A stretch of 64,000 bases of DNA. Origin: Escherichia phage vB_EcoM_VR25. This document shows, piece by piece, positions 1-64,000 of the stretch; positions within the stretch are counted from its first letter, which is position 1; each line of letters begins with the position of its first letter. The notes under the pieces are model-generated. The model did no database searches. It worked only from the letters and a program-made list of their open reading frames with translations, and was not told the origin of the DNA. Location of the stretch: the sequence record NC_028925.1. One strand, given 5' to 3'. The position numbers and the translations under genes were made by a program.

Positions 1-2235
1 TTATTCCTTATTGGCCGCTTCCACGGCCTTCATGATTTGAGCAACGTTCTGTACTTGTTCAGTTGACATGGCGTTACGGTTATATAAAAAGTGTGAAACA
101 ATCGGGTGATTCTTTTCAAATTCAAAAACCATTTTATCGCTTGTTACTGAAGCGTTTTTGGTCAGGTCGTCATAAATCTTATTACAAAGGACCAATGTTT
201 CCTGCATGGTCCTGTCAACCGTTCCACTGTTATATGCGTTATAAGAAAAGAACTTATTGAACTGCATTAGTTCAGCATAGTCAGTGGTCACATCTTTCTG
301 AATATCTTTCGCATAAAAATACTTGAACATAAAATTCAGTTCTGCATATTCAGACAGGATAGGAATATAATAACGCGAACGGCTTGAAGCGGCAATGTAC
401 TGGTCCGCATCAACCAAATCAATCAATTCCACATAACGATTGACTGCAGCTTCAATCAGACAATCACACTGCGCCAACTTGGTAACCTTTTTCTGAAGTT
501 GTGGACGAATAACACAGAATTCATTGATTTCCAACAGATTCGCCAGTTTACACAATGTCTGGGTCCCGAAGTTCGTAACGCCATATTCCTGATTCAACGG
601 GGAAATACTATTGCGGTTAATGAATACAGCATAACCATCGATTTCCTCTGCATCAGCAGCACATGTAAATTCTTCCACAGACTGCCATCTACCATTAGTT
701 TTAGTCCAACGAATCACGGATGGAGTCTTTGACTTAACACGCTTTTTCGGGTCAGCAACCGGAATCCAGTCTTTTACAAGAGCAGTCAGTTCAGATGTAC
801 GATAGATATTAACTGTATCGCCTTTAAAACGTTCCTGAAGTTGAACCATCAAGCGTGTCTGAATTTCGCTGGTCGGGTCAACAAACAGTAGACTACTACC
901 CTGCACTGTCGGAACTTTACCCGATGCTTTAAGCTTTTTGGCTTTCGCGCCGGTATCATACAACATTGAACTGATACCACGAATCATCGCAATTCGCCCT
1001 TTAGCATCGTCAATAACAATGTTCAAGGTATCATTCTGAATACCAAACATGCTCGTCAGACTTGCTGTATTCGAGTTCGAGCTTGAGTTACGCAGACGTT
1101 TCAGACGAGTATCACGATAGATATCGTAGACAACCCCGGCATTAATCAGGTCTTTGTCCATCTCAAACATTTCATACATCTGGTTAAAAGTCAATTGTGA
1201 TTTTGTAAATTTTGTATCAGCATTAGTGGCTTTCAAAAAATTACGAGCTTCATAACTCAGACTCTGCAATTCGCGATACGTATGACGGAGGCATTCTGAT
1301 TCCTGCCATTTCTTACAATCATCTTCCATGACTTTCTTATCAAGGGCTTCAATACGTTCAACGATATTTGCGACCGTACGTTTGTCCAGTGATAATGCTT
1401 CGCGAGAAGGTGCGATATCTAGCGAACCCATCGGGAACTTAATAAAGACGACATCATTTTTGGCAGTCATCCAGGTTTTCTTTGTATAACCACCATCAAT
1501 CGGATAAACAATCCCACCGTAAATTGCGTAAAGACCATACCGCTCTGGGCTGCTATAATCAATACGTTTTGGAGCATAATAATCATCGAATTCCGGGAAG
1601 TAATTAATTTCGTTCGCGCCTTGTACATCAGCCAGCCCAGCAAACGGACGCATGATATATGCAATCTCATGTCGGAACTTACCGAAATCATTACTATCGA
1701 CCGGGACAACAACTTCAACCCCTGTACGGTCACCAGGTTTCATTGGTTCGCTAAAGGTTGGCTTAATCTGTGGACCATCGCCATCCATATAAGCGACATA
1801 ACCATTAACTTGACCATCATGATATGAAATCAGGCTAAACGTCTCTGTATAACTAAACGGAGATTTAGAGCCCAGACCAAAGCCACCAATAAAATCGTTG
1901 GATTCAGCCTTGGATGATGCAAAGAAACTGTTATACAGACCTGGAGTATTTTCATCACCACGAATCTGGAAATCACTCATACCTGGGCCAAAGTCACGAC
2001 ATACAAAACGTGGGTCTAGTTCACCAGGAGCTTGCACAATGAATTTATCCTGACAGCCATTGAGCATATGAGCATCAATCATGTTAGTAATAAGCTCACG
2101 AACAACAGCACGCACTTTATTTGTGTAAAGGTCGCTGGTCAAAATCTTAAATACTTTTGGTGACGCCTGGATTGTAAATGCAGATGCCTTTGCGCCATTA
2201 CCAAGGATTGTTTCTTTTTCAGTTTCTAAAATCAT
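1..2235 (-). CDS. rIIA: rIIA protein (membrane-associated, GHKL-ATPase-like N-terminal region), 744 aa
   Basis: Complete 744-aa ORF with stop at window position 1-3; sequence recalled as T4 rIIA-like; first gene of the T-even early array. Confidence 0.9.
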   Translation of the reverse strand: MILETEKETILGNGAKASAFTIQASPKVFKILTSDLYTNKVRAVVRELITNMIDAHMLNGCQDKFIVQAPGELDPRFVCRDFGPGMSDFQIRGDENTPGLYNSFFASSKAESNDFIGGFGLGSKSPFSYTETFSLISYHDGQVNGYVAYMDGDGPQIKPTFSEPMKPGDRTGVEVVVPVDSNDFGKFRHEIAYIMRPFAGLADVQGANEINYFPEFDDYYAPKRIDYSSPERYGLYAIYGGIVYPIDGGYTKKTWMTAKNDVVFIKFPMGSLDIAPSREALSLDKRTVANIVERIEALDKKVMEDDCKKWQESECLRHTYRELQSLSYEARNFLKATNADTKFTKSQLTFNQMYEMFEMDKDLINAGVVYDIYRDTRLKRLRNSSSNSNTASLTSMFGIQNDTLNIVIDDAKGRIAMIRGISSMLYDTGAKAKKLKASGKVPTVQGSSLLFVDPTSEIQTRLMVQLQERFKGDTVNIYRTSELTALVKDWIPVADPKKRVKSKTPSVIRWTKTNGRWQSVEEFTCAADAEEIDGYAVFINRNSISPLNQEYGVTNFGTQTLCKLANLLEINEFCVIRPQLQKKVTKLAQCDCLIEAAVNRYVELIDLVDADQYIAASSRSRYYIPILSEYAELNFMFKYFYAKDIQKDVTTDYAELMQFNKFFSYNAYNSGTVDRTMQETLVLCNKIYDDLTKNASVTSDKMVFEFEKNHPIVSHFLYNRNAMSTEQVQNVAQIMKAVEAANKE

Positions 2236-2242
2236 GTTTTTC

Positions 2243-2452
2243 TCACTTTATATTACGTTTGAATAAGTCTGCAACTTCAAGAAGTTCATCCTTTGTTGCG
2301 GTGTCTGAAGCTATTTTAATACGGATTTCTTTGAAGCGTTCTTTAAACTCTTCAGCTTCTCTTATATCAAAAAATCGTTGGATAACACGGTATTCTTTAT
2401 GGACAACCTTGTCAAACAGTTCCAGATTCACTTTGAAGTTTGTCATTTCCAA
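2243..2452 (-). CDS. rIIA.1-like small protein, 69 aa
   Basis: Small ORF immediately adjacent to rIIA in the same orientation; positional equivalent of T4 rIIA.1. Confidence 0.55.
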   Translation of the reverse strand: MEMTNFKVNLELFDKVVHKEYRVIQRFFDIREAEEFKERFKEIRIKIASDTATKDELLEVADLFKRNIK

Positions 2453-2711
2453 TCTCCTGTAATATTTTTCTCATACTACGCATGGTAGCTTTATGTTCTT
2501 GGTCATGGTATATCAATGCAAGGAGTGCTTCAATTCGCTCCTCTGGGACCTTCTGACCATCCTTTATGCTCATGGCTGATGTTCTTACAGCCAACAAGTA
2601 ACTTCGCTTCCTGTCGCTATCTGGGAGCTCCTGTACCTTCCTCAGACCTGCTTCCATGATGCATCGCGCGACATTCTGCAGATTAACTAAACTTCCGTCA
2701 GACATAATCAT
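2412..2711 (-). CDS. hypothetical protein, 99 aa
   Basis: ORF in the minus-strand array; overlaps the neighbouring start by about 40 nt so the exact limits are uncertain. Confidence 0.4.
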   Translation of the reverse strand: MIMSDGSLVNLQNVARCIMEAGLRKVQELPDSDRKRSYLLAVRTSAMSIKDGQKVPEERIEALLALIYHDQEHKATMRSMRKILQEIGNDKLQSESGTV

Positions 2712-2766
2712 ATTTTCACCTCAAAGACATCTTAACACAATTTTTGTGGCTTGTACATAATAAAAA

Positions 2767-2784
2767 GGTCTCCCGAAGGAGACC
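2767..2784 (-). terminator. stem-loop ggtctcc-cgaa-ggagacc followed by a T-run on the minus strand
   Basis: Inverted repeat with a UUCG-type loop flanked by A/T runs, read directly from sequence. Confidence 0.5.
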
Positions 2785-2789
2785 AAATT

Positions 2790-2942
2790 TTATTCTACTT
2801 TATAGACTTGACCATACGCTATGAAAGTTTCACCTTCCCAGGTCTCACATGTGATTGTTACGAATTCTGCAAACAAAGGTTTTTTCTCTGCCCAGAGAAA
2901 ACCGTATTCACCTGTGGCGAGCGTAATCCAGTATTTAGTCAT
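2790..2942 (-). CDS. hypothetical small protein, about 50 aa
   Basis: AGGAGA Shine-Dalgarno 5 nt upstream of an internal ATG of the 62-aa track ORF; lies between the gene 39 stop and a terminator hairpin. Confidence 0.4.
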   Translation of the reverse strand: MTKYWITLATGEYGFLWAEKKPLFAEFVTITCETWEGETFIAYGQVYKVE

Positions 2943-2982
2943 ATTGTCTCCTAGTAGCGGGAGAATATTCTCCCACATCTAT

Positions 2983-4815
2983 TTATAGCGTCGCATTCAT
3001 CCAATCTTTGCGCAGCTTCGGTTCTTTACCGAAAAGCATTTCGAACAGTTCTTTCCAGTTTTCAGGTAATTGAACAACTTCGAATACTGGTTCGAGCAAT
3101 ACTCGCTTGTACTCGGAATCTTCCAGAGAACCCAGCCCCTTGATATATCTGATGGTATGCTTTGGAAGTTTATCCTTAGCTTCTTCATAATCAGGGAGAG
3201 AATAGAACCATTCTTGTTTATCTTTGAGCTGTGCAATAATAACAGGAGTTTTCACAAAGCGAATACGTCCTTCATGGAACAGCTCCGGCCAGTTACTGAA
3301 AAATGCCAATAACGATGGATAGATACTACCGACGCCATCCACATCCGCATCTGTCATGATAGCGATATTTCGGTAATTCATATTCTCGGCTGGTTGTCCA
3401 ATCGTTAATCCAGTAATCGCACACACATCAAAGGCTTCTGCGTTTTTCATAACTTCAACAGCTTTCAGACCCCATGTGTTTTTGAACTTACCGCGCAACG
3501 GATATGCACCTTGTAATTCGCGGTCACGAACCTTGATGAATGGACCCGTTGCAGAATCACCTTCGGTCAGGAACAAAGTCGTTTCCAGCTTGTCATTGCC
3601 CCATTCGTTGGCCTTGATATGCTTTTGTACCTTAGCCTTTGAAGCTTTCTTATTCGCCTTAGTCTCTGCTGCTTTCTCTGCAGCCAATTTACGAGCCAAT
3701 GCAGCTTCCACAATCGGCATAATCAGCGATTCATTTTTCAGAATAGCTTGTGCGATTTTCTTAGCATCAATTTGGATATGATTTCGAATCTCGCCAGCAG
3801 GAGAAGTCAATCGCTCCTTGGTCTGGGAATCAAATCGCATATTGCTCATATCGCGGATGAACATAAGCATGGTGAGGCATTCTTTGACTCGTGCTTTAGT
3901 AACTTCGATACCTTTGTATTTGCGCTTAATTGCTGGTTGGAGGTGTTCACAGATATCATCCATAACACATTCAACGTGGTGCCCACCATTCTTTGTATGA
4001 ATGTTGTTGACATAAGTCAGCTGACGGAAGCCGTCTGGGCTGGTCGTGAAAGCCATTGATACTGTATCAGTTTCCTGGATAACAACTTCGGTACCGAATT
4101 GCTTGGAGAACTTCTTGAAGTTGCCATCAACCTTTTTACCATTAAAGGTGAACTGAATATCCGGATAAACAACCGCAAGAGTCTGCAGACGGTCCAATGT
4201 AATATCCAGATAAATCTGGGACAAACTATTTTCTTCGAAGTGACTAAAGTCCGGAACAAAGATAACAGTTGTGCCTTTACCCTTAGATTTCTTGGTAGAC
4301 CAACCTTTGTTTTCCATACCGTTGGAGCAGTTAACAGTAATTTCATTTGCACCATCAGCGGTAATCCCTGTAAACAATACAGAGAAAATATTGGTCAGAG
4401 AAGACCCGACGCCATTCATCCCGCCAGTTTTACGTTCAGCATCATCACCGAAGTTACCACCTGCTTTTGGAATAGTCCATGCTGCAACAGGGCCAGGGAT
4501 TTGTTCACCGTTTTGGTCTGTAACCATTGCTTGTGGAATACCACGGCCATTATCAGAAACCGAAATCTGATTATCTTTAATTTGGACATCAATTTTATTG
4601 GCAAATTTAAAACTGGTGCGAATTGCTTCATCAACAGAGTTATCGATAATTTCATCAATCAGTTTTACAATACCAGGAACATAGCTTACGGACTTATATT
4701 CACCAAACAAGAATCGCTCATGCGCTTCATTTGAACTGGAACCAATATACATCCCAGAACGTTTTTTGATATGCTCGACGTCCGAGAGTACTTTAATTTC
4801 ATTATTAATCATCAT
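2983..4815 (-). CDS. 39: DNA topoisomerase II large subunit, uninterrupted 610 aa (GyrB-like)
   Basis: GyrB-type ATPase and TOPRIM-like sequence; one continuous ORF, so no separate gene 60 as in T4; T2-type organisation. Confidence 0.9.
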   Translation of the reverse strand: MMINNEIKVLSDVEHIKKRSGMYIGSSSNEAHERFLFGEYKSVSYVPGIVKLIDEIIDNSVDEAIRTSFKFANKIDVQIKDNQISVSDNGRGIPQAMVTDQNGEQIPGPVAAWTIPKAGGNFGDDAERKTGGMNGVGSSLTNIFSVLFTGITADGANEITVNCSNGMENKGWSTKKSKGKGTTVIFVPDFSHFEENSLSQIYLDITLDRLQTLAVVYPDIQFTFNGKKVDGNFKKFSKQFGTEVVIQETDTVSMAFTTSPDGFRQLTYVNNIHTKNGGHHVECVMDDICEHLQPAIKRKYKGIEVTKARVKECLTMLMFIRDMSNMRFDSQTKERLTSPAGEIRNHIQIDAKKIAQAILKNESLIMPIVEAALARKLAAEKAAETKANKKASKAKVQKHIKANEWGNDKLETTLFLTEGDSATGPFIKVRDRELQGAYPLRGKFKNTWGLKAVEVMKNAEAFDVCAITGLTIGQPAENMNYRNIAIMTDADVDGVGSIYPSLLAFFSNWPELFHEGRIRFVKTPVIIAQLKDKQEWFYSLPDYEEAKDKLPKHTIRYIKGLGSLEDSEYKRVLLEPVFEVVQLPENWKELFEMLFGKEPKLRKDWMNATL

Positions 4816-4865
4816 CTTTCCTCTTGTGTATGGAGGTATTATAAGTCACATATTTTAAAGCAAAA

Positions 4866-4879
4866 AGGCCCGAAGGCCT
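4866..4879 (-). terminator. stem-loop aggcc-cgaa-ggcct with flanking A/T runs
   Basis: Inverted repeat immediately upstream of gene 39 on the plus map, i.e. downstream of the lipoprotein gene on the minus strand. Confidence 0.5.
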
Positions 4880-5139
4880 TATTCAAATCGAATGGTTGAA
4901 TTCTTGAACAACAATCCAGAACAAACAGTTCCTTTGACCTGTTTACCGGTCGGACCCACTGCTGTAAAACCAGTACGTTGGAAGTCATCTTCAGAACACC
5001 CAAACAAACTATAACCAGTGATTTGGATTTGCTCAAAACCATTGGCATTCAAAACCTTAGTAGCATTATCGGCGTCAGTGCACCCGACCAGAGAAACGGC
5101 AAGAACCAGTGCAGTAATAGAACGATTTACGTATTTCAT
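4879..5139 (-). CDS. putative lipoprotein, 86 aa
   Basis: N-terminal signal peptide ending in lipobox LVGC, with two further Cys in the mature part. Confidence 0.6.
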   Translation of the reverse strand: MKYVNRSITALVLAVSLVGCTDADNATKVLNANGFEQIQITGYSLFGCSEDDFQRTGFTAVGPTGKQVKGTVCSGLLFKNSTIRFE

Positions 5140-5145
5140 AATTTC

Positions 5146-5319
5146 TCACTTAAGCAGGTCGTAGAACCCGCCATTAACATGTTTAGGAGCAGAGACTAAC
5201 CGAACAGCCAGCCGATGGCAATCAGGACAAACATCATTATCTCTTTCAGAGATTTTCTTGATTTTTTCGTATTCTTTTGCGCAGTCTTCAGATTGGCATT
5301 TGTAATCATAAAGTGGCAT
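5146..5319 (-). CDS. FmdB-family zinc-ribbon protein, about 57 aa (not in ORF track, under 60 aa)
   Basis: Hand translation MPLYDYKCQSEDCAKEYE...CPDCH matches the MPxYxYxC...CPxC FmdB zinc-ribbon signature; coordinates approximate. Confidence 0.5.
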   Translation of the reverse strand: MPLYDYKCQSEDCAKEYEKIKKISERDNDVCPDCHRLAVRLVSAPKHVNGGFYDLLK

Positions 5320-5326
5320 CTCTAAA

Positions 5327-5707
5327 TTATTCCTTAAAGTGTGCTTTCAACATCTGGAAAACTGACCAGGCTTCTTCATTATTACTAATGGTGATTTTAG
5401 TCAATGGGAATGCAGTGATTTCTGGAGCTTCAGTTTCTTCAGCGTCAGGTACACCATCTTCATCGCCGTCATCTTTTTCTTCTTCAAAGAAATGGAATTC
5501 CTCTTCTGTTATGAATAGACTCTCCATCCCGCCAGTTGACAATTCTATTTTATACACATCGCCACCTTCAATTTTGACTGGTCTAAACCCTTCGCCATTG
5601 ATTATAGCATCAGCTATATTATCATTATCCGTGCATAACAAACGGAATCTACTTTCAGAAACATTGTCTTTAAAATAATACCACTTATCAGTTTCAAATT
5701 TAGACAT
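5327..5707 (-). CDS. hypothetical acidic protein, about 126 aa
   Basis: Internal ATG forms an ATGTCTAA overlap with the stop of the upstream gene; the N-terminal extension in the track is probably spurious. Confidence 0.5.
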   Translation of the reverse strand: MSKFETDKWYYFKDNVSESRFRLLCTDNDNIADAIINGEGFRPVKIEGGDVYKIELSTGGMESLFITEEEFHFFEEEKDDGDEDGVPDAEETEAPEITAFPLTKITISNNEEAWSVFQMLKAHFKE

Positions 5708-5924
5708 TATAAATCTCCTTCCAAAAATCTGTACCATCTTCTGACTCTTCGCGGAACAAAGCATAGCTTGGTAGCTGTGCGTCTTTATTTTCATACACAT
5801 AAATGATATCAGTTGTGCAAAGAAACTCATTGATGTTTTTCTTAACAATCACTTTATCACTTTCAGCAGTGTCCCAAAACTCTTCAGCGGTCAGGGAAGT
5901 GGTCACACAATCTTCATTGAACAT
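5700..5924 (-). CDS. hypothetical protein, 74 aa
   Basis: ORF in the compact gene array, coupled to the downstream gene. Confidence 0.45.
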   Translation of the reverse strand: MFNEDCVTTSLTAEEFWDTAESDKVIVKKNINEFLCTTDIIYVYENKDAQLPSYALFREESEDGTDFWKEIYNV

Positions 5925-5974
5925 AATATTCTCCTCATTGATAGGGCAAAATTACCCTATCATTATTTTATAAT

Positions 5975-6478
5975 TTAAGCAAAATGAATATCAGCATACT
6001 CAACGATAAAGCTTTCAGGAATTACCTTAAAGGTACCAAGGAACACAATATTATACAGTTTAACCCCCTCTTCAACCCATTGGTCTGTGATATAACCAGA
6101 CATACTAGTGGTTTCATAAGTCGGACCATACTTGCAAATGTATTCAAATGGCTTAGGCGAAACAAAAAAGACACCTTTACCTAATTTCCATTTAAAATCA
6201 ACACCAACATGAGACTGGTCAATGGTTTCAACTTCTTCAACTACAGGGGCAATGTATCCAGTGAATTCAGTTGATTCCAGGAATTTAGCACGCACGTAGC
6301 CGAATTGTGTTTCTGTCTGACCATTTTTAGGAATAACACGTACTTTTACTTCAGCGTTTTCAAGTCTGACACCTTCTTTAAGTTGAATACTAACAACTTC
6401 AACTAAACGGCCTGCGGCTTTTGAACGAGATTGTTTGGATACGCGAACGATACCGCCGATATCGGAAATAGTAATCAT
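5975..6478 (-). CDS. hypothetical protein, 167 aa; C-terminal domain paralogous to 6556-7311 (position of T4 motB)
   Basis: Shares a C-terminal motif (TDQWVEEGVKLYNIVFLGTFKVIPES) with the next gene (TDQWIEDGVELLNVVHVGEFTVVPRS). Confidence 0.5.
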   Translation of the reverse strand: MITISDIGGIVRVSKQSRSKAAGRLVEVVSIQLKEGVRLENAEVKVRVIPKNGQTETQFGYVRAKFLESTEFTGYIAPVVEEVETIDQSHVGVDFKWKLGKGVFFVSPKPFEYICKYGPTYETTSMSGYITDQWVEEGVKLYNIVFLGTFKVIPESFIVEYADIHFA

Positions 6479-6555
6479 AATTTTCTCTCTTGGTTAATAA
6501 GTTTATTCTCCAGTGGGACCATTATACTCTGGCCCCAAGAGTTTGTACACTAAAC

Positions 6556-7311
6556 TTAATTAAAAATTTGAACAACCATGGAACGCGGGACAACAGTAAA
6601 TTCACCAACATGGACGACGTTCAGGAGTTCAACACCATCTTCAATCCACTGGTCTGTTACCCAACCACAAATGGAACTATTAAATGGACGTTTGATTTGA
6701 ACTGGTTTGCACAGCAAGTCAACAGGGTCACCCAGTTCGCTAACTTCTTTCAACAGTACAGATTCACGCGGGTAAAGGATAGCTTCAAGATGCTCGTCTG
6801 ATTCATTGACTGCAGTAAATTCAAAGATGTTTAAGTGAGTGCTGTACTTAACTGTTTTTACAGTAAATGGAGCAAAGCCAAAAATACCTTTCAGCACACG
6901 CCAACCTGCATGCAGTGCGACAGTCTTTCCAAACTGACTATCATCTTCAATAAGCTGATAGGTTTTACCAACTTTGATAGGAGTTTCTTCAACTTCTTTG
7001 AAAAGTTGAATCTCAGCTTCATAAACCATAATTTTTTCCACTTCATTAGTATCCAGACGACGGGCATGCAAAATATATGCTTTATCAAACCAGTTACTTT
7101 TTACAAAAGTTTCAACAACAAATTCACCTTCACCTAAAGCATCAGTCAAAGTATTATACCCAGAAATCATAGCTGCGTTTTGAATAATAGGTTCAATCAG
7201 ATGATAAGTTTTGTTAATTTCAATAGTCATATTTTGTTTCTCAAGTTTTAATGGTTTAATTGGGCGAACATACATGCTTGTGATATCAAAGTCAATAAAT
7301 TCTGGTTTCAT
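6556..7311 (-). CDS. hypothetical protein, 251 aa, paralogous C-terminal domain
   Basis: See 5975-6478; long ORF in the array. Confidence 0.5.
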   Translation of the reverse strand: MKPEFIDFDITSMYVRPIKPLKLEKQNMTIEINKTYHLIEPIIQNAAMISGYNTLTDALGEGEFVVETFVKSNWFDKAYILHARRLDTNEVEKIMVYEAEIQLFKEVEETPIKVGKTYQLIEDDSQFGKTVALHAGWRVLKGIFGFAPFTVKTVKYSTHLNIFEFTAVNESDEHLEAILYPRESVLLKEVSELGDPVDLLCKPVQIKRPFNSSICGWVTDQWIEDGVELLNVVHVGEFTVVPRSMVVQIFN

Positions 7312-7568
7312 TATGCCACCTCGTTGAACATCGCTAGTTGATTAGGTTGCACAACCATAATTTCACGACGACCTTTTGCGTTTGACACGTTCAGGTAGAT
7401 GCCTTTGTTCATGTCTGTTTCTTTATCATATACTGCAACTTTATTGACAGTAAAGATTTTACCACGAATATTTGTAAATGCACATTCAAACGCTTTGGTC
7501 AGACCTGCTTCAGCAGCTTGAATAGCAGACATTTCATATTGTTGGCCAATTTTAAAAGAAGTAATCAT
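7311..7568 (-). CDS. hypothetical protein, about 85 aa
   Basis: Start moved to an internal ATG preceded by GAGGA; the upstream ATG lies inside the promoter -10 region. Confidence 0.5.
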   Translation of the reverse strand: MITSFKIGQQYEMSAIQAAEAGLTKAFECAFTNIRGKIFTVNKVAVYDKETDMNKGIYLNVSNAKGRREIMVVQPNQLAMFNEVA

Positions 7569-7597
7569 TTTGTTTTCCTCATCAGTAGTTGATGAGA

Positions 7598-7631
7598 TGA
7601 TTATGTCTCTTTCCATTGGCCTTGTACACTA
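7598..7631 (-). promoter_or_regulatory. early-type promoter (-35 GTGTACA, about 17 nt spacer, -10 CATAAT) with conserved leader
   Basis: Hexamers read on the minus strand; followed by the repeated ATCTCATCAACTACTGATGAGGA leader and an ATG. Confidence 0.5.
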
Positions 7632-7635
7632 CTTT

Positions 7636-8319
7636 TTATCGTTTTTTCGGTAAAGATAACGGGTCTGCATCTTCTTCGGCAGGAACTTCATCTAAACCAA
7701 GAGCATAGCGCTGTGCGTACTTCAGCATAAGAATATCTTTCGCACAATCATGCACACTATCATGCGCTACAAATCCATCCAAAGTCCCCTTCGGTAACGG
7801 AGTTTCACACATCTTACGGACGAGTGACAGTGCTTCGATTGCTGTCCGGATATCTCGCTGGTTCCAGAATACAACCGGTTCCAGGTCATAGGTATTCAAT
7901 TCACGCTCAGGGATACCCTCATTGCGTTGCAGGTCGCGAATAAGGTCAACAAACAACGGGAAGTCAAAAGACATTCCACGACACCACATAAGGCTTTCGT
8001 ATTTGTTAATTCCGTTGCCCTTCAGATAGTCAATCGCTTGTTGGATGCCAGTCAGAGTATCGACATCATTTGCAGTTGGCGCCAGGTTAACACGTGCTTC
8101 TGGAGATTGTTTTTTCCACCAACCCATGGTTGTTGTGTCAAACAGACGTTTACCTTTCTGGTATTCTAGGCTGAACTTAATGCGTTTACCGCGATTAACC
8201 AGAGTTTCGAATGATTCCACCACTGCAGGGTCAGATTCGAATGTAATCAGAGCCAGGTCAATAACGGCTCCCTTCGAGCCGTTTCCCAGAGTTTCAAAGT
8301 CAATAATAGCATCAATCAT
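7636..8319 (-). CDS. dexA: exonuclease A (DnaQ-like 3'-5' exonuclease), 227 aa
   Basis: N-terminal IIDFETLG exonuclease motif; same length and position as T4 DexA. Confidence 0.8.
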   Translation of the reverse strand: MIDAIIDFETLGNGSKGAVIDLALITFESDPAVVESFETLVNRGKRIKFSLEYQKGKRLFDTTTMGWWKKQSPEARVNLAPTANDVDTLTGIQQAIDYLKGNGINKYESLMWCRGMSFDFPLFVDLIRDLQRNEGIPERELNTYDLEPVVFWNQRDIRTAIEALSLVRKMCETPLPKGTLDGFVAHDSVHDCAKDILMLKYAQRYALGLDEVPAEEDADPLSLPKKR

Positions 8320-8551
8320 CGCACATCTCTTTTAATTTCTGAATTTCACCAGCAACATAGTCGGAGATAAAAATCCCGGGCTCTTCATTGTTAAAATATT
8401 CAATCGCAGCCATACGTTTCTGGATAAGGCTCAGTTCCAGTAAAACGTAATTGCCCTGTTGGACGATAGTCGGATTATCTTCGTAAAATTCAACGGCATC
8501 ATGAATACCGTAGATAAGATTATCTAAATCTTCTTTATATACCTTATACAT
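8312..8551 (-). CDS. hypothetical protein, 79 aa
   Basis: ORF between dexA and dda, overlapping both ends by a few nt. Confidence 0.45.
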   Translation of the reverse strand: MYKVYKEDLDNLIYGIHDAVEFYEDNPTIVQQGNYVLLELSLIQKRMAAIEYFNNEEPGIFISDYVAGEIQKLKEMCDD

Positions 8552-9872
8552 AATATGCGTCGTACCTCGCTCGTGTGATTCCTACATAAGCCAACTGGCT
8601 CGCTAATGAAGCTTCAGCCATATGGATGCATGGAGTATAGATGAATGCTTTGTTTACTGAAACACCCTGCGCCTTGTGGATTGTACTGACTGGAAGAGCA
8701 CGAACTTTCAAGAAGGTCCGGCGTGCTTTCCAGAAGTCTTTCCACTCTGGACGTTTACCAGCAGCTTTCATCTGTTTGTATGTATCAGCAACTTTCGCCA
8801 GATATGCCTGGAATTTTGGTTGCTGGTCTTCTGGTAAAACTTTGATACGGTCAACCTGATACTCTTCATCTTCATCAATTGACTCAACTTCCAGGTCCCA
8901 GTAATTAATTACCAACTGGTGCGATTCCCCTTTACAACGGAGAATGGTGGAAGTGTATTTGCAATCCTTGATACGAACCAACTGACCATTATTAAAAATG
9001 GTTTCGCTGAATTTCTTACCTTCAAATTCCAGCTCTTTCATGTGTGGCTCTTGCATAACCAGGACTTCATACGGTAAAAATGCTTTATCCGTTTCATAGA
9101 GCTTGCGACGAATAATATTGTTCAGTTTTTCAACTGATTTATTCGTGTACGCATACATCCTATTTTCCATCAACATATCAGCATCTTTTACATGACTGAA
9201 ATAGTTTACCATGAAATCCTTTAAAGCGGTTTGTGAGGTGAAACCTTGTACACCATGACCTTCATACATGCAATCACGGAACCAACCACCGTTACGAATT
9301 TCTGTCGCCACTTCAATGATAGGAGCATTGCTTCGCATGACCTCAGTCAGATGAATCTGTTTGAACTTAGGATGCGTAAAGAATGGACTTATCTTTTGCT
9401 GTGTGCTTCCCGGGTCAACTGGCTGCAGCTGGTGCATATCACCAATCCCAAGAATGGTACACCACTCTGGAACAGAGTTGCAAATAATCTTAAACAGAGG
9501 CCCGTCATACATACTTGCTTCATCACAAATCAGAACATTACATTTTGACATATCAGGCATTTCGCGCTGTTCAAAAATGTTTTGGTCTTCATATGTGGTC
9601 GGGTTAATCTTCAGGATGCTATGGATTGTATTCGCTGTTTGACCAGACAATTTGGATAAAACCTTTTTTGCCTGGTGAGTTGGTGCAGCGAGCACAATTC
9701 CCAAAACTCCATTACGCACCAGGTGGTCAATGACAAATTTTGTCAGAGTAGTCTTACCTGTACCAGCTGGACCATTCAGAGTGATACATTCCCCTGAACG
9801 TCGCTGAATAGCTTCAGTGATATAATCAAAAGCTTCTTTTTGTCCTTTGTTCAAGTCTTCAAATTTAATCAT
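8544..9872 (-). CDS. dda: Dda SF1 DNA helicase, 442 aa
   Basis: Walker A GPAGTGKTT and SF1 helicase motifs; size and position match T4 Dda. Confidence 0.9.
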   Translation of the reverse strand: MIKFEDLNKGQKEAFDYITEAIQRRSGECITLNGPAGTGKTTLTKFVIDHLVRNGVLGIVLAAPTHQAKKVLSKLSGQTANTIHSILKINPTTYEDQNIFEQREMPDMSKCNVLICDEASMYDGPLFKIICNSVPEWCTILGIGDMHQLQPVDPGSTQQKISPFFTHPKFKQIHLTEVMRSNAPIIEVATEIRNGGWFRDCMYEGHGVQGFTSQTALKDFMVNYFSHVKDADMLMENRMYAYTNKSVEKLNNIIRRKLYETDKAFLPYEVLVMQEPHMKELEFEGKKFSETIFNNGQLVRIKDCKYTSTILRCKGESHQLVINYWDLEVESIDEDEEYQVDRIKVLPEDQQPKFQAYLAKVADTYKQMKAAGKRPEWKDFWKARRTFLKVRALPVSTIHKAQGVSVNKAFIYTPCIHMAEASLASQLAYVGITRARYDAYYV

Positions 9873-10168
9873 GCCAATTTTACTCGCTTAACATATAAAG
9901 TATCTAAAACTAATTTCAATTCTCGTGCGTGTTCTTCAGTAGGAAAAACAGTTTTTGTTTCACGCTTATCAAACCACCATTTCCTGGGAATATACCGTGT
10001 TTCAATACGTCCCATGCGTAAATAGCGGTTTGTAGTATATGAATAGTTGGCAAGTTCATAATCTGCGCCAGCTTTTGTGGTGTATAAGGTCACCTTTCCA
10101 TCATACTCCAATGGGTGTTCAAAACCATCTTTATCTTTGTGGACCAGCACATATGCGTAGTACATCAC
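9869..10168 (-). CDS. hypothetical protein, 99 aa (position of T4 dda.1)
   Basis: ATGA-coupled ORF upstream of dda. Confidence 0.5.
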   Translation of the reverse strand: MMYYAYVLVHKDKDGFEHPLEYDGKVTLYTTKAGADYELANYSYTTNRYLRMGRIETRYIPRKWWFDKRETKTVFPTEEHARELKLVLDTLYVKRVKLA

Positions 10169-10169
10169 A

Positions 10170-10916
10170 TTAACCTCTAATCAGTTTAAAAATTGACGCG
10201 TTCAAAGGTAGACCACGTTTCAGTTTTAATTTACCAATAAAACCAATCTTCTCAAAACGCTCAAGACCTTGAATGATTTTATCATAGCAATCAAAAAGCG
10301 TTTCAGCATTAGTTAATTTCTTGGTAACTTTCCAGTCATTACCCTTGAGCAGGACGTTCAATTTAGTAAGCTCATGACCTTCTGCAATACGGGAACCATC
10401 AATGCGGGCCTTCAGAGCAACCATTTTTAATTGGTTTTCTTTTGACTGCTCTGATTTACTCATTTGGGCATAATGCTTAACGCGATTCCCACGTTTGTGC
10501 TGGATGTTCTTTATATGATTGTATGACTTTTTAATCTGTTCCCATTTTTCTGAAGTCAGATTTAACTTTTCAATCTTCTTAGCAGATGGGCGAGCAATTT
10601 TTACAGCAACATCATCACGACGTTGTTTAAGCTCATCCAGGGACCAATCAGAACGCATGGTATTGTATTTCTTTTTAACAGGAATAACATTACCCTTGAT
10701 ATAACCAATATCATTGTTAAAACGTTCTAATGATAACTTCTCGTCTTCAATAGAGTTATTAAATGCTTCACCGGAATAAGCACAAACTTTTTGGTCAAGA
10801 ATGTTAACCAAGTAATTGAAATCCAGGTTAAAGTCCTTACCACGGCGTTTAGCAGAAGCTTGAGTGTGTTCCAGACGACGTTTAACTTTCAGCGTTTTGG
10901 TTTTTGATAAAGTCAT
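10170..10916 (-). CDS. basic 248-aa protein, positional equivalent of T4 srd
   Basis: Lies between dda.1-like and the ADP-ribosyltransferase genes as srd does in T4; Lys/Arg-rich; contains a degenerate HNH-like segment without the catalytic His. Confidence 0.4.
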   Translation of the reverse strand: MTLSKTKTLKVKRRLEHTQASAKRRGKDFNLDFNYLVNILDQKVCAYSGEAFNNSIEDEKLSLERFNNDIGYIKGNVIPVKKKYNTMRSDWSLDELKQRRDDVAVKIARPSAKKIEKLNLTSEKWEQIKKSYNHIKNIQHKRGNRVKHYAQMSKSEQSKENQLKMVALKARIDGSRIAEGHELTKLNVLLKGNDWKVTKKLTNAETLFDCYDKIIQGLERFEKIGFIGKLKLKRGLPLNASIFKLIRG

Positions 10917-10963
10917 GATATTTTTCTCATCTTACGGACGATTAAATAACTCAGTATGGAATC

Positions 10964-10992
10964 ATTATACACTATTCATCTTTTATGTACAC
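10964..10992 (-). promoter_or_regulatory. early-type promoter (-35 GTGTACA, -10 TGTATAATG) with conserved CCATACTGAGTTA leader
   Basis: Read from sequence; nearly identical cassettes recur at about 20226, 47122 and 47720. Confidence 0.5.
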
Positions 10993-11051
10993 TACTTTTT
11001 CGCCTTTAACGCTTTTATTTTTACCGTGTATAATGGTTCTAAGGTCTTTGG

Positions 11052-11666
11052 TTAATTCAAAACAGTTAAATGCCAAACAGTATACAGGTTATTCAATGGG
11101 TGTGTCTCAATTAAATCTACGCGAAGCGTAGTCCCAGCGGGAAACATAAACTCATCCTCATCATTAACCAGGTGTAAGTTTGACTTCCTGGTTGCTTCTG
11201 GATATGCACCATTGAACTCTTCAGGAGGAGCACCGCAAATCATTTTAAAGATTGCTTCCTGATAGTTATACGCATAAGGTGCATTGTTTATGCAGAAAAT
11301 ATTCCTTGTACCATAGAAGCTATATGATGCGAAATTTCTTGCAACCTGCCAGTCCCTGGAAAAACTCATCACACGATTAAACTCAATTGTTGCACCAACA
11401 TATCTTAAATCTTCCAGGTGTTCCATGGTTTTCTTTGATATACCACGGAACAATGCTGCAGGCGGTGCATTGTTCAGATTGTTGCGGATAATCCTGGTTA
11501 AGTCTTCTTGAATCAGGTCGGGTTTATTTTCCATACACTGCCAGAGTACTGATTGCTCATTATCTGTATAAAGAGCATCAATCTCTGCTTGACATTGGTC
11601 ACGAAAAGACTCACTAGAAGCGGCCGTATCAATAATTCCATTCAAAACGTCATCAGTGTACAGCAT
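11052..11666 (-). CDS. modA: ADP-ribosyltransferase (ModA/ModB family), about 204 aa
   Basis: R-S-E signature read in ALFRG ... SFSRDW ... EDEFMFP; start set at an internal ATG after the conserved leader; modA versus modB assignment is positional only. Confidence 0.6.
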   Translation of the reverse strand: MLYTDDVLNGIIDTAASSESFRDQCQAEIDALYTDNEQSVLWQCMENKPDLIQEDLTRIIRNNLNNAPPAALFRGISKKTMEHLEDLRYVGATIEFNRVMSFSRDWQVARNFASYSFYGTRNIFCINNAPYAYNYQEAIFKMICGAPPEEFNGAYPEATRKSNLHLVNDEDEFMFPAGTTLRVDLIETHPLNNLYTVWHLTVLN

Positions 11667-11694
11667 TTTATTATCCTCATCAGTAGTTGATAAA

Positions 11695-11728
11695 AACATC
11701 TTAACGTGTCTTATTGTTCTTGTACACA
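11695..11728 (-). promoter_or_regulatory. early-type promoter (-35 GTGTACA) with CAACTACTGATGAGGA leader
   Basis: Read from the minus strand upstream of the 11052-11666 start. Confidence 0.45.
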
Positions 11729-12271
11729 GTCAAGAACATAATAATCACCAACAAATCCAGCATCAACTATCACGAATTTCTGGTCAACTGGAACAAACCA
11801 TTCAAGCTCAGAATCAATCATGTCCATGTATTCTTCGCGCCTTAACGTTGCTTCCTGTTTGGAACCAGAGGCAGTATTGAAGAATTTCAGTGGAACATCA
11901 AGCGCGAGCTTACGCATCGCATCATGATAACAAAAAGCCTCGGTCTGATTTAATCTGACAATAGTCCTTGTCACATATTCCATTGCAGCAAAATCCCTGG
12001 CAATGCCATAGTCTTCTGTAAAGGAAGTTATTCTTCCAAATTCAAAAGGTTGCATTGATTCTTTTGCTTCATCTAACAAATCAATCTCTTGCTGGGTAAC
12101 CCCACGATACAAGACTGTATCAGGTACAGATAGCCTTGACTTGATGATTGAGTTGACGTTTGAATGCAAGGTTTTGTCAACCTTTGATGTGCGACATTCA
12201 AACAATGAAGCTATCTCCATTTCGCTAAATTTTAACTGGTTGGGTTCTGTATCAGATTTGATGATGTTCAT
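11711..12271 (-). CDS. modB: ADP-ribosyltransferase (ModA/ModB family), 186 aa
   Basis: LYRGV ... TSFTED ... acidic E-x-E region; paralog of the adjacent gene; assignment positional. Confidence 0.55.
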   Translation of the reverse strand: MNIIKSDTEPNQLKFSEMEIASLFECRTSKVDKTLHSNVNSIIKSRLSVPDTVLYRGVTQQEIDLLDEAKESMQPFEFGRITSFTEDYGIARDFAAMEYVTRTIVRLNQTEAFCYHDAMRKLALDVPLKFFNTASGSKQEATLRREEYMDMIDSELEWFVPVDQKFVIVDAGFVGDYYVLDCVQEQ

Positions 12272-12327
12272 AATGGCCTCTCTGTTGTAAGAAAGGCCAT
12301 TATGTCATTAGGAGGGGAGTAAGTAAA

Positions 12328-12564
12328 CTACTTAAATACTCCAAGTGGGACGCCGAAGATAGCGATGTCTGCGGCCATGCCAATTGGGGATTGGCATGAT
12401 GAGTAAGAACTTTTCGATTCTGTCGGGCGTTTGGCTTTAATTGTCTCGGATTCAATCTTAAGCCTTTGCACACGATTAATTTTTTGTTGCTCGATTTCCT
12501 TATGAGCGTGTTTACGGTCGATATCCTGCGCCGATGTGGGGATATTTGTTAACCAGTTCATCAT
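12328..12564 (-). CDS. hypothetical protein, about 78 aa, hydrophobic C-terminus
   Basis: Start placed at the ATGA overlap with an upstream small ORF. Confidence 0.45.
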   Translation of the reverse strand: MMNWLTNIPTSAQDIDRKHAHKEIEQQKINRVQRLKIESETIKAKRPTESKSSYSSCQSPIGMAADIAIFGVPLGVFK

Positions 12565-12737
12565 TTCCCCCATGGAGCCCACGGCGGTGGGTCGTCGTAA
12601 TATGAGGCCAGGTCGCGTAGAACTTCCATTGGGAGACTAAAACCGTGCTTCTGTATAATCGCATCAAGTTCGTCAACTAGGTCCACACGGGCTTCTGTGT
12701 GAGCTTTAGGCTCTTCAAAAAGTTCAAATAAATCCAT
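12561..12737 (-). CDS. hypothetical acidic protein, about 58 aa (hand-called)
   Basis: Hand translation [20 protein letters not shown]...; TAATG overlap upstream and ATGA overlap downstream; coordinates approximate. Confidence 0.35.
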   Translation of the reverse strand: MDLFELFEEPKAHTEARVDLVDELDAIIQKHGFSLPMEVLRDLASYYDDPPPWAPWGK

Positions 12738-13225
12738 TAGTAGCCACCGATAGGACCGTAACTATACATACGAGCACGTACCTTAGTATCATGCAGGACT
12801 TCTTCTGTTAAAGTAAAGCGCAGCCCGATATCAAAGTGTTTCCAAATCTGACGTTCGACTTCAGTAAGGTCTTCGGTAGTGGAAATCAGATAAGTGCGAC
12901 CTCGAAGACGCTCATTGGAATTCCTGTCAGTATCTTTATAGAAAATATCTGCGGTTCCTTCAGCATAAGGGTCCGGGTGACGATAACCTTTGATATGCAG
13001 GGCTTCAGACACGCTAAAAGGACAACCTTCGGCAACATCAACGTTTTTTCTATGAAATACCTTCATCATGATGTTTTCGGGCAACTTAATATCTTTTAAT
13101 CTTGTTTCCAACTCAGTAACCGAATTCATACCATTGTAAACCATGATAAGACAAGCCGTTGCATCGTAAGGTCGTGTTTGTCCGGCAGAATCACGGACAT
13201 AGAATTCTAATTCATATACTTTCAT
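12737..13225 (-). CDS. hypothetical protein, 162 aa (region of T4 mrh)
   Basis: ORF in the array; identity not recognised from sequence. Confidence 0.45.
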
Positions 13226-13367
13226 AATGTTTTCCTCTTACCGACTAATGGACCATCAGGAACTTTATTTTCCTTGATGTACTTTTCATTTTCTTCCATC
13301 ATTTTACTACCAATTTTCAAAAGCAAATCCAGTGCTTCTTTTGCCCGGCGTTCAGCCTCTTCTTGAG

Positions 13368-13562
13368 TCATGATTTATCCCCGTAGATATCACGCATCAG
13401 TTTAAGCGATGCACGTTCGGTCTTCTTTTCCTGCATGTCTTTAAGCCCGTTAGCAGCCCATTCTTCGGCTTCGCGCTGCATTTCTTCTTCGGCCCGGGCT
13501 ACCCAGGAATCATCAATTCCTGGAGTAACTAACCAATCTTTAAGCCAACTTGTAATTCTCAT
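13368..13562 (-). CDS. hypothetical protein, 64 aa
   Basis: N-terminus [15 protein letters not shown] resembles the N-terminus of the next gene. Confidence 0.45.
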
Positions 13563-13901
13563 TTAATCACACGAGCTGGAAGACGAATCGCAGCTTCCTG
13601 AATCATAGGATGAATAAGATGAATCACCAGTCCACGAACTAACCGCGGCCGCAGTCACCACAATCGAAGTAGTATCGATATGACTTGTACGGCGAGCATC
13701 CAGATGTTCTTTTAACTTTTTAGAATTCAACGGCAATGCACCTACGCCAACATTACCAGCTTTTTCTGGTTGACGAATAACTTCTTCCATCATACCATCA
13801 CCCATGTAAACATATTCTCTTAGTTTTACATCCGATGGCGCGATAGGAACTACACCTTCACCTGGTTTAGTCTTGAATAAATTCTTGAGCCAACTAATCA
13901 T
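13563..13901 (-). CDS. hypothetical protein, 112 aa, Ser-rich C-terminal tail
   Basis: N-terminus MISWLKNLFKTKPG paralogous to 13368-13562; ends SSYSSYDSGSCDSSSSSCD. Confidence 0.45.
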   Translation of the reverse strand: MISWLKNLFKTKPGEGVVPIAPSDVKLREYVYMGDGMMEEVIRQPEKAGNVGVGALPLNSKKLKEHLDARRTSHIDTTSIVVTAAAVSSWTGDSSYSSYDSGSCDSSSSSCD

Positions 13902-14115
13902 AGGAAACCTCGTTTAAATTCAACTTTACCATCATCACAACGGATTTCAATATTGAACAACGGATTTCAATATTGAATTCTAAAGAATCATCATCGTGCA
14001 TCATGAATGAATGTACGATAACCTCATCAAACACACCCAGGCCATACTTAAAATGGACATCATGAGCAATAATTTCATCTAAAGCTTTGTTTGGTTTAAT
14101 CCAACGGTTTAACAT
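13894..14115 (-). CDS. hypothetical protein, 73 aa, C-terminus altered by a 20-bp tandem duplication
   Basis: Direct repeat at 13938-13977 shifts the frame; the single-copy frame would end in a TGA overlapping the next ATG. Confidence 0.4.
   Translation of the reverse strand: MLNRWIKPNKALDEIIAHDVHFKYGLGVFDEVIVHSFMMHDDDSLEFNIEIRCSILKSVVMMVKLNLNEVSYD
13938..13977. repeat. perfect 20-bp direct tandem duplication (caacggatttcaatattgaa x2)
   Basis: Two adjacent identical 20-mers read directly from sequence, inside ORF 13894-14115. Confidence 0.9.
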
Positions 14116-14169
14116 AGTATTCTCCTCTGTAATTGAAATAATTATACCATCTCTATTAAAAGCAAAAAA

Positions 14170-14187
14170 GGGAACCCGAAGGTTCCC
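14170..14187 (-). terminator. stem-loop gggaacc-cgaa-ggttccc with T-run on the minus strand
   Basis: Inverted repeat with UUCG-type loop and flanking A/T runs, downstream of soc. Confidence 0.55.
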
Positions 14188-14192
14188 TTTAA

Positions 14193-14426
14193 TTAAACAA
14201 TATCAGTCGGCGTAAACATTGCCTCGTTTTTGGTCTTCCAGTCAGCAGCATCAGTGACTACAGTTGAGTAGGCCGCTACCGCCGAAGGGAAAGTCTGATA
14301 ATGAGCATTAGCAATACGATGCGCATTAGAATAGATTTCAAACGGAACTGAAACCTCGGTACCTTTAACTTCTTTACCTTCACCAGCTGCATGCGTAAAG
14401 GTTTTGATATTAACGAAACCACCCAT
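14193..14426 (-). CDS. soc: small outer capsid protein Soc, 77 aa
   Basis: Motifs VNIKTF ... AHYQTFPS ... AAYSTV match T4 Soc by recall. Confidence 0.85.
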   Translation of the reverse strand: MGGFVNIKTFTHAAGEGKEVKGTEVSVPFEIYSNAHRIANAHYQTFPSAVAAYSTVVTDAADWKTKNEAMFTPTDIV

Positions 14427-14462
14427 AATAACTCCTTTGTTGTTTAATTACAGGTGTATTTA

Positions 14463-14678
14463 TTACGCATATTTCTTATCAATATAAAAATGACCGCCAC
14501 CTTTGATAAAGACCCAGAATAGATTTCTATCGTCTGTATCCCGACAGTAAAAATCATCTAACTGGAAATAGTTTTCTTCAGGGAATTCAAGATGTCGGCC
14601 GAGTTCTATTGCATCAGAACCGAACGCTTTAGTAGCGGGACGACCGTCATCGTCCCATTTCTTGAAATTGAATTTCAT
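14463..14678 (-). CDS. hypothetical protein, 71 aa (position of soc.1)
   Basis: ORF in the array. Confidence 0.45.
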   Translation of the reverse strand: MKFNFKKWDDDGRPATKAFGSDAIELGRHLEFPEENYFQLDDFYCRDTDDRNLFWVFIKGGGHFYIDKKYA

Positions 14679-14887
14679 TTTGAGTGCTCAGCAATCAGTT
14701 TTAAAGTCTCTTCATTAACCCAATCGAACATGTGCATATGGTCGGATTTAACCGTAATCAATTGAGTAATATGACGGAGCTGATTAGCTAAGAGCTCTTC
14801 AACGAGCTCGTGGTCAGCATTTTTAATTAACCATTCTGCTCTCTTCTTACGAGCTTTCTTAAGCTGACGTTTATTTAAACGAGACAT
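14675..14887 (-). CDS. hypothetical basic protein, 70 aa (position of soc.2)
   Basis: ATGA/TAATG-coupled ORF. Confidence 0.45.
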   Translation of the reverse strand: MSRLNKRQLKKARKKRAEWLIKNADHELVEELLANQLRHITQLITVKSDHMHMFDWVNEETLKLIAEHSK

Positions 14888-15408
14888 TAATAACCTCGGT
14901 CCTGACGAGCAAAGTTCTCAGCATTTTTCAGGTAATACAATTTAAAGATTTCTTCAGCCGTAAGACCAAGGCCCTGGAACATATTCAGAACAAAGTGCAG
15001 AATATCAATCATTTCAAATTTAATTTCGAGCTGGTCTTCAGGAGACAAATCGTTAATCAGGGTTTGTTGCATTTCGCCATGCTGCGCTTTCCATGGTTTC
15101 CATACTGCAGATGCAGCTTTCTCACCATTAGACATGCCACCTAATGCAGTAATCAGTTCACGGAATTCATCATCGATATAATCTTTCTGGTTGCGGAGCC
15201 AGGTAACAACTTCGCCAGCAGTCGCCAGATTATCAGGGTGTTCGTTATATTCTGGTTTTTCTTTTGCTAAACGAACCTGCAATGATTTCTGCATATCAAG
15301 CATTACTTGCAGTGGGTCTTTATCTTCGTGAATCAGAGCATTAAAATATGCTTCTTCGGCTTTGTCAACACCAGCAATCAGTTGTGAACATTCATTAAAA
15401 TGTGCCAT
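14887..15408 (-). CDS. 56: dCTPase/dUTPase-type nucleotide pyrophosphohydrolase (gp56-like), 173 aa
   Basis: Size and position match T4 gp56; all-alpha MazG-like composition. Confidence 0.7.
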   Translation of the reverse strand: MAHFNECSQLIAGVDKAEEAYFNALIHEDKDPLQVMLDMQKSLQVRLAKEKPEYNEHPDNLATAGEVVTWLRNQKDYIDDEFRELITALGGMSNGEKAASAVWKPWKAQHGEMQQTLINDLSPEDQLEIKFEMIDILHFVLNMFQGLGLTAEEIFKLYYLKNAENFARQDRGY

Positions 15409-15490
15409 TATTTTTCCTTATCAATTCATGTTGTTTGTATGTTAATTATATCATATTGAGTTGAAGCATAAATAAAAGAAAGGAGGATGT

Positions 15491-15688
15491 ATGCTAAAAC
15501 TATCTAGTCTAATTCAAGCCATTAAAGGCAGTCGTAAGCGAACGATTTTGGCCCTTTCGATACTCTGTTCAGTTCTTTTATGGAACTTCATTGTTGCCCC
15601 TATTGCATTGGCACATGGTCTTGTGCTTCCAGTCGTTGCCTTCGAATCAGTTGTAGATGTTTCACTGGCATTAATCGGCCTTATATAG
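15491..15688 (+). CDS. small hydrophobic membrane protein, 65 aa
   Basis: AAGGAGG Shine-Dalgarno 4 nt upstream of the ATG; plus strand in a minus-strand region; paralog of the next ORF. Confidence 0.5.
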   Translation: MLKLSSLIQAIKGSRKRTILALSILCSVLLWNFIVAPIALAHGLVLPVVAFESVVDVSLALIGLI

Positions 15689-15696
15689 GTGGAACT

Positions 15697-15897
15697 ATGG
15701 GAACATTATTCTATCAGATATGGAAATTAACCAGTAAGAAAGACAAGAAGCTTATCATGGGATTTTTAGCTCTTGATATTTTCCTGTGGAACTTACTGGT
15801 TGTACCTATCGCCGCAACACAAGGGGTACACTTACCCCAGGTCACAATGGGGCATATCCATTCCATCATCGGTTACTTTACCGGAATCCCTTCCTAA
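15697..15897 (+). CDS. small hydrophobic membrane protein, 66 aa, paralog of 15491-15688
   Basis: AGGTGG Shine-Dalgarno; shared motif FLWN(F/L)(I/L)V(A/V)PIA ... G(L/V)xLP. Confidence 0.5.
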   Translation: MGTLFYQIWKLTSKKDKKLIMGFLALDIFLWNLLVVPIAATQGVHLPQVTMGHIHSIIGYFTGIPS

Positions 15898-16922
15898 ACT
15901 TTTGCGTACTTCGAAAGTCGCATTCTTGCCATCAACCCTTGGGCAACGTTATCAGCCATATATGATTCGATTTGTTCAGGGGTTGCCCCTTCTGATTTAA
16001 CCATCTCATTTATGTCTTTTGTGTGCCACGGCGCATTATCCCAGAACATAACGGCTTCACCAGCCTCAACGAGTTTCTTCATACGTTTAATCGTATCAGG
16101 ATGTCTTGGCTCGTTGTCCATTACCCATACTCTGGTTTCAGCATAAGGAACCGCTTCCAATGACAATGTGCCGCCAGTTATCGCAATGCTGTTAGGGATA
16201 AACAAACTATCAATCGGACCTTCCATTACCCACACGCGCTTACGCTCATCAATCTTGTCTACCCCGTAGACTTTGGAAGCTTCTGGGTGGGCTTTGATGG
16301 TGATATATTTTTGTGGTGCATCTTTGCGAAGAGCTCGTCCTTGGAAAGATTCGATTTCTTTTTTGCCGTTGAAGATAGGAATAACCAAGCGTGGTTCATT
16401 CGTTTCATTCTTATACGTCCCAGGATTAACGGAGTTAACTAATGCAGGCCATTTGTTTGTAAACCATAGCCGGTCCCAAACACCAGCCGGAATACACCGA
16501 CTTTTTACATACTTAACTATCGGATGCGCTTCTGGTAAAGTATCGAGTCTTTCACAAAAAGCAAGCTGCTCGATAACCGGAGTTTTTTCTGGTTCTTTCG
16601 GAGTTTCTGCAACTTCAGTACGTTGTCGACCAAAGGCATTCTCCTTGTACTTCTCGACCATATATTCCCGGTGTAAATCTGGCTCAAACTCTTTTATGTA
16701 TTTGCTTATATGAGTGGAGTAGTCACAGTTAAAACATTTCACATAAACTGCACCATCAGCCGGATTGGTATACGCCCAGAATCGGGCCTTATGTGAATCC
16801 TTCTGGGAGTCGCCACAAACTTTACATCTGCAGTTTGCCTTAAATGTGCTCCCGGTGACTTCTCTATAACGTGGTTGATACGATAAAGCTCTGACCGCAA
16901 ATTCTTTATCAATATATGACAT
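15894..16922 (-). CDS. 61: DNA primase gp61, 342 aa
   Basis: Zinc-ribbon CxxC...CxxC and primase core; same length as T4 gp61. Confidence 0.9.
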   Translation of the reverse strand: MSYIDKEFAVRALSYQPRYREVTGSTFKANCRCKVCGDSQKDSHKARFWAYTNPADGAVYVKCFNCDYSTHISKYIKEFEPDLHREYMVEKYKENAFGRQRTEVAETPKEPEKTPVIEQLAFCERLDTLPEAHPIVKYVKSRCIPAGVWDRLWFTNKWPALVNSVNPGTYKNETNEPRLVIPIFNGKKEIESFQGRALRKDAPQKYITIKAHPEASKVYGVDKIDERKRVWVMEGPIDSLFIPNSIAITGGTLSLEAVPYAETRVWVMDNEPRHPDTIKRMKKLVEAGEAVMFWDNAPWHTKDINEMVKSEGATPEQIESYMADNVAQGLMARMRLSKYAKV

Positions 16923-17141
16923 AGTTTCCTCATTTCAATGGCCCCGGAGGACCATTATACTGTAGGTTTATCGTCTTTGTTCTTACGCTTTTTTGATGGG
17001 ATTTGTTCAGGGCCTTTATTGACAACTGCCCCGGAAGTGGTACCTGTTGCGATATTAGTTGGGTTTCCGCCAGCGTCACCGGCAACCATATCTTCGTTGA
17101 TAAAATCTTTGAATGTTTTCATAACACCCCCTTTCCGCTAT

Positions 17142-17333
17142 TTATACAACGAAGATGGCTTTATCACCATTTGCATCAGTCACTTCATAAGTGTCTTCAT
17201 GATACAACGGAATAATCCAGGTAACACCATCATCAGCAATAACATGGATTGCTTCTTGGTCTTGCGACACGATTTCATATTCTTCAAAAATCTCGAATAC
17301 GGAAATCTTAGAGCCCGTACACATTGCACTCAT
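17142..17333 (-). CDS. hypothetical acidic protein, 63 aa
   Basis: ORF in the array. Confidence 0.4.
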   Translation of the reverse strand: MSAMCTGSKISVFEIFEEYEIVSQDQEAIHVIADDGVTWIIPLYHEDTYEVTDANGDKAIFVV

Positions 17334-17529
17334 ATTGTTCCCTTCTTTTAATCAGTTGGCGATGTGCCTTTTTAAGCTTACGAATCTGACGTTTGGTTGG
17401 TCGTGCAACGTAAGCTTGTGTAGTTACTCGTCCGAAAACTCCATACTTGGGAGACGGAGTATCAATGAAGACTTCCCATTGGCAAGAGTAGCTATATGTT
17501 GCTTTAGAAAATTGAGTTAAAACAAACAT
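17308..17529 (-). CDS. small basic protein with RPTKRQIRKLKKAHR motif, 73 aa
   Basis: Motif shared with 18685-18981 and 41096-41272. Confidence 0.5.
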   Translation of the reverse strand: MFVLTQFSKATYSYSCQWEVFIDTPSPKYGVFGRVTTQAYVARPTKRQIRKLKKAHRQLIKRREQYECNVYGL

Positions 17530-17530
17530 A

Positions 17531-17890
17531 TTAACCTCGTTTCATGAAGGCATTAAAAATCTGGTCGTCAATAGCAATAGACGATTCTTGAGCTTTGGCC
17601 CAAACCCCTTCCAGAATGTCATTCGCTTCAGTAGATATCATGACCCCAATTTCAGGATTTCCAGTTATCCAGATTGCGCAATCGCGCACATTCTTTTTAT
17701 CAAATGGATATCCACGAGTATCTTCATAAGGTCCATCCATTACCATAAATGAACGAGCCTTTATGATAAAATCATCTTTAACGATAATATAACCAATCGC
17801 CTGATTAAACCGAGGCTCACGAAATTCATAACGAGCATTACCATCATTATTGCTGACCAGTTCAAAATCCAGAAAATTATAATAACTCAT
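17531..17890 (-). CDS. hypothetical protein, 119 aa, C-terminal DDQIFNAFMKRG
   Basis: C-terminus and its 3' nucleotide sequence repeated in the next gene. Confidence 0.5.
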   Translation of the reverse strand: MSYYNFLDFELVSNNDGNARYEFREPRFNQAIGYIIVKDDFIIKARSFMVMDGPYEDTRGYPFDKKNVRDCAIWITGNPEIGVMISTEANDILEGVWAKAQESSIAIDDQIFNAFMKRG

Positions 17891-17891
17891 A

Positions 17892-18329
17892 TTAATCTCG
17901 CTTCATAAAGGCATTAAAAATTTGGTCGTCAACTGAATAAACAGGATTTTCCAGAATTTTCAAAAGACTGTTTTTGATGTACTTGCTAGGGATACTTGCA
18001 TTAATAACATCATCAACTAATTCGCTGTTGTGATTAATATTGTTGAATTCAAACCCTTCAAATGTTACTTTATGAGGAACACCCCCAGAAAACAGATGTG
18101 TCAATTCAATCATTGTATTACGCGTAAGCGGTTTGGTTACCATTTTAGGGAAATCTTTCCACTGATTTAATTCTTTGTTAAGAAGTTTATGAGCAAATAC
18201 AATTCTATCATCACTATCAACAAGAAAATAACCCAGATATTGAATCTCGTCGCTCCAAAACACCCTGTAGGCCTGTGCATTTGGATTTTTACAACGAAGT
18301 TTTTTGATAACCAAATTTCTGTTAATCAT
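17892..18329 (-). CDS. hypothetical protein, about 145 aa, C-terminal DDQIFNAFMKRD
   Basis: Start set at an internal ATG just after the sp stop; the longer track ORF overlaps sp. Confidence 0.5.
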   Translation of the reverse strand: MINRNLVIKKLRCKNPNAQAYRVFWSDEIQYLGYFLVDSDDRIVFAHKLLNKELNQWKDFPKMVTKPLTRNTMIELTHLFSGGVPHKVTFEGFEFNNINHNSELVDDVINASIPSKYIKNSLLKILENPVYSVDDQIFNAFMKRD

Positions 18330-18330
18330 T

Positions 18331-18624
18331 TTATTCACCTGTAACTTCTTTGACGATGTTTTCATTTTCAAAGTTAGGGTCACAATACAACACGTAATTA
18401 TACTGCATAACCCCACCAGATGCCAACTGGTCAGATACTTCTTTGACCTTGTTTGGTTGGTCACGTTTAGTGATGTTCATGATGTCCGCATAAATCTGGT
18501 GCTCAACTGCTTCCTGGTCAGCGGTCATTGACCACTCGCATAAGTCTTTATCATAACCAGCGGTAACTGGAGCTGCATGACATGAAGCGAGGACTAAGAT
18601 TGCTGCGATAGATAACTTTTTCAT
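18331..18624 (-). CDS. sp: Spackle periplasmic protein (Sp), 97 aa
   Basis: Signal peptide plus GYDKDLCEWSMTADQ ... GGVMQYNYVLYCD, matching T4 Sp by recall. Confidence 0.9.
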   Translation of the reverse strand: MKKLSIAAILVLASCHAAPVTAGYDKDLCEWSMTADQEAVEHQIYADIMNITKRDQPNKVKEVSDQLASGGVMQYNYVLYCDPNFENENIVKEVTGE

Positions 18625-18645
18625 TTGAATCTCCTTAGTAGTTGA

Positions 18646-18682
18646 TGGGATAATATTAAATCATTATTATCCCGTTGTACAC
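18646..18682 (-). promoter_or_regulatory. early-type promoter (-35 GTGTACA) with ATCCCATCAACTACT leader upstream of sp
   Basis: Read from the minus strand; conserved leader and AGGAG before the ATG. Confidence 0.45.
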
Positions 18683-18684
18683 AC

Positions 18685-18981
18685 TTATTTTACTTTAGCG
18701 TAATCTAAAGTCACTAACTGCGGTTCCATTGCCAATTGACGTTGACGACGGAGGACTGATGCACGGACATACACGCGAAATGCCTTTTTGCATTGGCGAA
18801 TCTGACGCTTAGTTGGGCGAACATCAAATTCATAGAATTCCACAAAGTCCATTTGTCCCTTGGTTTGTTGAGAAATAATAAGTTCCCAACGACTATTTAC
18901 GCGGTCTGCATAAAACTTGTGCTTACCAAAAGACTTGTCCCAAAAACCACTTTTTACGGGTTTCATAATTTGAATAATCAT
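18685..18981 (-). CDS. small basic protein with RPTKRQIRQCKKAFR motif, 98 aa
   Basis: Paralog of 17308-17529. Confidence 0.5.
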   Translation of the reverse strand: MIIQIMKPVKSGFWDKSFGKHKFYADRVNSRWELIISQQTKGQMDFVEFYEFDVRPTKRQIRQCKKAFRVYVRASVLRRQRQLAMEPQLVTLDYAKVK

Positions 18982-19310
18982 TTTTCACCTTCCACAGATT
19001 GACCAGTCATTTTGTAATATTCTTCGCGAGCATTATATAACGCAAATTCAATATCGCTGATGCAAATTTCTTCATTTTCCAGTTGAGATTCAACTGCCAG
19101 GATTAAACTACGTAGGGCTGCACCTTTACGTAAATCAATTTTATGATGACATTTTCCATTAACAAATGCTTCTACCTTGGCGTTGTGTGTATCCGCAGTT
19201 TTGTGTGCATACCAATGAATCCCAGCAGGATGTAATGACACTACACGATTATAAGCTGGAAAACCCAACGGGGTGATAACCAGAGTCACTTCAACTTTAT
19301 CAGTAATCAT
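18978..19310 (-). CDS. hypothetical protein, 110 aa
   Basis: ATGA-coupled ORF. Confidence 0.5.
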   Translation of the reverse strand: MITDKVEVTLVITPLGFPAYNRVVSLHPAGIHWYAHKTADTHNAKVEAFVNGKCHHKIDLRKGAALRSLILAVESQLENEEICISDIEFALYNAREEYYKMTGQSVEGEK

Positions 19311-19513
19311 TTTGTTTCCTCACTACGCCAATCTGATTCAAAAACTAGATTATCACCAACAAATGCTTTAACTAACGCATTATTAACTTCAGCAAATTGT
19401 GAAGTGACCCACTGGATTTGGTCTTTATCGGATACGTCCAGAGTCACTTCTTTAGTAAACATATTACCATTTTCAAACCAACCAATAAACATAACTTTGG
19501 CTAAATTTCCCAT
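19307..19513 (-). CDS. dmd: Dmd, discriminator of mRNA degradation (antitoxin against RnlA/LsoA), 68 aa
   Basis: KVMFIGWFENGNMFTKEVT ... EVNNALVKAF matches T4 Dmd by recall. Confidence 0.85.
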   Translation of the reverse strand: MGNLAKVMFIGWFENGNMFTKEVTLDVSDKDQIQWVTSQFAEVNNALVKAFVGDNLVFESDWRSEETK

Positions 19514-19804
19514 TTAGATTTCCTCACAAAAGGCCCATTCAGCGTGATAAACTGTTGCGCCAGGGGTTGCATTCATTTGAACCAAGTCTACAGGTGAAAT
19601 CACACGATATAGCTTAGGTTCTCCTCCAATTGAACGTGCTGCACGTCCAGCATAAATCTTCGCCAAACCAATGTCTTCAGTAAAGAAAACACGATTTAGA
19701 TTTTTCTTACGACCAGTTTCTGACAGGACTCCAGTTTCTTCTGGAGGACAAAGCATGTTATTGATATTTGCCAGACTGCATGACCCATGATAGAAAGTTT
19801 TCAT
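19514..19804 (-). CDS. hypothetical protein, 96 aa, N-terminal FYHGS motif
   Basis: Not present between dmd and 41 in T4 as recalled; own promoter and leader cassette upstream. Confidence 0.5.
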   Translation of the reverse strand: MKTFYHGSCSLANINNMLCPPEETGVLSETGRKKNLNRVFFTEDIGLAKIYAGRAARSIGGEPKLYRVISPVDLVQMNATPGATVYHAEWAFCEEI

Positions 19805-19828
19805 TTTATTCTCCAGTAGTTGATAGGG

Positions 19829-19860
19829 TCATTATACTATAAAGAAAAAGGGGTGTACAC
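19829..19860 (-). promoter_or_regulatory. early-type promoter whose -35 GTGTACA sits in the loop of hairpin ggggtgtacacccc (PeSL-like)
   Basis: -10 TATAAT and -35 read on the minus strand; palindrome 19850-19864 overlaps the -35. Confidence 0.5.
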
Positions 19861-19872
19861 CCCTTTTATCAC

Positions 19873-20175
19873 TTATGCCAACTCATAATTGTGCATTGTC
19901 AGACAACGAATTTTTCCAGTAGTTGGGTGCATAACAGTCACACTAATTGTGTAATCATCACACACGTTAACAAAAGGTTCCGCGATAACAAATACTTCAC
20001 CGCCTGCCAACAGATACTCACGAAGGCTTGAGCGAACCGCTGAAGGGTGAACATCGCTTTTGAGCTTTATTAATTTACCGGTTTGAATGCCAGATGCGAT
20101 AAGAGCAGCACAGGTTTCATCACGGCGAGCGAATTGTCCAAAGTAGTAACGATTCATGTCGGTTTGATTAAACAT
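19873..20175 (-). CDS. hypothetical protein, 100 aa
   Basis: ORF bounded by a promoter/terminator cassette upstream and a hairpin downstream. Confidence 0.5.
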   Translation of the reverse strand: MFNQTDMNRYYFGQFARRDETCAALIASGIQTGKLIKLKSDVHPSAVRSSLREYLLAGGEVFVIAEPFVNVCDDYTISVTVMHPTTGKIRCLTMHNYELA

Positions 20176-20225
20176 ATGGTTTTCCTTTTTAGTGGGTTGG
20201 TTTATTGTGTAACTCAGTATGGAAT

Positions 20226-20257
20226 CATTATGCCCTAGTAGAATTCAGTTGTACACC
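20226..20257 (-). promoter_or_regulatory. early-type promoter (-35 GTGTACA, -10 CATAAT) with CCATACTGAGTTA leader
   Basis: Read from sequence; same cassette as at about 10964, 47122 and 47720. Confidence 0.5.
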
Positions 20258-20276
20258 CTTTTTAAAATAAAAAAAA

Positions 20277-20290
20277 GGACCCGAAGGTCC
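20277..20290 (-). terminator. stem-loop ggacc-cgaa-ggtcc followed by T8 on the minus strand
   Basis: Perfect inverted repeat with UUCG loop and an 8-nt T-run; downstream of gene 41. Confidence 0.65.
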
Positions 20291-20293
20291 TTG

Positions 20294-21733
20294 TTAGAAT
20301 TTCATCTGCGCCGCAAGGTCGTCCAGGTCGCTCCTGTTGACCCTGGTTTGTCTATTCATTTCAGCCTGACGATTCATCTCACCAGTGGCTTCTTTCACCG
20401 TAGGGCCTTGTTTAGGAGTTGAATCATCATCAACCTCATACCAGCGCTGATTACCTTTCTTAACACCCATTTTGAATTTATTATAGTAGTTCTTATCACC
20501 ATAACGAGACTTAAGCTGTTTGATTAACTGCAGTCCCATTTGAGCGAATTCTTCGGTCTCAACAACACCCAACATAAAGTCGGCCGTGTGAGCAATACCA
20601 AAGGATTCTGCGATGTCAGCCATGTCAATCTCGGCTGCAACGTTCGCGCCCCTTGTTGTCTGTGCTGCAGTCCACAGGACCACATTTTTCTCGACCGCCA
20701 GACCACGAAGTTCTTCTGCAACCATCTTAATCAGACCGTAACTATTCTCGGTAAACGTTTTCAGTCTTGAGCTTGCACAAATTGCCAGGTAGTCAACAAT
20801 AATCACATCCGGCACAAATCCTTGCTTCAGTTTGTACTCGTTCAGTAATGCACGGAAGGTATCCGCATGCGCGCCCCCAGTTGGATATTGTTTTATCTTC
20901 AGAGTCCCGAGAGTCCCGGAAGCACGCCATTTTTCCATCTTACTTTTGTATTCTGCCCATGATATATGTCCTTCATCAATATCATCCAGAGATACATCAA
21001 GCAAGTTGGCATCAATACGTTTGGCACATACTTCTTCAGCCATTTCCATGCTTATATAAAGAACATTATGACCAGTCTGAAGATAGTCAGCGGCTAACGA
21101 ACAAAGTCCCAGAGATTTGCCGACGTTTGTTCCGGCCAGTAAAACGTTCTCTGTACCATACTCAACTCCACCCTTCGTGATTTTATTCAGGATGTTAATA
21201 CGGAACGGAACTTTCTTCGATTTGTTTAGATAAGTCTGGAATCGAGCTTCGTAATCGTTTAACCAGTCATGACCCAGAGCAGAGTCAAAACAGATAGACA
21301 ATGCATCGCGCATGATGTCAGGGATAGCACCAATATCCGGGATTCGTTTATCACGTTTATCTTTCGGAAGTTCGGCATTACTCTGAATTTCGATAATCCT
21401 GGATGTTGCATTGAACATCGCAGACTTCTGTACATACTTCTCGGTTTCTTTAACCAGCCATTCCTGGTCTTCTGGGGTATCAGCCAGGACTCCTAAGAGT
21501 TTCTTTGTGCCTTCATATTCAACTTCAGAAAGGTCAGAACCGTCGAGCGCGATATCAAGTGCAGTCTTAGTTGGAACTGCTTGATATTCTTTTACATGTT
21601 CGTTAATCGTATTGAAAAGGGTCTTCGCAGGACCCTTTTCAAAATATGTATTATTCAGATATGGCCAGACTTTAACAAAATATTCCTTGTTAAAGAGTAG
21701 CTGGGATAAAATAGTTTCTACCACTTCCACCAC
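20294..21733 (-). CDS. 41: replicative DNA helicase gp41 (DnaB family), 479 aa
   Basis: Walker A GTNVGKS and DnaB-like motifs; position between dmd side and gene 40. Confidence 0.9.
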   Translation of the reverse strand: MVEVVETILSQLLFNKEYFVKVWPYLNNTYFEKGPAKTLFNTINEHVKEYQAVPTKTALDIALDGSDLSEVEYEGTKKLLGVLADTPEDQEWLVKETEKYVQKSAMFNATSRIIEIQSNAELPKDKRDKRIPDIGAIPDIMRDALSICFDSALGHDWLNDYEARFQTYLNKSKKVPFRINILNKITKGGVEYGTENVLLAGTNVGKSLGLCSLAADYLQTGHNVLYISMEMAEEVCAKRIDANLLDVSLDDIDEGHISWAEYKSKMEKWRASGTLGTLKIKQYPTGGAHADTFRALLNEYKLKQGFVPDVIIVDYLAICASSRLKTFTENSYGLIKMVAEELRGLAVEKNVVLWTAAQTTRGANVAAEIDMADIAESFGIAHTADFMLGVVETEEFAQMGLQLIKQLKSRYGDKNYYNKFKMGVKKGNQRWYEVDDDSTPKQGPTVKEATGEMNRQAEMNRQTRVNRSDLDDLAAQMKF

Positions 21734-22062
21734 CTCTTTTTCATTTTAATCTTATCAATTTCATCTTGTATTTGCATTGTAACACACTTTTCTACATGCA
21801 CTGCAAGCTCCGCTTTGCGGTCTTCAGAAGGGGTGCCGAAATCAACTGAAACTTTTCCAGATGGTTCAATTTTAATTCCGGTTACGTACACAATGTGACT
21901 GGACCCATCGGGAAGTGATAACAGAATTTCCTGTCGTACAGTTCCCATGGATTGCCGGATAATCTCCAAACTTTTTTCGTAGTAAGGTACAGAAGGAGCC
22001 TTAGCTCCCTCCGCATCTTTCTCGAAATTATCTAAATCAGATAAATCGATATCATTCATCAA
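21718..22062 (-). CDS. 40: gp40 head vertex assembly protein, 114 aa
   Basis: Size and position between 41 and uvsX as in T4. Confidence 0.6.
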   Translation of the reverse strand: MMNDIDLSDLDNFEKDAEGAKAPSVPYYEKSLEIIRQSMGTVRQEILLSLPDGSSHIVYVTGIKIEPSGKVSVDFGTPSEDRKAELAVHVEKCVTMQIQDEIDKIKMKKRWWKW

Positions 22063-23230
22063 GGTCTTCCATCATATCTAAATCGTTTTCGATATCTGCC
22101 GCAGATGGTTTTGTCTTACCCACCGGAGCAGAGTATTTTTCAACCTTGGAGGCAATAAGCTCATCAACTTCGGCATCAACAACAGCATTGCTATCGATTG
22201 CACCCAGTTGGTAATGACGTTTGATTGCATCACGGAAAGGTTCGTGCTTGAACAGTGGGCCCCAGAATTCGGTGCAGTTAGTATCTTTGGCTCGCCATGA
22301 TTTTTCTTCGCGGACCATTTCACCGGTCTCAACATCAAGATATTCACGGTTATACCAACCAACTTTCGGCTTCACCACAAATCCGATTTCCATTGCCATA
22401 TCGAGCAGGCCAGAATACGGGTCAATACCACCATCGAATTTTACATCAATGAAGAATTTACTTTTCTCTTTGACCATGCGAGATTTTTCGGCGTTCAGAA
22501 CAAATTGGAAGCCTTCAAGTTCTTTACCAGTTTCTTTAATCTGGCGTTTGCCGATAATGAATACGGTATCCGCAGAATACATAACACCAGTACCACCGGT
22601 CATAACTGTTTTGCTATACATCTCAATCGTCTCGATTGTATGGTTAACCGCGACACAAGGGATATCCTTGATACTAAAGAACGGTGTTACAATACGGAAC
22701 AGAGATTTCAGGGATTTAGCACGAGTCATATCGCCGACGACTTTTTCGTTCAATGCATCTTCTGTTTCTTTTTTCGATGCCATGTTACCGATTGAGTCAA
22801 TAAAGATAATGACTTTTTCGCCACGCTCAATTGCTTCAAGCTGGTTAACCATATCAACTTTCAATTGTTCGACCGACTGGATTGGTGTGTGGATAACACG
22901 TTCCGGGTCTACTTTCATTGCACGAAGATATGCTTCTGTGATACCAAATTCTGAATCATAGAACAAACAGATTGCTTCGGGGTATTTGTTCATATATGCA
23001 GAGACCATCGTTAAACCCATATTGGATTTAAAGTGTTTTGACGGACCAGCAAAAATAGTCAAACCTGACTGCATACCACCATCTAGTGCACCGCTGATTG
23101 CAATGTTCAGCATAGGGATTTTTGTACGAACTACATCTTTATCATTAAAGAACTTGGACTTGGTAAGAGTCGCGGTCATTTTGGATGTAGAAGCTTTAAT
23201 CAAACGGGATTTCAAATCTGCAATAGACAT
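22052..23230 (-). CDS. uvsX: UvsX recombinase (RecA-like), 392 aa
   Basis: RecA-type fold sequence; size and position match T4 UvsX. Confidence 0.9.
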   Translation of the reverse strand: MSIADLKSRLIKASTSKMTATLTKSKFFNDKDVVRTKIPMLNIAISGALDGGMQSGLTIFAGPSKHFKSNMGLTMVSAYMNKYPEAICLFYDSEFGITEAYLRAMKVDPERVIHTPIQSVEQLKVDMVNQLEAIERGEKVIIFIDSIGNMASKKETEDALNEKVVGDMTRAKSLKSLFRIVTPFFSIKDIPCVAVNHTIETIEMYSKTVMTGGTGVMYSADTVFIIGKRQIKETGKELEGFQFVLNAEKSRMVKEKSKFFIDVKFDGGIDPYSGLLDMAMEIGFVVKPKVGWYNREYLDVETGEMVREEKSWRAKDTNCTEFWGPLFKHEPFRDAIKRHYQLGAIDSNAVVDAEVDELIASKVEKYSAPVGKTKPSAADIENDLDMMEDLDE

Positions 23231-23421
23231 TCATTTTTTCCATAGGCATCATCATATTTTTCTCACAGGTTTAAGATAGGATAATTATATCACTGTATTT
23301 TTAGAGCAATTAACTTAGTAAACGTTTCCACGTTTCCAGTTTTCTTCAGCCAAATACTTATTATGCTTTTCTAATAACAACAAACCAATTACTGTTACAA
23401 CAATCAGAAGTAATAATAACA

Positions 23422-23925
23422 TCAGTTAATACCTTGACGAGCTTTTTCTTTGGCAATACATTTGTTGATATAAGTCAGACGAGCTTTAGCAGAACGCTGA
23501 TACAATGCATTATACTCTTTTGCTTCTGGAGCGCCTGTCTCCATTGCACGATAAGCTTCTGCACGCATTACATTAATTTGCATACCAATATAAGCTGCGC
23601 ATGTTTCAGCGATGCGAGCAACCATATCCAGGTCATTCTGGCGCTTGGTTTCTGCTTCCAGTTTAGCGATTACTTCATCATGCTTCGCGGCTTGTTCGCG
23701 CTGATATTCAACTTCACGTTGAGCATAATTTGCACAGTTATTTCCACACTGACTATTGGCACGTTTGTAAATCAGACCAGTCCCGCCTTTAAAATCAAAG
23801 GAACCATTATAGCGGGCTTTATCCGCAGCAACACGAGCTTGTCCAACTTCATCAGCACGCACAACATCGCCTTGGTAAGCACAACCAGACAATAACAGAA
23901 CTGCAGCAATCGCTAACTTTTTCAT
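23422..23925 (-). CDS. putative lipoprotein, about 167 aa
   Basis: Start at an internal ATG with GAGGA Shine-Dalgarno; signal peptide with lipobox LSGC; occupies the slot where T4 has beta-gt and 42. Confidence 0.6.
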   Translation of the reverse strand: MKKLAIAAVLLLSGCAYQGDVVRADEVGQARVAADKARYNGSFDFKGGTGLIYKRANSQCGNNCANYAQREVEYQREQAAKHDEVIAKLEAETKRQNDLDMVARIAETCAAYIGMQINVMRAEAYRAMETGAPEAKEYNALYQRSAKARLTYINKCIAKEKARQGIN

Positions 23926-24072
23926 TGTATTTTCCTCAATTAAAACATTCAAACTTGATTTGTAAAATTAACATTATCCAAGCCAAAATAAGAGTTGGAA
24001 TCATTGGTGGAACTGTCACTGCAAAGTAAACAGTCATACCAACAAATATCAGTAAAAGTAAACTAGTTATAA

Positions 24073-24315
24073 TCATTGTTTCACCACAATAATTTGTGCG
24101 TTTGTTTTACGTTCAGCAACGATTGCCCAAATCAATGCAATTACCCAACCAATCATCGTCCAACCAAACAGAAGGTTGATGAAAAAGATTCCGACATTGC
24201 TTCGGGTGCCACGCAGTAATGCGATAATCCATGGTAAGAAATATCCGATGAACATAACGACAAGAGAACCAAAACCAAACACACCAGCACCTACGATTAA
24301 AGCTTCCATTTTCAT
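24073..24315 (-). CDS. imm: superinfection immunity protein Imm (membrane), about 80 aa
   Basis: Two hydrophobic helices with LLFGWTMIGWVIALIWAI signature; immediately upstream of gene 43 as in T4; start ambiguous between two nearby ATGs. Confidence 0.7.
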   Translation of the reverse strand: MKMEALIVGAGVFGFGSLVVMFIGYFLPWIIALLRGTRSNVGIFFINLLFGWTMIGWVIALIWAIVAERKTNAQIIVVKQ

Positions 24316-24370
24316 ATCCTCATTTAGTTGATGAAAGAATAATACGGCAATCCATTGCCGTTGTAAACAC

Positions 24371-27085
24371 TTAAAAGTCAAACATATCAAAAAGAGTTGC
24401 TTTCTTTTCGTAATCAACCTTTGCAGCTTCAGAGAAACCTGTCAATGGCTTAACAAAAGTCTTCTGGAACAGTGTGTTGTAGTCCATCCATTGCAGGACC
24501 TGGTCGCGGATTTCAATCGGGAGTTCAATCCCCGATGGCCATGCAATCACAGTTTCACCAAACGGGTTGCCGACTTTAAGAGGAAGCACATACACTTTTT
24601 CCCCTTCCATGATTTGCGGAACAGTCTTCAGACCTTTAGTTGCACGCATATAAGCGAGCACACCTTTGATATGAGCCGGGCACTTAAATCCAGGGAAACC
24701 ACCTTCGTTATATTTCTGGATGTTGTTAACCGATGATACACCCGCGATGGTCATATAGTTAAGCTCATTAAATTCCTTGTTGAATTCCTTGAAGTATGTC
24801 TGCAGAGATTCTTCACCTTCTTGCAACATACGACGGATACATTCTTTCAGAGCTTTCTGGCATGCCTTTGGAGTACTCGACTTTTGAGTTTCCAGTCCCA
24901 TGATTTTCAGTTTCGGAACAGCATATCGTGTGCCTTCCATATCATATACGTTCAGTGCATAACGCTTCTTCGCTGTCCAGAATCCACCAACACCTTTAGA
25001 ACCCAGCGGAGGACATGCAATTGCTTCACGGTCCATAAACATAAGGTGCTGTTTGTTGTTCATGTATTCAGCCAGTTCACGGAAAGCTTTATCGATTGCC
25101 GGTTCCAGACGGTCTTTTGCAAACTTGTCCATGAAGTCAACCAGGTGGTTTGTATCACGGAATTTAGATTCGCCACCAACCTTTTTAATCAGGTTATCGC
25201 ACTGGATATAAATGGAGTCAGTATCACCATAGAATACGTAAGTCTGACCTTGTGTACCACAAACACCATCAAAGTATTCGTTAACTTTACGTTCAATCCA
25301 CTGCAATGCCAACTGCCCGAAAGATGTAATCGCAGTTGCATTTCGCAGGTCAAAGTAACGGAACCAGATATTGCCCAGGGCACCATAACAGCTATTGATA
25401 AGCAGTTTACGGTTAATCTGTGCGGTCATACCAGCAACTTCTTCCATCTGTGCTTTATACAGCATACCATTCAGGACGGTTTGATTCAGACCATGTAAGG
25501 TTGTTTTCATATTGTCATCAAAGTCATGACGATAATCAACTTCTGGTTCGGTTGTGCCGGTTCCTGGATTACTCAGAGCTTCCTTAATCAGTTCACCATT
25601 ACGTTGAGCAGCAAGCATATAACCTTTGTGTTCTTTACGCTGATTAAACACCTTGGTGACTTCTGTCGGAATAATACCCGCAACATCTTTAAAATACATC
25701 ATACCATTTGGCGCACAACTAAATGCATCAGATGGACGGTCAGCAGTTCCTGCGATGTATTCGTGCATATGGGCTGGTGCAAATGACCCGGCAATCGTTT
25801 CTGGACTGATGTTAATCTGTCGGATGATGCTCGGATAAAGAGATGTTAAGTCGCAGCTCATTACATATTTGTATGCGTTCGGAATCGGTTCCTTAACAAA
25901 TGCACCAGGGAACGATTGACGAACATGTGATTTGGTTTCCGGGATAACCTTGTTTTGAGTCTTCAGACTGTTAAAGATAATCGCATCCCAAGTTTTGATT
26001 GGGCTGAATACAGACTGAATCTGCATCTTTGCATAATAACCCATCGATTGGCTCAGGTTAATGAACTGTCGCTTACGGTCAATCTGTACAACACGATAAA
26101 CGTCAATGATGTTATAGCTAATGTATCGCTGATGATTTGATTCGCGCAGTTTAGAAATCGGGCCATCATACGGGAGTTTACCAACGCCCAGCTCAGATTC
26201 CGCAACATAGTCCAACGAGTAAGATGGTTGGTTTGTGAAGCTGAACTTTTTGTACAGGTCCAGATAATCCAGAACAGAGACACCCAGAATCTGAATGATT
26301 TCTTGTTCTTCACCAAAGCCGTTGTTAATGACTTTAACTTTTGTACGACGATGTGGACTTAGACGTTTTGCCGTAGCTTCACCAAATACATTTTTTAGGC
26401 GGTTGTAGATATATGGAATATCAAATTTCTCGATGTTCCAACCAGTTAACATAACCGGAGTTTTCTCGTTCCAGAATACCAAATACTGCTGGAGCATTTC
26501 TTCTTCTGAATCGAAAGCCATATAAACAATTTTTTCAAGGATTTCACTCGGGACTTCATCACCACCATCTTCCTGCAGCTTAGCAGCAATATCAATAGAC
26601 CATTGCTCCACAGTAGCGTATGGTGAGCCCAAAAGGTCAAAGACATAGAATTTATCGTCTACCGAATCATAGTGCGTCAGGGCATCAATAGGGTGACGTG
26701 CTTCAGACGGCTCAGGGAACCCATCAGGAGATGTCACCTCGATATCGAAGTTAGCCACACGGATTTTACTTGAATCATATTTGATTTCATGTGGGTAACG
26801 GTCGCTCAGGTATGCGAGTTTGAAATCGTCCATACCCATAGCTTCGAGGCCCATATCGTTCATGCGCTTCATCCATTGCGAAGCATCACGCATGGAATCA
26901 AACTCTTTTTTCACACAACCTTTATTATAGATGTCTGAATATTTTGTTGCTTGGCCTTCACGAGCGTGCATAAAGAGACAAGGAGTATATGGAATTTCAC
27001 GGGTTCGCTCATTACCATTCTTGTCAATATAACGTTCGTGAAGATTATCGCCGATTTGTTCGATAGTTAAATAAAATTCTTGCAT
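24371..27085 (-). CDS. 43: DNA polymerase gp43 (family B), 904 aa
   Basis: Exonuclease FDIE and polymerase YGDTDS motifs; size matches T4 gp43. Confidence 0.95.
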   Translation of the reverse strand: MQEFYLTIEQIGDNLHERYIDKNGNERTREIPYTPCLFMHAREGQATKYSDIYNKGCVKKEFDSMRDASQWMKRMNDMGLEAMGMDDFKLAYLSDRYPHEIKYDSSKIRVANFDIEVTSPDGFPEPSEARHPIDALTHYDSVDDKFYVFDLLGSPYATVEQWSIDIAAKLQEDGGDEVPSEILEKIVYMAFDSEEEMLQQYLVFWNEKTPVMLTGWNIEKFDIPYIYNRLKNVFGEATAKRLSPHRRTKVKVINNGFGEEQEIIQILGVSVLDYLDLYKKFSFTNQPSYSLDYVAESELGVGKLPYDGPISKLRESNHQRYISYNIIDVYRVVQIDRKRQFINLSQSMGYYAKMQIQSVFSPIKTWDAIIFNSLKTQNKVIPETKSHVRQSFPGAFVKEPIPNAYKYVMSCDLTSLYPSIIRQINISPETIAGSFAPAHMHEYIAGTADRPSDAFSCAPNGMMYFKDVAGIIPTEVTKVFNQRKEHKGYMLAAQRNGELIKEALSNPGTGTTEPEVDYRHDFDDNMKTTLHGLNQTVLNGMLYKAQMEEVAGMTAQINRKLLINSCYGALGNIWFRYFDLRNATAITSFGQLALQWIERKVNEYFDGVCGTQGQTYVFYGDTDSIYIQCDNLIKKVGGESKFRDTNHLVDFMDKFAKDRLEPAIDKAFRELAEYMNNKQHLMFMDREAIACPPLGSKGVGGFWTAKKRYALNVYDMEGTRYAVPKLKIMGLETQKSSTPKACQKALKECIRRMLQEGEESLQTYFKEFNKEFNELNYMTIAGVSSVNNIQKYNEGGFPGFKCPAHIKGVLAYMRATKGLKTVPQIMEGEKVYVLPLKVGNPFGETVIAWPSGIELPIEIRDQVLQWMDYNTLFQKTFVKPLTGFSEAAKVDYEKKATLFDMFDF

Positions 27086-27150
27086 TTGGTTTCCTTTATA
27101 GTCGAGTGATTGACTTTTGTTTTATGACTTGACGCTATTATACTACAAAA

Positions 27151-27164
27151 GGGACCGAAGTCCC
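27151..27164 (-). terminator. stem-loop gggac-cgaa-gtccc upstream of gene 43
   Basis: Inverted repeat with UUCG loop; may also act as a regulatory hairpin. Confidence 0.45.
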
Positions 27165-27170
27165 TTTGCT

Positions 27171-27377
27171 TTAAATTTCTACTACTTGTTTTTGCATTTG
27201 TGGATGGCGATTTTCATCATAAGTAAAACACATTATAACTTTACGCTCAGGGTGCTTTTCTAAAGTTTCTTTTACCTGATATTGGATTTGTTCATCTATA
27301 GGAAGATTTATCCAGGCTGGTGCAGGGATAATAATATTACCCATATCTGAAACGGTTAGTTGAGCAATAGAATTCAT
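27171..27377 (-). CDS. hypothetical protein, about 68 aa
   Basis: ATG one nt after the regA stop; no counterpart between regA and 43 in T4 as recalled. Confidence 0.45.
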   Translation of the reverse strand: MNSIAQLTVSDMGNIIIPAPAWINLPIDEQIQYQVKETLEKHPERKVIMCFTYDENRHPQMQKQVVEI

Positions 27378-27378
27378 A

Positions 27379-27747
27379 TTAATTACCAATTGTGTATTTG
27401 GCCACAAGTTTCCAGTCGTCTTTTTGTTTGAAGGAGATAACACGGAAGTTGTTTGTTACTGCGAACAATTCATTATGCTCTTCTTCTTTGATAGCGATTA
27501 AGCCCCAGTCTTCGAGCAGTTGAGCGATGGAATCACGGCGCTGATAGTCTTCACCATCAATATCCACCTGGCGACCATCCATGCGCAGCATTTCTTTGAA
27601 GTGGACAATATAGTAACGGCCTTGCTTTTGGAGGATGTGGCAGCTCTGGTACAGCACACGGTCTTTATTATTCGCGATGCCCATACGGGTCAGAGTTTCT
27701 TTAACTTTCAGGAAGTCTTCAGGTTGCTTTAATGTAATTTCAATCAT
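27379..27747 (-). CDS. regA: translational repressor RegA, 122 aa
   Basis: Near-identical length and sequence to T4 RegA by recall (MIEITLKQPEDFLKVKETLTRMGIANN...). Confidence 0.9.
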   Translation of the reverse strand: MIEITLKQPEDFLKVKETLTRMGIANNKDRVLYQSCHILQKQGRYYIVHFKEMLRMDGRQVDIDGEDYQRRDSIAQLLEDWGLIAIKEEEHNELFAVTNNFRVISFKQKDDWKLVAKYTIGN

Positions 27748-27748
27748 T

Positions 27749-28327
27749 TTACCATTCCAATATTTGTTTTTTAATTTCTTTTTGTTCTTTCACATTACTG
27801 GTAACGGTCTTTAAGAATTCATCCGTTACCAGACCTTTTGTCTTTTTCAAAACATCTTTAAGACTGCCTTTAACTTTTAACGTCTCAAGATACATCAAAG
27901 CATCATCTGCATTAATTGTATAATATTTCATTAGAAGCTTAATCACTAGCTGGACGTTGACCGCATCGGGTTCAGCCTTCGCCCATTTACCATATCGCTT
28001 ACCTTGCGGGACCGCGTGCAACAGATAATTATAATGCTGCTGGTCTGTTAACCCGGCACCGATTAAGTTCATCACATTGACCTGCATAATACAATCAACA
28101 TGTTGGCTCAGGGCATTGTCCAACCAAAATTTATTATAGTTTTCCGATTGAATCAGGCACCGAGGCTTTTTACTCACGGTGACATCATTAAGAATCGCAA
28201 ACAATTCATTTTCGGCTTTCTCTTTGTATGAATCAGACAATTCCTGAATTTTGTTAAAGTCGCGTGATTTCCACGCAACCTCATGTTCGTTTAATTGAAC
28301 GTCATCATCAAAGAGACTTACAGCCAT
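27749..28327 (-). CDS. 62: clamp loader small subunit gp62, 192 aa
   Basis: Position between regA and 44; size close to T4 gp62. Confidence 0.8.
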   Translation of the reverse strand: MAVSLFDDDVQLNEHEVAWKSRDFNKIQELSDSYKEKAENELFAILNDVTVSKKPRCLIQSENYNKFWLDNALSQHVDCIMQVNVMNLIGAGLTDQQHYNYLLHAVPQGKRYGKWAKAEPDAVNVQLVIKLLMKYYTINADDALMYLETLKVKGSLKDVLKKTKGLVTDEFLKTVTSNVKEQKEIKKQILEW

Positions 28328-29295
28328 TTCATTTCCCCAGCCAGTTGAGCAAACAAGTAGGTCAGGTGAACTTCGGTGTTCGCTGCCAGCCCGTGATACT
28401 GATTGTTCTCACCCACAATTTCATACATACGGATGATGCTTGCGCCGGTCAGTTTGCCGTACATTTCATCAGCGAGCTTGGCAATGAAGTTTGAATAATC
28501 ATTTGCAAATTTCGGCGCCAGACCACGAAGAACTTTAAAGTTACGGTCTTTAAGGGCATCAATCACATCATCGATTGGAGTGCGATTATTTGTCACGATA
28601 CTTAAGATACCAGAATCGATAACACCCTTCGCAGAGTAACGGTCAAGCTCGTTAATTGTCTTACGCAAGTCCGGGAAGTTATGCTTAACCAGGGCAGCAA
28701 CAACTTTCAGGTCTTCGATTTCAACACCTTCGTTCTTACAGATAGCCACTGAACGATGAATCATCTGCTTGAGCATGGAGGTACGGTCTTCATCGGTTGA
28801 CTCACCGAATTTAATCACACGGCAACGGGACTGCAATGGAGTGATGATACCATCGATGTTGTTCGCGGTCATAATGATAGAACAGTTACTTGAATAAGCT
28901 TCCATGAAACTACGAAGATGTCGCTGGGATTCTGCCAGACCCGCACGGTCAAACTCATCGATAACGATTACCTTACGGCGTCCTTCGATTGATTTGGATG
29001 ATGCAAAGCGAGTCAATTCATTACGCACAAAGTCAATTCGGCAATCGGAGCCGTTAACAAACAGCATATCAGAATTCGTATCCGCGCACATAGCTTTCGC
29101 AACTGTTGTCTTACCAGTGCCAGGGGAACTACTGACCAGAATCAAGTTAGGAATCAAACCTTTTTTAACAATCGCCTCTAATGTTTCTTTATCATGAGCC
29201 GGCAGAATACACTCTGATAATGTACCCGGGCGGTATTTTTGTTCCCACATGAAGTCGGATTCGTTGACTGTTAGACCGTTAATTACTGTTGCCAT
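28318..29295 (-). CDS. 44: clamp loader AAA+ subunit gp44, about 325 aa
   Basis: Walker A SSSPGTGKTT; start set at an internal ATG with GAGGA Shine-Dalgarno. Confidence 0.9.
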   Translation of the reverse strand: MATVINGLTVNESDFMWEQKYRPGTLSECILPAHDKETLEAIVKKGLIPNLILVSSSPGTGKTTVAKAMCADTNSDMLFVNGSDCRIDFVRNELTRFASSKSIEGRRKVIVIDEFDRAGLAESQRHLRSFMEAYSSNCSIIMTANNIDGIITPLQSRCRVIKFGESTDEDRTSMLKQMIHRSVAICKNEGVEIEDLKVVAALVKHNFPDLRKTINELDRYSAKGVIDSGILSIVTNNRTPIDDVIDALKDRNFKVLRGLAPKFANDYSNFIAKLADEMYGKLTGASIIRMYEIVGENNQYHGLAANTEVHLTYLFAQLAGEMKWL

Positions 29296-29352
29296 TATTA
29301 TTTTCCTCATATTAGTTTTACTTTGTACTCCATGGGGCCGAAGCCCCATTTA

Positions 29353-30048
29353 TTAATCTTGGAATTCGTGGCTAGAGCCTTGTTCCATTGCAATCACATA
29401 ACTTGCTTGTGTGCCTTCAAACTTCGTAGCAAATTTATCATCTTTCGCCCAAAGCATAACACGGTAATCAGCCGGAATCATTTTCATGTTCAGTTTGTTA
29501 ATGATAAATTTAAACGCTGCATCACCTTCGTAATCACCACACACCAGGGAATAAAGCGGGCGCGCTAACTCTTTATCTTCAAGCTGGTTATAACCATGGA
29601 TAACAATCTTACCATCTTTGTTGGTGATAGCAAAAGTATCCAGAGACAAACCACCGGCCACACGCAGAAGCTGCTGCAGGTCACTACCTTTCAGGTCGAA
29701 GATAACCTTAGCTACCGGGAAAGGAATCTTCTTAGCAGGGAACACGATAGTGCTCGGGTCAGCTGCAGGCCAGTGAATCGTTGAACGTTGGTCTTTGATA
29801 ATGATGTTTGATGCATCTTCAGCCAGAGATACTTCAGCTTGGTCAGTTACCAGGCCCAGGATACTTAAGAAGCCGTTCAGGTCATAAATTGCAGCTTCAA
29901 AGTCAATTGTATCATTGATTTCAGATTCACCATATGACGCTCCAGTTACGGAACGAGTCAGGATAGTATTACCTGGTTTAAGCATAATGCCAGAGTAGAT
30001 GGAGGTGAAGTTTTTCAGAACTGCGATAGTGTCTTTAGAGAATTTCAT
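29353..30048 (-). CDS. 45: sliding clamp gp45, 231 aa
   Basis: Sequence matches T4 gp45 by recall (MKFSKDT..., PAADPSTIVFP, LLWAK). Confidence 0.9.
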   Translation of the reverse strand: MKFSKDTIAVLKNFTSIYSGIMLKPGNTILTRSVTGASYGESEINDTIDFEAAIYDLNGFLSILGLVTDQAEVSLAEDASNIIIKDQRSTIHWPAADPSTIVFPAKKIPFPVAKVIFDLKGSDLQQLLRVAGGLSLDTFAITNKDGKIVIHGYNQLEDKELARPLYSLVCGDYEGDAAFKFIINKLNMKMIPADYRVMLWAKDDKFATKFEGTQASYVIAMEQGSSHEFQD

Positions 30049-30078
30049 TTAATTACCTTTTATTCAAATCAAAATTAA

Positions 30079-30504
30079 TTAAGCAACAACTGCCATTTGT
30101 TTGCGGATAGCTTCCGGAAGAGATTCAATATACTCTGGAAGTTGCGCAGCAATAATAGAACCAGCTTGGACCAGGTGGTCATCGAAGTCAACACAGTAAT
30201 CATCTTCTAGACGTTCGGAGCCGTCACGGTCGATAACCAGTTTAGCACCAGCTGCCAGAGATTCGGTGTAATGACGTTGCATCAGTTCAATCCACTTATC
30301 AGATACATCAGTATCGATAACACCATACAGCATAAATTTAACTTCTTGAGGAAGTGATTTCAGACGGGTAGCAGATACTTCATCACATGCCAGGACCCAG
30401 GATTTACGGATGCGGTTTTGGTTATGTGGGTTAGCGTCAGTGCGGATGGTTTTAACTTGGATATCTTTAGCAGTTACGTTGTTCATAATATTCTCTCTAT
30501 TCAA
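30079..30504 (-). CDS. rpbA: RNA polymerase binding protein RpbA-like, 141 aa
   Basis: Positional equivalent of T4 rpbA downstream of gene 45; start may be an internal ATG. Confidence 0.5.
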   Translation of the reverse strand: MNRENIMNNVTAKDIQVKTIRTDANPHNQNRIRKSWVLACDEVSATRLKSLPQEVKFMLYGVIDTDVSDKWIELMQRHYTESLAAGAKLVIDRDGSERLEDDYCVDFDDHLVQAGSIIAAQLPEYIESLPEAIRKQMAVVA

Positions 30505-30509
30505 TTCAA

Positions 30510-30761
30510 TTAATCAAAGTATTCATATGCGAACCAGGCTTTGTGTCTGTTCGCGATTATTTTAACATATTCTTCACCGAAAGCGTTTTGCAAGTCACGT
30601 TCAGTAACTAGGTGTTCATCTTTCGAAAAGGTATTTACTAACACATATCGTTTAATTTCGGGGACAGCCAGTAAATGCTGCCCGGTTAAGAAGTCAGCCA
30701 TAACAGCCTCTATTATAACATCCTTGTTTAAAGCATTATTCCATAACAGTGAATCGACCAA
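30510..30761 (-). CDS. hypothetical protein, 83 aa
   Basis: ORF between rpbA and 46. Confidence 0.45.
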   Translation of the reverse strand: MVDSLLWNNALNKDVIIEAVMADFLTGQHLLAVPEIKRYVLVNTFSKDEHLVTERDLQNAFGEEYVKIIANRHKAWFAYEYFD

Positions 30762-32430
30762 CTTTTTTCATCTGGAGATGTTGCCCGTATGCTTCCGGGT
30801 CATGGTCTCGGTGACTGATAATAAAGATGTTGGTGTCTTCCAATTTGTTCAGGATGGTAGCAATTGCTTTAACACCCTCTACATCAGTAGCTGAATCGAA
30901 AACTTCGTCCAGAATCAATGTGTTGATATTGACACCAGATACTTTTGCAGCAATATCACGCCATGTAAACAGCAATGCAATATCGATACGAGCTTTTTCA
31001 CCCTGGCTAAATGATGCATAGCTAAAGTCTTCACGCCCACGAGATTTAATCGTTTCGTTGAATTCTTCATCAAGCGTAAAACTATAATCAGCTTCCATAA
31101 CTTTCAGATAAGCATTAATTTGCTTATTAAAGATAGGAATATATTTCTTAATAATCGCGCCTTTGATTCCAGAATCTTTCAACATATCCGTTAAGATACC
31201 ACGTTGATATTTTTCCATAACAAGGTTTGATTTCTGTTTGACTATTTTATCAAGCTGGTCTTGAAGCGTTTTAATATCATCGGCATGGTCAATGAATTCA
31301 GACTTAGCTTGCTCAATTAACGTCTTAACCTTTTTAGCTTTATCCACAGTCTGGATTAATGTTTGTTTCTTAGTTTGAATCTCTTGAGCTATTGTACGTT
31401 GGTTTTGTCTTGCTTCAGCGTACGCATCAAATCGCTCCTGAATGGAGGCCTGGAGAGCTTTATGGCTATCAGACTCACGATTATACTCTTCAATCTTTGT
31501 CTCAATTCTGGGGACTATGGAGTCTCCTGGCGACAATTGACTCAAACACGTTTGGCAACAACCGCCTTTCTCGTACAAACCGATTACCTTACGGAAGCTA
31601 TCGATTTTCGATTTAATCAGGAACGATTCTTGCTTGACTTTCGTCAGTTCCTGTTCAGGGTCTTCGCCCAAAATAATCTCGGTCAATCTTGTCGTTGCTT
31701 CATCAATCGTTGATTTGATATCACGTGCTTCTGAAGCCAAATCATCATACATCGTTTGCAACCGCAGCAGATTATCACCTGATAATTTTTTCTGCTTTTC
31801 AACGTTGTCCTGGTAGATTTTAATCTGTTGCACAACACCATCATGCTGAACATCAATCACCTGGATTTGGCTATTGACTTCGCGGATAAGAGATTTGTTC
31901 AGCTTATCCATATCGGCCAGTACAGAAACCTCTAACAGGTCTTCGACAAGTTTTCTTCTTGCAGGAGTGGATAGGCCCATGAAAGGGGTATATCCAGCTG
32001 TGCCGAGTACGACAATCTGTTTGAAACTGGCGTATGACATTCCGATAAGCTGTTCAAATTCTGCTTGGAAGTCTTTACTGCTGGCAGATTCATCAAGACG
32101 TTCACCGCCACAAGAGATTTCAAAAACATTGGGTTTTTGCCCACGTTTGATATAGTATTCTTTTCCATCATATTCCATCCACAATTCAACGAGCATATCT
32201 TTTTTGTTGCTCGAGTTAATCAACTGCCCTTTCTTAACATCACGAAAAGGCTTACCAAACAATGCAAATGTAACGGCTTCAAGGAAGGTTGATTTACCTG
32301 CACCGTTCTTACCGGTCACCAGAGTTTTCTGGACCTTATCGAGTTGAACCGTAATTGCTTGCGCTCCAACTGACATGATATTTTTATAGATAACTTTCTT
32401 TAGCTTAAAAGTCTTCATCGTAATAAGCAT
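30736..32430 (-). CDS. 46: recombination nuclease subunit gp46 (Rad50/SbcC-like ATPase), 564 aa
   Basis: Walker A GKNGAGKST, long coiled coil and C-terminal ABC signature. Confidence 0.9.
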   Translation of the reverse strand: MLITMKTFKLKKVIYKNIMSVGAQAITVQLDKVQKTLVTGKNGAGKSTFLEAVTFALFGKPFRDVKKGQLINSSNKKDMLVELWMEYDGKEYYIKRGQKPNVFEISCGGERLDESASSKDFQAEFEQLIGMSYASFKQIVVLGTAGYTPFMGLSTPARRKLVEDLLEVSVLADMDKLNKSLIREVNSQIQVIDVQHDGVVQQIKIYQDNVEKQKKLSGDNLLRLQTMYDDLASEARDIKSTIDEATTRLTEIILGEDPEQELTKVKQESFLIKSKIDSFRKVIGLYEKGGCCQTCLSQLSPGDSIVPRIETKIEEYNRESDSHKALQASIQERFDAYAEARQNQRTIAQEIQTKKQTLIQTVDKAKKVKTLIEQAKSEFIDHADDIKTLQDQLDKIVKQKSNLVMEKYQRGILTDMLKDSGIKGAIIKKYIPIFNKQINAYLKVMEADYSFTLDEEFNETIKSRGREDFSYASFSQGEKARIDIALLFTWRDIAAKVSGVNINTLILDEVFDSATDVEGVKAIATILNKLEDTNIFIISHRDHDPEAYGQHLQMKKVGRFTVME

Positions 32431-32668
32431 CCTTGATGCAAGATTCTGCCATATGAATTAATGTCTCTGGTGTATCATCTTCCATTACATTAAAGCTAAA
32501 TTCTACAGCCCAATCAGTGACTACATAGACTTTGATAAGTTGACCGGTTTCCCGGTCAGTAATGGCTTCAAACCAATACTTAATAGTATTCGGTTGGTTA
32601 TCATCGTCAACCACATCACATTCGCGGATATGTTCAAGACCCGCTTCATTAAAATCATAAAGTCTCAC
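32405..32668 (-). CDS. hypothetical acidic protein, 87 aa (position of 46.1)
   Basis: ORF between 46 and 47. Confidence 0.45.
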   Translation of the reverse strand: MRLYDFNEAGLEHIRECDVVDDDNQPNTIKYWFEAITDRETGQLIKVYVVTDWAVEFSFNVMEDDTPETLIHMAESCIKDAYYDEDF

Positions 32669-33684
32669 GGTTGCACCTCAAGGTATAATTTGTTGGCCAA
32701 TGCTTTAAGAGCTTTTGATTCTTTTTCATTGGCATCAGGTAATGCATCGATATATTCTGCCATCATATCCGTTAAGCGTTTTATGTCTAGCTCTTCATCT
32801 GCATCTGTTGTGTCTACACTATTGTCAACCTTATTGACAATACGCAAGTCATGCACGCGCTTTTCTAATTCAGATTCAAACTTGGTCAGTTCTTTATCGA
32901 CTTTTTCTACAATAACACGGACTGATAAGTCTTTGAAGTCGTCGTAGTTAATAGTTTCGTTTGGATAGAAAATCTTCCGATGCCAGGTGGTTTCATTCGG
33001 AATAAATTTCATCTCTTCGGTTTCGGTATTAAATTCCCAGAACCCGCGAGGGTCGTTCTCATCGCCTGCTGTTAATGTCCATGGTGTACCGATGTACTTA
33101 ACGTTTGCAGCTTCTGAAATGGTATGGAAGTGTCCAGACCAAACTTGCTTGTACTTCTTAAGGAAATCAGGCTCAAGCCCGTGTGATTTCAATCCTTTAT
33201 AGAAATAAAACCCGGTTAATTCCCAGTGACCGATGCAATATTCAGCGCCAGAGGTTTTGATGTGGTCATGAATAGCTGTCGCGTTCTCATCACACATCCA
33301 TGGAATCATATCAATCTGACAGCCGTCAAAATCAACAGTTGTTGGCTTATCGTAGATTTTAACATGGTCATACTTATTCAGGAGTTCGGTGATAGCGTTA
33401 GGATGAATCTTATTCTTCAGATTCATGTCATGGTTCCCGATTATCGTGTGCAGAGTAATTCCTGCTTCACGAAGGAGTTCCATAATCTCGCGGCTGAATT
33501 CCATTGTCTTATGCGTTACGGCCTTACGGACATCAAAGATATCACCATATTGAATCCAGACTTTAATTCCATTCGCCTTAGAATATGCAATCGCCTGTAA
33601 AATACCATCGCGTTGAATGTTTTGAGCCCATGGGTCGTCAGCTTTGACACCCAAGTGCCAATCACCTAAATTTAAAATTTTCAT
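32665..33684 (-). CDS. 47: recombination nuclease subunit gp47 (Mre11/SbcD-like phosphoesterase), 339 aa
   Basis: N-terminal LGDWHLG and GNHD phosphoesterase motifs. Confidence 0.9.
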   Translation of the reverse strand: MKILNLGDWHLGVKADDPWAQNIQRDGILQAIAYSKANGIKVWIQYGDIFDVRKAVTHKTMEFSREIMELLREAGITLHTIIGNHDMNLKNKIHPNAITELLNKYDHVKIYDKPTTVDFDGCQIDMIPWMCDENATAIHDHIKTSGAEYCIGHWELTGFYFYKGLKSHGLEPDFLKKYKQVWSGHFHTISEAANVKYIGTPWTLTAGDENDPRGFWEFNTETEEMKFIPNETTWHRKIFYPNETINYDDFKDLSVRVIVEKVDKELTKFESELEKRVHDLRIVNKVDNSVDTTDADEELDIKRLTDMMAEYIDALPDANEKESKALKALANKLYLEVQP

Positions 33685-33734
33685 ATACTCTCCTCAGTTG
33701 GTTCATTTTATCATCCCGATTATAAAGCAAAAAA

Positions 33735-33751
33735 GGAAGCACTAGGCTTCC
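33735..33751 (-). terminator. stem-loop ggaagc-acta-ggcttcc with flanking A/T runs
   Basis: Inverted repeat read from sequence; overlaps the 3' end of a hand-called small ORF (about 33738-33912) that is not listed as a separate feature. Confidence 0.4.
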
Positions 33752-34001
33752 TTTCCAATTAATACACCATACAGAGGTTCATGAGAAGACTTGAACTTGA
33801 TGGTTTTATAGGTAATAGTACCTTCATTTTCTGCTTTAATACGAGCGGCTTCAAATTGAAGCATCATCTCATTTTTGTCAGATTTAATCTTATCAAAATC
33901 CGTCGAACTCGTCATTCATACGCCCTCTTAAACCTTTTCGTATTCGTCGTTCAAGCTATTAAAAATCCGGATGTTCGTCATTCATTAACCTTCTCCAAAT
34001 C

Positions 34002-34205
34002 CTACCAGCGTTTCCACCATTTTTTAAGCTGGTGTGAATCAACCCACACCTTCGCTACTGGCTCAATCTGAAAAATACCGTCAGAATACTGGCCAATCAT
34101 TTTGTATTCGGTTTCGGTCTGCTTAATACAGATATTACCATATGAGCGAAGTCTGAAAGCGGCTCCAACAAGAAGCCGTTTAAAAGGTTTATTTACTAAT
34201 GCCAT
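34002..34205 (-). CDS. hypothetical basic protein, 67 aa
   Basis: ORF in the array. Confidence 0.35.
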   Translation of the reverse strand: MALVNKPFKRLLVGAAFRLRSYGNICIKQTETEYKMIGQYSDGIFQIEPVAKVWVDSHQLKKWWKRW

Positions 34206-34500
34206 TTACGATTTCCCAAATTTGCTTGCGAGTAGTTTCCCACATCAACTTAATCAGGTCTTCCGTAACTGGTTGGCGGTAAATTCCACGCAGTTTAACT
34301 AAAGCATATTTGTATGCTTCAAAATTGTTTTCCAGCACTGCCCCTTGAGCATGCTTATTCAGTCGTTCAATTTCACGAGCATTCTTTTTCAGAATCTTCG
34401 TGGCTTGGCTGGTAGCTTCGAGTGCGTTCGCTTCTTCGAGACGTTCCTGTGCTTCTTCAATCTGCTTATCGGTCAGTTGAGAAATATCTGGAGCTTGCAT
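34189..34500 (-). CDS. hypothetical protein, 103 aa
   Basis: ORF in the array. Confidence 0.45.
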   Translation of the reverse strand: MQAPDISQLTDKQIEEAQERLEEANALEATSQATKILKKNAREIERLNKHAQGAVLENNFEAYKYALVKLRGIYRQPVTEDLIKLMWETTRKQIWEIVNGISK

Positions 34501-34501
34501 A

Positions 34502-34753
34502 TTAATCCTTGGGAGTTAACTCAATTGTAAAATATAGATTAGCATTATCCACATGATAACGGTAATCAACGTTATTATCCGGTGAAGTAAATTCCAGATT
34601 CCGGACGTTTAAAGGGTCGATATCAATTGGAAGACCTTTTATGTCTCGCAGATAAAGTTTAATGAAATATGGGAGCGCTGTAAAGTCTTCCTCGATTTTA
34701 TCTAAAAAATCGGTAATATCAAATTGATGTTCCATATAAAAAATCCAAATCAC
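34502..34753 (-). CDS. hypothetical protein, 83 aa
   Basis: ORF in the array. Confidence 0.45.
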
Positions 34754-35276
34754 CTTCTTTATCTTTGGCGCTCTTATCAGACCCTGGCGCTTTAACTAAG
34801 GAGGATTCGTACTGTGTCATTTTGTCATAGATGTCCTGGATAAATGTTTCGTCAGCCAGAGCCACCATATCGTCGTCACGTGAATCATACACGTTATGGA
34901 CGAAGTAGCTATATTTCTTTGCCATTTCTTTACGTTCTTTTTTGATACGCTGAACGAAAGCATTGAAGCAAGCCATTGTTATGTAAGCATGTGGATTATC
35001 GTATTTTGTTTCGTCGAAGTTATGAAGACCTTTTATTGCGGCCTCAATTCCGTCCGCTATCATTTCCTGCTTCCAAGATTGGGTATATCCTGAAAAGTTG
35101 AAACGTTTAGACAGACCTTCGGCTATAAGCATAATTGCCAGACCAATAACATCGTTCTGGCGAATAATTTTATTTGGGTCGGTGTTCGCATTCAGCTTCT
35201 GTTTCCACTCCGAAATAGCTTTCAGAAGCTCTTTATTATTTACATAGTTATTCTTGGTTAATTTAATTTCGTTCAT
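34719..35276 (-). CDS. 55: late transcription sigma factor gp55, 185 aa
   Basis: Sequence matches T4 gp55 by recall ([10 protein letters not shown]..., [36 protein letters not shown]). Confidence 0.9.
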
Positions 35277-35324
35277 ATCGCCTCACTTAGTATATGAATA
35301 TTATATCATCCTTGATACAAAGCG

Positions 35325-35591
35325 TTAGCGAAGTAAACAGTAAGCCTGGAAGACCTTCTCCATAATTGCCTTAAATTCGTGGATGTCAATATAAGGGATA
35401 ACCTCAGCATCACTAATGAATTCCATCAGCCGGTCATGCTCGTTGCGGTATTGACCTTCATTCAACATGCTGATATGAGATTCCCAGGAGCCATACCCTT
35501 CTGCGTGTGGGAAGAATGTTATTTTCATGAATTCATCCACCCAAAACGTTCCCAGGTCCTGGACGGATATCATTGTATGATTGATGTGCAT
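35325..35591 (-). CDS. hypothetical protein, 88 aa
   Basis: ORF in the 55-nrdH small-gene block. Confidence 0.45.
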   Translation of the reverse strand: MHINHTMISVQDLGTFWVDEFMKITFFPHAEGYGSWESHISMLNEGQYRNEHDRLMEFISDAEVIPYIDIHEFKAIMEKVFQAYCLLR

Positions 35592-35857
35592 CAGTGCACC
35601 AATTGGGCAGCTTCTAAAACATCATCAAGCTTATCAAACTGGTCAACATAATCAATCCCACCAACTTCATCTTTGGCATACAACCAATACTGCTTGAATT
35701 CATATTCAATAATAAAGTGGTCGCCTTCAATCTGGAGGACACCAACATCATTAAATTGAACTGCATAACCCGTAAAGCGGATATCATTCAGGAGTTCTTC
35801 TTTCATAGTAATCATTTCCAGGTTTTTCTCATAATGAGAGAGTTTAATTTTAATCAT
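35591..35857 (-). CDS. hypothetical protein, 88 aa
   Basis: TAATG-coupled ORF. Confidence 0.45.
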   Translation of the reverse strand: MIKIKLSHYEKNLEMITMKEELLNDIRFTGYAVQFNDVGVLQIEGDHFIIEYEFKQYWLYAKDEVGGIDYVDQFDKLDDVLEAAQLVH

Positions 35858-36198
35858 TTCGCGCCCTTAACAATTTTCAGGTCAACAAAACCTTTCTTGC
35901 GTTGGGAATTCATGCGCTTGATGGCTTTGTCAGAAACTTCTTTGTTTTCACGTGGGAGCGGCAGACCAAACGCTACTACATCAAATTCATTCAGGATATA
36001 CTGGACAAGGCTTTCACGAATACGTGCTTTACCCATTGTCTGACCTTCTGCAATAATCAGTTTCTGTACATCGCCTTCCCATTGGTCCAGAATCTCAGGA
36101 GTAACGAAACCAGATTTCATCAGAGTGTTGACTTTAGCAAATGCGAAATTAGCGATGGTGTTAGTGATAGATGCAGTCATGATATATTCCTCAGTCAA
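35854..36198 (-). CDS. hypothetical protein, 114 aa
   Basis: ATGA-coupled ORF. Confidence 0.45.
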   Translation of the reverse strand: MTEEYIMTASITNTIANFAFAKVNTLMKSGFVTPEILDQWEGDVQKLIIAEGQTMGKARIRESLVQYILNEFDVVAFGLPLPRENKEVSDKAIKRMNSQRKKGFVDLKIVKGAK

Positions 36199-36247
36199 TT
36201 AAAATTTTATTATCCTTGGGGTCATTATACCATGACCCCGTTGGTTT

Positions 36248-36445
36248 TTATTGCGCTTTAGCCGCTTTCCAGCCTTCATACATCATTGCGGCTGATATTA
36301 ATATTGCTCCTGAGCAACTTGAATACTTGTGATTCCAAAACCATTTTAGAAAAACTTCGTCATCAATACCTTGAGCTATCATATTTTCAAAGAACTGACG
36401 ACGAGATTCGGCAACTCGCTGCGATAATTTAGATTCAGGATTCAT
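36248..36445 (-). CDS. hypothetical protein, 65 aa
   Basis: ORF in the array. Confidence 0.4.
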   Translation of the reverse strand: MNPESKLSQRVAESRRQFFENMIAQGIDDEVFLKWFWNHKYSSCSGAILISAAMMYEGWKAAKAQ

Positions 36446-36584
36446 TTAAATTTTCCAATTGCCATTTTCATCAATGAATTTAATCCAGTCATTTACTGAC
36501 CACTTAGTTGTATCACCTTTTGGAGTAACATTTAAAGTGTATAACCCCTGCTTAAAAAACATTCGTTTGATATTCATATTTTCC

Positions 36585-36878
36585 TCAGCTATAACGGTAA
36601 CATTCATTTGATTTACGCTTTGCAACACGATGAGAAGTATTATAATCAAAATCATCCTCAACGTACACATCTTTTTTCAACTGGCGAACTTCTTTACGAA
36701 GTTGGCGGTTCATTTCATTCTTAACTTCAGAATCAACACCACGCATACGCTTCCATTTGTCTGAACGGAAGATATTTTCTTCAACTTGTTCCTGACTTAC
36801 ACCATCAGGTGCCTGACGACGCCCTGAATAACAAAAATCTTTTACAGACAATTCTTTACGACGAATAGTTTTACCCAT
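36585..36878 (-). CDS. hypothetical basic protein, 97 aa
   Basis: ORF in the array. Confidence 0.4.
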   Translation of the reverse strand: MGKTIRRKELSVKDFCYSGRRQAPDGVSQEQVEENIFRSDKWKRMRGVDSEVKNEMNRQLRKEVRQLKKDVYVEDDFDYNTSHRVAKRKSNECYRYS

Positions 36879-36880
36879 AG

Positions 36881-37135
36881 TTACCTCAGCAGTTTGTATC
36901 CAATAAGATTTTTGATATACTGAATATCTTTGATACCCAAATCCAACTTAAGGTCTTTCAGACGTTCACTCAGGGTCAAAAAGGTTACGTGCTTCCAATT
37001 CTTCACTGGGCAACAATAAGTCTTAGGACCATTTGCAATTTCAATATTCTTATCAGTGACGGTGAGAAAAATTAAGCGTTCATCATCAAGGTTCAGGGTG
37101 ATGACATTTTTCATTGCGTGCAATTTAAGGCTCAT
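36881..37135 (-). CDS. hypothetical protein, 84 aa
   Basis: ORF in the array. Confidence 0.4.
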   Translation of the reverse strand: MSLKLHAMKNVITLNLDDERLIFLTVTDKNIEIANGPKTYCCPVKNWKHVTFLTLSERLKDLKLDLGIKDIQYIKNLIGYKLLR

Positions 37136-37314
37136 AATTTAGGTCCTTTTGCAACTGTATTGAACAAGCTACGGTCACACACCATCAACGGAGCATCAGG
37201 CCATTTCAAAGGACGATACCATACATCTTGGTCAGTCACTTTGGTTACCTGTACAGGATAGCCATTTACCGAATAATACCGGTCAACTTTAATTTCTTTA
37301 TCTTGAACAACCAT
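37132..37314 (-). CDS. hypothetical protein, 60 aa
   Basis: Preceded by a promoter and the conserved leader. Confidence 0.45.
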   Translation of the reverse strand: MVVQDKEIKVDRYYSVNGYPVQVTKVTDQDVWYRPLKWPDAPLMVCDRSLFNTVAKGPKL

Positions 37315-37344
37315 TTTGTTTTCCTCATCAGTAGTTGATGGGAT

Positions 37345-37377
37345 AATGATACATCATTCAAAGGGGCTTGTACACCC
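37345..37377 (-). promoter_or_regulatory. early-type promoter with -35 GTGTACA inside hairpin gggg-cttgtaca-cccc, plus conserved leader
   Basis: Read on the minus strand; leader CCCATCAACTACTGATGAGGA precedes the ATG at 37314. Confidence 0.45.
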
Positions 37378-37381
37378 CTTT

Positions 37382-37699
37382 TTAATCTTCAATTAAGTCC
37401 TGGTCATACCCCAGGGATATCAGTTTTGTTTTAAAGGCAGGAATATTGGTCATTTTTTCATCATTGACAAAAATCACCGGGTAACGAATGTTAAGGGTAG
37501 GATATCCAGCACGCTTAGCCAGAGACACGATTAAAGGCCTGTCATAAGCGATTTCAGAGCCTTGTTTGTTAAGGACTGAATAGAATGTATAAGGAAGGTT
37601 TAAGGAGCCCAGAAGGCTCCTGATGTGCATACAACCAGGGCATCGACCGACTTCTTCGGGGATACCATAGATTTCAATCTTAGTCGAGTTTTGGCCCAC
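37382..37699 (-). CDS. nrdH: glutaredoxin-like protein NrdH, 105 aa
   Basis: Redox motif CPGC near the N-terminus; position upstream of nrdG/nrdD. Confidence 0.65.
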   Translation of the reverse strand: MGQNSTKIEIYGIPEEVGRCPGCMHIRSLLGSLNLPYTFYSVLNKQGSEIAYDRPLIVSLAKRAGYPTLNIRYPVIFVNDEKMTNIPAFKTKLISLGYDQDLIED

Positions 37700-37979
37700 A
37701 GGAAATCACTCCTTGGTAGTTCCAGGTTTTAATAACTTCTTCATCGCTGGCGGTTGCATACGGGACATAAACCTGAATAAGGAAACCTGTGTCATCGAAA
37801 GAGAAATAAACCGTCGGTTTGATTCCATGAATCTCAGATAGAGCATAGATATCTTTAAGGTCTTCTTCTTTATCAGCAAAGAATTTCGGGTCCAAGTCAC
37901 AGTCATGGAAGTACCATTCATCACCGAACTTGTCCCACGCGGTCCAATTAGTAGCTACATATTCTTCAAAACGTTTCAT
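37680..37979 (-). CDS. hypothetical protein, 99 aa
   Basis: ORF in the array. Confidence 0.4.
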   Translation of the reverse strand: MKRFEEYVATNWTAWDKFGDEWYFHDCDLDPKFFADKEEDLKDIYALSEIHGIKPTVYFSFDDTGFLIQVYVPYATASDEEVIKTWNYQGVISCGPKLD

Positions 37980-38215
37980 TCTTTCACCTTCAGCATTTTT
38001 GCAATGGTATTATGAATAGCCTGGATTCTTTTGTTGAATTCAGAGCTTTCGAGGCCAGGATTAGTGCTTAACCAACCGATGATAACAAACAGCAAACCAA
38101 ACGGGATAGCCAGAATAAGCAGACAAACGATGAACAACACAAGCGTTATGTTTGCCAGAATATCTGCTGTAGCATTACGAAATTTATTCATATTTACCCT
38201 TAATTGATTAACCAA
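37976..38215 (-). CDS. small membrane protein, 79 aa
   Basis: Central hydrophobic segment LVLFIVCLLILAIPFGLLFVIIGWL. Confidence 0.45.
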   Translation of the reverse strand: MVNQLRVNMNKFRNATADILANITLVLFIVCLLILAIPFGLLFVIIGWLSTNPGLESSEFNKRIQAIHNTIAKMLKVKE

Positions 38216-38305
38216 GCATTGATAAACACTAAACTATACTGCGAATAAAATTCTGGACCAAAATGAAAAATCATATCATTTATAGTATCCATAATATAAT
38301 TCAAT

Positions 38306-38776
38306 TTAATCATGTTTCCACACCCCATCGGTATTTGACCAAAGTCGCTGATTATCCGACCCTCGCCATAGCTTTTTAGTCGGAAGATTTTTCTCATACT
38401 TCCCATCAATAATAACATCAACATATTTAATCATTTCTAGTTGTTTAATATCTTCAAACTTATATCCTGTCCACAGCCAAATGCTTTTATTGGGATAAAG
38501 ATTTTTAATAGTTTGAACCACAGAGTGAATAACATCTCGGTTATCGGGATAGAGAGGGTCTCCTCCAGTTATAGTTAATCCTTCTATATAATCATTATTC
38601 AAACATTCAATTAATTGTTCTAGTGTTTCACCAGTGAATGGAACGCCATTTCTAGCATTCCATGTTGATTTATTATAACACCCTTCGCATTTATGCAAAC
38701 AACCTGTAACGAAAAGAACGGTCCTGCACCCAGGACCATTAATAAAATCGCAAGGATAAATTCTATCATAATTCAT
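38306..38776 (-). CDS. nrdG: anaerobic ribonucleotide reductase activating protein NrdG (radical SAM), 156 aa
   Basis: CxxxCxxC cluster motif (CLHKCEGC); ATGA-coupled to nrdD. Confidence 0.9.
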   Translation of the reverse strand: MNYDRIYPCDFINGPGCRTVLFVTGCLHKCEGCYNKSTWNARNGVPFTGETLEQLIECLNNDYIEGLTITGGDPLYPDNRDVIHSVVQTIKNLYPNKSIWLWTGYKFEDIKQLEMIKYVDVIIDGKYEKNLPTKKLWRGSDNQRLWSNTDGVWKHD

Positions 38777-40590
38777 TGGTGTTTAACCCTATGCATGATT
38801 TCTTTATTTTTGCCGAGATTAAATCCGCGTTCGTTCGGGTTTCCAAGATAGCCGCATGTTCTTCTTATGGTGTTCATCTTTTTGGGGTCAGTTTCTCCAC
38901 AAATAGAACAAACAAATCCGTTTTCAGTAGGAGTCATTTCATGAGTACTTCCACATGTAAAACATTTATCCACTGGCATATTAACACCAAAATAATCTAA
39001 ATGCTGTGCAGCATAATCCCATACGGTCTCAAGACCTTTTAAATTGTTTTTCATGTCAGGTAATTCAACATAAGAAATGTGACCACCTGTCGCAATGAAA
39101 TGATATGGCGCTTCATGAGAAATCTTTTCAAACGGAGTAATATTTTTTTCTACTGAAACATGGAAACTGTTAGTGTACCATCCTTTATCGGTAACATCTT
39201 TTACACTTCCATATTTTTCTGTATCGAGTTTACAGAATCGATAACACAGGTTTTCAGCAGGAGTGGAGTACAGGCTAAAAGCGAATCCGGTTCTTTCAGT
39301 CCATTGTTTAAGACAAGCATTCATTTTAGTCAAAATTTCTTGTCCAATATCACGACCGACAAGAATATTCAATTCGTGAATACCAATGTATCCTAGGGAC
39401 ACTGAACTTCTACCGTTTTTAAATAACTCAATTATATCATCGTCGGGTTTAAGACGAACCCCGAATGCACCTTCTTGGTAAAGAATAGGGGCAACAGTCG
39501 CTTTAACTCCTTTTAAGGAATTAATTCTACACATCAAAGCTTCAAAACACAAATTCATTCGTTCATTGAATAATTCAACAAATTTCTGTTCATTGAATTG
39601 CGTTCCAATATAAGAATCTAATGCAATACGAGGAAGATTCAGTGTTACAACACCAAGATTATTACGTCCATCAAGAATTTCATTACCAGTCGAATCTTTC
39701 CATACGCTCAAGAAACTACGGCAACCCATTGGAGAAACAGGAACAGATGAGCCGGTGATAGCTTTATTGTTCTTAGCTGAAATAATATCAGGATACATCC
39801 TTTTGCTTGCACACTCTAGAGCAAGCTGCTTGATATCATAGTTCGGGTCGTCTTTATAAAGATTAACACCTTCTTCAACAAACATAACAAGCTTAGGGAA
39901 AATAGGAGTTATTCCATCACGACCAAGACCTTTAATACGATTTTTCAGAATTGCTTTCTGAATCATTCGTTCAGTCCAGTCAGTTCCCGTACCAAATGTA
40001 ATTGTCACAAAAGGGGTCTGTCCGTTTGAACTAAAGAGAGTGTTTACTTCATATTCATAAGCTTGGAATGCATCATATACATCTTTTTCTGTTTTAGATT
40101 GGGCATAATTCAACGCATCAGTGATTTGCCATTTTTCTGCATCCTCAATATGTTTTGCATAGGTGCGTTTAACATAAGGAGAAAATACTTTGTCTACATT
40201 AGCAAAAGTCGTTCCGCCATATTGGTGAGAAGCAACTTGTGCAGTAATTTGTGCCATAATTGCAGTAGCAACACCAATTGATTTAGGAGTTTCAATCTGT
40301 GCATTACCGAGCTTAAATCCGTTTTCAAGCATTCCTTTTAAATCTACTAAACAACAATTAGTAAATGGAAGAGCAGGGGAATAATCAATATCATGGAAAT
40401 GAATAATTCCGCTTTCATGTGCTTTCATAATAAAAGACGCGACCATATTTTTGGCAATGTGTTTAGATACAATACCAGCCATAAGGTCCCGTTGAGTTGG
40501 AAAAACACGAGAATCTTTATTAGCATTCTCGTTTAAAAGGTCTTTATTAGTTTTATGAATCAATCCTTCAATTTCTTTTTCAATTGTCAT
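38773..40590 (-). CDS. nrdD: anaerobic ribonucleoside-triphosphate reductase NrdD, 605 aa, uninterrupted
   Basis: Glycyl-radical C-terminal motif RTCGYLG and Zn-ribbon cysteines; one continuous ORF, no intron. Confidence 0.95.
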   Translation of the reverse strand: MTIEKEIEGLIHKTNKDLLNENANKDSRVFPTQRDLMAGIVSKHIAKNMVASFIMKAHESGIIHFHDIDYSPALPFTNCCLVDLKGMLENGFKLGNAQIETPKSIGVATAIMAQITAQVASHQYGGTTFANVDKVFSPYVKRTYAKHIEDAEKWQITDALNYAQSKTEKDVYDAFQAYEYEVNTLFSSNGQTPFVTITFGTGTDWTERMIQKAILKNRIKGLGRDGITPIFPKLVMFVEEGVNLYKDDPNYDIKQLALECASKRMYPDIISAKNNKAITGSSVPVSPMGCRSFLSVWKDSTGNEILDGRNNLGVVTLNLPRIALDSYIGTQFNEQKFVELFNERMNLCFEALMCRINSLKGVKATVAPILYQEGAFGVRLKPDDDIIELFKNGRSSVSLGYIGIHELNILVGRDIGQEILTKMNACLKQWTERTGFAFSLYSTPAENLCYRFCKLDTEKYGSVKDVTDKGWYTNSFHVSVEKNITPFEKISHEAPYHFIATGGHISYVELPDMKNNLKGLETVWDYAAQHLDYFGVNMPVDKCFTCGSTHEMTPTENGFVCSICGETDPKKMNTIRRTCGYLGNPNERGFNLGKNKEIMHRVKHQ

Positions 40591-41060
40591 TTTAAACTCT
40601 TTCTAAGCTGCTTCTTAAATGAAGCCATTAATTGTGTTTTGGTGTCCGATTCATTATAAGTCATACCGTTCAAAAGCATTTCCTGAATCATTTCTTCTTT
40701 CCCCCGGCGACCAAACTCTTTGGCTTTGTCTGTCACAAAATTGGGGTGAATATTGTTTTCGGTATAATCAGATTTCAGATAGACAAGCAAACTCTCTAAC
40801 CATTCCAGGTAGTCAACATCGCGACCTTTCAGACCCGAGCGGCTGAACTTATGCTTCATTTGTCCTTCTGTTCCATTGCACAGATTGCATAGTAACCCAC
40901 GAACCTTACCGGCTTTTGGCCCATTCAATTCGTGGTCATGGTCAAGATGGTTGGCCTGAACATCGGAGTCCAAATCACGGTGGCAAATTGGACACTTACC
41001 ATTTTGTGCATCATAAAGTTTTTGTTTTTCTTCTTTGTATAATTTTCCAGTCAACAACAT
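40587..41060 (-). CDS. 49: recombination endonuclease VII gp49, 157 aa
   Basis: Sequence matches T4 endo VII by recall (MLLTGKLYKEEKQK..., CPICHRDL ... HDHELNGPKAGKVRGLLCNLCN). Confidence 0.9.
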   Translation of the reverse strand: MLLTGKLYKEEKQKLYDAQNGKCPICHRDLDSDVQANHLDHDHELNGPKAGKVRGLLCNLCNGTEGQMKHKFSRSGLKGRDVDYLEWLESLLVYLKSDYTENNIHPNFVTDKAKEFGRRGKEEMIQEMLLNGMTYNESDTKTQLMASFKKQLRKSLK

Positions 41061-41098
41061 AATATACCCTTACCTGTGTTAGATAAGGGTATTTATTA
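41061..41098 (-). promoter_or_regulatory. hairpin (tacccttA...Taagggta) that includes the gene 49 Shine-Dalgarno, with late-promoter-like AATAAATA
   Basis: Inverted repeat immediately 5' of the gene 49 ATG; the same architecture recurs upstream of e. Confidence 0.5.
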
Positions 41099-41272
41099 AA
41101 TATTATAGAACGAGCGATGTAACCGTTTAAATTGACGAATCATCTTTTTGGTAGGACGAGTATACAATCCCACACAGGTGGCCATAAACCGGTCAGTAGG
41201 ACTTCCTTTGATAAGAAGTTTCCAGACCTTACCACCATTTAACTTTTCGGTATAGACTAATACAGTTTTCAT
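41096..41272 (-). CDS. small basic protein with RPTKKMIRQFKRLHR motif, about 58 aa (hand-called)
   Basis: Third member of the RPTK(R/K)QIR family; TAATG overlap with the upstream gene; coordinates approximate. Confidence 0.4.
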   Translation of the reverse strand: MKTVLVYTEKLNGGKVWKLLIKGSPTDRFMATCVGLYTRPTKKMIRQFKRLHRSFYNI

Positions 41273-41544
41273 TAAACAATCCTAAAACAAGGATAATGAC
41301 ATTCAACGTTACCATTATCAATTATCATATACTCTGTGATACAAGTCCATGACCCTTCAATTTCTATGGTATCAAAAAGGTATTCATCTGTTTCAACAAC
41401 GTCCCAAACATTACATTTAACATCAGGGTCAAAACGTTGTCTTAACGCCTGGATAACATCGCCATTTTTAAATCCTGCGTCTTGAAGCTCTTTCATAAAA
41501 CCTGATTGAGCAGCAGCATGAATATTAACAATTTCTAAAAACAT
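41272..41544 (-). CDS. hypothetical protein, 90 aa
   Basis: ORF in the array. Confidence 0.45.
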   Translation of the reverse strand: MFLEIVNIHAAAQSGFMKELQDAGFKNGDVIQALRQRFDPDVKCNVWDVVETDEYLFDTIEIEGSWTCITEYMIIDNGNVECHYPCFRIV

Positions 41545-41834
41545 TAAAAGACCTCATCAGAAAAGCGAAGTTGAGCTTCAAGCCAATGAATATAATCTGC
41601 TGCGGCAAAAATTAAAGCAGATTCTTCATCGGGTAACTTACGAGAATCCGACAATTCGTAAAGTGAATGTTCAATTAAACGACCTTTATGTCGACCTACT
41701 TCAATTTTGGTACTCATATCCAAACTCCATATCGATTAATTCATTGTTTGAAGGTTCATTATACTCTGTTTCGGAACCATTATAAACAGGTTCCTCTGGC
41801 TCGACAGTTTCCCATCGAGCGGTATACCATGGTT

Positions 41835-42155
41835 TTATAACGTAATCCATTCTCTGATAGTTTGGGTTACGACACGTTCTTGGAGCTCAACCAGTTCAAC
41901 AGTCGGGACCATATGGTCCCAGTCAGTATGATAAGAGCCGGTACGAGTTTCGTTTACAGCCACATGCACATTATGTTTTTTGCTGAAATAAATTGCCTGG
42001 CGATATTGGTATTTGCCATTTTGTGTCCATTCGCCTAATTCAACCGGAACCAAGTAGTCCGAAAATTCAAACTCGTATGATTCGGTAAATGCATCATGGT
42101 CTTCAATGATTTCGCTTAAAACAGCATCAACATCTAATTCATTTTCAATAGTCAT
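41835..42155 (-). CDS. hypothetical acidic protein, 106 aa
   Basis: ORF in the array. Confidence 0.45.
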   Translation of the reverse strand: MTIENELDVDAVLSEIIEDHDAFTESYEFEFSDYLVPVELGEWTQNGKYQYRQAIYFSKKHNVHVAVNETRTGSYHTDWDHMVPTVELVELQERVVTQTIREWITL

Positions 42156-42460
42156 TGGTCACTCCAATAGCTTGATACTTCAAAATCAGGCTCGCCGTCG
42201 TCCCAATACCAAGGACCAACCGGATGCCAATCGCCATGCTTATCTTCTTCGTATTCTTCAGATTCAAGTCCAACGTATTGCCATTGGACTTCATAAGCAG
42301 TGCCACCAATTACGACAGTGTTTTCACCATACGGATTAGCCACAGCAAAGTCAATGCCTTCTTCTTTCGCCAGGGCTACCATGTATTCATAGAGTTTATA
42401 TTCCAGGTCGTCTTCGTTACCATCACCCAGATAAATTGTTTGTCCGCTTAATTCACTCAT
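42152..42460 (-). CDS. hypothetical acidic protein, 102 aa
   Basis: ATGA-coupled ORF. Confidence 0.45.
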   Translation of the reverse strand: MSELSGQTIYLGDGNEDDLEYKLYEYMVALAKEEGIDFAVANPYGENTVVIGGTAYEVQWQYVGLESEEYEEDKHGDWHPVGPWYWDDGEPDFEVSSYWSDQ

Positions 42461-42646
42461 AATTCCACCATAAATTCGTCAATCATTTAAAGTTCCAGAA
42501 TGAAGCACCAACCAGAAATAAAGGCCAACAAATCATTGACGTCAGCCACCAACAAAAATCACCTGCGCCGAAATCATCCAATTTAGCTAGGGTCTTAGCA
42601 TACCCAATACCAATGATAATATACAAAACACCCAACATTAATTCAA

Positions 42647-42910
42647 TCATTTGAAATATTCTCGCAGTTCAGTGAATCCGCCAATATGACTTCCGTCAGG
42701 AGCAAACACTTGTGGCATAGTCAAACCAATTTGAGATTCGCGACCAAGTGCAGCCAGGAGTTGAGCAATCTTCTCATCATCAAACACACCTTTTTCTGGC
42801 ATGACGTTGATGAATTCGTAAGGTTGTTTTTTAACATCCAAAAAACGTTTTGCATTATCGCAGAATACACAGCGATGGATAGATGAATCATAACCATATA
42901 CTTTAAACAT
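42647..42910 (-). CDS. nrdC: thioredoxin/glutaredoxin NrdC, 87 aa
   Basis: Sequence matches T4 NrdC by recall (MFKVYGYDSSIHRCVFCDNAKR ... GLTMPQVFAPDGSHIGGF). Confidence 0.9.
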   Translation of the reverse strand: MFKVYGYDSSIHRCVFCDNAKRFLDVKKQPYEFINVMPEKGVFDDEKIAQLLAALGRESQIGLTMPQVFAPDGSHIGGFTELREYFK

Positions 42911-42911
42911 A

Positions 42912-43169
42912 TTATTCCTTAATTCCTAATACTTGTTTGAAGGTCTCAGTATAATCGGAGTATTGACCGGTTTGTTCTTTATGTTTGTCCATAATATCAT
43001 AAACTTCTGAACGCATATTATTATACGAACGGGTTAAAGCGGATTTCAATACTGAATAACTATCCGGAAATTTACCGTGTTCTTTATAATAGGCCAGAGT
43101 TAATTCACGGACCGCCTTATCAGCAGTCTCAAGATATTCTTTACGCTTTGCCATTTTCTTCTCGCTCAA
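42912..43169 (-). CDS. hypothetical protein, 85 aa
   Basis: ORF in the array. Confidence 0.45.
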
Positions 43170-43443
43170 ATCGGTGTTTACAATGTCTGCATTTATATTG
43201 AAGCGGAGAGCTACGCCAATAAGTCAATTGGACCTGTTCAGTTCCACATTCAGGGCAGTTCGGAACGTTTTTAGAAGCTTGTTCACGTCGTTCGACAATT
43301 TTAATAATTTGGTTCCAATCAGGAATATCTTGACTATAATCATCACAACCGTGAATCTTACCAATCAATTCGGCTCCTTTAATAAAGTTCAATAAACCTG
43401 TATTAGATGCTGAAGCAATGTCTTCTCTTAAACGTTGTTTCAT
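43141..43443 (-). CDS. zinc-ribbon protein, 100 aa
   Basis: CPECG ... CRHC four-cysteine motif at the C-terminus. Confidence 0.5.
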
Positions 43444-44432
43444 TTCAGCAGCTCCAGAGCCTGTTCCAGTTTATCCAGACGATTGGTTGATTCTTCCCAA
43501 AGTCGCTTGGCTTTTGTATAATCTTCAGTTGCCTTTTTATTAACAGCAAGAGCTTCATTATACGCTGTTTCCAGGGCAACAATTTCAGGCGCTTTTTGTT
43601 TCACTGGTTCATTATTCAGATTATCAATCAGGTCTTCAAGGGTAGTAACTTCTTGCGGTGCATTCATAATTTCCTCACTTTTCTTTTTATAGATTTCTGC
43701 ATCAGTTGGTTGCTTTGCGCATTTAACTTCGCGTAATGTCACCACAATTTTCCAACCTTTCCAACCATGAGAACTGGTGATAGGGTCAACTTTAATTTTT
43801 TCAACAGTGTGCATATAATTAAGTGCACACTGCAGCTGATGAGTGAGCGTGCATGCAACATCAAGATACTTTTTGATATTTTCAGGTGTAGCCTCTGGAG
43901 TATAGAACTCATGCTTAACTGTAATAATTACCTGATTTTCACCAGAATCTTTAACCTTTACCATGTTCTCAGCCAGATGGTAGATAGTGCGAAAATCACC
44001 GCCCATCAATTTTGTTGCTGATTTTATGATAGACATTTTGTTATTTCTGAATTCACGCGCCCAACTGTTTGCAAATTCAGAAACAGTATAGCCTTGTTTA
44101 TCAAGATAGTATTTTTCAACATCACCAAACCAATGATACCCAATTGTACCTTTACCACGTCTGGATTCAACACCAAACTTATTAAGAAGGTCTTTATTAA
44201 CCAGGTATGCCAGGACTCGGGAACCTTTAAAAGTTTTCTTGATATCAGCATTACCAGCACGACTCGCAATAGTCGCGATGTCTTTCTTAAAACGACCGGA
44301 TGCAACAATCGATGCGTCAATCTGATTTAACCAGAAATTGATAATCGAAAGGATAGCCGATTCACCTATTAATGGTTTTACTTTTGCATCGATAGTGGTG
44401 TTAAAGGCCTGGATATATTCGTTACGTGTCAT
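43440..44432 (-). CDS. hypothetical protein, 330 aa, C-terminal coiled coil ending ALELLK
   Basis: Long ORF; heptad-like C-terminal region. Confidence 0.55.
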   Translation of the reverse strand: MTRNEYIQAFNTTIDAKVKPLIGESAILSIINFWLNQIDASIVASGRFKKDIATIASRAGNADIKKTFKGSRVLAYLVNKDLLNKFGVESRRGKGTIGYHWFGDVEKYYLDKQGYTVSEFANSWAREFRNNKMSIIKSATKLMGGDFRTIYHLAENMVKVKDSGENQVIITVKHEFYTPEATPENIKKYLDVACTLTHQLQCALNYMHTVEKIKVDPITSSHGWKGWKIVVTLREVKCAKQPTDAEIYKKKSEEIMNAPQEVTTLEDLIDNLNNEPVKQKAPEIVALETAYNEALAVNKKATEDYTKAKRLWEESTNRLDKLEQALELLK

Positions 44433-44490
44433 AGTGTTCTCCTCATAAAGTAGGAATTCATTATACTCCCTCCATCCTTGGAAGTAAACA

Positions 44491-45408
44491 TTATTTTAAT
44501 GCTTTGATTGCAGCTTGCAATTTATTGCGTTGCGTTTCCATGTTCTTGATGCGATTCAGGACATCCTGGATACCCTTCTTCTCATCTTCAATCAGACCAT
44601 TTAAGCGGTTGACTGATTCCTTGATAGCATCCGCATGATAGCTCTCAATAGGCTTCATTGTTGGGTTAAAGATTTCAAGAGAGCTGGATGGCTGGACATT
44701 CCATTTGTACATATTTTTAACGTCCAGTGGTGAAATTTTGGTCTGGTCATAAGATTTAAATTGACCTGCAAATGCTGGGCCATATGCCGCAGTAGGGGTA
44801 CGTTCCATTTCTGGTTCCTTTTTCTCTTGATAAGGGGCATAAGACAAAAGATATTCTTTAGTCAATTTAATATCAATTGCTATAGTTTTAAGGAATTTTT
44901 CCGTTTGGTGGATATAATTTGTATCTTCATCAAACGTGTACGATTCAACAGCATGGCGCATATAAAACAGCGCAATACCCATAACCTCTTTAAAGTTATG
45001 ACAAAGAGCAACATCGCCCTTGGTGGTTGGTTTGAACTTAATCTGTACACCATCATTCTTGATATTGATAATCAAGTTATTGGAGTTAAAATTATAGTTC
45101 TTGATGTTAACCGGAGCTTTGCGAATACGAAATCCGCCGGCCAGAATTTCCTTGATACTCTTACGAACCGTGGCACCAAACAAAAACGCTGGGCGGCGGC
45201 AGTAATCATTCAGAGAGTTAATTCTTACAATACGTTGACCATACCCCTGGGTAGCAGAACCTGATTTGATTTTGCCAAAGTTAACCAAAGAATTCATTGC
45301 GATAAGACGAGTCACACGACCGTCATGTGGTTCATAACTACTAGCATATTCAGCGCGAGTTTTAATTTTCATATCATAGTCCAAATAATTTTTCATAAAA
45401 TTTAGCAA
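44491..45408 (-). CDS. hypothetical protein, 305 aa, C-terminal coiled coil ending AIKALK
   Basis: Long ORF; C-terminal end resembles the neighbouring genes. Confidence 0.55.
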   Translation of the reverse strand: MLNFMKNYLDYDMKIKTRAEYASSYEPHDGRVTRLIAMNSLVNFGKIKSGSATQGYGQRIVRINSLNDYCRRPAFLFGATVRKSIKEILAGGFRIRKAPVNIKNYNFNSNNLIINIKNDGVQIKFKPTTKGDVALCHNFKEVMGIALFYMRHAVESYTFDEDTNYIHQTEKFLKTIAIDIKLTKEYLLSYAPYQEKKEPEMERTPTAAYGPAFAGQFKSYDQTKISPLDVKNMYKWNVQPSSSLEIFNPTMKPIESYHADAIKESVNRLNGLIEDEKKGIQDVLNRIKNMETQRNKLQAAIKALK

Positions 45409-45589
45409 TAGGCCAAAACACCATCATAATTGCCCAAACAAACCAAAGCAGAGGCCATACTAGTGTAATGAATACTGCATCATAACTTGACTCAATTTCG
45501 ACTGGATTCCAATCACCAGATTTATGAATGATAATGGTCGTCATGAATCCTAGCATAAAGTAAAGGAGAATAAAACCTACAATTTCCAT
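45374..45589 (-). CDS. small membrane protein, 71 aa
   Basis: Two hydrophobic segments. Confidence 0.45.
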   Translation of the reverse strand: MEIVGFILLYFMLGFMTTIIIHKSGDWNPVEIESSYDAVFITLVWPLLWFVWAIMMVFWPIAKFYEKLFGL

Positions 45590-45657
45590 ATTAACCTACA
45601 ATATTTGAGAATATCAGCCACAGAATACATAACCAAGAACGGCGAGCCATTCCATAA

Positions 45658-46506
45658 TTAATCCTTAAGCAATTTAATAACGTTCATCAGTTTATGACGT
45701 TCAGCTTTTGCTGCATTGTTCAGTCCTGACAGACGGAAAATTTCATCATCTTGTTGCTGGATGGTGATGTTAAGTTCTTCAATCTGTTTAGTGAAAAGCT
45801 CAATTTGCTCTGAATATTTTTCATTGCTTCGCACTGGAACAGGTTCCATTTTAGGAGCTTGCTCTGAAGGACTCTCAACTACAACTCGGTCTTTAATTTG
45901 ACATAGTTTAATACGCTGGACGCCTCCAGTTTTAACATCATAGAAGGTAAGAACCCCATGATGTTCGAGTTCAGACAAAGCCAAACGGAGATGGAATTTC
46001 CAGTTTTCGTATTGACATCCGCTAAAAGAAGAAATACTGTATTCGCCTTCATTTTGACCTTTAATAACATTAAATAGTTTGTAATCTAAAGAATTATTGG
46101 TTTTAAAGGTCATTTGTTTATCTTGACCGCTTGCTAAACGAGCACCTAATGCCAATAAACGGCGTTGGTTAGTATGAAGGTCTTTGACCACTTCATCAAA
46201 TGTCATGGTGCTAATCGCACGACCATAAAGGTCATAACCTTTATTATAATTTTTAAGTAAAATTTTGGCATTAGCACGAGACAACATACCCGAACGTTGA
46301 AGAGATTTCATGACTCGGTCTTCTAATGTAAGCAAGCCCGTTGTTTTATTAAAGATTTTAGTGAATTCAGCAGAATTAGTACAAACATTGAACTTATTCC
46401 ACATCATATATAAAACATTTAAAACCACATCTTTAGTGCTCGGAATACTGTTAAATTTAACAACTTTTTTAACTTCAGAACGAATTTCATTAATTGCTTG
46501 TGACAT
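45658..46506 (-). CDS. hypothetical protein, 282 aa, C-terminal coiled coil ending VIKLLKD
   Basis: Long ORF; C-terminal end resembles the neighbouring genes. Confidence 0.55.
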   Translation of the reverse strand: MSQAINEIRSEVKKVVKFNSIPSTKDVVLNVLYMMWNKFNVCTNSAEFTKIFNKTTGLLTLEDRVMKSLQRSGMLSRANAKILLKNYNKGYDLYGRAISTMTFDEVVKDLHTNQRRLLALGARLASGQDKQMTFKTNNSLDYKLFNVIKGQNEGEYSISSFSGCQYENWKFHLRLALSELEHHGVLTFYDVKTGGVQRIKLCQIKDRVVVESPSEQAPKMEPVPVRSNEKYSEQIELFTKQIEELNITIQQQDDEIFRLSGLNNAAKAERHKLMNVIKLLKD

Positions 46507-46569
46507 ATTATTTTCCTCAATAGATTAATCAAAGGTCAGAACCATTATACCATCCTTGGTATAAAGCGT

Positions 46570-47094
46570 TTATGCGAGAACCGTCTTTAAACGCTTTTCA
46601 AACTTCTGAAGGAGTACCTGGCGCTCTGCTCTTTGTTTGGTATAGGTTTCAATACGCTCTGAAGTGAGATTGTATTGTTCATTAACTGATTCCCGCATGA
46701 ATTCAGGAATCTCTTTACATGCTTTGATTTCATTGAACTTATCAAGCACTGCTTGTTGTTCAGCAATCAGACCATCATAATATTGGATATCTGATTTGAT
46801 GTTCTGTACATCAGATTCAGTAGGCATATTTTTCTTTGCTCTTGCCGCCTGGTACTCAGCATTAGTCTCTCTTGACCAGAACAAAGAGCGGTTTTTGTTA
46901 GTGTTTTTATACACATCAATAATACCAACTGAATCAACATTCACAATCCAGTTCCAGGCGTTTTTATAAGTTTGACCACCTGATACTGTAATCTCACCTG
47001 CACAAGCAACATCATTAAAGAACTTGCTTTGTGCTTCTGATTTAAAATTACCATTATTGTAATTAATCAGATTAAAGATTGATTTGGCTTCCAT
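46570..47094 (-). CDS. hypothetical protein, 174 aa
   Basis: Preceded by the promoter/leader cassette at about 47122-47153. Confidence 0.5.
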   Translation of the reverse strand: MEAKSIFNLINYNNGNFKSEAQSKFFNDVACAGEITVSGGQTYKNAWNWIVNVDSVGIIDVYKNTNKNRSLFWSRETNAEYQAARAKKNMPTESDVQNIKSDIQYYDGLIAEQQAVLDKFNEIKACKEIPEFMRESVNEQYNLTSERIETYTKQRAERQVLLQKFEKRLKTVLA

Positions 47095-47121
47095 TTTATT
47101 CTCCCGTTTGTTTGGTAACTC

Positions 47122-47153
47122 AGTATGGGAACATTATACGTCTATCCCATACT
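47122..47153 (-). promoter_or_regulatory. early-type promoter (-35 GTGTACA, -10 GTATAATG) with CCCATACTGAGTTACC leader
   Basis: Read from sequence; cassette copy. Confidence 0.5.
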
Positions 47154-47164
47154 GATGTACACAT

Positions 47165-47467
47165 TTAATTAAAAGTTCTTTCAGTATTTTCACCACTGAA
47201 CCAGGCGCTCTTAACGGCTTGTTGCGCGCGATGAATCTGTTCAGCCATATAAACACCAAGGGCCTCTGCTTTTCTTGTCCTGTGGGCTTCTGCGGCGACC
47301 ATTTGCAGCTTATCCATCATGATAAGAGCTTTACATTTCTCCTTCAGAGCATAACGTTTCTTCTCTTCTGGAGTTTTGACCATTCCTCTTAACTTGTGCA
47401 TTTTCAACTTAAAATGGTCAGCAGATTTAAGACATGCATCAATCATGTCAATTTCATACTTTTTCAT
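47165..47467 (-). CDS. hypothetical basic protein, 100 aa
   Basis: ORF between two promoter cassettes. Confidence 0.45.
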   Translation of the reverse strand: MKKYEIDMIDACLKSADHFKLKMHKLRGMVKTPEEKKRYALKEKCKALIMMDKLQMVAAEAHRTRKAEALGVYMAEQIHRAQQAVKSAWFSGENTERTFN

Positions 47468-47473
47468 AATTCC

Positions 47474-47680
47474 TCACTTGCGACGACGTTTTGGTAATGG
47501 TTTAGGGAAGAACATTGCTTTACCTGCAGGGGTCAAAGTCACACGCAAAGCATTACCAATACCAAGGGATGCTTTAACCAGACCTTTGGCTTTTAACTCG
47601 CCAAATGCTTGACGTTGTTCAGGGTCGCGAGTGTTAACCATCAGACCTTTTTCACCAGCAGCTTTGATTAATTCTAACAT
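47474..47680 (-). CDS. hypothetical basic protein, 68 aa
   Basis: GGAG Shine-Dalgarno after the conserved leader. Confidence 0.45.
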   Translation of the reverse strand: MLELIKAAGEKGLMVNTRDPEQRQAFGELKAKGLVKASLGIGNALRVTLTPAGKAMFFPKPLPKRRRK

Positions 47681-47719
47681 TTTATTCTCCAGTTTTTATT
47701 TGGTAACTCAGTATGGAAT

Positions 47720-47751
47720 CATTATGTCTCATGACCATCTGGTTGTACACT
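47720..47751 (-). promoter_or_regulatory. early-type promoter (-35 GTGTACA, -10 CATAAT) with CCATACTGAGTTACC leader
   Basis: Read from sequence; cassette copy. Confidence 0.5.
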
Positions 47752-47769
47752 ACTTTTTAAAATAAAAAA

Positions 47770-47785
47770 GGACCCCGAAGGGTCC
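47770..47785 (-). terminator. stem-loop ggaccc-cgaa-gggtcc followed by a T-run on the minus strand
   Basis: Perfect inverted repeat with UUCG loop; same module as at 20277. Confidence 0.65.
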
Positions 47786-47791
47786 TTTGTA

Positions 47792-48076
47792 TTATTTCTT
47801 ACAACCAACATATTTTGGCATATGACAGAAAACAGAATCGGTAACTACTCGACCCTTTGCCCATGCTTCCTGTGCTTTACCGTGAGTAGTATTCACATAG
47901 CTGGATTTAATATTCTCGATACCTTGAGAATGTGATGCGTGTGCAGAACCATTAGAAGGACCTGCTGACTGACTTGAACCTTGACCGCCTGGGCCTGATG
48001 TGCCTTCAGTAGCCAGTACACCAAAAGACATAACAGCGGCCAACAGGCCTATAGCCACTTTTAATTTTAATTTCAT
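47792..48076 (-). CDS. secreted Gly/Ser-rich protein, 94 aa
   Basis: Signal peptide MKLKLKVAIGLLAAVMSFGVLA; C-terminal Cys pair. Confidence 0.5.
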   Translation of the reverse strand: MKLKLKVAIGLLAAVMSFGVLATEGTSGPGGQGSSQSAGPSNGSAHASHSQGIENIKSSYVNTTHGKAQEAWAKGRVVTDSVFCHMPKYVGCKK

Positions 48077-48139
48077 ATTTTCACCTTTTATTAACTCAAC
48101 ATTGAGTATGTTTACTATACTACAAAATCATTGAAGCAC

Positions 48140-48328
48140 TTAAATTGCACTCCAAAAATTATGGAATCTGATATCATCGATAGCCCAGTTAGCAAACTCG
48201 CGGGTTTGCTTGGGAGTTGGTTTACATATGTACTTATTGTTGATTCGTCTGCCAGTTTCCCGACAGACTGCTTCGAGATACCACCGCCGACCTTTATTGG
48301 GTCTTCCATATGATAAGAAGACCTTCAT
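48140..48328 (-). CDS. small basic protein, about 62 aa, downstream of the NTase gene
   Basis: Internal ATG 7 nt after the NTase stop; sequence GRPNKGRRWY... Confidence 0.4.
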   Translation of the reverse strand: MKVFLSYGRPNKGRRWYLEAVCRETGRRINNKYICKPTPKQTREFANWAIDDIRFHNFWSAI

Positions 48329-48335
48329 TTCTTCA

Positions 48336-49346
48336 TTAACGATAATAGGAATTGTGGTTGTCAAGATATACCTCTTCAACAAACTTGTCCCAGAACTTCA
48401 TGTCTACCTTATCGGGCATACCGTTCTTCGCAGCCCAGACGGCATTGGTTTCGACTTCATCGACGATTGCTTCAAGTTCAGCTTGTACATCTTTAAAAGC
48501 GTGTAGGCCTTGTTTGATTTCAAGGATAAATGGAGCCGTACGTAAAGGATATTGGAGATCGCCTGCTTGATAGATTTCCTTTAACTGGTATCCAGCACGA
48601 TAAGCATGGCTCAGAGCTTTCCAGTCAATACCTTCGTTAGCTTCGGCCTTACGGGCGCGTTCGCCATATTCAGCATCAAGTTTATTCAGAGATTGCTTAA
48701 GCTCGATTAATGACAAAGTAGTTTGGTATTTGCGACCGAGAACAGTATAAAACGTTTGAGGTCCAGTTTTCTCATGGTTATGGAATACCCATTCGCAGAA
48801 TTCGTTCTCTGGGAGACGATGCTTAATATCTTCAACTTTAGTGCGACGTTGTTTAGTCGAACCATCTTCTTGGTAGTCAACCCACTGTTCAGGAATCTGG
48901 TTAACAATTGCCAGTACACCACGTAAAGCCGCCAGTCTAGAACCTTTAACACCATATTTTGAAGCTTGCTTACGGACGTACCCCAAATATGCTTTCATGT
49001 TGGTCGTATAGAACCGTGAACGGTTGTCTTGGATAAATTTCCATACATCTGGTAAATCGGATTTGACTACCAGGTTAGCCGGAGTGTGAATCATGTCCAG
49101 AGCAACAGTTTCGCCTTCAGCCGCCAGTTTAAAGAAATATTTCAGGCTATAAAGCTCGTGGTCAACATCGTCTTTTGTGTTTTTGGTAGCCGTGTTATTC
49201 GTGTTCAAGTTGGTATGGTTCATAGCCGTACCTAACAGAATGTCACGTGGGTGTGGAACAAAGATTTCCTTAAAATCGACATCAGATTCTGGAGTACTTG
49301 TTCCGTAAAGATGGCTACCGAAGTAGCCTTTCATAACTGTTCTCAT
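48336..49346 (-). CDS. Pol-beta-fold nucleotidyltransferase-like protein, 336 aa
   Basis: N-terminal FGSHLYGTSTPESDVDF fits the hG[GS]x(9-13)DhD NTase signature; ATGA-coupled to the upstream membrane protein gene. Confidence 0.55.
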   Translation of the reverse strand: MRTVMKGYFGSHLYGTSTPESDVDFKEIFVPHPRDILLGTAMNHTNLNTNNTATKNTKDDVDHELYSLKYFFKLAAEGETVALDMIHTPANLVVKSDLPDVWKFIQDNRSRFYTTNMKAYLGYVRKQASKYGVKGSRLAALRGVLAIVNQIPEQWVDYQEDGSTKQRRTKVEDIKHRLPENEFCEWVFHNHEKTGPQTFYTVLGRKYQTTLSLIELKQSLNKLDAEYGERARKAEANEGIDWKALSHAYRAGYQLKEIYQAGDLQYPLRTAPFILEIKQGLHAFKDVQAELEAIVDEVETNAVWAAKNGMPDKVDMKFWDKFVEEVYLDNHNSYYR

Positions 49347-49795
49347 TTCTTCGCCTCAAAATGGATTACTGGACATACCTTAGATTTACGAGCTTTAATG
49401 TATTGGACGACAAGGTTTTCTTTAATTTCCTTTCCTTCGCGTTTGGCTTTAATACGTTCCCATTCTTTTTCTTCTTTACGTAAATCATACCAGGCCCAGA
49501 AACTCATTGTACAATACACAACGCCAATGGCTACCGCCAGAATAAGAGCCAGTGTAGCCAGTCCTAAAATAAACCCTAACCCTAAACCAACAGGAGTACT
49601 TAATACAAAGAACTGTTCCAATACACCAGCCCCTGCAACAGTTAAGGCAAAGATTGTACTGCCTGCAAGCACAGAACAAATAAAGCAGACCCATACAATT
49701 TTCCAGAAGTAAGCACACAAAGAGTGTGGTCGAGAATAATGGCCATAAAAACGGTCGTGTAATTTAGTGTGCCAGGCATTTTCATTAATAATCAT
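49343..49795 (-). CDS. membrane protein, 150 aa (2-3 predicted TM helices, basic C-terminal tail)
   Basis: Long hydrophobic stretches IVWVCFICSVLAGSTIFALTVAG and LGFILGLATLALILAVAIGVV. Confidence 0.55.
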   Translation of the reverse strand: MIINENAWHTKLHDRFYGHYSRPHSLCAYFWKIVWVCFICSVLAGSTIFALTVAGAGVLEQFFVLSTPVGLGLGFILGLATLALILAVAIGVVYCTMSFWAWYDLRKEEKEWERIKAKREGKEIKENLVVQYIKARKSKVCPVIHFEAKK

Positions 49796-49804
49796 TGTAA
49801 TTCC

Positions 49805-50359
49805 TTATGCGTTCATAGTTGGGATAACAGTGTTCAGGTATTTTACCAGAACTTTTAATTCGTCTTTAGTGAATACTACTTCAGCTTCACCATCGTGGGT
49901 CTGGATGATAGATAACATATCACGACCTTGATATTGGTAGACACTGAATTCAGTATTATAATCGCCTTCTTCATCACCTTCAAAGGTTTCGCTTGAATGC
50001 ATAATCGCATCACACCCAGGGATTTTCCACTCGAGCTCAGGTACACACTCTTCTTGGAAGAGTTTAAAAATTTTCTCTAAAAATTCTGAACGGTTTTTAA
50101 TGGATAAACAAGCCCATTCAGTTTCCAGATTAAAGCCATTTTCACCTCGATACAACCAAGCCGCAACTTCATCGTTAATTTTAAAGACACGATTATGAGT
50201 TCGAATATACTGCTCTGCATCAATAACAGACAACTTGTACAGGTTCTGAATATCTTGAATGGTTAAAACGACTGTATCATCTTCTTGTTTAAGCACGATT
50301 GCATTATCAATTACATCGGCAGTCAGGTCACCAAACAACCCAGATTTTTCAATAATCAT
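49805..50359 (-). CDS. hypothetical acidic protein, 184 aa
   Basis: ORF in the array. Confidence 0.5.
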   Translation of the reverse strand: MIIEKSGLFGDLTADVIDNAIVLKQEDDTVVLTIQDIQNLYKLSVIDAEQYIRTHNRVFKINDEVAAWLYRGENGFNLETEWACLSIKNRSEFLEKIFKLFQEECVPELEWKIPGCDAIMHSSETFEGDEEGDYNTEFSVYQYQGRDMLSIIQTHDGEAEVVFTKDELKVLVKYLNTVIPTMNA

Positions 50360-50371
50360 TTTAATTTCCTC

Positions 50372-50662
50372 TTAACGGTTATGTTTTAAAATACTATAAA
50401 GAGCTTCTACTTGGCTTGCATCCAGGTAAATAACATCATCATCTTGCTCAATGGAAATCCCACCGGTATTTCCTTCAACGAAATTACATTCACACACTTC
50501 AACGGTACGGTATACATCACCAGTCGGATGCTCAGGCTCCAGAACAATAATACCATTTTCAGAATTACCACTAGGGTCATATAACATTACAGTTTCCTCG
50601 CTAACCATGAAAAGAATAAACCAATTAAAACAGGCCCTACAGCCATTATTAACCAAGCCCAA
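50372..50662 (-). CDS. hypothetical protein, 96 aa
   Basis: ORF in the array. Confidence 0.45.
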   Translation of the reverse strand: MGLVNNGCRACFNWFILFMVSEETVMLYDPSGNSENGIIVLEPEHPTGDVYRTVEVCECNFVEGNTGGISIEQDDDVIYLDASQVEALYSILKHNR

Positions 50663-50678
50663 GGTTCAAGATAGTAAA

Positions 50679-50936
50679 TCATCTCATGCTCCTATGCCAA
50701 CAGTTGCGTGGCTCACGTTTAAAAACTTTATCATGCATTGATTGACAACCAACACAATATATCACACCTTTAATCGCTTGTCTCCGCGCTTCAGGAATTT
50801 TTTCATCGCAGTCAAAACAGAATTCAGCAGACTCCCTTTCAACTGCAACCTGTGCTCTCGCATGGGTGATAGCGGCTTGTACAACCGCTTCCATCTCTAA
50901 CTGTTCAGCACCATCTTTTGCAAATCCAACAGCCAT
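50679..50936 (-). CDS. DksA/TraR-family C4 zinc-finger protein, 85 aa
   Basis: CFDCDEKIPEARRQAIKGVIYCVGCQ four-Cys motif typical of the TraR/DksA C-terminus. Confidence 0.6.
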   Translation of the reverse strand: MAVGFAKDGAEQLEMEAVVQAAITHARAQVAVERESAEFCFDCDEKIPEARRQAIKGVIYCVGCQSMHDKVFKREPRNCWHRSMR

Positions 50937-51118
50937 TATGCTTTCAACCCATTCAGATATTCAACCAAATTAGCTTTAGAGCTATTCAAATCACGTTTGC
51001 ACTGCTCTATCCCAGAATATGAATATCCTTCGCAATGTTCAACAGCTAGTTCATATGAGTCAATTTCAATATCGCGAGCGAGTTTAATAATTTTTTCAAT
51101 TTGTTCTAAAGTAATCAT
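50936..51118 (-). CDS. hypothetical protein, 60 aa
   Basis: TAATG-coupled ORF. Confidence 0.4.
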   Translation of the reverse strand: MITLEQIEKIIKLARDIEIDSYELAVEHCEGYSYSGIEQCKRDLNSSKANLVEYLNGLKA

Positions 51119-51121
51119 ATG

Positions 51122-51358
51122 TCACCAGTATTTGTTAATGGTAGAAATTAATTCTTGGACTTGAGTATTTTTCAGTTTACACCCGCAACTTTTTAATGTT
51201 TCTTTAAAAAGCTCAACCTCTTTAAGCTGTTCCTTTTCCAGGCGGATTCTGTACCCCCTGTAATCAGCAAATATACTTCTGTCATCAAATATCTTAATTT
51301 CAAGAATATGATTATTGGTTTCATATTCCAATGAAACCATTGTATTTGTAAGTTTCAT
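51122..51358 (-). CDS. hypothetical protein, 78 aa
   Basis: ORF in the array. Confidence 0.4.
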   Translation of the reverse strand: MKLTNTMVSLEYETNNHILEIKIFDDRSIFADYRGYRIRLEKEQLKEVELFKETLKSCGCKLKNTQVQELISTINKYW

Positions 51359-51561
51359 TATTCCACCACATATGATAATGAGAAAATTGCTGATGAAAGA
51401 TGAGTAGCATCTTCTTCACACAGTTCAAATGGAGCTTTCTGCAAGAGCTCAACCACTTCTTCATCAGTGGCACGGTCCATAAAGATTGCATAATCGTTAA
51501 GATAGATAACAACCTCATCACCAGTATTAACTGCATCAATCTTGATGTTCTTAATTCTCAT
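51358..51561 (-). CDS. hypothetical protein, about 67 aa
   Basis: Start at an internal ATG directly after the conserved leader and GAGGAG. Confidence 0.45.
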   Translation of the reverse strand: MRIKNIKIDAVNTGDEVVIYLNDYAIFMDRATDEEVVELLQKAPFELCEEDATHLSSAIFSLSYVVE

Positions 51562-51586
51562 TGTATTCTCCTCAGTAGTTGATGGG

Positions 51587-51620
51587 ATAATAGTACACCC
51601 TTTTGATGAGGATGTAAACC
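51587..51620 (-). promoter_or_regulatory. early-type promoter (-35 GTTTACA, -10 TACTAT) with CCCATCAACTACTGAGGAG leader
   Basis: Read on the minus strand; probably heads the operon running to about 47790. Confidence 0.5.
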
Positions 51621-51635
51621 CCCTAAATGAAAAAA

Positions 51636-51657
51636 GGTCCACCCGAAGGCAGACCTT
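51636..51657 (-). terminator. imperfect stem-loop ggtc...cgaa...gacc with flanking A/T runs
   Basis: Read from sequence; weaker stem than the other terminators. Confidence 0.4.
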
Positions 51658-51662
51658 TTGAA

Positions 51663-52046
51663 TTACTCTAATGTTAACAGGTACTTGGTTTGAAAGAAAA
51701 CGCCAACGATATCGTCCAGAGTCGATTGAATAGCCTTTGGTACAACTTTATAGACTCTTTCAGAGCTTTTAATCATTTCATCTAAAAACAAAATTGTATC
51801 TTTCGGCAAGTCCGAGGCGGACGGTAATGCAGCTTTGTATTGTTTCCCACTGTAACCTAACCATTGTTCACTGAACTGGTCGAGTGGACCTTGGATTTCT
51901 GTGAAGTAGAAATCATAAGCTTTATGGCGGGCATAACTTTTGGTTTCAAGATGGGCAGATTTAAAATAAGCCAAAGAGACTAATAGCCACCCAATGTATG
52001 AATCCACCTCAGACCCACGACCTGTTACGAAATCATCGAATTTCAT
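51663..52046 (-). CDS. hypothetical protein, 127 aa
   Basis: ORF in the array. Confidence 0.45.
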   Translation of the reverse strand: MKFDDFVTGRGSEVDSYIGWLLVSLAYFKSAHLETKSYARHKAYDFYFTEIQGPLDQFSEQWLGYSGKQYKAALPSASDLPKDTILFLDEMIKSSERVYKVVPKAIQSTLDDIVGVFFQTKYLLTLE

Positions 52047-52329
52047 CTTCCAATTTTACCTTCATTAATTTAGCGTATTCGACTGCAGCAGCCCGGCCAT
52101 CAATTTGACATGTGATTTCATTTACACATTGACTCTTATTGTTCCATTCAGTTTTAATAAAAGCCCAAAATTGTTCGGACTGCTCGACGCTGGGTTCTTT
52201 GAATTGCGAATAGATTTGCATCGCACTATCTGCGTACTGGGTAAATTTACCATCTGTAGCAGAGGACATATTTGGGCCTAAACAGCCCATTAGTAATAGA
52301 CTTAGAGAAAGTCCTCGAATAAGGTCCAT
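52033..52329 (-). CDS. putative lipoprotein, about 98 aa
   Basis: AAGGAG Shine-Dalgarno before an internal ATG; signal peptide with lipobox LMGC. Confidence 0.5.
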   Translation of the reverse strand: MDLIRGLSLSLLLMGCLGPNMSSATDGKFTQYADSAMQIYSQFKEPSVEQSEQFWAFIKTEWNNKSQCVNEITCQIDGRAAAVEYAKLMKVKLEDEIR

Positions 52330-52403
52330 AAAGGACTCCTTATTGTTGGTCATGATTACGCTTTGCAGCCTTAACATAGCGGAATACTAGTTAGTAACTG
52401 TAT

Positions 52404-52679
52404 TTATAATCTTTTAAACTTGAAACAATATATTGCAAATAAATCAGAAAAATGTCTATCAACCCATATTCTTTGCACTGGGCTAGTAACAGTCAGCATA
52501 TAATGTGCTTTTTGTAAATTTATTCCATTTTTATTCGGGCATTCTTTATTAACAGAATGGTACGTGCTTGCTACTATTTCAATTTCCCTTTCATATCTCT
52601 CGCTATCTGTTTGTGTGGGGATAAATGCAATTCCAGCAATAACAAAAATAGAGATATACGTCCAAATCTTATATATCAT
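52404..52679 (-). CDS. membrane-anchored periplasmic protein, 91 aa (position of T4 rI / rI.1)
   Basis: N-terminal signal-anchor helix; immediately next to tk; identity positional only. Confidence 0.4.
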   Translation of the reverse strand: MIYKIWTYISIFVIAGIAFIPTQTDSERYEREIEIVASTYHSVNKECPNKNGINLQKAHYMLTVTSPVQRIWVDRHFSDLFAIYCFKFKRL

Positions 52680-52686
52680 AAGGACC

Positions 52687-53259
52687 TCAGCTTGTCAATT
52701 CGAGCCAATGTTTCCTGCATAAAGATACGTACGATTCATTCCCACCGACTAACACTTGCTCGCCGTCCTTTACAGCAGCACCGTCGATTACTCGAGCGGT
52801 CATGGTTGCTTTCCGGCCGCAATGGCAGACGCCCTTTAATTCAACCAGTTTATCCGAAATAGCCAGAAGTCTGGCTGAACCGGGAAATAACTGACCCCGA
52901 AAATCTGTTCTTAGCCCGTAACACATAACGGGGATATTGTAATTATCAACCACTCGTGCTAACTGGTCAATTTGCTCTGGTAACAAAAATTGAGCTTCAT
53001 CAACCAGGACACAATGGATATCCTTTTGAGACTCGGCCCATTTATAGAATTCAAACAGGTTCATGTCGGCCGTTACCAGGTTTGCTTCCTGGCTAATACC
53101 AATACGTGATTTAATTTCAGATTCCGAGTCCCGATTATCAATAACAGGTTTTAGCAAAAGCACACTCATTCCACGCTCTTTATAGGAATAAGCTGCAGTC
53201 AGCAATGAAGCTGTTTTGCCTGCATTCATTGCTGCGTAATGATAAATTAAACTCGCCAT
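52687..53259 (-). CDS. tk: thymidine kinase, 190 aa
   Basis: P-loop NAGKT plus C-terminal Zn-ribbon CHCG ... C..H; matches T4 Tk. Confidence 0.9.
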   Translation of the reverse strand: MASLIYHYAAMNAGKTASLLTAAYSYKERGMSVLLLKPVIDNRDSESEIKSRIGISQEANLVTADMNLFEFYKWAESQKDIHCVLVDEAQFLLPEQIDQLARVVDNYNIPVMCYGLRTDFRGQLFPGSARLLAISDKLVELKGVCHCGRKATMTARVIDGAAVKDGEQVLVGGNESYVSLCRKHWLELTS

Positions 53260-53268
53260 ATCACCTTC

Positions 53269-53454
53269 TTATTCTGTAATACTTTCCAGATAATTTTCTA
53301 AATCGTCTGAAGCCTTATTAAGGGCTTCTAGCGCTTTATAATAGTCTTCACGGGAGTAATATTCTGTATGAAGTTCTTCGTCGTATTCGCTTTTAGCATC
53401 AACAACAGTTTCAATCATATCCAGAATTTTATTTTTCTGTTCTTTAGTAATCAT
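53269..53454 (-). CDS. hypothetical acidic protein, 61 aa
   Basis: ORF in the array. Confidence 0.4.
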   Translation of the reverse strand: MITKEQKNKILDMIETVVDAKSEYDEELHTEYYSREDYYKALEALNKASDDLENYLESITE

Positions 53455-53462
53455 AATATACC

Positions 53463-53666
53463 TTAAAGAGTATTCACATAAGCAATAAGCTCGTTTTCTT
53501 TCTTATCAAACTGTTCGGCGATTTTTTCGTAATCTTCAGCGCTCACAGGACCCCATTCATCGTATGATTGCATTCCAGAATTCTCTTCTAGAAGCTCATG
53601 GATAAGCTCAAACAATCTACTTTTCTGACTAATACTTAAACTCATAACCATTGCACCTTTAAACAA
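53463..53666 (-). CDS. hypothetical acidic protein, 67 aa
   Basis: ORF in the array. Confidence 0.4.
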   Translation of the reverse strand: MFKGAMVMSLSISQKSRLFELIHELLEENSGMQSYDEWGPVSAEDYEKIAEQFDKKENELIAYVNTL

Positions 53667-53860
53667 TATTCATCTACGTGTTGGACACGTTTGTTTTTGT
53701 CAATAAAAGTATATTCAACATACTCGCCGATATACCACTTATCTACGTTGTGAGGACTTTTTATAGGACACTTGGTTATCCGTGTTTCGGACCAGTGTCG
53801 AATAATTGTAGCTTTGTTTTTAGGGTCAAATGGGTGTGGATAATGTGCTTTCATAATCAA
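53642..53860 (-). CDS. hypothetical protein, 72 aa
   Basis: ORF overlapping both neighbours by 25-35 nt. Confidence 0.35.
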   Translation of the reverse strand: MIMKAHYPHPFDPKNKATIIRHWSETRITKCPIKSPHNVDKWYIGEYVEYTFIDKNKRVQHVDEYCLKVQWL

Positions 53861-54305
53861 CTACCACCAAATCAATATCAGGAGTAAACATATCAATTAA
53901 CCGGGAAACCTTATCCCAATCACCACCTGCAATACCACAGCCAATCCTGGGAATATAAATCACAGGCTTGAACAAAAGGGATTCTGCTTGTCGATTTAAT
54001 TCTATCATGCAATTTACTAAAGCGCCATAATCCAGATTTGGACCCGGTTCATACTGGGTATAAAGGTTATAGCACATACCAAATCCAGTTGGCTTATGTT
54101 TAAAAACGATAGACATATCACCGAGTTTTTCTCGGGAACCGTATTCAGTTGATGTTTTATCCATTTCTAAAATTTTTGGGTAAGCCTTTGCCAGTTGGCC
54201 AGCAACGCCTGACCCCATTGTATGGAAACAATTACAGCCATGAGCTATGATGTTTCCTTCAAGAAAGAGGGCGACAATATCGCCCTTAATATAGTTAACA
54301 ATCAT
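53826..54305 (-). CDS. macrodomain protein (ADP-ribose binding/hydrolase fold), 159 aa
   Basis: N-terminal GDIV ... HGCNCFHTMGSGVAGQ and C-terminal PRIGCGIAGGDWDKV resemble the two glycine-rich macrodomain loops. Confidence 0.55.
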   Translation of the reverse strand: MIVNYIKGDIVALFLEGNIIAHGCNCFHTMGSGVAGQLAKAYPKILEMDKTSTEYGSREKLGDMSIVFKHKPTGFGMCYNLYTQYEPGPNLDYGALVNCMIELNRQAESLLFKPVIYIPRIGCGIAGGDWDKVSRLIDMFTPDIDLVVVDYESTLSTPI

Positions 54306-54661
54306 TTAGAGTTCAATCCTCTGTTATAGGAATCGACTAACCTGTCAACCATACTGGTGCAGGCCGCTTTATATTTGGCACTCGACAGAATACAATCCAT
54401 TTCAAATAGTTTCTTTTCATATTTGTTGGATAAAATACTCTTTTTCATAAGAGTGTGTTCAACATCATTTTGACCGTCTTTATATGCAGCAGTGAGTTTG
54501 GCACTGAACTGGATTACACAATCCACATTGCTTGATGCGCAATAATCTTTGGCCGTCCTCGTTGCATATTCTATGATGCTATTATTATCATCGCTCTGTA
54601 CTGAAGCTATTCCTCCCGTGCTGAATACTAACCCTATGGCTAAAGTTATGACTCTTACCAT
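54302..54661 (-). CDS. secreted protein, 119 aa
   Basis: N-terminal signal peptide; several Cys in the mature region. Confidence 0.45.
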   Translation of the reverse strand: MVRVITLAIGLVFSTGGIASVQSDDNNSIIEYATRTAKDYCASSNVDCVIQFSAKLTAAYKDGQNDVEHTLMKKSILSNKYEKKLFEMDCILSSAKYKAACTSMVDRLVDSYNRGLNSK

Positions 54662-55204
54662 TTAATCCACCGTTTTTAATAGGCCTCGTGATTTTAAGTA
54701 GTTAGCTTTTTCTAGGACTTGCGAAGCATACGTGTTTCCAGCTTTCACATTCCACCCTGCGTTATATGATGATAGTGTTTTTCTTATGTCCCCCTTGTGA
54801 ATGTTTAACCAGTATGAAAACTCAATATAAGCCCAGCGTGCACTGTTCTCTCTCTTGCTTATCATCTTGATTATTTCTTTATCTGTCATTGTCCACCCAA
54901 CCTGTTTTACGCGCTCGCGCACGGTTGGAAGATAATTTTGGAATATACCATATGCATGATGCTTATCTTTATTTAATCCTGTATTAACACCAGCAGATGA
55001 TTCCTGCCAGGTTAAACCAGCCATGATATATCCCAAACCATTATGTTGGTGCGGATTTTCTTTGTACTTACCATTTTTCTGGAACTGTTCTCCAAACGCA
55101 TAAGCATATTGGAGGTTCTCCATTTGTTCATTACTGAAAGTAGGCTCTACGCTATGGGCAGACATACTAACTGTCAATAGTAAAGTGGCTATTACTTTTT
55201 TCAT
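54662..55204 (-). CDS. secreted lytic transglycosylase (SLT-domain), 180 aa
   Basis: Signal peptide plus SLT motifs WQESS, AYGIFQ and SYNAGWN. Confidence 0.6.
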   Translation of the reverse strand: MKKVIATLLLTVSMSAHSVEPTFSNEQMENLQYAYAFGEQFQKNGKYKENPHQHNGLGYIMAGLTWQESSAGVNTGLNKDKHHAYGIFQNYLPTVRERVKQVGWTMTDKEIIKMISKRENSARWAYIEFSYWLNIHKGDIRKTLSSYNAGWNVKAGNTYASQVLEKANYLKSRGLLKTVD

Positions 55205-55214
55205 GAATTCCCCA

Positions 55215-55673
55215 TTAGATATAAATCACTTTTGTGCTAATTTTTCCTTCCAGACGATTAGAGTTAACAAACGCCATACGACAACACATGGTTGGAGACT
55301 TCCCAGGAAGAGCTGGGTTAACTGTCATTCCTAACCATAAGTTCTTGTCTGTGATTTCCAGACGAAGTGGACGGTAGTTCACATTCGGGTCAATTTGTGC
55401 TTCAACTTCCGGGAGTGGTTTCATCTCCAGGAATTCAACAATTTCTTTTACATGTGGTGTGATTTTTCCAAACAAGTCAAAAACATATTGTTCGTCAATT
55501 TCACGTTGGATTGCACGGTCCAACAGGTGTGGACTGTACTTAATGAAGAATGCTTCAAGGCCTGCTTCTTTACAAGCCTTGTTGATAGCATTATTAATTT
55601 TGAGGAACTCCGTTTCAAAAATACGACGAAGTTTATTGCGGCGAATGTAAACACTTGAATCGATAGTAGTCAT
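55215..55673 (-). CDS. regB: RegB site-specific endoribonuclease, about 152 aa
   Basis: Sequence matches T4 RegB by recall (IRRNKLRR.FE.EF ... YSPHLLDRAIQREIDE ... RPLRLEITD.NLWLG); start at the internal ATG after the promoter and leader. Confidence 0.9.
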   Translation of the reverse strand: MTTIDSSVYIRRNKLRRIFETEFLKINNAINKACKEAGLEAFFIKYSPHLLDRAIQREIDEQYVFDLFGKITPHVKEIVEFLEMKPLPEVEAQIDPNVNYRPLRLEITDKNLWLGMTVNPALPGKSPTMCCRMAFVNSNRLEGKISTKVIYI

Positions 55674-55698
55674 GATTATCTCCTTTTGTTTGATGGGA

Positions 55699-55730
55699 TA
55701 ATCATAACTCATTTCAACCTGCTTGTACAC
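55699..55730 (-). promoter_or_regulatory. early-type promoter (-35 GTGTACA, -10 TATGAT) with ATCCCATCAAAC leader upstream of regB
   Basis: Read on the minus strand. Confidence 0.45.
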
Positions 55731-56035
55731 TATTCTTTAAAACGAATTAGCTTATTTAATGACTGTGAGACTTCAGCACGAACAGCGTGTAAATTCTTAA
55801 GCTGTTCAAGGCGTTGCTCGTAGTAAGCAATTTCATCTTCTTCAAGACAGTCGTTTGAATCTTCTTTAAGATAGTTCCCGTAGTCCTGAAAGGCCTTACG
55901 AATAACTTCCTGGAAATCATCTAGACTTTGAATTTTTGGCTGTTTCGATGTGAATCCAAACGGATTGGAATCATTTATGCGGCGTTGAGAAGCGGTTGAT
56001 AACTCATAACCAAAACCAGAATTAATCTGCGCCAT
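55730..56035 (-). CDS. hypothetical protein, about 101 aa
   Basis: Start at a TAATG overlap with the upstream gene. Confidence 0.45.
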
Positions 56036-56298
56036 TAGTATTTTTCCTCGGGTCGAAATACTGCACGACATGCCCACATGCTGGCTTCTTTTAGATGTTG
56101 CTTAGCATACTTAAGAGCCTGCACTGCATCCATATCTTCTTTGGTTTGTTGCTCTGTTTCATTTTCTTTCAAGATATATGCTTCTTCAATCAGAGCATCA
56201 AACATCAATCCAAGACGAACTTCTGCATCTTTAATAGCGTTCACTTTACCGATTTTATCGTCGGTATGTGGCTTGTAACCTTTGATATCTTCAATCAT
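56035..56298 (-). CDS. hypothetical protein, 87 aa
   Basis: ORF in the array. Confidence 0.45.
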
Positions 56299-56528
56299 TT
56301 CACTTCCTCGCCAGTTGCGATATCATATTCCACCAAACGAAGGCCGTCGGTCCAACCCTGAACGGAGATATAGGTAGTTGGGTAAACCAGTTCTTTACCG
56401 TTCCATTGACCGCCGTCCCAGACTTCCAGAAAGTCTTGTTCACCTGGACCATTAAACCATTCAACGAATCTTTTCAAGGCTGCATCAGAGCCTTCAATCG
56501 TCAGTTTAGACATATTTTTTCCAGTCAC
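56295..56528 (-). CDS. hypothetical protein, 77 aa
   Basis: ATGA-coupled ORF. Confidence 0.45.
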   Translation of the reverse strand: MTGKNMSKLTIEGSDAALKRFVEWFNGPGEQDFLEVWDGGQWNGKELVYPTTYISVQGWTDGLRLVEYDIATGEEVK

Positions 56529-56802
56529 TAATTAATCGCACATCCTGGTCATACGTCAGGAGGCTACGAGTTATAATACCCTTACATGGTCCAGAAATAA
56601 ATTCCAGAGTAAAGTAAGGAACCAACTTCATCAAGCGAATACTCGGAGCAGTGCAACGAAATCTGGACCCAATAAAAGGTCCAGACAAAAACACATACTC
56701 AAAGAAATTTGCTTTATTAAAGATTTCAAAATTCTTTACGAAATCTTCAGACCTAACCTTTGGAATAAAATAGATTTGGTCAAAAAGCTCTTCATGAGTC
56801 AT
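56506..56802 (-). CDS. hypothetical protein, 98 aa
   Basis: ORF in the array. Confidence 0.45.
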   Translation of the reverse strand: MTHEELFDQIYFIPKVRSEDFVKNFEIFNKANFFEYVFLSGPFIGSRFRCTAPSIRLMKLVPYFTLEFISGPCKGIITRSLLTYDQDVRLISDWKKYV

Positions 56803-57329
56803 TATTGCATTCCTATCACAAAGAATAACGGCAAAGGCTTATCACCTTGACACATAAATTTATTCATCATTACCTGATAAGCTTCATAGAACTTATCCAT
56901 TGCAGGGAGGCGAATAGGTTCTTCAATAATGATTAAAAGACGCGTAAAACGCAATCCACGGTACTTATGGAAATTATCTTCATCAAGGAAACTGCGTACA
57001 GTATCATAGACAACGAATCCAGGTCGTTCAACTTGAAGATGTGGTTGTGCCTTAGAAACCCGCTTTATTATATCACAGATTTCTCGGGAGCGATGTGAAG
57101 AACTCGACATAACAATCACATCATTACCCTTGGAAACCCAATCCGCAGCGAACTGTGCAAGGGCACTTGTTTTACCTGTTTGACGACCACCATCAAGTCG
57201 AAGAGTACCAAACTCTTGCATTCTTGAAGCAGGTTCATACCAGGTGTATTGGTCTGAATCTAAGCGTTCAATGGCGCGTTCAGCGAAGGCGTGCATTAAG
57301 GTTAGATAAATTGGAGTTAAAAATTTCAT
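56802..57329 (-). CDS. small P-loop NTPase-like protein, 175 aa
   Basis: Walker A-like GGRQTGKTS and Walker B-like LLIIIEEP. Confidence 0.5.
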   Translation of the reverse strand: MKFLTPIYLTLMHAFAERAIERLDSDQYTWYEPASRMQEFGTLRLDGGRQTGKTSALAQFAADWVSKGNDVIVMSSSSHRSREICDIIKRVSKAQPHLQVERPGFVVYDTVRSFLDEDNFHKYRGLRFTRLLIIIEEPIRLPAMDKFYEAYQVMMNKFMCQGDKPLPLFFVIGMQ

Positions 57330-57490
57330 AGTTGTCTCTTAGTTGTAGGGCCATTCCTTGGCACATTAATTCGTCCATGTATCCGAATGTAAACCCCTTA
57401 CCGCACTCGGGCTCGACCTTATTACAGGTAGGGAAGGGTCCATCACTCAGAGGACACGACGTTCATGAGGAGAGGGTCGGTTTGCCTTTA

Positions 57491-57790
57491 TTAAAAAGAA
57501 CCAGAGCCTTTAATTGTGTTCTGGCGACCTTTATTTTCGAATTCAGAATGGTCGATTTCGTATGCTTGTGCTACGCCAAAGGCCTTTTTAACTTTAGATA
57601 AAGAACCTTTAGATGTAACAATATTAAAAGTATTGCCTTTGGTAAAATCAACCAAATCCACTTGCACACCCTGTTTACCGAGGCTTGCTACAATAGCATC
57701 AACATATTGTTGGTCTAAATTGCCTTGAACCCCAATTTGAAATGCTTTAGGAACTTTGGCTTCTGTGATAAATTCTTGATAAGTTAACAT
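57491..57790 (-). CDS. internal protein with capsid-targeting leader (MLTYQEFITE), 99 aa
   Basis: N-terminal 10 residues match the T4 IP targeting sequence MKTYQEFIAE; divergent body. Confidence 0.6.
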   Translation of the reverse strand: MLTYQEFITEAKVPKAFQIGVQGNLDQQYVDAIVASLGKQGVQVDLVDFTKGNTFNIVTSKGSLSKVKKAFGVAQAYEIDHSEFENKGRQNTIKGSGSF

Positions 57791-57819
57791 TATACACTAT
57801 CCCATCATAAAGTAAACAG

Positions 57820-58083
57820 TTACGCTTTACCGCCAGAAACAATACCAAAGGTCTCAAAGTCCCATTCAATATCGTCAACATCAACTTTCTTACCAGCAAC
57901 CACAAATGCGATTTCGCGACGTTTTGCATAGGTAACAATTTCTTTGCCATCGCCGCCAAAGAAAGAATAACCATTGCGCTTCATGGTGCCAAAGTCTTCA
58001 GCATCACCAGCGAAGGCACGGACTTTAAAAGCACCAGTAGGAGCTTTAGCAGATTCAGTAATAAATTCTTGATAAGTTTTCAT
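57820..58083 (-). CDS. internal protein with capsid-targeting leader (MKTYQEFITE), 87 aa
   Basis: As above. Confidence 0.65.
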   Translation of the reverse strand: MKTYQEFITESAKAPTGAFKVRAFAGDAEDFGTMKRNGYSFFGGDGKEIVTYAKRREIAFVVAGKKVDVDDIEWDFETFGIVSGGKA

Positions 58084-58096
58084 AATGTCTCTTTAG

Positions 58097-58411
58097 TTAA
58101 GCTTTAGGGAAATCGCGCAAAAACGCATCATAAAGTTTATTACCAATGCGACGGAATGCTTTTGCAGCATGAACGTTATCTGGGTTTGCAATTTTAATCT
58201 GCATTACATGACTACCAGCCCATGATTTAGCTTCGTCATAATAACCTTTAATTTCTTTAATAGTCTTGCGTTTTCCACCAGGACCATCAACAGTAATTTT
58301 CCACGAACCAGTGCTTGTTTCACTTGGTGGGGTTAACTGTTCAATCCAGACATAACCACCTTCAACACGTTGTTGAGTAGATTCAGTAATAAATTCTTGA
58401 TAAGTTTTCAT
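58097..58411 (-). CDS. internal protein with capsid-targeting leader (MKTYQEFITE), about 104 aa
   Basis: Start at the internal ATG that begins MKTYQEFITE. Confidence 0.65.
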   Translation of the reverse strand: MKTYQEFITESTQQRVEGGYVWIEQLTPPSETSTGSWKITVDGPGGKRKTIKEIKGYYDEAKSWAGSHVMQIKIANPDNVHAAKAFRRIGNKLYDAFLRDFPKA

Positions 58412-58439
58412 TTTATATTCCATGTTTGGTTGATAAAAT

Positions 58440-58471
58440 CATTATACAACCTTTTTAGTTAAGCGTACACA
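58440..58471 (-). promoter_or_regulatory. early-type promoter (-35 GTGTACG, -10 TATAAT) upstream of an internal-protein gene
   Basis: Read on the minus strand. Confidence 0.4.
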
Positions 58472-58875
58472 GCTTTCCCATAGTATTTGTACCAGGTAGG
58501 CTTTTGAGAAATTTTCTCATTCAGTCTGGATTGACTGATTTCAATTGACCAGATTGATGGTTGATAATCATTCTTCCATTCATCAGGAATATCATTTAAA
58601 TCTTGGGTAGAAATATCTTTTATATTAAACCCTCGCTTTAAACATTCAGCAATAAGTTCTTGATGGCGGTTTTTAAGGAACAAAAGCTTATCATAAAAGA
58701 AGGTGACATGACCAGTTCCTAAAAGAAAAGATGATGGGATTTTAAAGTCAGACACCTTTTTACCATTTTGTACATGCTTACGAACAGCCCCAAACACGCG
58801 AGGAAGCTCACGGTATTCAGCCATAAGGTGTTGGTCAGCAAGTTCAGATACCAGGGTTAAATTAATGCGAGTCAT
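58459..58875 (-). CDS. denV: endonuclease V (pyrimidine-dimer DNA glycosylase) DenV, 138 aa
   Basis: Sequence matches T4 DenV by recall ([35 protein letters not shown] ... [13 protein letters not shown]). Confidence 0.95.
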
Positions 58876-58902
58876 GTTTGTTCCTCCAAGTAGTTGATGG
58901 GA

Positions 58903-58935
58903 TAATAATACATCAATACGAGGAGGTTGTAAACT
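58903..58935 (-). promoter_or_regulatory. early-type promoter (-35 GTTTACA, -10 TATTAT) with CCCATCAACTACTTGGAGGA leader upstream of denV
   Basis: Read on the minus strand. Confidence 0.45.
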
Positions 58936-59216
58936 TATTTTGTGGAAGCAGCCGAGATATATTTTTCAAGACGCTGTTTCATCAGCGAGCCGTTCTTAGC
59001 GATTTCTTCCGGTTTATCGCACATACGCAATAGAGCTTCAAGCTTAGTGATATCAGATGTCCGCTCAAATTTGCGAGTATCTACCTTACTAGCAAGTTCG
59101 GAAATACGCGCTAACAGACTTTCGGCTTCTACCAAAGCTGTGCCCAGCTTAGTTGCAAATGCGTCAGTAGCTTCATTAAGAGTGGTCACGGTCAAAAATT
59201 CATTATAGGTTTTCAT
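58935..59216 (-). CDS. internal protein with capsid-targeting leader ([10 protein letters not shown]), 93 aa
   Basis: Degenerate form of the IP leader; lies between e and denV. Confidence 0.55.
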
Positions 59217-59697
59217 ATACTTTCCAAGTTCCTGTTTTAAATGTTGAGATTACACGTTTCGCTCGATTAGGTGTTTGTTTGTACCATTTGGATTGAGCCA
59301 GGTTAACAGCAGCTTCGTCCCAACGTTTCTGTTGAAGCAACCGAAGGGAGTTAGTAAACCCAGCAACGCCGGCTTCACCCATTTGGAAGACCATATTAAT
59401 CAGGGCACAGCGACGAACTTCGTCAAGACTATCATACACTGGTTTTAATTTAGCATTACGCATAACACTCGCACGTGCTTTTTCCACTGAACGGTTAAAC
59501 AAGGTTTCAGCTTCAACCTGGGTAATCCTACCGTTGCAGACGCGACCCATGAGCTTGTCGAGCTCGGCACGAGCAACATCTTTCGATGGGTTCTTAGTTA
59601 TCAGTTGCCCGATACCGATGGTCCAATATCCTTCGGTATCTTTATACAAATCCAACTTACAACCTTCATCTATGCGTAACATTTCGAATATATTCAT
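59203..59697 (-). CDS. e: lysozyme (endolysin, T4 e type), 164 aa
   Basis: Sequence matches T4 lysozyme by recall ([12 protein letters not shown] ... [13 protein letters not shown] ... [18 protein letters not shown]). Confidence 0.95.
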
Positions 59698-59722
59698 AAT
59701 ACCCCCTTATATAGGGGTATTT
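59698..59722 (-). promoter_or_regulatory. hairpin (tacccccTTATATAgggggta) that includes the e-gene Shine-Dalgarno, with late-promoter-like AATAAATA
   Basis: Inverted repeat immediately 5' of the e ATG; T4 e is known to be translationally silenced in early transcripts by such a hairpin. Confidence 0.55.
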
Positions 59723-59723
59723 A

Positions 59724-60185
59724 TTATCCGAAAATTTGAGTCAAAACCTTGTACATCGATTTACCCATTACGTATTGCCATTGACTCGGTTTAATCAGAG
59801 CGAAAGCATCAAACTCTGGGACCGAACTACCATCCGGGAAGGTATGATATGCGGAGCATTTACTATGTCTGAATTGCTCATGCTCGACCGGGACCGTGTA
59901 CAAAAACAGGTGAAGGTTTTTGTTATCTGAATAACGGAACTCGCCTAGGTCTTTTAAGAATGCCGGGTCATACCGGGTAAAGCCTGTTTCTTCTTCACAT
60001 TCACGCATAGCTGCTTCAATCGGGGATTCACCGGCTTCAACATGACCCTTAGGGATATCCCATTTATGCGCAGGCATACCCGGTTTGCGAGAACCAGTCA
60101 CACGACCCATGAATAACTCTTTATCTTCAGTCATGAAAATAATGCCAGCAGATAATTCTTTCACCACGTTTTTCTTACTCATCAT
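59724..60185 (-). CDS. nudE: Nudix hydrolase NudE, about 153 aa
   Basis: Nudix box GHVEAGESPIEAAMRECEEETG; start at an internal ATG; the long N-terminal extension in the track is probably spurious. Confidence 0.8.
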   Translation of the reverse strand: MMSKKNVVKELSAGIIFMTEDKELFMGRVTGSRKPGMPAHKWDIPKGHVEAGESPIEAAMRECEEETGFTRYDPAFLKDLGEFRYSDNKNLHLFLYTVPVEHEQFRHSKCSAYHTFPDGSSVPEFDAFALIKPSQWQYVMGKSMYKVLTQIFG

Positions 60186-60411
60186 CACGTTCCCAAGATT
60201 TTTTAAAGATTTCAGCCATAATAATTTCAATACGTGTTTCTGTTGATGGTGATTCACTATCAGAAGTTTGAACTCTGTAATCGGAAATTGGTCGGAACAT
60301 ATCCAAGTCACTTTCCAAATCTTCTTTTATTTTCTCTTCTGATGTTCCAGTATCATAGGAATACAGATAAGAATCACATGACTCAGATTTAATATAAATT
60401 GCAATACTCAT
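60175..60411 (-). CDS. hypothetical acidic protein, 78 aa
   Basis: ORF in the array. Confidence 0.45.
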   Translation of the reverse strand: MSIAIYIKSESCDSYLYSYDTGTSEEKIKEDLESDLDMFRPISDYRVQTSDSESPSTETRIEIIMAEIFKKSWERDDE

Positions 60412-60995
60412 TTACGGCATTCCTCAATAAAAGAATTTAATGTATTTTTCTTAGCGATATCGTCGTATACCTTTTTAACTTTAGAAATACGAAAAGGTAC
60501 TTCAATAGTCATAGTCCATAAAAATGATGCAATAAGTCCAACAGCAGCAGAAGAAATGCACGCGCCCATTACAGCCACGGGGGCTTCATTTTTACCTGTC
60601 AAGAAAAACAACAGGATTGGTAAAAATAAGATTCCAGACCACGCATAAAACCTGGAACAAATTAACTTATCAAATTCATCTTTCCAGGTACGAAATCCAT
60701 ATTTCTTGCTATAAGAAATTAATGGGTCGGGTGTCTGTTCTTTGAGTGGTTCTGGTTGCCAGCCATTTACGATATAGCCCATTCTGAACTCCTTAATTAA
60801 AAGCTCTTTCATATTATAGTTGCAACCGGACCAATCTACCGTACTAGCTGCAATTCCTTCATCACCATCATCAAGATTCCGCCAGGACTTTTTAATAATC
60901 ATATTCTCACCACTTGGGATAATAATTCCAGCATTTTCTGACCTACGGATGAAGTTTGCATCAATGCCCATACACCCGGGTTCATAAAGGGCCAT
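60408..60995 (-). CDS. hypothetical protein with C-terminal membrane segments, 195 aa
   Basis: Hydrophobic stretches in the C-terminal half (ILFLPILLFFL, AVMGACISSAAVGLIASFLW). Confidence 0.5.
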   Translation of the reverse strand: MALYEPGCMGIDANFIRRSENAGIIIPSGENMIIKKSWRNLDDGDEGIAASTVDWSGCNYNMKELLIKEFRMGYIVNGWQPEPLKEQTPDPLISYSKKYGFRTWKDEFDKLICSRFYAWSGILFLPILLFFLTGKNEAPVAVMGACISSAAVGLIASFLWTMTIEVPFRISKVKKVYDDIAKKNTLNSFIEECRK

Positions 60996-61684
60996 TACCA
61001 GCCCTCCATAGGGAATTCCAGATATACTTGAGCGTTAACGCGGATTTCATTTGTAATCTTTTTAACACGGTCGGTATTACGAGACACACGACCAAACCAG
61101 CGCCAACCGTTACCAACTGTTTTCGTTCCAGTGTGCCAGGTCTGCCAGTTGAATTCACACAACGTGCGGTCAGGAGCTTCTTGAACTAAAAGTTCACCTG
61201 CCTTGATTTTTTCCAGAACTTCCTGGTGCCACCGGCGATAGATAAGTTCGCCATCAGGAATCTGACTGAATTCTGAAGTTCCCAGAGCAAAATTAGTAGG
61301 GCAAACAGAAGCGTTAACCAGACCCAGGATGTGTTCAGAATGGTAACGAGGGTTATCATAATCAGGTTGTCCTGCTGTAATAAAATGTTGTCCTGCTGGA
61401 ATATCTGGACGTGGTACATCATCATGGTGGAACCCTGGAATAGCAGGATACCAGCCAGGCATTAACATGTGGACACGGGAATCAAATACAATATCAGGGC
61501 CACATTGCCAATCTTCAGGCAGGTTTTCAATAAAGCTACGAGTAATAGGACCACCGTGTTTATGAGCAAAATAAGCATCGCAATTAAAGAACATAGGCTC
61601 ATTTTTGATTTGGTCATTACTGATATCTTGAGCAAATTGGCCAACTTCACGCATTTTACTATTAAAAGTTTTTGAGCTATTCAT
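60995..61684 (-). CDS. hypothetical protein, 229 aa
   Basis: Long ORF in the array. Confidence 0.5.
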   Translation of the reverse strand: MNSSKTFNSKMREVGQFAQDISNDQIKNEPMFFNCDAYFAHKHGGPITRSFIENLPEDWQCGPDIVFDSRVHMLMPGWYPAIPGFHHDDVPRPDIPAGQHFITAGQPDYDNPRYHSEHILGLVNASVCPTNFALGTSEFSQIPDGELIYRRWHQEVLEKIKAGELLVQEAPDRTLCEFNWQTWHTGTKTVGNGWRWFGRVSRNTDRVKKITNEIRVNAQVYLEFPMEGW

Positions 61685-61743
61685 AATATTTTCCTCATTG
61701 ATTGTGGGACCATTGTGTCATAGTCCCACTTGGATGTACACAC

Positions 61744-62703
61744 TTATTTTGAAAAAGGTTTAATCAAATGTTGGTTAGCCTTGAAACGTTTAACATAGTC
61801 TTCGCGACCCAGGGTGTTGTACATATTAACCACTTCCTGGTAATGTTCCCAGGCATACTCACGGAACCATCCAGAAGTAATGGAGGTACAGACTTTTTCT
61901 AGTGCAATATGGAAGCTCACGGATGGAGATATATTGAACTCATTAGGAACCTGCGAACGCTCCAGAGCAAGTACACATGCTTCTTCATAAACCCCTGCCA
62001 GTTTAATAACATCAGGAAGTGCTTCAAATTTTTCACGTGAGGTCATGACTTCTGAATCATCCTTCATATAGAACTTATATGCAGGCTTATCAGCAAGCGC
62101 CACGGCCTCGTGGATGGAGTCATGGTCAAGGGTATAGATTGTATCATTAAAGAAAGTTTTCTTGCCCACGTCTAGTTTAGGGTGACTATATGACAGTGTT
62201 TCTGTCTGACGTTGTAACATAATTTTCTGCAGTTCATCATTAAGAACAACACCCTTATTACGAAGGTAATTAATATGGCTCATGGTCTTCAGGAAGAATG
62301 GATTGTTCTTCAGGTAACGATGAGACAATTTAATTGCCAGACAAATATCAGGGGTCGCCCAATAAAAACCAGATAGACGGTCTTTCTGAATATTTGCCTT
62401 CGCATATTTGAGCAGACGATAACTGGAGGTAAAATCTTCCTCTTGTAGCTCATCAGTCAACTCACGAACACTTGTCAGGGCGCGGACGATATATGCTTCA
62501 AAATAGGTTTCTTTACCGTTGTGCATACACTTAAAAGCTTGCACATCTGGGTTATCCACATGAACATGCTGCCCCATCATCTGGGTTTTAAAGCTGTTCC
62601 AGGAACCCTGGTCAGCGATAAAATCCCAATCAGAGTTTTCAATTTTCTTACTTTCAATCAGACCGGCGTTATGTAACGCGCGAGAACCAATAACTAACAT
62701 CAT
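61744..62703 (-). CDS. hypothetical protein, 319 aa, possible nucleotidyltransferase-like N-terminus
   Basis: N-terminal VIGSRALHNAG...SDWDF loosely fits a GS...DxD pattern, with longer than usual spacing. Confidence 0.45.
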   Translation of the reverse strand: MMLVIGSRALHNAGLIESKKIENSDWDFIADQGSWNSFKTQMMGQHVHVDNPDVQAFKCMHNGKETYFEAYIVRALTSVRELTDELQEEDFTSSYRLLKYAKANIQKDRLSGFYWATPDICLAIKLSHRYLKNNPFFLKTMSHINYLRNKGVVLNDELQKIMLQRQTETLSYSHPKLDVGKKTFFNDTIYTLDHDSIHEAVALADKPAYKFYMKDDSEVMTSREKFEALPDVIKLAGVYEEACVLALERSQVPNEFNISPSVSFHIALEKVCTSITSGWFREYAWEHYQEVVNMYNTLGREDYVKRFKANQHLIKPFSK

Positions 62704-62724
62704 AATATTTTCCTCAGAATTAAA

Positions 62725-62961
62725 TTAAATGTCCCAGCGGGCGCTATCATATTCATCCCATAGAGCTTCATGGGAGTTACAAACGATAGGAGCAATGACT
62801 CCGTTAATATCTTCGTTGTAAGGGCAGATAGTACAAAATGCATCTTCGAAACGAACATTGTAATCAGACTTCTTATACGCGATGTCAAAAATCTTTTTAA
62901 ACTTTTCACGAGTAATGGTTTTAGCAACCACTTCAGTACCAATACTTTCGTAATAAATCAT
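62725..62961 (-). CDS. hypothetical protein, 78 aa
   Basis: ORF in the array. Confidence 0.4.
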   Translation of the reverse strand: MIYYESIGTEVVAKTITREKFKKIFDIAYKKSDYNVRFEDAFCTICPYNEDINGVIAPIVCNSHEALWDEYDSARWDI

Positions 62962-62971
62962 GGTTATCTCC

Positions 62972-63172
62972 TCAGATAGGACCGTAAAGGTATGTCCAAC
63001 GTTTAACGAAAGAAACTACTTCTTCCAAGGTATCGCAAACCTCTGTAGTGCCCGGAACGCCATCGCCACTGATGGTTACTTTAATGCCATCTGAAACTTC
63101 CTGGAGATTAACCTCCAGTTGGTTGGCTTTGGCTTCGTTCAGAACTTTGATTAATTCGTTTGCGATAGACAT
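62972..63172 (-). CDS. hypothetical protein, 66 aa
   Basis: ORF in the array. Confidence 0.4.
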   Translation of the reverse strand: MSIANELIKVLNEAKANQLEVNLQEVSDGIKVTISGDGVPGTTEVCDTLEEVVSFVKRWTYLYGPI

Positions 63173-63236
63173 TTTTATTCTCCTGTTCTGATAACGTGAT
63201 TGTCATCAGTTGATAAGAGAATAGTAACATGGTTTT

Positions 63237-63581
63237 CTAGAGTTGTATACCACTTCTGCAATATTCTAAAAATAATTTATTGTTGTCTACTGTATCCCAC
63301 CGGCGCCAAGATGAATTCCAGACCAAAGCATTATCACCACAATCGTTAAGCTTGAAATGGTCGTAATACATAGCTATACGCTTGGTCTCGTCAGCGGAGA
63401 ATCCTAATATAGACTCGCCATGAGTATGGTACATATGGTGATGCATGGAGAGGTCGCATTTATAAAACGTTTCACGCTTACCGCGGACGAACAAGAATGC
63501 TTGTCCATCCATATAAAATTCTTTATCTGTTTTTAAAAGATATTTGAATACTGAATCTCTGTGCATAGGTCCTCCTATCAC
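63237..63581 (-). CDS. hypothetical His-rich protein, 114 aa
   Basis: MHHHMYHTHGES cluster. Confidence 0.4.
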   Translation of the reverse strand: MIGGPMHRDSVFKYLLKTDKEFYMDGQAFLFVRGKRETFYKCDLSMHHHMYHTHGESILGFSADETKRIAMYYDHFKLNDCGDNALVWNSSWRRWDTVDNNKLFLEYCRSGIQL

Positions 63582-63596
63582 ATCCTTGTGATAATT

Positions 63597-63821
63597 TTAG
63601 CAGCTGCTCGGGTACCAGATTTTACCATCCGGGTGAGCAACAAAGGTGCGTCCAGCTTCTTCGCCATAACAAGAGCTATTCAACCAGTCTTCAAGACGAA
63701 CTTCACCATCATAATCGTCGAGCTCAATACCGAAATCTTGAGCAGAAGCCATATCTTTAACTTTCTTATACAACGCAGCCAGTTCAAGAGCTGCTTTTTC
63801 TAATTCATTAATATCAGACAT
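63597..63821 (-). CDS. hypothetical acidic protein, 74 aa
   Basis: ORF in the array. Confidence 0.4.
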   Translation of the reverse strand: MSDINELEKAALELAALYKKVKDMASAQDFGIELDDYDGEVRLEDWLNSSCYGEEAGRTFVAHPDGKIWYPSSC

Positions 63822-64000
63822 TTTTATTCCTTAGCAAGACATAGAGGAGTTAAACCAGAAACCTTTACCTTCTGGGATACCATAATCACCGTGAATCCAG
63901 TCATATTTTTTATATTCTGGGCTGCCCGCAGGAATATATCGCTGAAGACTGTCAGCATATACATGAAAGTATTCACCAGTTTTATCGGCCAGCTGTTCAC

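What the first reader, a model, noticed from the sequence alone, without database searches (positions are those of the whole stretch)
23422..24315. Lipoprotein gene adjacent to imm: possible two-part superinfection-exclusion module
A 167-aa predicted lipoprotein (lipobox LSGC) lies directly next to the Imm superinfection-immunity gene, with two small membrane ORFs interleaved. Phage lipoproteins such as T5 Llp and Cor block receptors or DNA entry. Its position in the slot of the missing beta-gt/42 genes suggests a cargo replacement adding a second exclusion function.
Basis: inference. Interest (0 to 1): 0.5.

Follow-up and report, generated by a model that had tools for sequence, protein, structure and literature searches.

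The report
Conserved phage lipoprotein beside imm
The gene is a real exported lipoprotein that T4-like phages keep just after their DNA polymerase gene, often beside the superinfection-immunity gene imm; it is not a newly acquired replacement, and its function is untested.

Summary
On the minus strand the order is gp43, imm, a 46-aa membrane ORF (T4 Y02C type), a 167-aa lipoprotein (lipobox LSGC), a 35-aa membrane ORF, then uvsX. The genes have overlapping or closely spaced stop and start codons and follow an early-promoter-like site.

The "cargo replacement" reading fails. Homologous lipoproteins sit directly after gp43 in at least seven Tevenvirinae genera. In several of them gp42 and a DNA-modification cassette are also present in the same slot. 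T4's lipoprotein Imm.1 occupies the same locus and falls in the same PHROG family.

The link to imm recurs in three arrangements: lipoprotein before imm, after imm, and moved with imm to sit beside spackle. It is not obligatory, because phage PM2 has the lipoprotein and no Imm anywhere in its genome.

The window is about 99-100% identical in protein to phage VR7 on both flanks. The imm/Y02C/lipoprotein cassette is a sharply bounded divergent island (75/51/78% identity). The lipoprotein gene shows dS of about 1.5 against 0.1 in the flanks, with dN/dS of about 0.1.

No homology or fold match to Llp, Cor, Spackle, spanins or any enzyme was found. The best guess is an outer-membrane-tethered periplasmic factor in phage-versus-phage or envelope protection, acting independently of Imm (confidence about 0.4). 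It is a new allele of a known but uncharacterised family.

The parts
24339..24367 (-). Early-promoter-like site (TTTACA, 17 nt, TATTAT) directly after the gp43 stop codon. A 7-bp hairpin (24344-24361) lies in its spacer and could also act as a terminator or attenuator for gp43 transcripts.
   Evidence: (10 of 12 matches; hairpin listed as terminator-like) and the sequence. The resemblance to the T4 early promoter consensus is from my own knowledge, so function is inferred.
24073..24315 (-). imm, the superinfection-immunity membrane protein. The probable true start is the ATG at 24309, giving 78 aa.
   Evidence: PF14373 E 3e-18. phrog_1039 E 2e-32. 88% identical to JS98 Imm, 75% to VR7 and 46% to T4. 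Start reasoning and from the 78-aa genes called.
23936..24076 (-). 46-aa hydrophobic ORF of the T4 Y02C type. Its start overlaps the imm stop codon (ATGA).
   Evidence: phrog_3610 E 1e-22. tblastn hits in T4 (unannotated ORF between imm and 42, with the same ATGA overlap), JS98 orf44, VR7 '42.1', PM2, CIP9 and PEi20. Homologues carry the precomputed label PF26865 Phage_T4_Y02C.
23422..23925 (-). 167-aa lipoprotein precursor. The mature protein is 153 aa, about 17 kDa, pI 8.8, with four further cysteines (C60, C64, C109, C156).
23881..23925 (-). Signal peptide and lipobox (MKKLAIAAVLLLSG|C).
   Evidence: Read directly from the sequence. The lipobox is conserved in nearly all family members, and the residue at +2 is never Asp.
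23425..23625 (-). Variable C-terminal part of the lipoprotein (residues 101-167): the end of the long helix plus the return helices.
   Evidence: Alleles P0002 and P0003 are 97-100% identical to the window over residues 1-100 but only 60-73% over residues 101-167, while their Imm is 100% identical. AlphaFold2 pLDDT exceeds 90 here.
23315..23422 (-). 35-aa ORF with an N-terminal hydrophobic helix. Its start overlaps the lipoprotein stop codon (TGATG). It is present only in some alleles.
   Evidence: tblastn finds it in phage 212 and in contigs L016, L017 and L020, but not in VR7 or EAWsc9. There is no significant family match.
23305..24325 (.). Sharply bounded divergent island (imm, Y02C, lipoprotein, orf35) within a backbone otherwise 98-100% identical to VR7.
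   Evidence: 50-nt identity profile, per-gene identities and dS 1.3-1.6 inside against 0.1 outside.
23284..23309 (-). Middle-promoter-like site for uvsX: TTGCTCTA (MotA-box-like), 12 nt, TATAAT. It marks the downstream edge of the cassette.
   Evidence: Sequence. The comparison with the T4 middle-promoter consensus is from my own knowledge, so this is inferred.

Best explanation
The ORF encodes a genuine Sec/LspA-processed lipoprotein. It belongs to a family that T4-like phages keep directly downstream of the DNA polymerase gene; T4's counterpart in that slot is Imm.1.

It is probably transcribed early, together with imm and the small Y02C membrane protein, from a promoter just after gene 43. 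Translation is probably coupled through the stop/start overlaps.

After lipidation, the absence of Asp at +2 predicts sorting to the inner leaflet of the outer membrane. The mature protein would hang into the periplasm on a flexible tether of about 25 residues. The tether carries a small beta-hairpin with a CGNNC loop and a helical hairpin about 10 nm long, probably stapled by the invariant C109-C156 pair.

My best guess is that it is a periplasmic factor for phage-versus-phage competition or envelope protection. It would bind or obstruct something that an incoming T-even phage needs between the outer membrane and the inner membrane. It would act in parallel with Imm rather than as its obligate partner, and its variable C-terminal helical surface would set specificity.

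Shown here: the gene is real, the protein has an export and lipidation signal, the family and its synteny, selection on the gene, and the hypervariable island. Inferred: early expression, outer-membrane location, the disulfide, and the function.
For: - Lipobox and signal peptide.
- Family-wide lipobox with non-Asp at +2, and an invariant Cys pair.
- phrog_1754 at E 9e-45; T4 Imm.1 hits the same PHROG at E 6e-43.
- Only 17 representative clusters among 1.84 billion proteins; all seven whose genomic context was examined lie in T4-like phage loci.
- Always directly downstream of gp43.
- Linked to imm in three different arrangements, including a joint move to sit beside spackle in Mosigvirus.
- Stop/start overlaps and an upstream early-promoter-like site.
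- Divergent island between 99-100% identical flanks, with dS about 1.5 and dN/dS about 0.1.
- At least five lipoprotein alleles in near-isogenic backbones, and intragenic mosaicism confined to residues 101-167.
- AlphaFold2 model with a long helical hairpin at pLDDT above 90.
Against: - There is no experimental datum on this family or on T4 Imm.1 in the searchable literature.
- No homology or fold match to any known exclusion protein.
- PM2 keeps the lipoprotein without any Imm. In Kanagawavirus and Mosugukvirus the gene is coupled to DNA-modification genes instead. The imm linkage may therefore be historical rather than functional.
- From my own knowledge (Lu and Henning 1989), plasmid-borne T4 imm alone confers immunity.
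- Four other small divergent islands exist in the same 51 kb compared with VR7, so hypervariability is not unique to this cassette.
- T4-type Imm.1 is 95-100% identical across about 500 Tequatrovirus records, which is not what a fast arms race predicts for that branch.
Confidence: 0.4

Rival explanations
1. It is a receptor-masking lipoprotein of the Llp/Cor kind. It would bind the periplasmic face of the outer-membrane protein that the phage uses as receptor, blocking adsorption of competitors and of progeny to cell debris.
For: It is predicted to be an outer-membrane-anchored periplasmic lipoprotein that is probably expressed early. Allelic variation is concentrated in one surface-forming region. 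There is precedent in T5 Llp (PMC9586334, listed; I did not open the paper).
Against: There is no similarity to Llp or Cor. The only Cor hit is the signal peptide, residues 1-18, at E 0.013, and the fold searches found nothing. The gene lies next to the DNA polymerase gene, not next to the receptor-binding protein gene as llp and cor do (own knowledge). T4-type Imm.1 is nearly invariant across about 500 Tequatrovirus records; from my own knowledge, that genus includes phages using OmpC, Tsx, FadL or OmpF.
Confidence: 0.12
2. It is an envelope-stabilising or lysis-timing factor. It would give resistance to lysis from without, or relay the periplasmic superinfection signal for lysis inhibition, rather than block entry.
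For: The protein is predicted to be periplasmic. In Mosigvirus it clusters with spackle and imm, genes tied to lysis from without and to the fate of superinfecting DNA (own knowledge). The long helical hairpin could reach the peptidoglycan.
Against: It does not resemble RI, RIII or Spackle. The window has its own Sp at 18331-18624, 99% identical to VR7's. The spanin role is already filled by PseT.3/PseT.2 homologues in VR7, SP18 and JS98 (PMC6139136) and in PM2.
Confidence: 0.2
3. It is a counter-defence or host-physiology factor unrelated to phage competition. For example, it might neutralise a host periplasmic or outer-membrane protein such as a protease, a nuclease or an envelope-stress sensor. 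Its position beside imm would then reflect only shared early expression in a plastic slot.
For: It occurs without Imm in PM2 and is translationally coupled to a SIS-domain isomerase gene in PM2, CIP9, PEi20 and EcS1. The 43-uvsX slot is a known plastic region that holds unrelated cargo.
Against: No match in PADLOC, Pfam or NCBIfam points to such a target. The recurrent re-association with imm, including after relocation, is not explained.
Confidence: 0.2
4. It is a dispensable hitch-hiker ORF with no selected function.
For: No function is known, and it lies in a hyperplastic region.
Against: dN/dS is about 0.02-0.12. It is conserved down to about 30% identity across many genera, with invariant Gly, Tyr and Cys positions.
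Confidence: 0.03

Closest known systems
T4 Imm.1 (Pfam DUF5481, PF17578)
   Same: It is a lipoprotein with a lipobox. It lies in the same locus, between gp43 and imm. It falls in the same PHROG (phrog_1754). It shares the lipobox-proximal motif xQGxVVxxxxVGq, and its two C-terminal cysteines align in register. Its distribution is complementary: Tequatrovirus and Mosigvirus carry Imm.1, while the other genera sampled carry the window type.
   Different: It is shorter (125 aa). The window protein has no Pfam DUF5481 hit at E up to 1. With signal peptides removed, a full-length profile alignment reaches only probability 27%, E 7e-4. BFVD Foldseek does not retrieve it. It lies upstream rather than downstream of imm. 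Its function is equally unknown.
JS98 orf43 / VR7 ORF049c / CIP9 'lipoprotein' (the window protein's own family)
   Same: These are full-length homologues (78%, 51% and 31% identity). They have the same position after gp43, the same cysteine pattern and the same GTGLxYxRxxNQCGxNC motif.
   Different: The window carries a distinct allele, especially over residues 101-167. Some genera lack the adjacent imm.
T5 Llp and the Cor proteins of phi80/N15/T1-like phages
   Same: They are small phage-encoded outer-membrane lipoproteins, and Llp is expressed early during infection (own knowledge; title of Decker et al. 1994 as quoted).
   Different: There is no sequence or fold similarity. This protein is much larger and helical. 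It is not adjacent to a receptor-binding protein gene. Receptor blocking is untested.
T4 Spackle (Sp)
   Same: It is a periplasmic, early superinfection-exclusion factor. In Mosigvirus it sits next to the Imm.1-imm pair.
   Different: Sp is a different family (PF25676). It is not a lipoprotein. It is encoded elsewhere in this window (18331-18624) and is 99% identical to VR7's.
T4 o-spanin PseT.2 / lambda Rz1
   Same: They are outer-membrane lipoproteins with periplasmic cysteines.
   Different: Spanins are late lysis genes paired with an i-spanin. VR7, SP18 and JS98 already have PseT.3/PseT.2 homologues (PMC6139136). The only weak PHROG spanin hit is to the signal peptide region (E 0.31).

Membership tests
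Bacterial lipoprotein (signal peptidase II substrate) | Positive n-region, hydrophobic h-region, and a lipobox [LVI][ASTVI][GAS]C within about the first 25 residues | tested here: met
   MKK-LAIAAVLL-LSGC, with Cys15. The lipobox is conserved in 18 of the 20 family members tabulated by pattern; PM2 reads LLGC by eye, and P0024 has a plain signal peptide instead.
Bacterial lipoprotein (signal peptidase II substrate) | Actual lipidation and outer-membrane sorting (no Asp at +2) | not testable with these tools
   The residue at +2 is Ala here and A, V, Q, S, G or H in relatives, never Asp. Localisation is inferred from the E. coli +2 rule (own knowledge).
phrog_1754 (T4 Imm.1-like phage lipoproteins) | Significant full-length match to the family profile | tested here: met
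   E 9e-45 over residues 1-161 against profile positions 2-147 of 148. T4 Imm.1 gives E 6e-43 against the same profile.
Pfam DUF5481 (T4 Imm.1 proper) | Match to PF17578 above the gathering score | tested here: not met
   No hit at E up to 1 for the window protein, and none at E up to 10 for seven relatives. T4 Imm.1 gives E 5e-72 and JK42 gives 4e-9.
Pfam DUF5481 (T4 Imm.1 proper) | Homology of the mature domains by profile-profile comparison | tested here: inconclusive
   With signal peptides included, only the first 31 residues align (probability 96%). With mature parts only, the full length aligns with both conserved cysteines in register, but at probability 27% and E 7e-4.
T5 Llp / Cor receptor-blocking lipoproteins | Sequence or fold similarity to Llp or Cor | tested here: not met
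T5 Llp / Cor receptor-blocking lipoproteins | Gene adjacent to the receptor-binding protein gene | tested here: not met
   The gene lies between gp43 and uvsX in every genome examined. The adjacency criterion itself is from my own knowledge.
T5 Llp / Cor receptor-blocking lipoproteins | Blocks the phage's outer-membrane receptor | not testable with these tools
   This needs adsorption assays.
Imm superinfection immunity (neighbouring gene) | Match to PF14373 above the gathering score | tested here: met
   E 3e-18, 65.8 bits against a cut-off of 27.9.
Two-component spanin (o-spanin) | Outer-membrane lipoprotein gene embedded in, overlapping or adjacent to an i-spanin gene; a late lysis function | tested here: not met
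   There is no i-spanin neighbour. VR7, SP18 and JS98 are listed with T4-type PseT.3/PseT.2 spanins (PMC6139136), and PM2 annotates them elsewhere.
Obligate Imm-lipoprotein two-part system | The two genes always co-occur | tested here: not met
   The PM2 genome (170,286 bp) has the lipoprotein, but its best Imm hit is tblastn E 0.39 and HMM E 0.21. Imm-like proteins occur in 1,729 phage records against 126 plus 657 for the two lipoprotein types.

The most novel reading that the evidence does not exclude
Imm and Y02C in the inner membrane and the outer-membrane-tethered lipoprotein could together form a periplasm-spanning barrier. In that case the lipoprotein's swappable C-terminal helical hairpin would decide which competing T-even phages are excluded. 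The hypervariable cassette would then be an allele-specific incompatibility locus among near-identical Gapriverviruses, and T4 Imm.1 would be a long-overlooked third exclusion gene.
Probability: 0.12. Interest if true: 0.7.

Novelty: new member of a known kind. Interest (0 to 1): 0.35.

Why it matters
T4's two exclusion genes, imm and sp, have been known for decades. The lipoprotein gene next to imm (imm.1 in T4, and this family elsewhere) has never been characterised. One paper assumed a role in exclusion from the name alone (PMC5885020).

This analysis shows three things:
- A lipoprotein is a near-universal resident of the slot after gp43.
- It re-associates with imm in several arrangements.
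- In Gapriverviruses it lies in an island that differs between otherwise near-identical phages.

Together these make a concrete, testable candidate for a further envelope-level competition factor. That matters for phage cocktail design and for understanding interference between phages. If it turns out to have no such role, it remains an ordinary conserved hypothetical gene.

Tried and rejected
- **Family scans.** Pfam, NCBIfam and PADLOC scans of all four ORFs gave nothing for the lipoprotein or for either small ORF; the only match was Imm to PF14373. Weak hits to Rab_bind, FerB and a T6SS immunity lipoprotein (signal peptide only) were dismissed.
- **LysM-like hits.** Repeated weak hits over residues 37-61 (PDB profile E 0.23; PF23577 E 0.026 for P0007) are too short and too weak, so I rejected them.
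- **Literature.** Searches for imm.1, DUF5481, lipoprotein with Imm/spackle, and Tevenvirinae exclusion found no functional study. The Lu and Henning 1989 paper is not held.
- **Spanin idea.** Rejected.
- **Cargo replacement for 42/beta-gt.** Rejected on synteny.
- **Short metagenomic contigs.** Contexts for P0024 and P0026 were too short to be informative.

Full report
**What is in the sequence**

All genes in this region lie on the minus strand. In order they are:
- gp43 DNA polymerase (24371-27085).
- imm (24073-24315; the likelier start is the ATG at 24309).
- A 46-aa hydrophobic ORF (23936-24076).
- A 167-aa ORF (23422-23925).
- A 35-aa ORF (23315-23422).
- uvsX (22052-23230).

The 167-aa product begins MKKLAIAAVLLLSGC. 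This is a textbook lipoprotein signal, with lipobox LSGC and Ala at +2. Imm matches Pfam PF14373 at E 3e-18.

The genes are tightly packed:
- The imm stop codon overlaps the 46-aa ORF start (ATGA).
- The lipoprotein ATG follows a GAGGA box by 7 nt.
- The lipoprotein stop codon overlaps the 35-aa ORF start (TGATG).

Directly after the gp43 stop codon there is a TTTACA-17-TATTAT site, a 10 of 12 match, with a 7-bp hairpin in its spacer. It resembles a T4 early promoter; that comparison rests on my own knowledge. After the 35-aa ORF there is a MotA-box-like TTGCTCTA, then 12 nt, then TATAAT, in front of uvsX (inferred). The one exception is that the second small ORF lies downstream of the lipoprotein gene and, apart from the one shared base at 23422, outside the stated coordinates.

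**Is the gene real, and what family is it?**

The protein matches phrog_1754 (function unknown) at E 9e-45 over its full length. It has no Pfam, NCBIfam or PADLOC match.

A tblastn search finds it in 126 phage records. Gaprivervirus gives about 77% identity, Dhakavirus about 50%, and Kanagawavirus, Mosugukvirus and the Serratia, Kosakonia, Erwinia and Edwardsiella phages about 30%.

An exhaustive HMMER search of 1.84 billion representative proteins found only 17 clusters. All seven whose genomic context I looked at lie in T4-like phage loci; two of those contigs were too short to add more.

The family alignment has these conserved features:
- Invariant G48, G50, Y53, G61, C109 and C156.
- A nearly invariant lipobox and the motif Q-C-G-x-N-C.
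- A residue at +2 that is never Asp.

Pairwise dN/dS against other Gaprivervirus alleles is about 0.10, so the gene is under purifying selection.

**Synteny, and why "cargo replacement" fails**

The lipoprotein always lies directly downstream of gp43, in the same orientation:

| Phage or group | Gene order |
|---|---|
| VR7, phage 212, EAWsc9, this window | 43, imm, Y02C, lipoprotein, (orf35), uvsX |
| JS98 and a related contig (L012) | 43, imm, Y02C, lipoprotein, NTP-transferase and further modification-cassette genes (gp42 confirmed in L012) |
| PM2, CIP9, PEi20, EcS1 and a metagenomic contig | 43, lipoprotein, SIS isomerase, Y02C (not called in the metagenomic contig L019), NTP-transferase; in PM2 then gp42 and uvsX; no imm in the stretches shown |
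| Gelderlandvirus SEA1 and a Klebsiella phage | 43, lipoprotein, imm, 42 |

The SEA1 and Klebsiella proteins have lipoboxes and are homologous to this family. SEA1 aligns with the window protein over 119 residues of the mature part (E 2e-6), and the Klebsiella protein matches P0022 and P0008.

The lipoprotein therefore coexists with gp42 and DNA-modification genes in the same slot. In the VR7 lineage that cassette is simply absent. T4 gp42 and beta-gt have no hit in the 64-kb window, and VR7's first 50 kb has no annotated gene 42 or glucosyltransferase.

**Relation to T4 Imm.1**

T4 has the order 43, imm.1, imm, an unannotated 49-aa Y02C ORF, 42, beta-gt, segA, uvsX. T4 Imm.1 has these properties:
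- It is a lipoprotein with lipobox LAGC.
- It defines Pfam DUF5481.
- It hits the same phrog_1754 at E 6e-43.
- It shares with the window protein the motif that follows the lipid-attachment cysteine: A-Y-Q-G-D-V-V-R-A-D-E-V-G-Q in the window against V-A-Q-G-P-V-V-N-Q-S-D-V-G-K in T4. hhalign gives probability 92-96% over the first 30 residues or so.

With signal peptides removed, a permissive profile alignment spans the full length and puts both conserved cysteines in register. It reaches only probability 27% and E 7e-4. BFVD Foldseek does not link the two proteins. I therefore treat Imm.1 as a probable but unproven divergent relative, and certainly as the positional counterpart.

Distributions are complementary. 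DUF5481 is found in 657 records, all Tequatrovirus or Mosigvirus. In Mosigvirus JK42 the DUF5481 lipoprotein and Imm sit together in a different place, between dmd and spackle.

**How tight is the link with imm?**

The link is recurrent but not obligatory. The complete PM2 genome (170,286 bp) encodes the lipoprotein, Y02C, Sp and the PseT.2/PseT.3 spanins. It has no Imm: the best tblastn E-value with eight Imm queries is 0.39, and the best HMM E-value is 0.21. Imm-like proteins occur in 1,729 phage records, far beyond the lipoprotein's range.

**A hypervariable island**

The window is a close relative of VR7:

| Protein | Identity to VR7 |
|---|---|
| gp41 | 99.8% |
| gp40 | 100% |
| UvsX | 100% |
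| gp43 | 99.7% |
| RegA | 100% |
| Sp | 99% |
| Imm | 75% |
| Y02C | 51% |
| Lipoprotein | 78% |

A 50-nt identity profile shows sharp boundaries at about 23305 and 24325. For the lipoprotein gene, dS between the window and VR7 is 1.56, against 0.11 for uvsX and gp43. The island is therefore an old allele brought in by recombination, not rapid change in place.

The window's Imm is 88% identical to Dhakavirus JS98 Imm, whereas its lipoprotein is closest to the Gaprivervirus type.

Across contigs with 98-100% identical flanks, the lipoprotein runs through at least five further alleles, at about 86, 85, 77-78, 69 and 41% identity to the window. Alleles P0002 and P0003 have 100% identical Imm and 97-100% identical lipoprotein residues 1-100, but only 60-73% identity over residues 101-167. 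A breakpoint therefore lies inside the gene, and the C-terminal helices are the variable part.

One caveat applies. Four other small divergent islands exist in the 51 kb comparable with VR7, so this is one of several plastic spots.

**Structure**

AlphaFold2 with 26 sequences gives a mean pLDDT of 75. The model contains:
- A disordered tether after the lipid-attachment cysteine.
- A low-confidence helix and a beta-hairpin at residues 41-55, carrying the CGNNC loop.
- A confident long helix (63-130) with return helices (135-164).

At 1.5 Å per residue, the long helix is about 10 nm. The invariant C109 and C156 lie on opposite arms, so a disulfide staple is plausible (inferred). Fold searches gave only generic helical hairpins or the protein's own family.

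**Interpretation**

The most economical reading is as follows. The gene encodes a periplasmic lipoprotein that is probably expressed early and is predicted to be tethered to the outer membrane. It is a standing resident of the slot after gp43 in T4-like phages, is repeatedly kept next to imm, and in Gapriverviruses belongs to a recombining, allele-rich cassette.

This fits a role in phage-versus-phage competition or envelope protection, carried out in parallel with Imm. I put that at about 0.4.

A receptor-masking role like Llp or Cor is a narrower version of the same idea, and I rate it lower for three reasons:
- There is no homology to Llp or Cor.
- The gene is not next to adhesin genes.
- T4-type Imm.1 is almost invariant across Tequatroviruses.

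Lysis-related and counter-defence roles remain open. A spanin role is excluded, because these phages already have T4-type spanins (PMC6139136).

No paper in the searchable library reports a function for Imm.1 or for this family. One paper merely assumes that Imm.1 is involved in exclusion (PMC5885020).

**Verdict**

The gene is a new allele of a known but uncharacterised phage lipoprotein family. It is moderately interesting as a testable lead and is not a new kind of system.

Noticed in passing
window 14463-15408: The gp56 dCTPase-like protein (14887-15408) is only 69% identical to VR7's, while its neighbours are at least 97% identical. Two small ORFs (14463-14887, one matching DUF7422) occupy the place of VR7's segF homing endonuclease.
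   Followed up: partly
window 38306-40590: The anaerobic ribonucleotide reductase genes nrdD (PF13597, E 2.5e-170) and nrdG are present here but have no counterpart in the first 50 kb of VR7.
   Followed up: partly
whole window 1-64000: There is no tblastn hit to T4 gp42 (dCMP hydroxymethylase) or beta-glucosyltransferase anywhere in the window, although a gp56 dCTPase is present. Related genera carry gp42 plus an NTP-transferase/SIS-isomerase cassette in the 43-uvsX slot. The cytosine-modification state of this lineage was not resolved.
   Followed up: partly
window 24073-24315 and L006 2123-2359: The window's Imm is 88% identical to Dhakavirus JS98 Imm but only 65-75% identical to Imm of the Gapriverviruses that share its 99% identical flanks. 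This is an inter-genus mosaic.
   Followed up: yes
L005 6228-6377 (T4 record 26227-26376): T4 has an unannotated 49-aa ORF between imm and gene 42. It is homologous to the window's 46-aa ORF and has the same ATGA overlap with the imm stop codon. The local Pfam copy does not recognise it, but precomputed labels call its homologues PF26865 Phage_T4_Y02C.
   Followed up: yes
L017 1-2555: In a metagenomic contig carrying the identical lipoprotein allele, gp43 is split by a 232-aa GIY-YIG/NUMOD3 homing-endonuclease-like ORF.
   Followed up: partly
L023 2262-4400: In the P0008 allele contig the imm stop codon overlaps the lipoprotein start directly, with no Y02C between them. A 469-aa ORF with a weak REase_MTES_1575 hit lies between the lipoprotein gene and uvsX.
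   Followed up: partly
window 45374-45589 and 49343-50359: These are further small islands of low identity to VR7 (51%, 80% and 73%) in an otherwise 95-100% identical backbone.
   Followed up: no
window 27171-27377: A 68-aa ORF between gp43 and regA matches Pfam Phage_RB18_ORF43 (E 9e-15) but has no tblastn hit in VR7's first 50 kb. VR7 has a different small ORF at that position.
   Followed up: no

What the first reader, a model, noticed from the sequence alone, without database searches (positions are those of the whole stretch)
53826..54305. Macrodomain protein in a phage that also carries two ADP-ribosyltransferases
The 159-aa protein has GDIV ... HGCNCFHTMGSGVAGQ and PRIGCGIAGGDWDKV, which resemble the two glycine-rich ADP-ribose-binding loops of macrodomains. 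Macrodomains remove or bind ADP-ribose, so this could counter host ADP-ribosylation defenses such as DarT, degrade ADP-ribose-derived signals, or reverse the phage's own ModA/ModB-type modifications. It lies in the tk-regB block next to secreted proteins.
Basis: partly seen in the sequence, partly recalled or inferred. Interest (0 to 1): 0.65.

Follow-up and report, generated by a model that had tools for sequence, protein, structure and literature searches.

The report
Phage Tk.4/AdfM macrodomain, anti-DarT2 factor
This gene is the ordinary, widely conserved tk.4 macrodomain of T4-like phages; its T4 counterpart (AdfM) was recently shown genetically to protect the phage from the bacterial DarTG2 defence, which blocks phage replication by attaching ADP-ribose to DNA.

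Summary

The window comes from a vB_EcoM_VR7/VR26-like coliphage (Gaprivervirus). The protein is 100% identical to the VR26 copy. It is 59% identical to T4 Tk.4 over the full length, with the same gene order (tk, tk.3, tk.4, vs, vs.1, regB).

A 2025 preprint named T4 Tk.4 AdfM: deleting it makes T4 sensitive to DarTG2. I found no support for its link to the phage's own ModA/ModB enzymes or for a role against Thoeris signals.

One detail is missing from both AdfM papers held in the searched library. The family has an invariant Gln84 where DarG and TARG1 have their catalytic lysine, and Ala126 where TARG1 has Asp125. This matches Streptomyces SCO6735, a biochemically proven hydrolase of thymidine-linked ADP-ribose on DNA that needs its Gln85 and Asn27.

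The protein is therefore not a captured DarG. It most likely works like SCO6735.

Verdict: already known, low interest.

The parts
53826..54305 (-). tk.4 / adfM orthologue: a 159-aa single-domain macrodomain protein
54195..54242 (-). Residues 22-37, HGCNCFHTMGSGVAGQ: first ADP-ribose-binding loop. H22, G23 and N25 align with SCO6735 His24, Val25 and Asn27.
   Evidence: H22, G23, N25 and C26 are present in all 119 ungapped sequences of the 121 aligned (the window protein plus 120 listed homologues). Alignment A4 places N25 on SCO6735 Asn27 and DarG Asn22. The SCO6735 N27S mutant is nearly inactive (PMC9411070).
54054..54068 (-). Residues 80-84, NLYTQ. Invariant Gln84 sits at the position of the catalytic lysine of TARG1 (K84), DarG (K80) and PhiKZ-type AdfM (K78).
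   Evidence: Q84 is present in 121/121 phage/metagenome sequences and in 61/61 bacterial relatives. Alignments agree on the position. SCO6735 and BT1257 also have Gln there, and SCO6735 Q85A is dead (PMC9411070).
53907..53951 (-). Residues 119-133, PRIGCGIAGGDWDKV: second, glycine-rich diphosphate-binding loop. Ala126 sits where TARG1 has catalytic Asp125.
   Evidence: HMMER alignments to TARG1 pair 'PRIGCGLDRLQW' with 'PRIGCGIAGGDW'. P119, G122, G124 and W130 are invariant in alignment A2. The motif is identical in type to SCO6735/BT1257 'PRIGCGLAGG'.
54302..54661 (-). vs (valyl-tRNA synthetase modifier), the upstream gene in the same co-directional gene string. Its TGA stop overlaps the tk.4 ATG (ATGA).
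   Evidence: PHROG 1256 E=1e-32. Coordinates. The overlap is read from the sequence. Same gene order in VR7 and T4.
53642..53854 (-). tk.3 (DUF7202), the downstream gene. Its ATG at 53854 overlaps the last 29 nt of tk.4.
   Evidence: Pfam PF23832 E=1.7e-36, matching residues 3-72 of the ORF. VR7 annotates tk.3 as 213 nt, overlapping tk.4.
11052..12271 (-). Context only: two adjacent ModA/ModB-like ADP-ribosyltransferase ORFs (11052-11699 and 11711-12271).
   Evidence: Both hit PHROG 832, 'RNA polymerase ADP-ribosylase' (E=1e-38 and 2e-28). VR7 annotates modA and modB at the equivalent place. No evidence links them functionally to tk.4.

Best explanation
The gene is the orthologue of T4 tk.4 (adfM) in a VR7/VR26-like T4-type coliphage. 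It encodes a free-standing macrodomain of the TARG1/ALC1-like class.

Most likely mechanism: when a host DarT2 toxin ADP-ribosylates thymidines in single-stranded phage DNA, the enzyme binds the ADP-ribose in the cleft formed by its two glycine-rich loops and hydrolyses the thymidine-ribose bond. This restores replicable DNA and lets the phage escape DarTG2.

The chemistry is probably that of Streptomyces SCO6735 rather than that of DarG or TARG1. There is no lysine nucleophile. Instead an invariant Gln84, held in place by invariant Asn25, would position the distal ribose, and a water molecule held by backbone atoms would do the hydrolysis.

What is shown here: the fold, the orthology, and the active-site residue pattern. 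What is shown by others: the T4 knockout phenotype on DarTG2, and the SCO6735 biochemistry. What is inferred: that this particular protein, and T4 Tk.4 itself, hydrolyse thymidine-linked ADP-ribose on DNA, and that they do so by the Gln-type mechanism.
For: Fold and family:
- Pfam Macro above its cut-off.
- AF2 model with pLDDT 94.3.
- Foldseek top hits are TARG1, BT1257, Poa1p and DarG, all with probability 1.0.

Orthology:
- 59% identity and no gaps over 155 aa with T4 Tk.4.
- Identical gene order tk, tk.2, tk.3, tk.4, vs, vs.1, regB in VR7 and T4.

Function of the orthologue:
- tk.4 was the single significant hit of a T4 transposon library on a DarTG2 host, and a clean knockout is DarTG2-sensitive (preprint 10.1101/2025.11.20.689424).
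- T4 lacking both adfA and adfN stays DarTG2-resistant, which predicted a further factor (PMC11825919).

Active site:
- Gln84 is invariant in 121/121 and 61/61 sequences, and Asn25 in 119/119.
- Gln84 aligns with SCO6735 Gln85, TARG1 K84 and DarG K80, and Asn25 with SCO6735 Asn27.
- SCO6735 removes thymidine-linked ADP-ribose from ssDNA faster than DarG or TARG1, rescues E. coli from DarT, and is killed by Q85A and nearly killed by N27S (PMC9411070).
Against: - No biochemistry exists for Tk.4 of T4 or of this phage. The preprint only says enzymatic removal 'seems likely'.
- The protein lacks two features reported to help SCO6735 act on DNA. It has Ser32 (Ala in most relatives) where SCO6735 has Lys34. 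It also lacks the 5-6-residue longer 'mobile loop' carrying Lys89/Lys93: 10 residues here against 15-16.
- The T4 evidence comes from one preprint and one DarTG2 system, with knockout assays run at 30 °C or 37 °C.
- At 59% identity, function in this phage is assumed rather than tested. T4 also differs in the second loop (GAGIGKGNW against GCGIAGGDW).
- SCO6735 and TARG1 also act on Glu/Asp-linked protein ADP-ribose and on uracil-linked RNA ADP-ribose, so DNA need not be the only substrate.
Confidence: 0.75

Rival explanations
1. It processes a small ADP-ribose metabolite, as the database label 'phosphatase' implies. The candidates are ADP-ribose-1''-phosphate phosphatase activity (like yeast Poa1p) and O-acetyl-ADP-ribose deacetylase activity.
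Against: These labels are inherited from domain names and were not tested. The only phenotype known for the orthologue is DarTG2 sensitivity. By my own knowledge, the T4 RNA-repair pathway does not make 2'-phosphate junctions that would yield Appr-1''-p. NCBIfam O-acetyl-ADP-ribose deacetylase models score 17.6 bits against a cut-off of 291.
Confidence: 0.08
2. It reverses protein ADP-ribosylation. The target would be either the phage's own Alt/ModA/ModB marks on host proteins (a writer/eraser pair) or marks placed on phage proteins by host transferases.
For: ModA/ModB-like genes are in the same genome. SCO6735 and TARG1 also hydrolyse Glu/Asp-linked protein ADP-ribose. An arginine-specific macrodomain, MavL, exists in another clade (reference list seen).
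Against: The family is far more widespread than Mod-type transferases and occurs in Pseudomonas, Vibrio, Acinetobacter and Aeromonas phages, genera that are not among the ten commonest for ModA-like hits. Bacterial relatives sit next to housekeeping genes. T4 ARTs are arginine-specific (my own knowledge), and no TARG1-class enzyme has been shown to cleave Arg-ADPr. In the T4 screen, tk.4 was reported as a hit only under DarTG2.
Confidence: 0.05
3. It acts without hydrolysis, or on signalling molecules. Either it sequesters or degrades ADP-ribose-derived immune signals (gcADPR, His-ADPR of type II Thoeris), or it blocks DarT2 by binding it or its product.
Against: The Gln/Asn pair that is essential for catalysis in SCO6735 is invariant here. 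The DarT-binding C-terminal domain of DarG is absent: the protein has 159 aa, and the match covers only positions 2-147 of the 338-position DarG model. No data connect Tk.4 to Thoeris.
Confidence: 0.05

Closest known systems
T4 Tk.4 = AdfM (anti-DarT factor Macrodomain; bioRxiv 10.1101/2025.11.20.689424)
   Same: Orthologue: 59% identity over the full length, the same size (155 against 159 aa), and the same position between tk.3 and vs. It shares the invariant H22/N25/Q84 pattern.
   Different: The second loop differs: T4 has GAGIGKGNW and the window has the family consensus GCGIAGGDW. The host phage is of another genus (Gaprivervirus, not Tequatrovirus). Function has not been tested in this phage.
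Streptomyces coelicolor SCO6735 (PDB 5E3B) and Bacteroides BT1257 (2FG1/2AFC): Gln-type ALC1-like macrodomains
   Different: Only 25-27% identity. The window protein lacks the 5-6-residue longer mobile loop with Lys89/Lys93 that the authors say characterises that subclass. It has Ser/Ala where SCO6735 has Lys34.
DarG antitoxin macrodomain (T. aquaticus 5M31/5M3E, M. tuberculosis 5M3I)
   Different: Catalytic Lys80 is replaced by Gln. There is no C-terminal DarT-binding domain and no adjacent darT. NCBIfam DarG scores 30.7 bits against a cut-off of 250. It is the weakest of the TARG1-class sequence matches (2.9e-11).
Chimallivirus AdfM (PhiKZ gp104; PMC13309987)
   Same: A phage-encoded free-standing macrodomain that defeats DarTG2. 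It carries the same name, AdfM.
   Different: A different clade: DarG2-like, with Lys78 retained ('FPTKDNW' in the PhiKZ-like phage U5 copy), and imported into the phage nucleus. Its biochemistry has been shown. DarG-like tblastn hits occur in 291 phage records against 2780 for the Tk.4 type.
Human TARG1/OARD1 (4J5S)
   Same: Top Foldseek match (E=9.5e-11, TM 0.72-0.82). It has the same short loop after the catalytic position, the MGAGIA-type first loop and PRIGCG. It also removes thymidine-linked ADP-ribose.
   Different: The Lys84/Asp125 dyad is replaced here by Gln84/Ala126.
Yeast Poa1p (6LFQ), ADP-ribose-1''-phosphate phosphatase
   Different: It is a small-molecule phosphatase. Sequence similarity is good only in the N-terminal half. 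This is the source of the uninformative 'phosphatase' label.

Membership tests
Macro domain superfamily (Pfam PF01661) | Profile score above the curated gathering threshold | tested here: met
   35 bits against a cut-off of 22, covering positions 2-117 of the 118-position model.
Macro domain superfamily (Pfam PF01661) | Three-layer alpha/beta macrodomain fold | tested here: met
T4 Tk.4 / AdfM orthologous group | Full-length sequence similarity to T4 Tk.4 | tested here: met
   59% identity, 155 aa, no gaps, E=2e-71. PHROG 335 E=1e-70.
T4 Tk.4 / AdfM orthologous group | Conserved position between tk.3 and vs in the tk-regB early region | tested here: met
   Gene order is identical in the window, VR7 and T4.
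T4 Tk.4 / AdfM orthologous group | Needed for phage growth on DarTG2 hosts | not testable with these tools
   Shown only for T4 (preprint). It needs a knockout of this phage.
DarG antitoxin (NCBIfam NF048014) | Score above the equivalog cut-off | tested here: not met
   30.7 bits against 250. PADLOC DarG gives 29.7 bits.
DarG antitoxin (NCBIfam NF048014) | Catalytic lysine (Lys80) | tested here: not met
   Gln84 aligns with Lys80 of both solved DarGs. Gln is invariant in the family.
DarG antitoxin (NCBIfam NF048014) | C-terminal DarT-binding domain and an adjacent darT gene | tested here: not met
   The protein has 159 aa and matches only positions 2-147 of the 338-position model. Its neighbours are vs and tk.3.
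TARG1-type hydrolases | Lys84/Asp125 catalytic dyad | tested here: not met
   Gln84 and Ala126 occupy those positions.
SCO6735/BT1257 subclass of ALC1-like macrodomains (PMC9411070) | Gln at the lysine position and the Asn that locks it in place | tested here: met
   Q84 aligns with Gln85 and N25 with Asn27. Both are invariant.
SCO6735/BT1257 subclass of ALC1-like macrodomains (PMC9411070) | Mobile loop about five residues longer than in DarG/TARG1, carrying Lys89/Lys93 | tested here: not met
   The Q84-to-Y93 segment is 10 residues, as in TARG1 and DarG. It is 15 in SCO6735 and 16 in BT1257. Bacterial relatives of Tk.4 mostly have 13.
SCO6735/BT1257 subclass of ALC1-like macrodomains (PMC9411070) | Hydrolysis of thymidine-linked ADP-ribose on ssDNA | not testable with these tools
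   Requires an enzyme assay.

The most novel reading that the evidence does not exclude
Tk.4-type macrodomains (HGCNC...NLYTQ motif, short loop) may form a third mechanistic subgroup of the TARG1-like class. They are found in about 5% of sequenced phage genomes and in hundreds of bacterial species, where they sit next to housekeeping genes rather than toxins. Their substrate range may go beyond DarT2-modified DNA, for example to uracil-ADP-ribosylated RNA or to ADP-ribose-based immune signals. If so, one small enzyme would be a broad-spectrum counter-defence, and the bacterial copies would be a general nucleic-acid de-ADP-ribosylation repair function.
Probability: 0.15. Interest if true: 0.55.

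Novelty: already known. Interest (0 to 1): 0.2.

Why it matters
The finding itself matters little. The gene is a conserved T4-family gene that has long carried an 'A1pp' (macrodomain) motif note in the T4 record, the identical protein is already in GenBank, and the orthologue's anti-DarTG2 role was reported in 2025.

The one useful addition is mechanistic. Two unrelated clades of phage macrodomains now share the name AdfM. The T4-type clade lacks the lysine on which DarG catalysis depends and instead carries the Gln/Asn pair of SCO6735. This bears on mutant design (Q84 and N25, not a lysine), on annotation ('phosphatase' is misleading), and on the idea that phages captured DarG. For this clade the evidence points to a separate, widespread bacterial macrodomain family as the source.

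Tried and rejected
- NCBIfam and PADLOC DarG models give only weak sub-threshold hits, so I rejected filing it as DarG.
- ICP1 AdfB was checked as a possible phage macrodomain. It is a direct DarT binder, not a macrodomain.
- The promoter/terminator scan of 52500-57000 found 15 promoter-like and 5 terminator-like sites. Shuffles gave 13.3±3.7 and 3.1±1.6, so nothing can be said about expression signals.
- I looked for DarT next to bacterial relatives. The immediate neighbours of about 62 loci are heterogeneous housekeeping genes, and no toxin family recurs. My gene calling was crude (no macrodomain ORF was called at 17 of 80 loci), only nearest neighbours were scanned, and only the 25 commonest families are listed. 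Rare DarT associations cannot be excluded.
I reran it without that sequence.
- The model's coordinates are not exposed to scripts, so I could not dock ADP-ribose, measure the Gln84-Asn25 geometry or compute surface charge.
- I could not recover the full Poa1p sequence, so the Poa1p residue equivalent to Gln84 is undetermined.
- A Thoeris preprint was checked for phage macrodomains. It only concerns the macrodomain of host ThsA.

Full report
**1. Observation**

It lies at 53826..54305 on the minus strand, starts with ATG and encodes 159 aa. It contains GDIV, HGCNCFHTMGSGVAGQ and PRIGCGIAGGDWDKV.

Its ATG overlaps the TGA stop of the upstream gene vs (ATGA). Its last 29 nt overlap the start of tk.3. 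It therefore sits inside a tightly packed, co-directional string of genes: regB, vs.1, vs, tk.4, tk.3, two small DUF7438 genes, then tk.

**2. Identity of the window and the gene**

Megablast places the region in Escherichia phages vB_EcoM_VR7 and VR26 at 99% nucleotide identity (genus Gaprivervirus, Tevenvirinae). The protein is 100% identical to the VR26 copy.

VR7 annotates the gene as tk.4. RefSeq calls it 'phosphatase', and other records call it 'macro domain protein' or 'hypothetical'. T4 has the same gene in the same place, with a note 'contains A1pp phosphatase motif'. The two proteins are 59% identical over 155 aa without gaps.

**3. Is it a macrodomain?**

Yes.
- Pfam Macro scores 35 bits against a gathering score of 22.
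- PHROG 335 gives 1e-70.
- Sequence searches of the PDB find BT1257, Poa1p, SCO6735, DarG and TARG1. With a 57-sequence family profile the E-values are 3.5e-20, 3.3e-15, 7.8e-16, 2.9e-11 and 3.6e-17 respectively.
- AlphaFold2 with that alignment gives pLDDT 94.3 and pTM 0.89.
- Foldseek puts TARG1 first (E=9.5e-11, TM 0.72-0.82).

The protein therefore belongs to the TARG1/ALC1-like class.

**4. What is already known about the orthologue**

A November 2025 preprint (10.1101/2025.11.20.689424) reports three things. tk.4 was the single significant hit when a T4 transposon library was grown on a DarTG2 host. A clean knockout sensitises T4 to DarTG2. The protein resembles the M. tuberculosis DarG macrodomain.

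The authors named it AdfM and wrote that enzymatic removal of ADP-ribose from DNA 'seems likely'. An earlier paper had shown that T4 lacking adfA and adfN remains DarTG2-resistant and predicted a further factor (PMC11825919).

A large 2022 survey found macro domains in 41% of myoviruses (PMC9503650).

**5. The active site is not DarG-like**

I verified the sequences of M. tuberculosis and T. aquaticus DarG, TARG1, BT1257 and SCO6735 from the PDB alignments. I then aligned them with the window protein, T4 Tk.4 and family members.

- The catalytic lysine of TARG1 (K84, 'LITKK') and DarG (K80, 'FPTKK') aligns with Gln84 ('NLYTQ').
- TARG1 Asp125 aligns with Ala126.
- Gln84 is present in 121 of 121 aligned sequences (the window protein plus 120 listed homologues), and Asn25 in all 119 that are ungapped there.
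- Gln84 is also present in 61 of 61 bacterial relatives, which were collected with patterns that did not include that residue.
- BT1257 and SCO6735 also have Gln at this position.

The literature explains the pattern (PMC9411070). SCO6735 lacks the TARG1 and DarG catalytic residues, yet it removes thymidine-linked ADP-ribose from ssDNA faster than either. It rescues E. coli from DarT and does not touch guanine-linked ADP-ribose. Q85A abolishes its activity and N27S nearly does. The authors propose a water-mediated mechanism that depends on backbone atoms.

In the window protein, H22-G23-C24-N25 correspond to SCO6735 H24-V25-C26-N27. The most economical reading is that Tk.4-type proteins work like SCO6735.

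**6. Differences from SCO6735**

The window protein and T4 Tk.4 lack the 5-6-residue longer 'mobile loop' with Lys89/Lys93 that the authors consider characteristic of the SCO6735/BT1257 subclass. The segment from Q84 to Y93 is 10 residues, as in TARG1 and DarG, against 15-16 in SCO6735 and BT1257. Bacterial relatives of Tk.4 mostly have 13.

Lys34 of SCO6735, which is also Lys in DarG, is Ser here and Ala in most relatives. The family is therefore a mosaic: a Gln-type catalytic centre, with a TARG1-like first loop and loop length. I do not file it as a member of the SCO6735 subclass, and it fails every DarG-specific test (see the membership table).

**7. Two different 'AdfM' proteins**

A 2026 Cell Reports paper (PMC13309987) independently named the PhiKZ gp104 macrodomain AdfM. 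That protein is DarG2-like. It keeps the lysine (K78), as confirmed in the PhiKZ-like phage U5 copy, 'FPTKDNW'. It was shown biochemically to remove DarT2 marks.

DarG-like tblastn hits occur in 291 phage records, mostly jumbo phages. The Tk.4 type occurs in 2780. The two clades share a name and a target but not an active site. Neither paper held in the library mentions the Gln/Lys difference or SCO6735.

**8. Origin and context**

A scan of one genome per bacterial species found at least 501 loci encoding relatives at 33-43% identity. They occur in Rhodobacteraceae, Desulfobacterales, Verrucomicrobia, Hyphomicrobiaceae and others.

Their nearest neighbours are heterogeneous and mostly housekeeping:
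- rpoC in six Ruegeria loci
- class I aminoacyl-tRNA synthetases in four
- EamA transporters in five
- NAMPT in two
- NADAR in two

No toxin family recurs. This resembles orphan SCO6735 rather than a toxin-antitoxin module, and it argues against the phage gene being a captured DarG. The analysis is crude: the gene calling is home-made, only nearest neighbours were scanned, and the family lists are truncated.

**9.

ModA/ModB-like genes are indeed in the window, at 11052-11699 and 11711-12271 (PHROG 832; VR7 annotation). ModA-like transferases occur in 1011 phage records, and the ten commonest organism names are all enterobacterial. The macrodomain occurs in 2780 records, including Pseudomonas, Vibrio, Acinetobacter and Aeromonas phages. 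There is no coupling.

T4 transferases modify arginine (my own knowledge), a linkage not known to be cleaved by TARG1-class enzymes. Arginine-specific macrodomains of another clade do exist (MavL, cited).

Nothing links Tk.4 to Thoeris signals.

The 'secreted neighbours' remark is descriptively right. Vs and Vs.1 start with signal-peptide-like segments, and so does T4 Vs. This has no evident bearing on the macrodomain.

**10. Verdict**

My best explanation, with confidence about 0.75, is a free-standing Gln-type macrodomain hydrolase that strips DarT2-installed ADP-ribose from thymidines of phage ssDNA.

- Shown here: fold, orthology and residue pattern.
- Shown by others: the T4 knockout phenotype and the SCO6735 chemistry.
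- Inferred: the enzymatic activity and mechanism of this protein.

Interest is low (0.2). The residual value lies in the mechanistic distinction from DarG-type AdfM and in correcting the 'phosphatase' label.

Noticed in passing
window 54302-54661 (-) and 54662-55204 (-); L002:5387-5734 (-): Vs, annotated 'valyl-tRNA synthetase modifier' (a cytoplasmic role), begins with a signal-peptide-like segment (MVRVITLAIGLVFSTGGIASVQS). T4 Vs does too (MTKILVLCIGLISFSASASA). Vs.1 (MKKVIATLLLTVSMSAHS) has no Pfam hit but is labelled an SLT-domain protein in one phage record. An exported-looking N-terminus on an aminoacyl-tRNA-synthetase modifier is odd.
   Followed up: partly
window 53269-53454 (-) and 53463-53666 (-): Two tandem small paralogues of DUF7438 (PF24219; 61 and 67 aa) lie between tk and tk.3, like tk.1/tk.2 of T4. 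VR7 has only one. This accounts for the 94% rather than 100% coverage against VR7/VR26.
   Followed up: partly
literature (PMC13309987 versus bioRxiv 10.1101/2025.11.20.689424); L004:592-1080 (+): The name AdfM has been given independently to two non-orthologous phage macrodomains. T4 Tk.4 is Gln-type. PhiKZ gp104 is Lys-type, DarG2-like and imported into the phage nucleus.
   Followed up: yes
loci L005-L084 (for example L015, L017, L019, L043, L047, L059 from Ruegeria): Bacterial relatives of the Tk.4-type macrodomain are widespread (at least 501 species-level loci) and sit beside housekeeping genes. In six Ruegeria genomes the gene lies directly downstream of rpoC. Two loci have a NADAR gene and two a NAMPT gene as neighbour. 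No recurrent DarT-like partner was seen.
   Followed up: partly
window 54268-54286 (-): An 8-bp GC-rich hairpin followed by a T-rich run (AGGGCGATATTGTCGCCCT CTTTCTTGAA) lies inside codons 7-13 of tk.4. The region's count of terminator-like sites is not above the shuffled controls, so this is probably chance.
   Followed up: no
window, at the position equivalent to VR7 record 18433-18792 (gene 61.2): VR7 annotates a gene 61.2. According to my working notes, 61.2 is the gene named AdfA (anti-DarT1) in RB69/T4, but none of the passages I read states this, and I did not inspect the window copy. AdfN (gp30.3) lies outside the window. If the AdfA assignment is right, T4-like phages stack several anti-DarT factors, and this window would carry at least two.
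   Followed up: no

Follow-up and report, generated by a model that had tools for sequence, protein, structure and literature searches.

What is the function of four small genes that lie on both sides of denV in a T4-like phage, share the N-terminal leader of the T4 internal proteins (IP) and differ completely behind it? The answer proposed here, to which we assign a probability of about 0.85, is that they are T4-type IP cassettes, the products of which would be loaded into the prohead core, cleaved by the prohead protease gp21 and injected with the DNA, most likely to counteract host restriction. The last part is drawn from what is known of phage T4.

The four genes and their neighborhood

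The window, as we call the whole 64-kb stretch of DNA that was analyzed, is 98.8% identical to VR7 and 95.6% identical to VR20; by its sequence, the source phage is a VR7/VR20-like coliphage of the genus Gaprivervirus. A sequence-only reading had described four small open reading frames with an internal-protein leader flanking denV, and all four were indeed found there, each on the minus strand:

57491-57790, minus strand: ORF A, ip7 family, 99 aa, with the leader MLTYQEFITE at 57761-57790
57820-58083, minus strand: ORF B, internal head protein of the VR7 ORF127c / RB69 ORF125c family, 87 aa
58054-58083, minus strand: leader of ORF B, MKTYQEFITE
58097-58411, minus strand: ORF C, ip10 family, 104 aa, with the leader MKTYQEFITE at 58382-58411
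58459-58875, minus strand: denV, pyrimidine-dimer DNA glycosylase (Pfam PF03013 Pyr_excise, E 1e-15)
58935-59216, minus strand: ORF D, ip5 family, 93 aa, with a 10-residue leader at 59187-59216
59203-59697: lysozyme gene e, the end of which overlaps the start of ORF D by 14 nt

The frame of ORF C is open further up to an ATG at 58423 (MEYK...), where there is no ribosome-binding site. The gene order in the window is vs.8, A, B, C, denV, D, e, nudE, and in T4 it is vs.8, denV, ipII, ipIII, e, nudE. Thus the denV-e interval contains both IP genes in T4 and just ORF D in the window, where ORFs A, B and C are found between vs.8 and denV. The gene separating ORF C from ORF D, which is annotated as denV in VR20, VR7 and T4, is a conserved anchor between two cassette sites and not itself an internal protein.

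The window genes are direct orthologues, in the same positions, of VR7 Ip7 (ORF A), VR7 Ip10 (ORF C), VR20 Ip5 (ORF D) and the ORF B protein of ECML-359. For Ip7 (T2), Ip5 (T6) and Ip10 (phage Pol) orthologues are annotated in VR7, VR20, SP18 and RB69 (ORF124c, ORF125c), T2 Ip7 being just about 46% identical to ORF A. The VR7 and VR20 records already name ip7, an internal head protein (ORF B), ip10 and ip5, so that genes and leader were already known from the closest published genomes and the annotation gains nothing new. The window is a mosaic of a VR20-like ip5, a gene absent from VR7, and a VR7-like left part, which is marked by a 27-nt deletion and a leucine codon discussed below.

The capsid-targeting leader

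When the window was scanned in six frames for MKTYQEFI with up to two substitutions, only ORFs A to D matched. The N-terminus of T4 IPII and IPIII, the sequences of which were read for comparison, is MKTYQEFIAE, one residue off MKTYQEFITE, and the T4 genes have the same strand and neighborhood (vs.8, denV, e); the proposed match to the T4 targeting sequence is therefore borne out. ORFs B and C have the same 30-nt leader (two occurrences versus none in 100 shuffles), from which that of ORF A differs in 4 positions (26/30 nt identical). It had also been proposed that the first 30 nt of all four genes are near-identical. This is correct for A, B and C (26-30/30) and not for ORF D, whose leader agrees with the other three in just 20-22/30 nt. 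In the 30 nt flanking the leader on each side, identity is at background level.

Mutagenesis of the T4 IPIII leader has assigned residues 4 and 7 to targeting and residues 8 and 10 to processing (PMC9026906). The two targeting residues, Tyr4 and Phe7, are present in all four leaders. Among 74 leader-bearing ORFs from 31 T4-like loci Tyr4, Glu6, Phe7 and Glu10 hardly vary, and most of the nucleotide differences fall on third codon positions. Leaders within a genome are slightly more alike than leaders of different genomes (25.1/30 versus 24.7/30 nt), a difference so marginal (p = 0.04 on non-independent pairs) that no concerted evolution is claimed.

Predicted cleavage by gp21

The gp21 motif Leu/Ile-x-Glu is found at residues 8-10 of ORFs A, B and C as Ile8-Thr9-Glu10, and cleavage is predicted after Glu10. 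The mature parts would then be of 89 aa (A, pI 9.3), 77 aa (B, pI 6.2) and 94 aa (C, pI 9.6). ORF D has Leu-Thr-Val10 at this position and thus no Glu10, followed further down by Leu13-Asn14-Glu15. Relatives of Ip5 do have Glu10, and LNE15 is kept in all of them. The propeptide of ORF D therefore probably comprises residues 1-15 (59172-59216), with a predicted cut after Leu-Asn-Glu15. A precedent is T4 IPI, whose gp21-cut capsid-targeting propeptide of 19 residues likewise is without Glu10 and is cut further downstream, after Ile-Thr-Glu19, to yield IPI* (PMC9026906). The gene of IPI is at another locus, next to 57B, and none of the four proteins resembles its product in sequence. In Gaprivervirus the second IP locus, which in VR20 adjoins 57B, lies outside the window, as do the genes for gp21, gp22, gp67 and gp68, which the nearest relative VR20 encodes at 101.6-103.8 kb.

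Unrelated bodies under purifying selection

Behind the leader the four proteins were said to diverge completely, which the comparison upholds: the mature parts gave no blastp match with one another, and the hhalign probability was at most 0.7%. They are also unrelated to the mature sequences of IPI, IPII and IPIII (best blastp E 0.095 in a three-sequence database; hhalign at most 1.8%), and in clustering all four fall outside the IPII-like and IPIII-like families. PHROGs places ORFs A and B in one family. A distant paralogy of the two was ruled out by hhalign on the leader-stripped families, and since neither blastp nor hhalign gives a signal between the leader-stripped bodies, the joint family most likely reflects the shared N-terminus, consisting of the leader and a short AK-P--AF stretch.

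Each of the four families is present in 188-495 sequenced phages. ORF A is 98.9% identical to VR7 Ip7 and belongs to PHROG 2667, internal head protein (E 2e-41); ORF B is 100% identical in ECML-359, its family being found in 204 phage records; ORF C is 100% identical to VR7 Ip10 (188 records) and matches PHROG 3966, which has function unknown in PHROGs; and ORF D is 98.7% identical to VR20 Ip5 (495 records) and matches PHROG 3499, internal head protein (E 6e-46). Leader, position in the denV-e region, the VR7/VR20 annotation and the PHROG class internal head protein (A, B and D) together support that the four encode internal proteins. All bodies are under purifying selection, with dN/dS of 0.04-0.28 (A), 0.09-0.20 (B), 0.35-0.39 (C) and 0.10-0.13 (D), thus 0.04-0.39 overall.

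Pfam contained no match for the four proteins, and PDB sequence matches for ORFs A and C were by chance only. The AlphaFold model of Ip7 (pLDDT 71) has a compact ferredoxin-like core and a disordered leader; its structural matches are generic ferredoxin/ACT/RRM-like folds that give no functional lead, and IPI* is not among the top ones. The Ip10 model, built on an alignment of three sequences, is weak (pLDDT 52) and not usable for a structure search. In 5.8 billion proteins the homologues form 15 clusters for Ip7 and 2 for Ip10, all phage-like, which is too few for building deeper profiles.

With pI 8.8-9.6 and 10-12% Lys, the products of ORFs A, C and D are basic, like the similarly small T4 IPs. 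This raises the question whether the packaged proteins could be mainly structural, as DNA-condensing counter-ions or as helpers of the scaffolding core, rather than inhibitors of a host defense. T4 IPs bind DNA at low salt, IPIII mutants assemble heads more slowly and form more polyheads (PMC9026906), and lysines of internal proteins touch DNA phosphates (PMC3012670). We consider a mainly structural role improbable all the same: at least 17 unrelated families are swapped among close relatives and yet each is under purifying selection, which a general role in charge or packing does not explain; T4 without any IPs grows on standard hosts (PMC9026906); and specific anti-restriction targets are now known for all three T4 IPs (PMC12373910). 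Moreover, ORF B is not basic. Its near-neutral body, unlike the basic T4 IPs, also counts against the IP-cassette reading.

Promoters, stem-loops and the start of ORF A

Three promoter-like elements were found at the locus:

57789-57816, minus strand: promoter-like TTTACT-16 nt-TATAAT, the -10 element of which overlaps the ATG of ORF A
58905-58933, minus strand: T4-type early promoter TTTACA-17 nt-TATTAT upstream of denV
59718-59725, minus strand: candidate late promoter AATAAATA, a 7/8 match to the T4 late promoter TATAAATA

The early promoter upstream of denV is overlapped by a short stem-loop, TTGATG...CATCAA, and the whole is an element of the PeSL type, for which the consensus TTTACW-N17-TAYWAT has been published (PMC4122927). 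Equivalent promoter/stem-loop elements precede denV, ipII and ipIII in T4. The element at 57789-57816 is the remnant left by the 27-nt deletion, which is common to the window and VR7 and took away the GGAGAG ribosome-binding site of ORF A together with half of its stem-loop. In addition, codon 2 of ORF A is for Leu in place of Lys. The 161-nt gap after ORF A, searched for a structured RNA, gave no Rfam match and a folding z-score of -0.7.

The missing ribosome-binding site and Leu2 count against the IP-cassette reading. They could mean that at least one of the genes, above all ORF A, is a remnant, in decay or badly expressed, from which protein no longer reaches the virion, and the lack of Glu10 in ORF D could be taken in the same sense. 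We regard this as quite unlikely, because the frames of A and D are intact, with 94-99% identity to their relatives, and because the dN/dS values given above for these two genes are low. Also, ORF D keeps its LNE15 site, and position 2 of the T4 leader is among those altered by suppressor substitution, only positions 4 and 7 being named as mainly responsible for targeting in a review (PMC9026906).

An exact TATAAATA was not found within 55-62 kb, which also counts against the IP-cassette reading. Late expression must consequently use read-through or the 7/8 site, which lies 28 nt before e and from which late transcripts could read into ORF D, denV and ORFs C, B and A. At the corresponding site before e, T4 has two late promoters that match exactly.

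Gain and loss of cassettes

Comparison across 31 T4-like loci revealed the variable set that had been expected: 1-4 leader-bearing genes per locus, belonging to at least 17 families and found on both sides of denV. The set differs from phage to phage as entire cassettes are gained or lost. That the leader acts as an anchor for recombination, as the sequence-only reading had it, is supported by two observations. In VR26 the leader of ORF B is fused in frame to the ip7 (ORF A) body, which indicates that cassettes are removed by recombination at the leader; and in loci with ip7 directly after denV, homology to the window breaks off precisely where the ORF C leader ends on its 3' side. Overall, 46 of 169 homology breaks are at leader edges versus 10.5 expected, an enrichment confounded both by a general effect of gene boundaries and by the non-independence of the genomes.

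The shared leader and the intergenic promoter/stem-loop elements would thus provide the points of homologous exchange. In hyperplastic regions of T4-like genomes, PeSL repeats are known to flank variable genes and to coincide with insertions and deletions (PMC4122927), as the short intergenic elements do at this locus, and in T4, too, such elements lie between the IP genes. The difference from PeSL is that here the 30-nt leader, which is a repeat within genes, appears to be an exchange point as well, the VR26 junction being inside coding sequence and not in a PeSL.

Function and DNA modification

The leader with its pattern of conservation, the T4-like gene order, the purifying selection, the cassette turnover and the one fusion are supported directly by the sequences compared. 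Packaging, cleavage, injection and an anti-restriction role of the four proteins we infer from T4, and no report on the presence of these four families in virions or on their injection was found in the accessible literature. By this analogy, each protein would start with a capsid targeting sequence of some 10 residues, which would bind to the prohead's gp22 scaffolding core; gp21 would then cut after Leu/Ile-x-Glu (at Glu10 in A-C and probably at Glu15 in D), and the freed mature protein of 8-10 kDa would remain in the head with the DNA, be co-injected and act in the cell ahead of any phage gene expression. There it would most likely block, in a specific manner, a nuclease with which the host attacks the incoming phage DNA.

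A variable injected set of anti-restriction proteins is the standard published view of IPs (PMC3012670). In 2025 it was reported that T4 Ip1, Ip2 and Ip3 each inhibit a different GmrSD variant, and by then these three were the only IPs with known targets (PMC12373910). In contrast to T4 IPII and IPIII with their GmrSD targets, the four window proteins are proposed to act against restriction by analogy.

Glucosyl-hmC (genes 42, a-gt and b-gt) is the classical GmrSD substrate. By tblastn no homologue of T4 gp42 or b-gt was found in the window and in VR20 from 1 to 162 kb; in the remaining approximately 8 kb of VR20 neither gene 42 nor b-gt is annotated, a-gt is not annotated in VR20, and the gene-42 slot is occupied by a lipoprotein-like ORF. 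Published surveys concur that Gaprivervirus is without hmC synthase and glucosyltransferases (PMC8056088, PMC12115623). Since the genus keeps dCTPase, denA, denB and alc, its DNA is probably modified in another way, and the analogy to T4 GmrSD and glucosyl-hmC may not carry over. The absence of gene 42 and of the glucosyltransferases thus counts against the IP-cassette reading in its T4 form, as a glucosyl-hmC-specific GmrSD may not be a threat here.

It is conceivable, if doubtful, that the four are injected effectors directed against targets other than GmrSD, be it other early-acting defenses, type IV enzymes for the base of this genus, or a take-over function like that of Alt, a head-delivered protein with another role (PMC9026906). 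In favor of this are, besides the probably different DNA modification, the bodies without similarity to IPI, IPII and IPIII. On the other hand, Ip7, Ip5, Ip10 and the ORF B family are common also in Tequatrovirus and Mosigvirus, which have glycosylated cytosines, and are therefore not specific to the DNA chemistry of Gaprivervirus; and a wide range of modified DNA serves as substrate for GmrSD-family enzymes, BrxU for example (PMC13390438). Effectors with such targets refine the proposal of injected IP cassettes and do not contradict it.

Significance

A tentative extension, which we hold to be possible rather than probable, is that the four proteins, and with them the three to five at the 57B locus, are specific inhibitors of defenses that differ from the glucosyl-hmC-directed GmrSD enzymes blocked by T4 Ip1-3. 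Their targets could be type IV nucleases recognizing the genus's own base or unrelated early-acting systems. If this were true, each of the four sequence-unrelated families would be a new anti-defense protein with a target of its own. The IP cassettes are a ready catalogue of proteins that would be injected before phage gene expression; the Ip7, Ip10, Ip5 and ORF125c-like families, being common, are reasonable candidates for anti-defense screens, and the cassettes are of relevance to the choice and engineering of therapeutic T4-like phages.

Gene order and the shared leader

The four small ORFs that the sequence-only reading had recognized around denV as internal-protein (IP) genes are present in the following co-oriented group of six genes, and a six-frame scan found no leader beyond theirs in the 64 kb.

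57491-57790, minus strand: ORF A (ip7 family), 99 aa, starts MLTYQEFITE
57820-58083, minus strand: ORF B (internal head protein), 87 aa, starts MKTYQEFITE
58097-58411, minus strand: ORF C (ip10), 104 aa, starts MKTYQEFITE
58459-58875, minus strand: denV, 138 aa, pyrimidine-dimer DNA glycosylase (Pfam Pyr_excise)
58935-59216, minus strand: ORF D (ip5), 93 aa
59203-59697, minus strand: e, lysozyme, 164 aa

The group is flanked upstream by nudE and downstream by vs.8 (56802-57329), whose product matches phrog_1488 (E 3e-68) and, weakly, P-loop NTPase and terminase N-terminal profiles (Pfam E 0.005-0.03). The leader, the N-terminal capsid targeting sequence of about 10 residues, reads MKTYQEFIAE in T4 IPII and IPIII, differing at one residue from B and C. 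That its 30 nt are near-identical at the DNA level holds for A, B and C: the B and C leaders are identical (2 matches versus 0 in shuffles) and that of A differs from them by 4 nt, whereas the D leader, matching the other three at only 20-22 of 30 nt, is clearly more divergent. The 30 nt flanking the leader on each side show background identity.

Relatives and mature parts

Over 2.5 kb the locus is 95.6% identical to that of Escherichia phage vB_EcoM_VR20, at full length, and 98.8% identical to that of VR7, where the alignment ends just upstream of the denV start codon; both phages belong to the genus Gaprivervirus, and VR7 is missing ip5. Their RefSeq records name A to D ip7, "internal head protein", ip10 and ip5, the B orthologue being VR7ORF127c, similar to RB69 ORF125c. 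Since the nearest published genomes already annotate the four genes, the finding is not novel, and reading them as IP genes is essentially the textbook interpretation. PHROGs places A and B in phrog_2667 and D in phrog_3499, both "internal head protein", and C in phrog_3966.

With the mature parts as tblastn queries against 50,697 phage records, the Ip7 family was found in 282, the B family in 204, the Ip5 family in 495 and the Ip10 family in 188, in phages of Escherichia, Shigella, Klebsiella, Enterobacter and Salmonella; one of the matches of ORF A is T2 ip7, at 46% identity. An Ip10 relative of 149 aa on IMG/VR contig 2974737508 (ORF at locus position 3929) has an apparent extra N-terminal domain before the Ip10-like part, which suggests domain accretion inside an IP cassette.

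Behind the leader the four bodies diverge completely, as had been claimed: blastp found no match among them, and hhalign gave probabilities of at most 0.7%. Nor do they resemble T4 IPI*, IPII* or IPIII*, no relatives were found in Pfam or, for A and C, in the PDB, and the predicted structure of Ip10 was unusable as a model. All four are under purifying selection (dN/dS 0.04-0.39). The mature part has a pI of 9.3 in A, 6.2 in B, 9.6 in C and 8.8 in D, compared with 9.6-9.7 for T4 IPII and IPIII.

The leader as probable targeting signal and predicted cleavage site

The 74 leader ORFs compared, from 31 T4-like loci anchored on denV, have nearly invariant codons for Met1, Lys2, Tyr4, Glu6, Phe7 and Glu10, and variation falls mostly on third codon positions and residues 5 and 9, the pattern expected under selection on the peptide. 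This conservation matches T4 leader mutagenesis, in which residues 4 and 7 were assigned to targeting and 8 and 10 to processing, Asp10 blocked processing with targeting intact, and the propeptide was 10-19 residues long (PMC9026906). ORF A has Leu2 both here and in VR7; in T4, position 2 was among the substituted sites, Leu included, and targeting was placed mainly at residues 4 and 7 (PMC9026906).

The prohead protease gp21 is expected to cut after Leu/Ile-x-Glu, and A, B and C have Ile8-Thr9-Glu10. ORF D has Val10 here and in VR20, where its relatives have Glu10. Because Leu-Asn-Glu at 13-15 is kept in all Ip5-like and neighbouring families, and because T4 IPI, likewise lacking Glu10, is cleaved at residue 19 (MKTFKEFTSTTTPVSTITE, then A), a cut of D after Glu15 is predicted. 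The protease and core genes lie outside the window; VR20 encodes gp20, gp67, gp68, gp21, gp22 and gp23. VR20 has a second IP locus adjoining 57B, the ipI position of T4, containing two or three small genes besides ip6 and ip9 (9567-11110 of the VR20 stretch examined), which brings the lineage to roughly seven to nine IP genes.

Cassette turnover and the leader as a proposed recombination anchor

Among 80 denV loci from IMG/VR, the 31 T4-like ones carry one to four leader ORFs each, always on the denV strand and on either or both sides of denV; they fall into at least 17 families (blastp), some of which, e.g., IPIII-like and Ip7, are found on either side.

The leader had also been proposed as a recombination anchor, and two comparisons argue for this. 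VR26 lacks B, and its ip7 starts MKTYQEFITESAK-VPKAF..., i.e., the leader and first codons of B fused in frame to the body of A, a deletion with its junction at the 3' edge of leader homology. In loci with ip7 directly after denV, homology to the window spans denV to the C leader, stops exactly at 58382 and restarts at the A body. We regard VR26 as direct comparative evidence of leader-mediated cassette loss. Of 169 blastn endpoints (alignments of at least 150 nt) 46 lie within 8 nt of a leader versus 10.5 expected, a count that is only indicative, as related genomes were compared and breaks are common at gene boundaries generally. Leaders within one genome were not convincingly more alike than those between genomes.

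Expression signals

No exact T4 late promoter (TATAAATA) occurs in 55-62 kb. A site matching it at 7 of 8 positions, AATAAATA, precedes e by 28 nt, where T4 has two exact ones, and we infer late IP expression by read-through from e. A T4-type early promoter/stem-loop precedes denV (58933-58905), and in VR20 another precedes ip7; both fit the promoter-early stem-loop (PeSL) consensus (PMC4122927). The two elements (58890-58935; about 2991-3046 in VR20) have in common a 15-nt core, ATTATCCCATCAACT, with a GGAG-type ribosome-binding site after it, and as direct repeats bracketing denV, ip10 and ORF B are possibly a second kind of exchange point beside the leader.

Relative to VR20 (2991-3046), the window (57789-57816) and VR7 (2992-3020) share the loss of 27 nt immediately before ip7. 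This deletion takes out the GGAGAG ribosome-binding site together with the 3' arm of a stem-loop of 11 bp, and it gives rise to TTTACT-16 nt-TATAAT, whose -10 box overlaps the ip7 ATG. Codon 2 in this lineage is Leu rather than Lys. From sequence, ip7 translation may be reduced there.

A non-coding stretch of 161 nt (57330-57490) separates the ORF A stop from the vs.8 start, compared with only 26 nt between vs.8 and its next upstream gene, denV, in T4. Distant T4-like loci conserve it at 74-84%, even with different flanking genes. It had no Rfam match, its folding was not significant (z = -0.7), and a hairpin with a GTTTAC -35-like box in its 3' arm may mark a PeSL element.

Function and DNA chemistry

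IPs are regarded as diverse injected defence inhibitors with only the targeting sequence in common (PMC3012670). Only Ip1 had been characterized until 2025, when T4 Ip1, Ip2 and Ip3 were shown each to block a different GmrSD nuclease, without cross-protection (PMC12373910).

Between uvsX (22052-23230) and imm (24073-24417), a position occupied in T4 by segA, b-gt and gene 42 (dCMP hydroxymethylase), there is a single lipoprotein-like ORF (23422-23952, minus strand, beginning MKKLAIAAVLLLSGC). With T4 gp42 and b-gt as queries, tblastn found nothing in the window or in the VR20 stretches searched (1-162 kb), the annotation of VR20 as a whole contains no a-gt, b-gt or gene 42, and two surveys concur, proposing that Gaprivervirus has an unknown non-canonical base (PMC8056088, PMC12115623). 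Glucosyl-hmC DNA, the classical substrate of the targets of T4 IPs, is therefore probably absent here. VR20 retains gp56 (dCTPase), denA, denB and alc.

An anti-type-IV role of A to D is still plausible by analogy, since GmrSD-family enzymes can be promiscuous (PMC13390438) and Tequatrovirus and Mosigvirus phages carry these IP families too. To the known picture of these genes the analysis adds the cassette loss in VR26, Val10 of Ip5 with its predicted cut at Glu15, the damaged ip7 translation start in the VR7 lineage, and the occurrence of IPs in a genus that lacks the hmC pathway.
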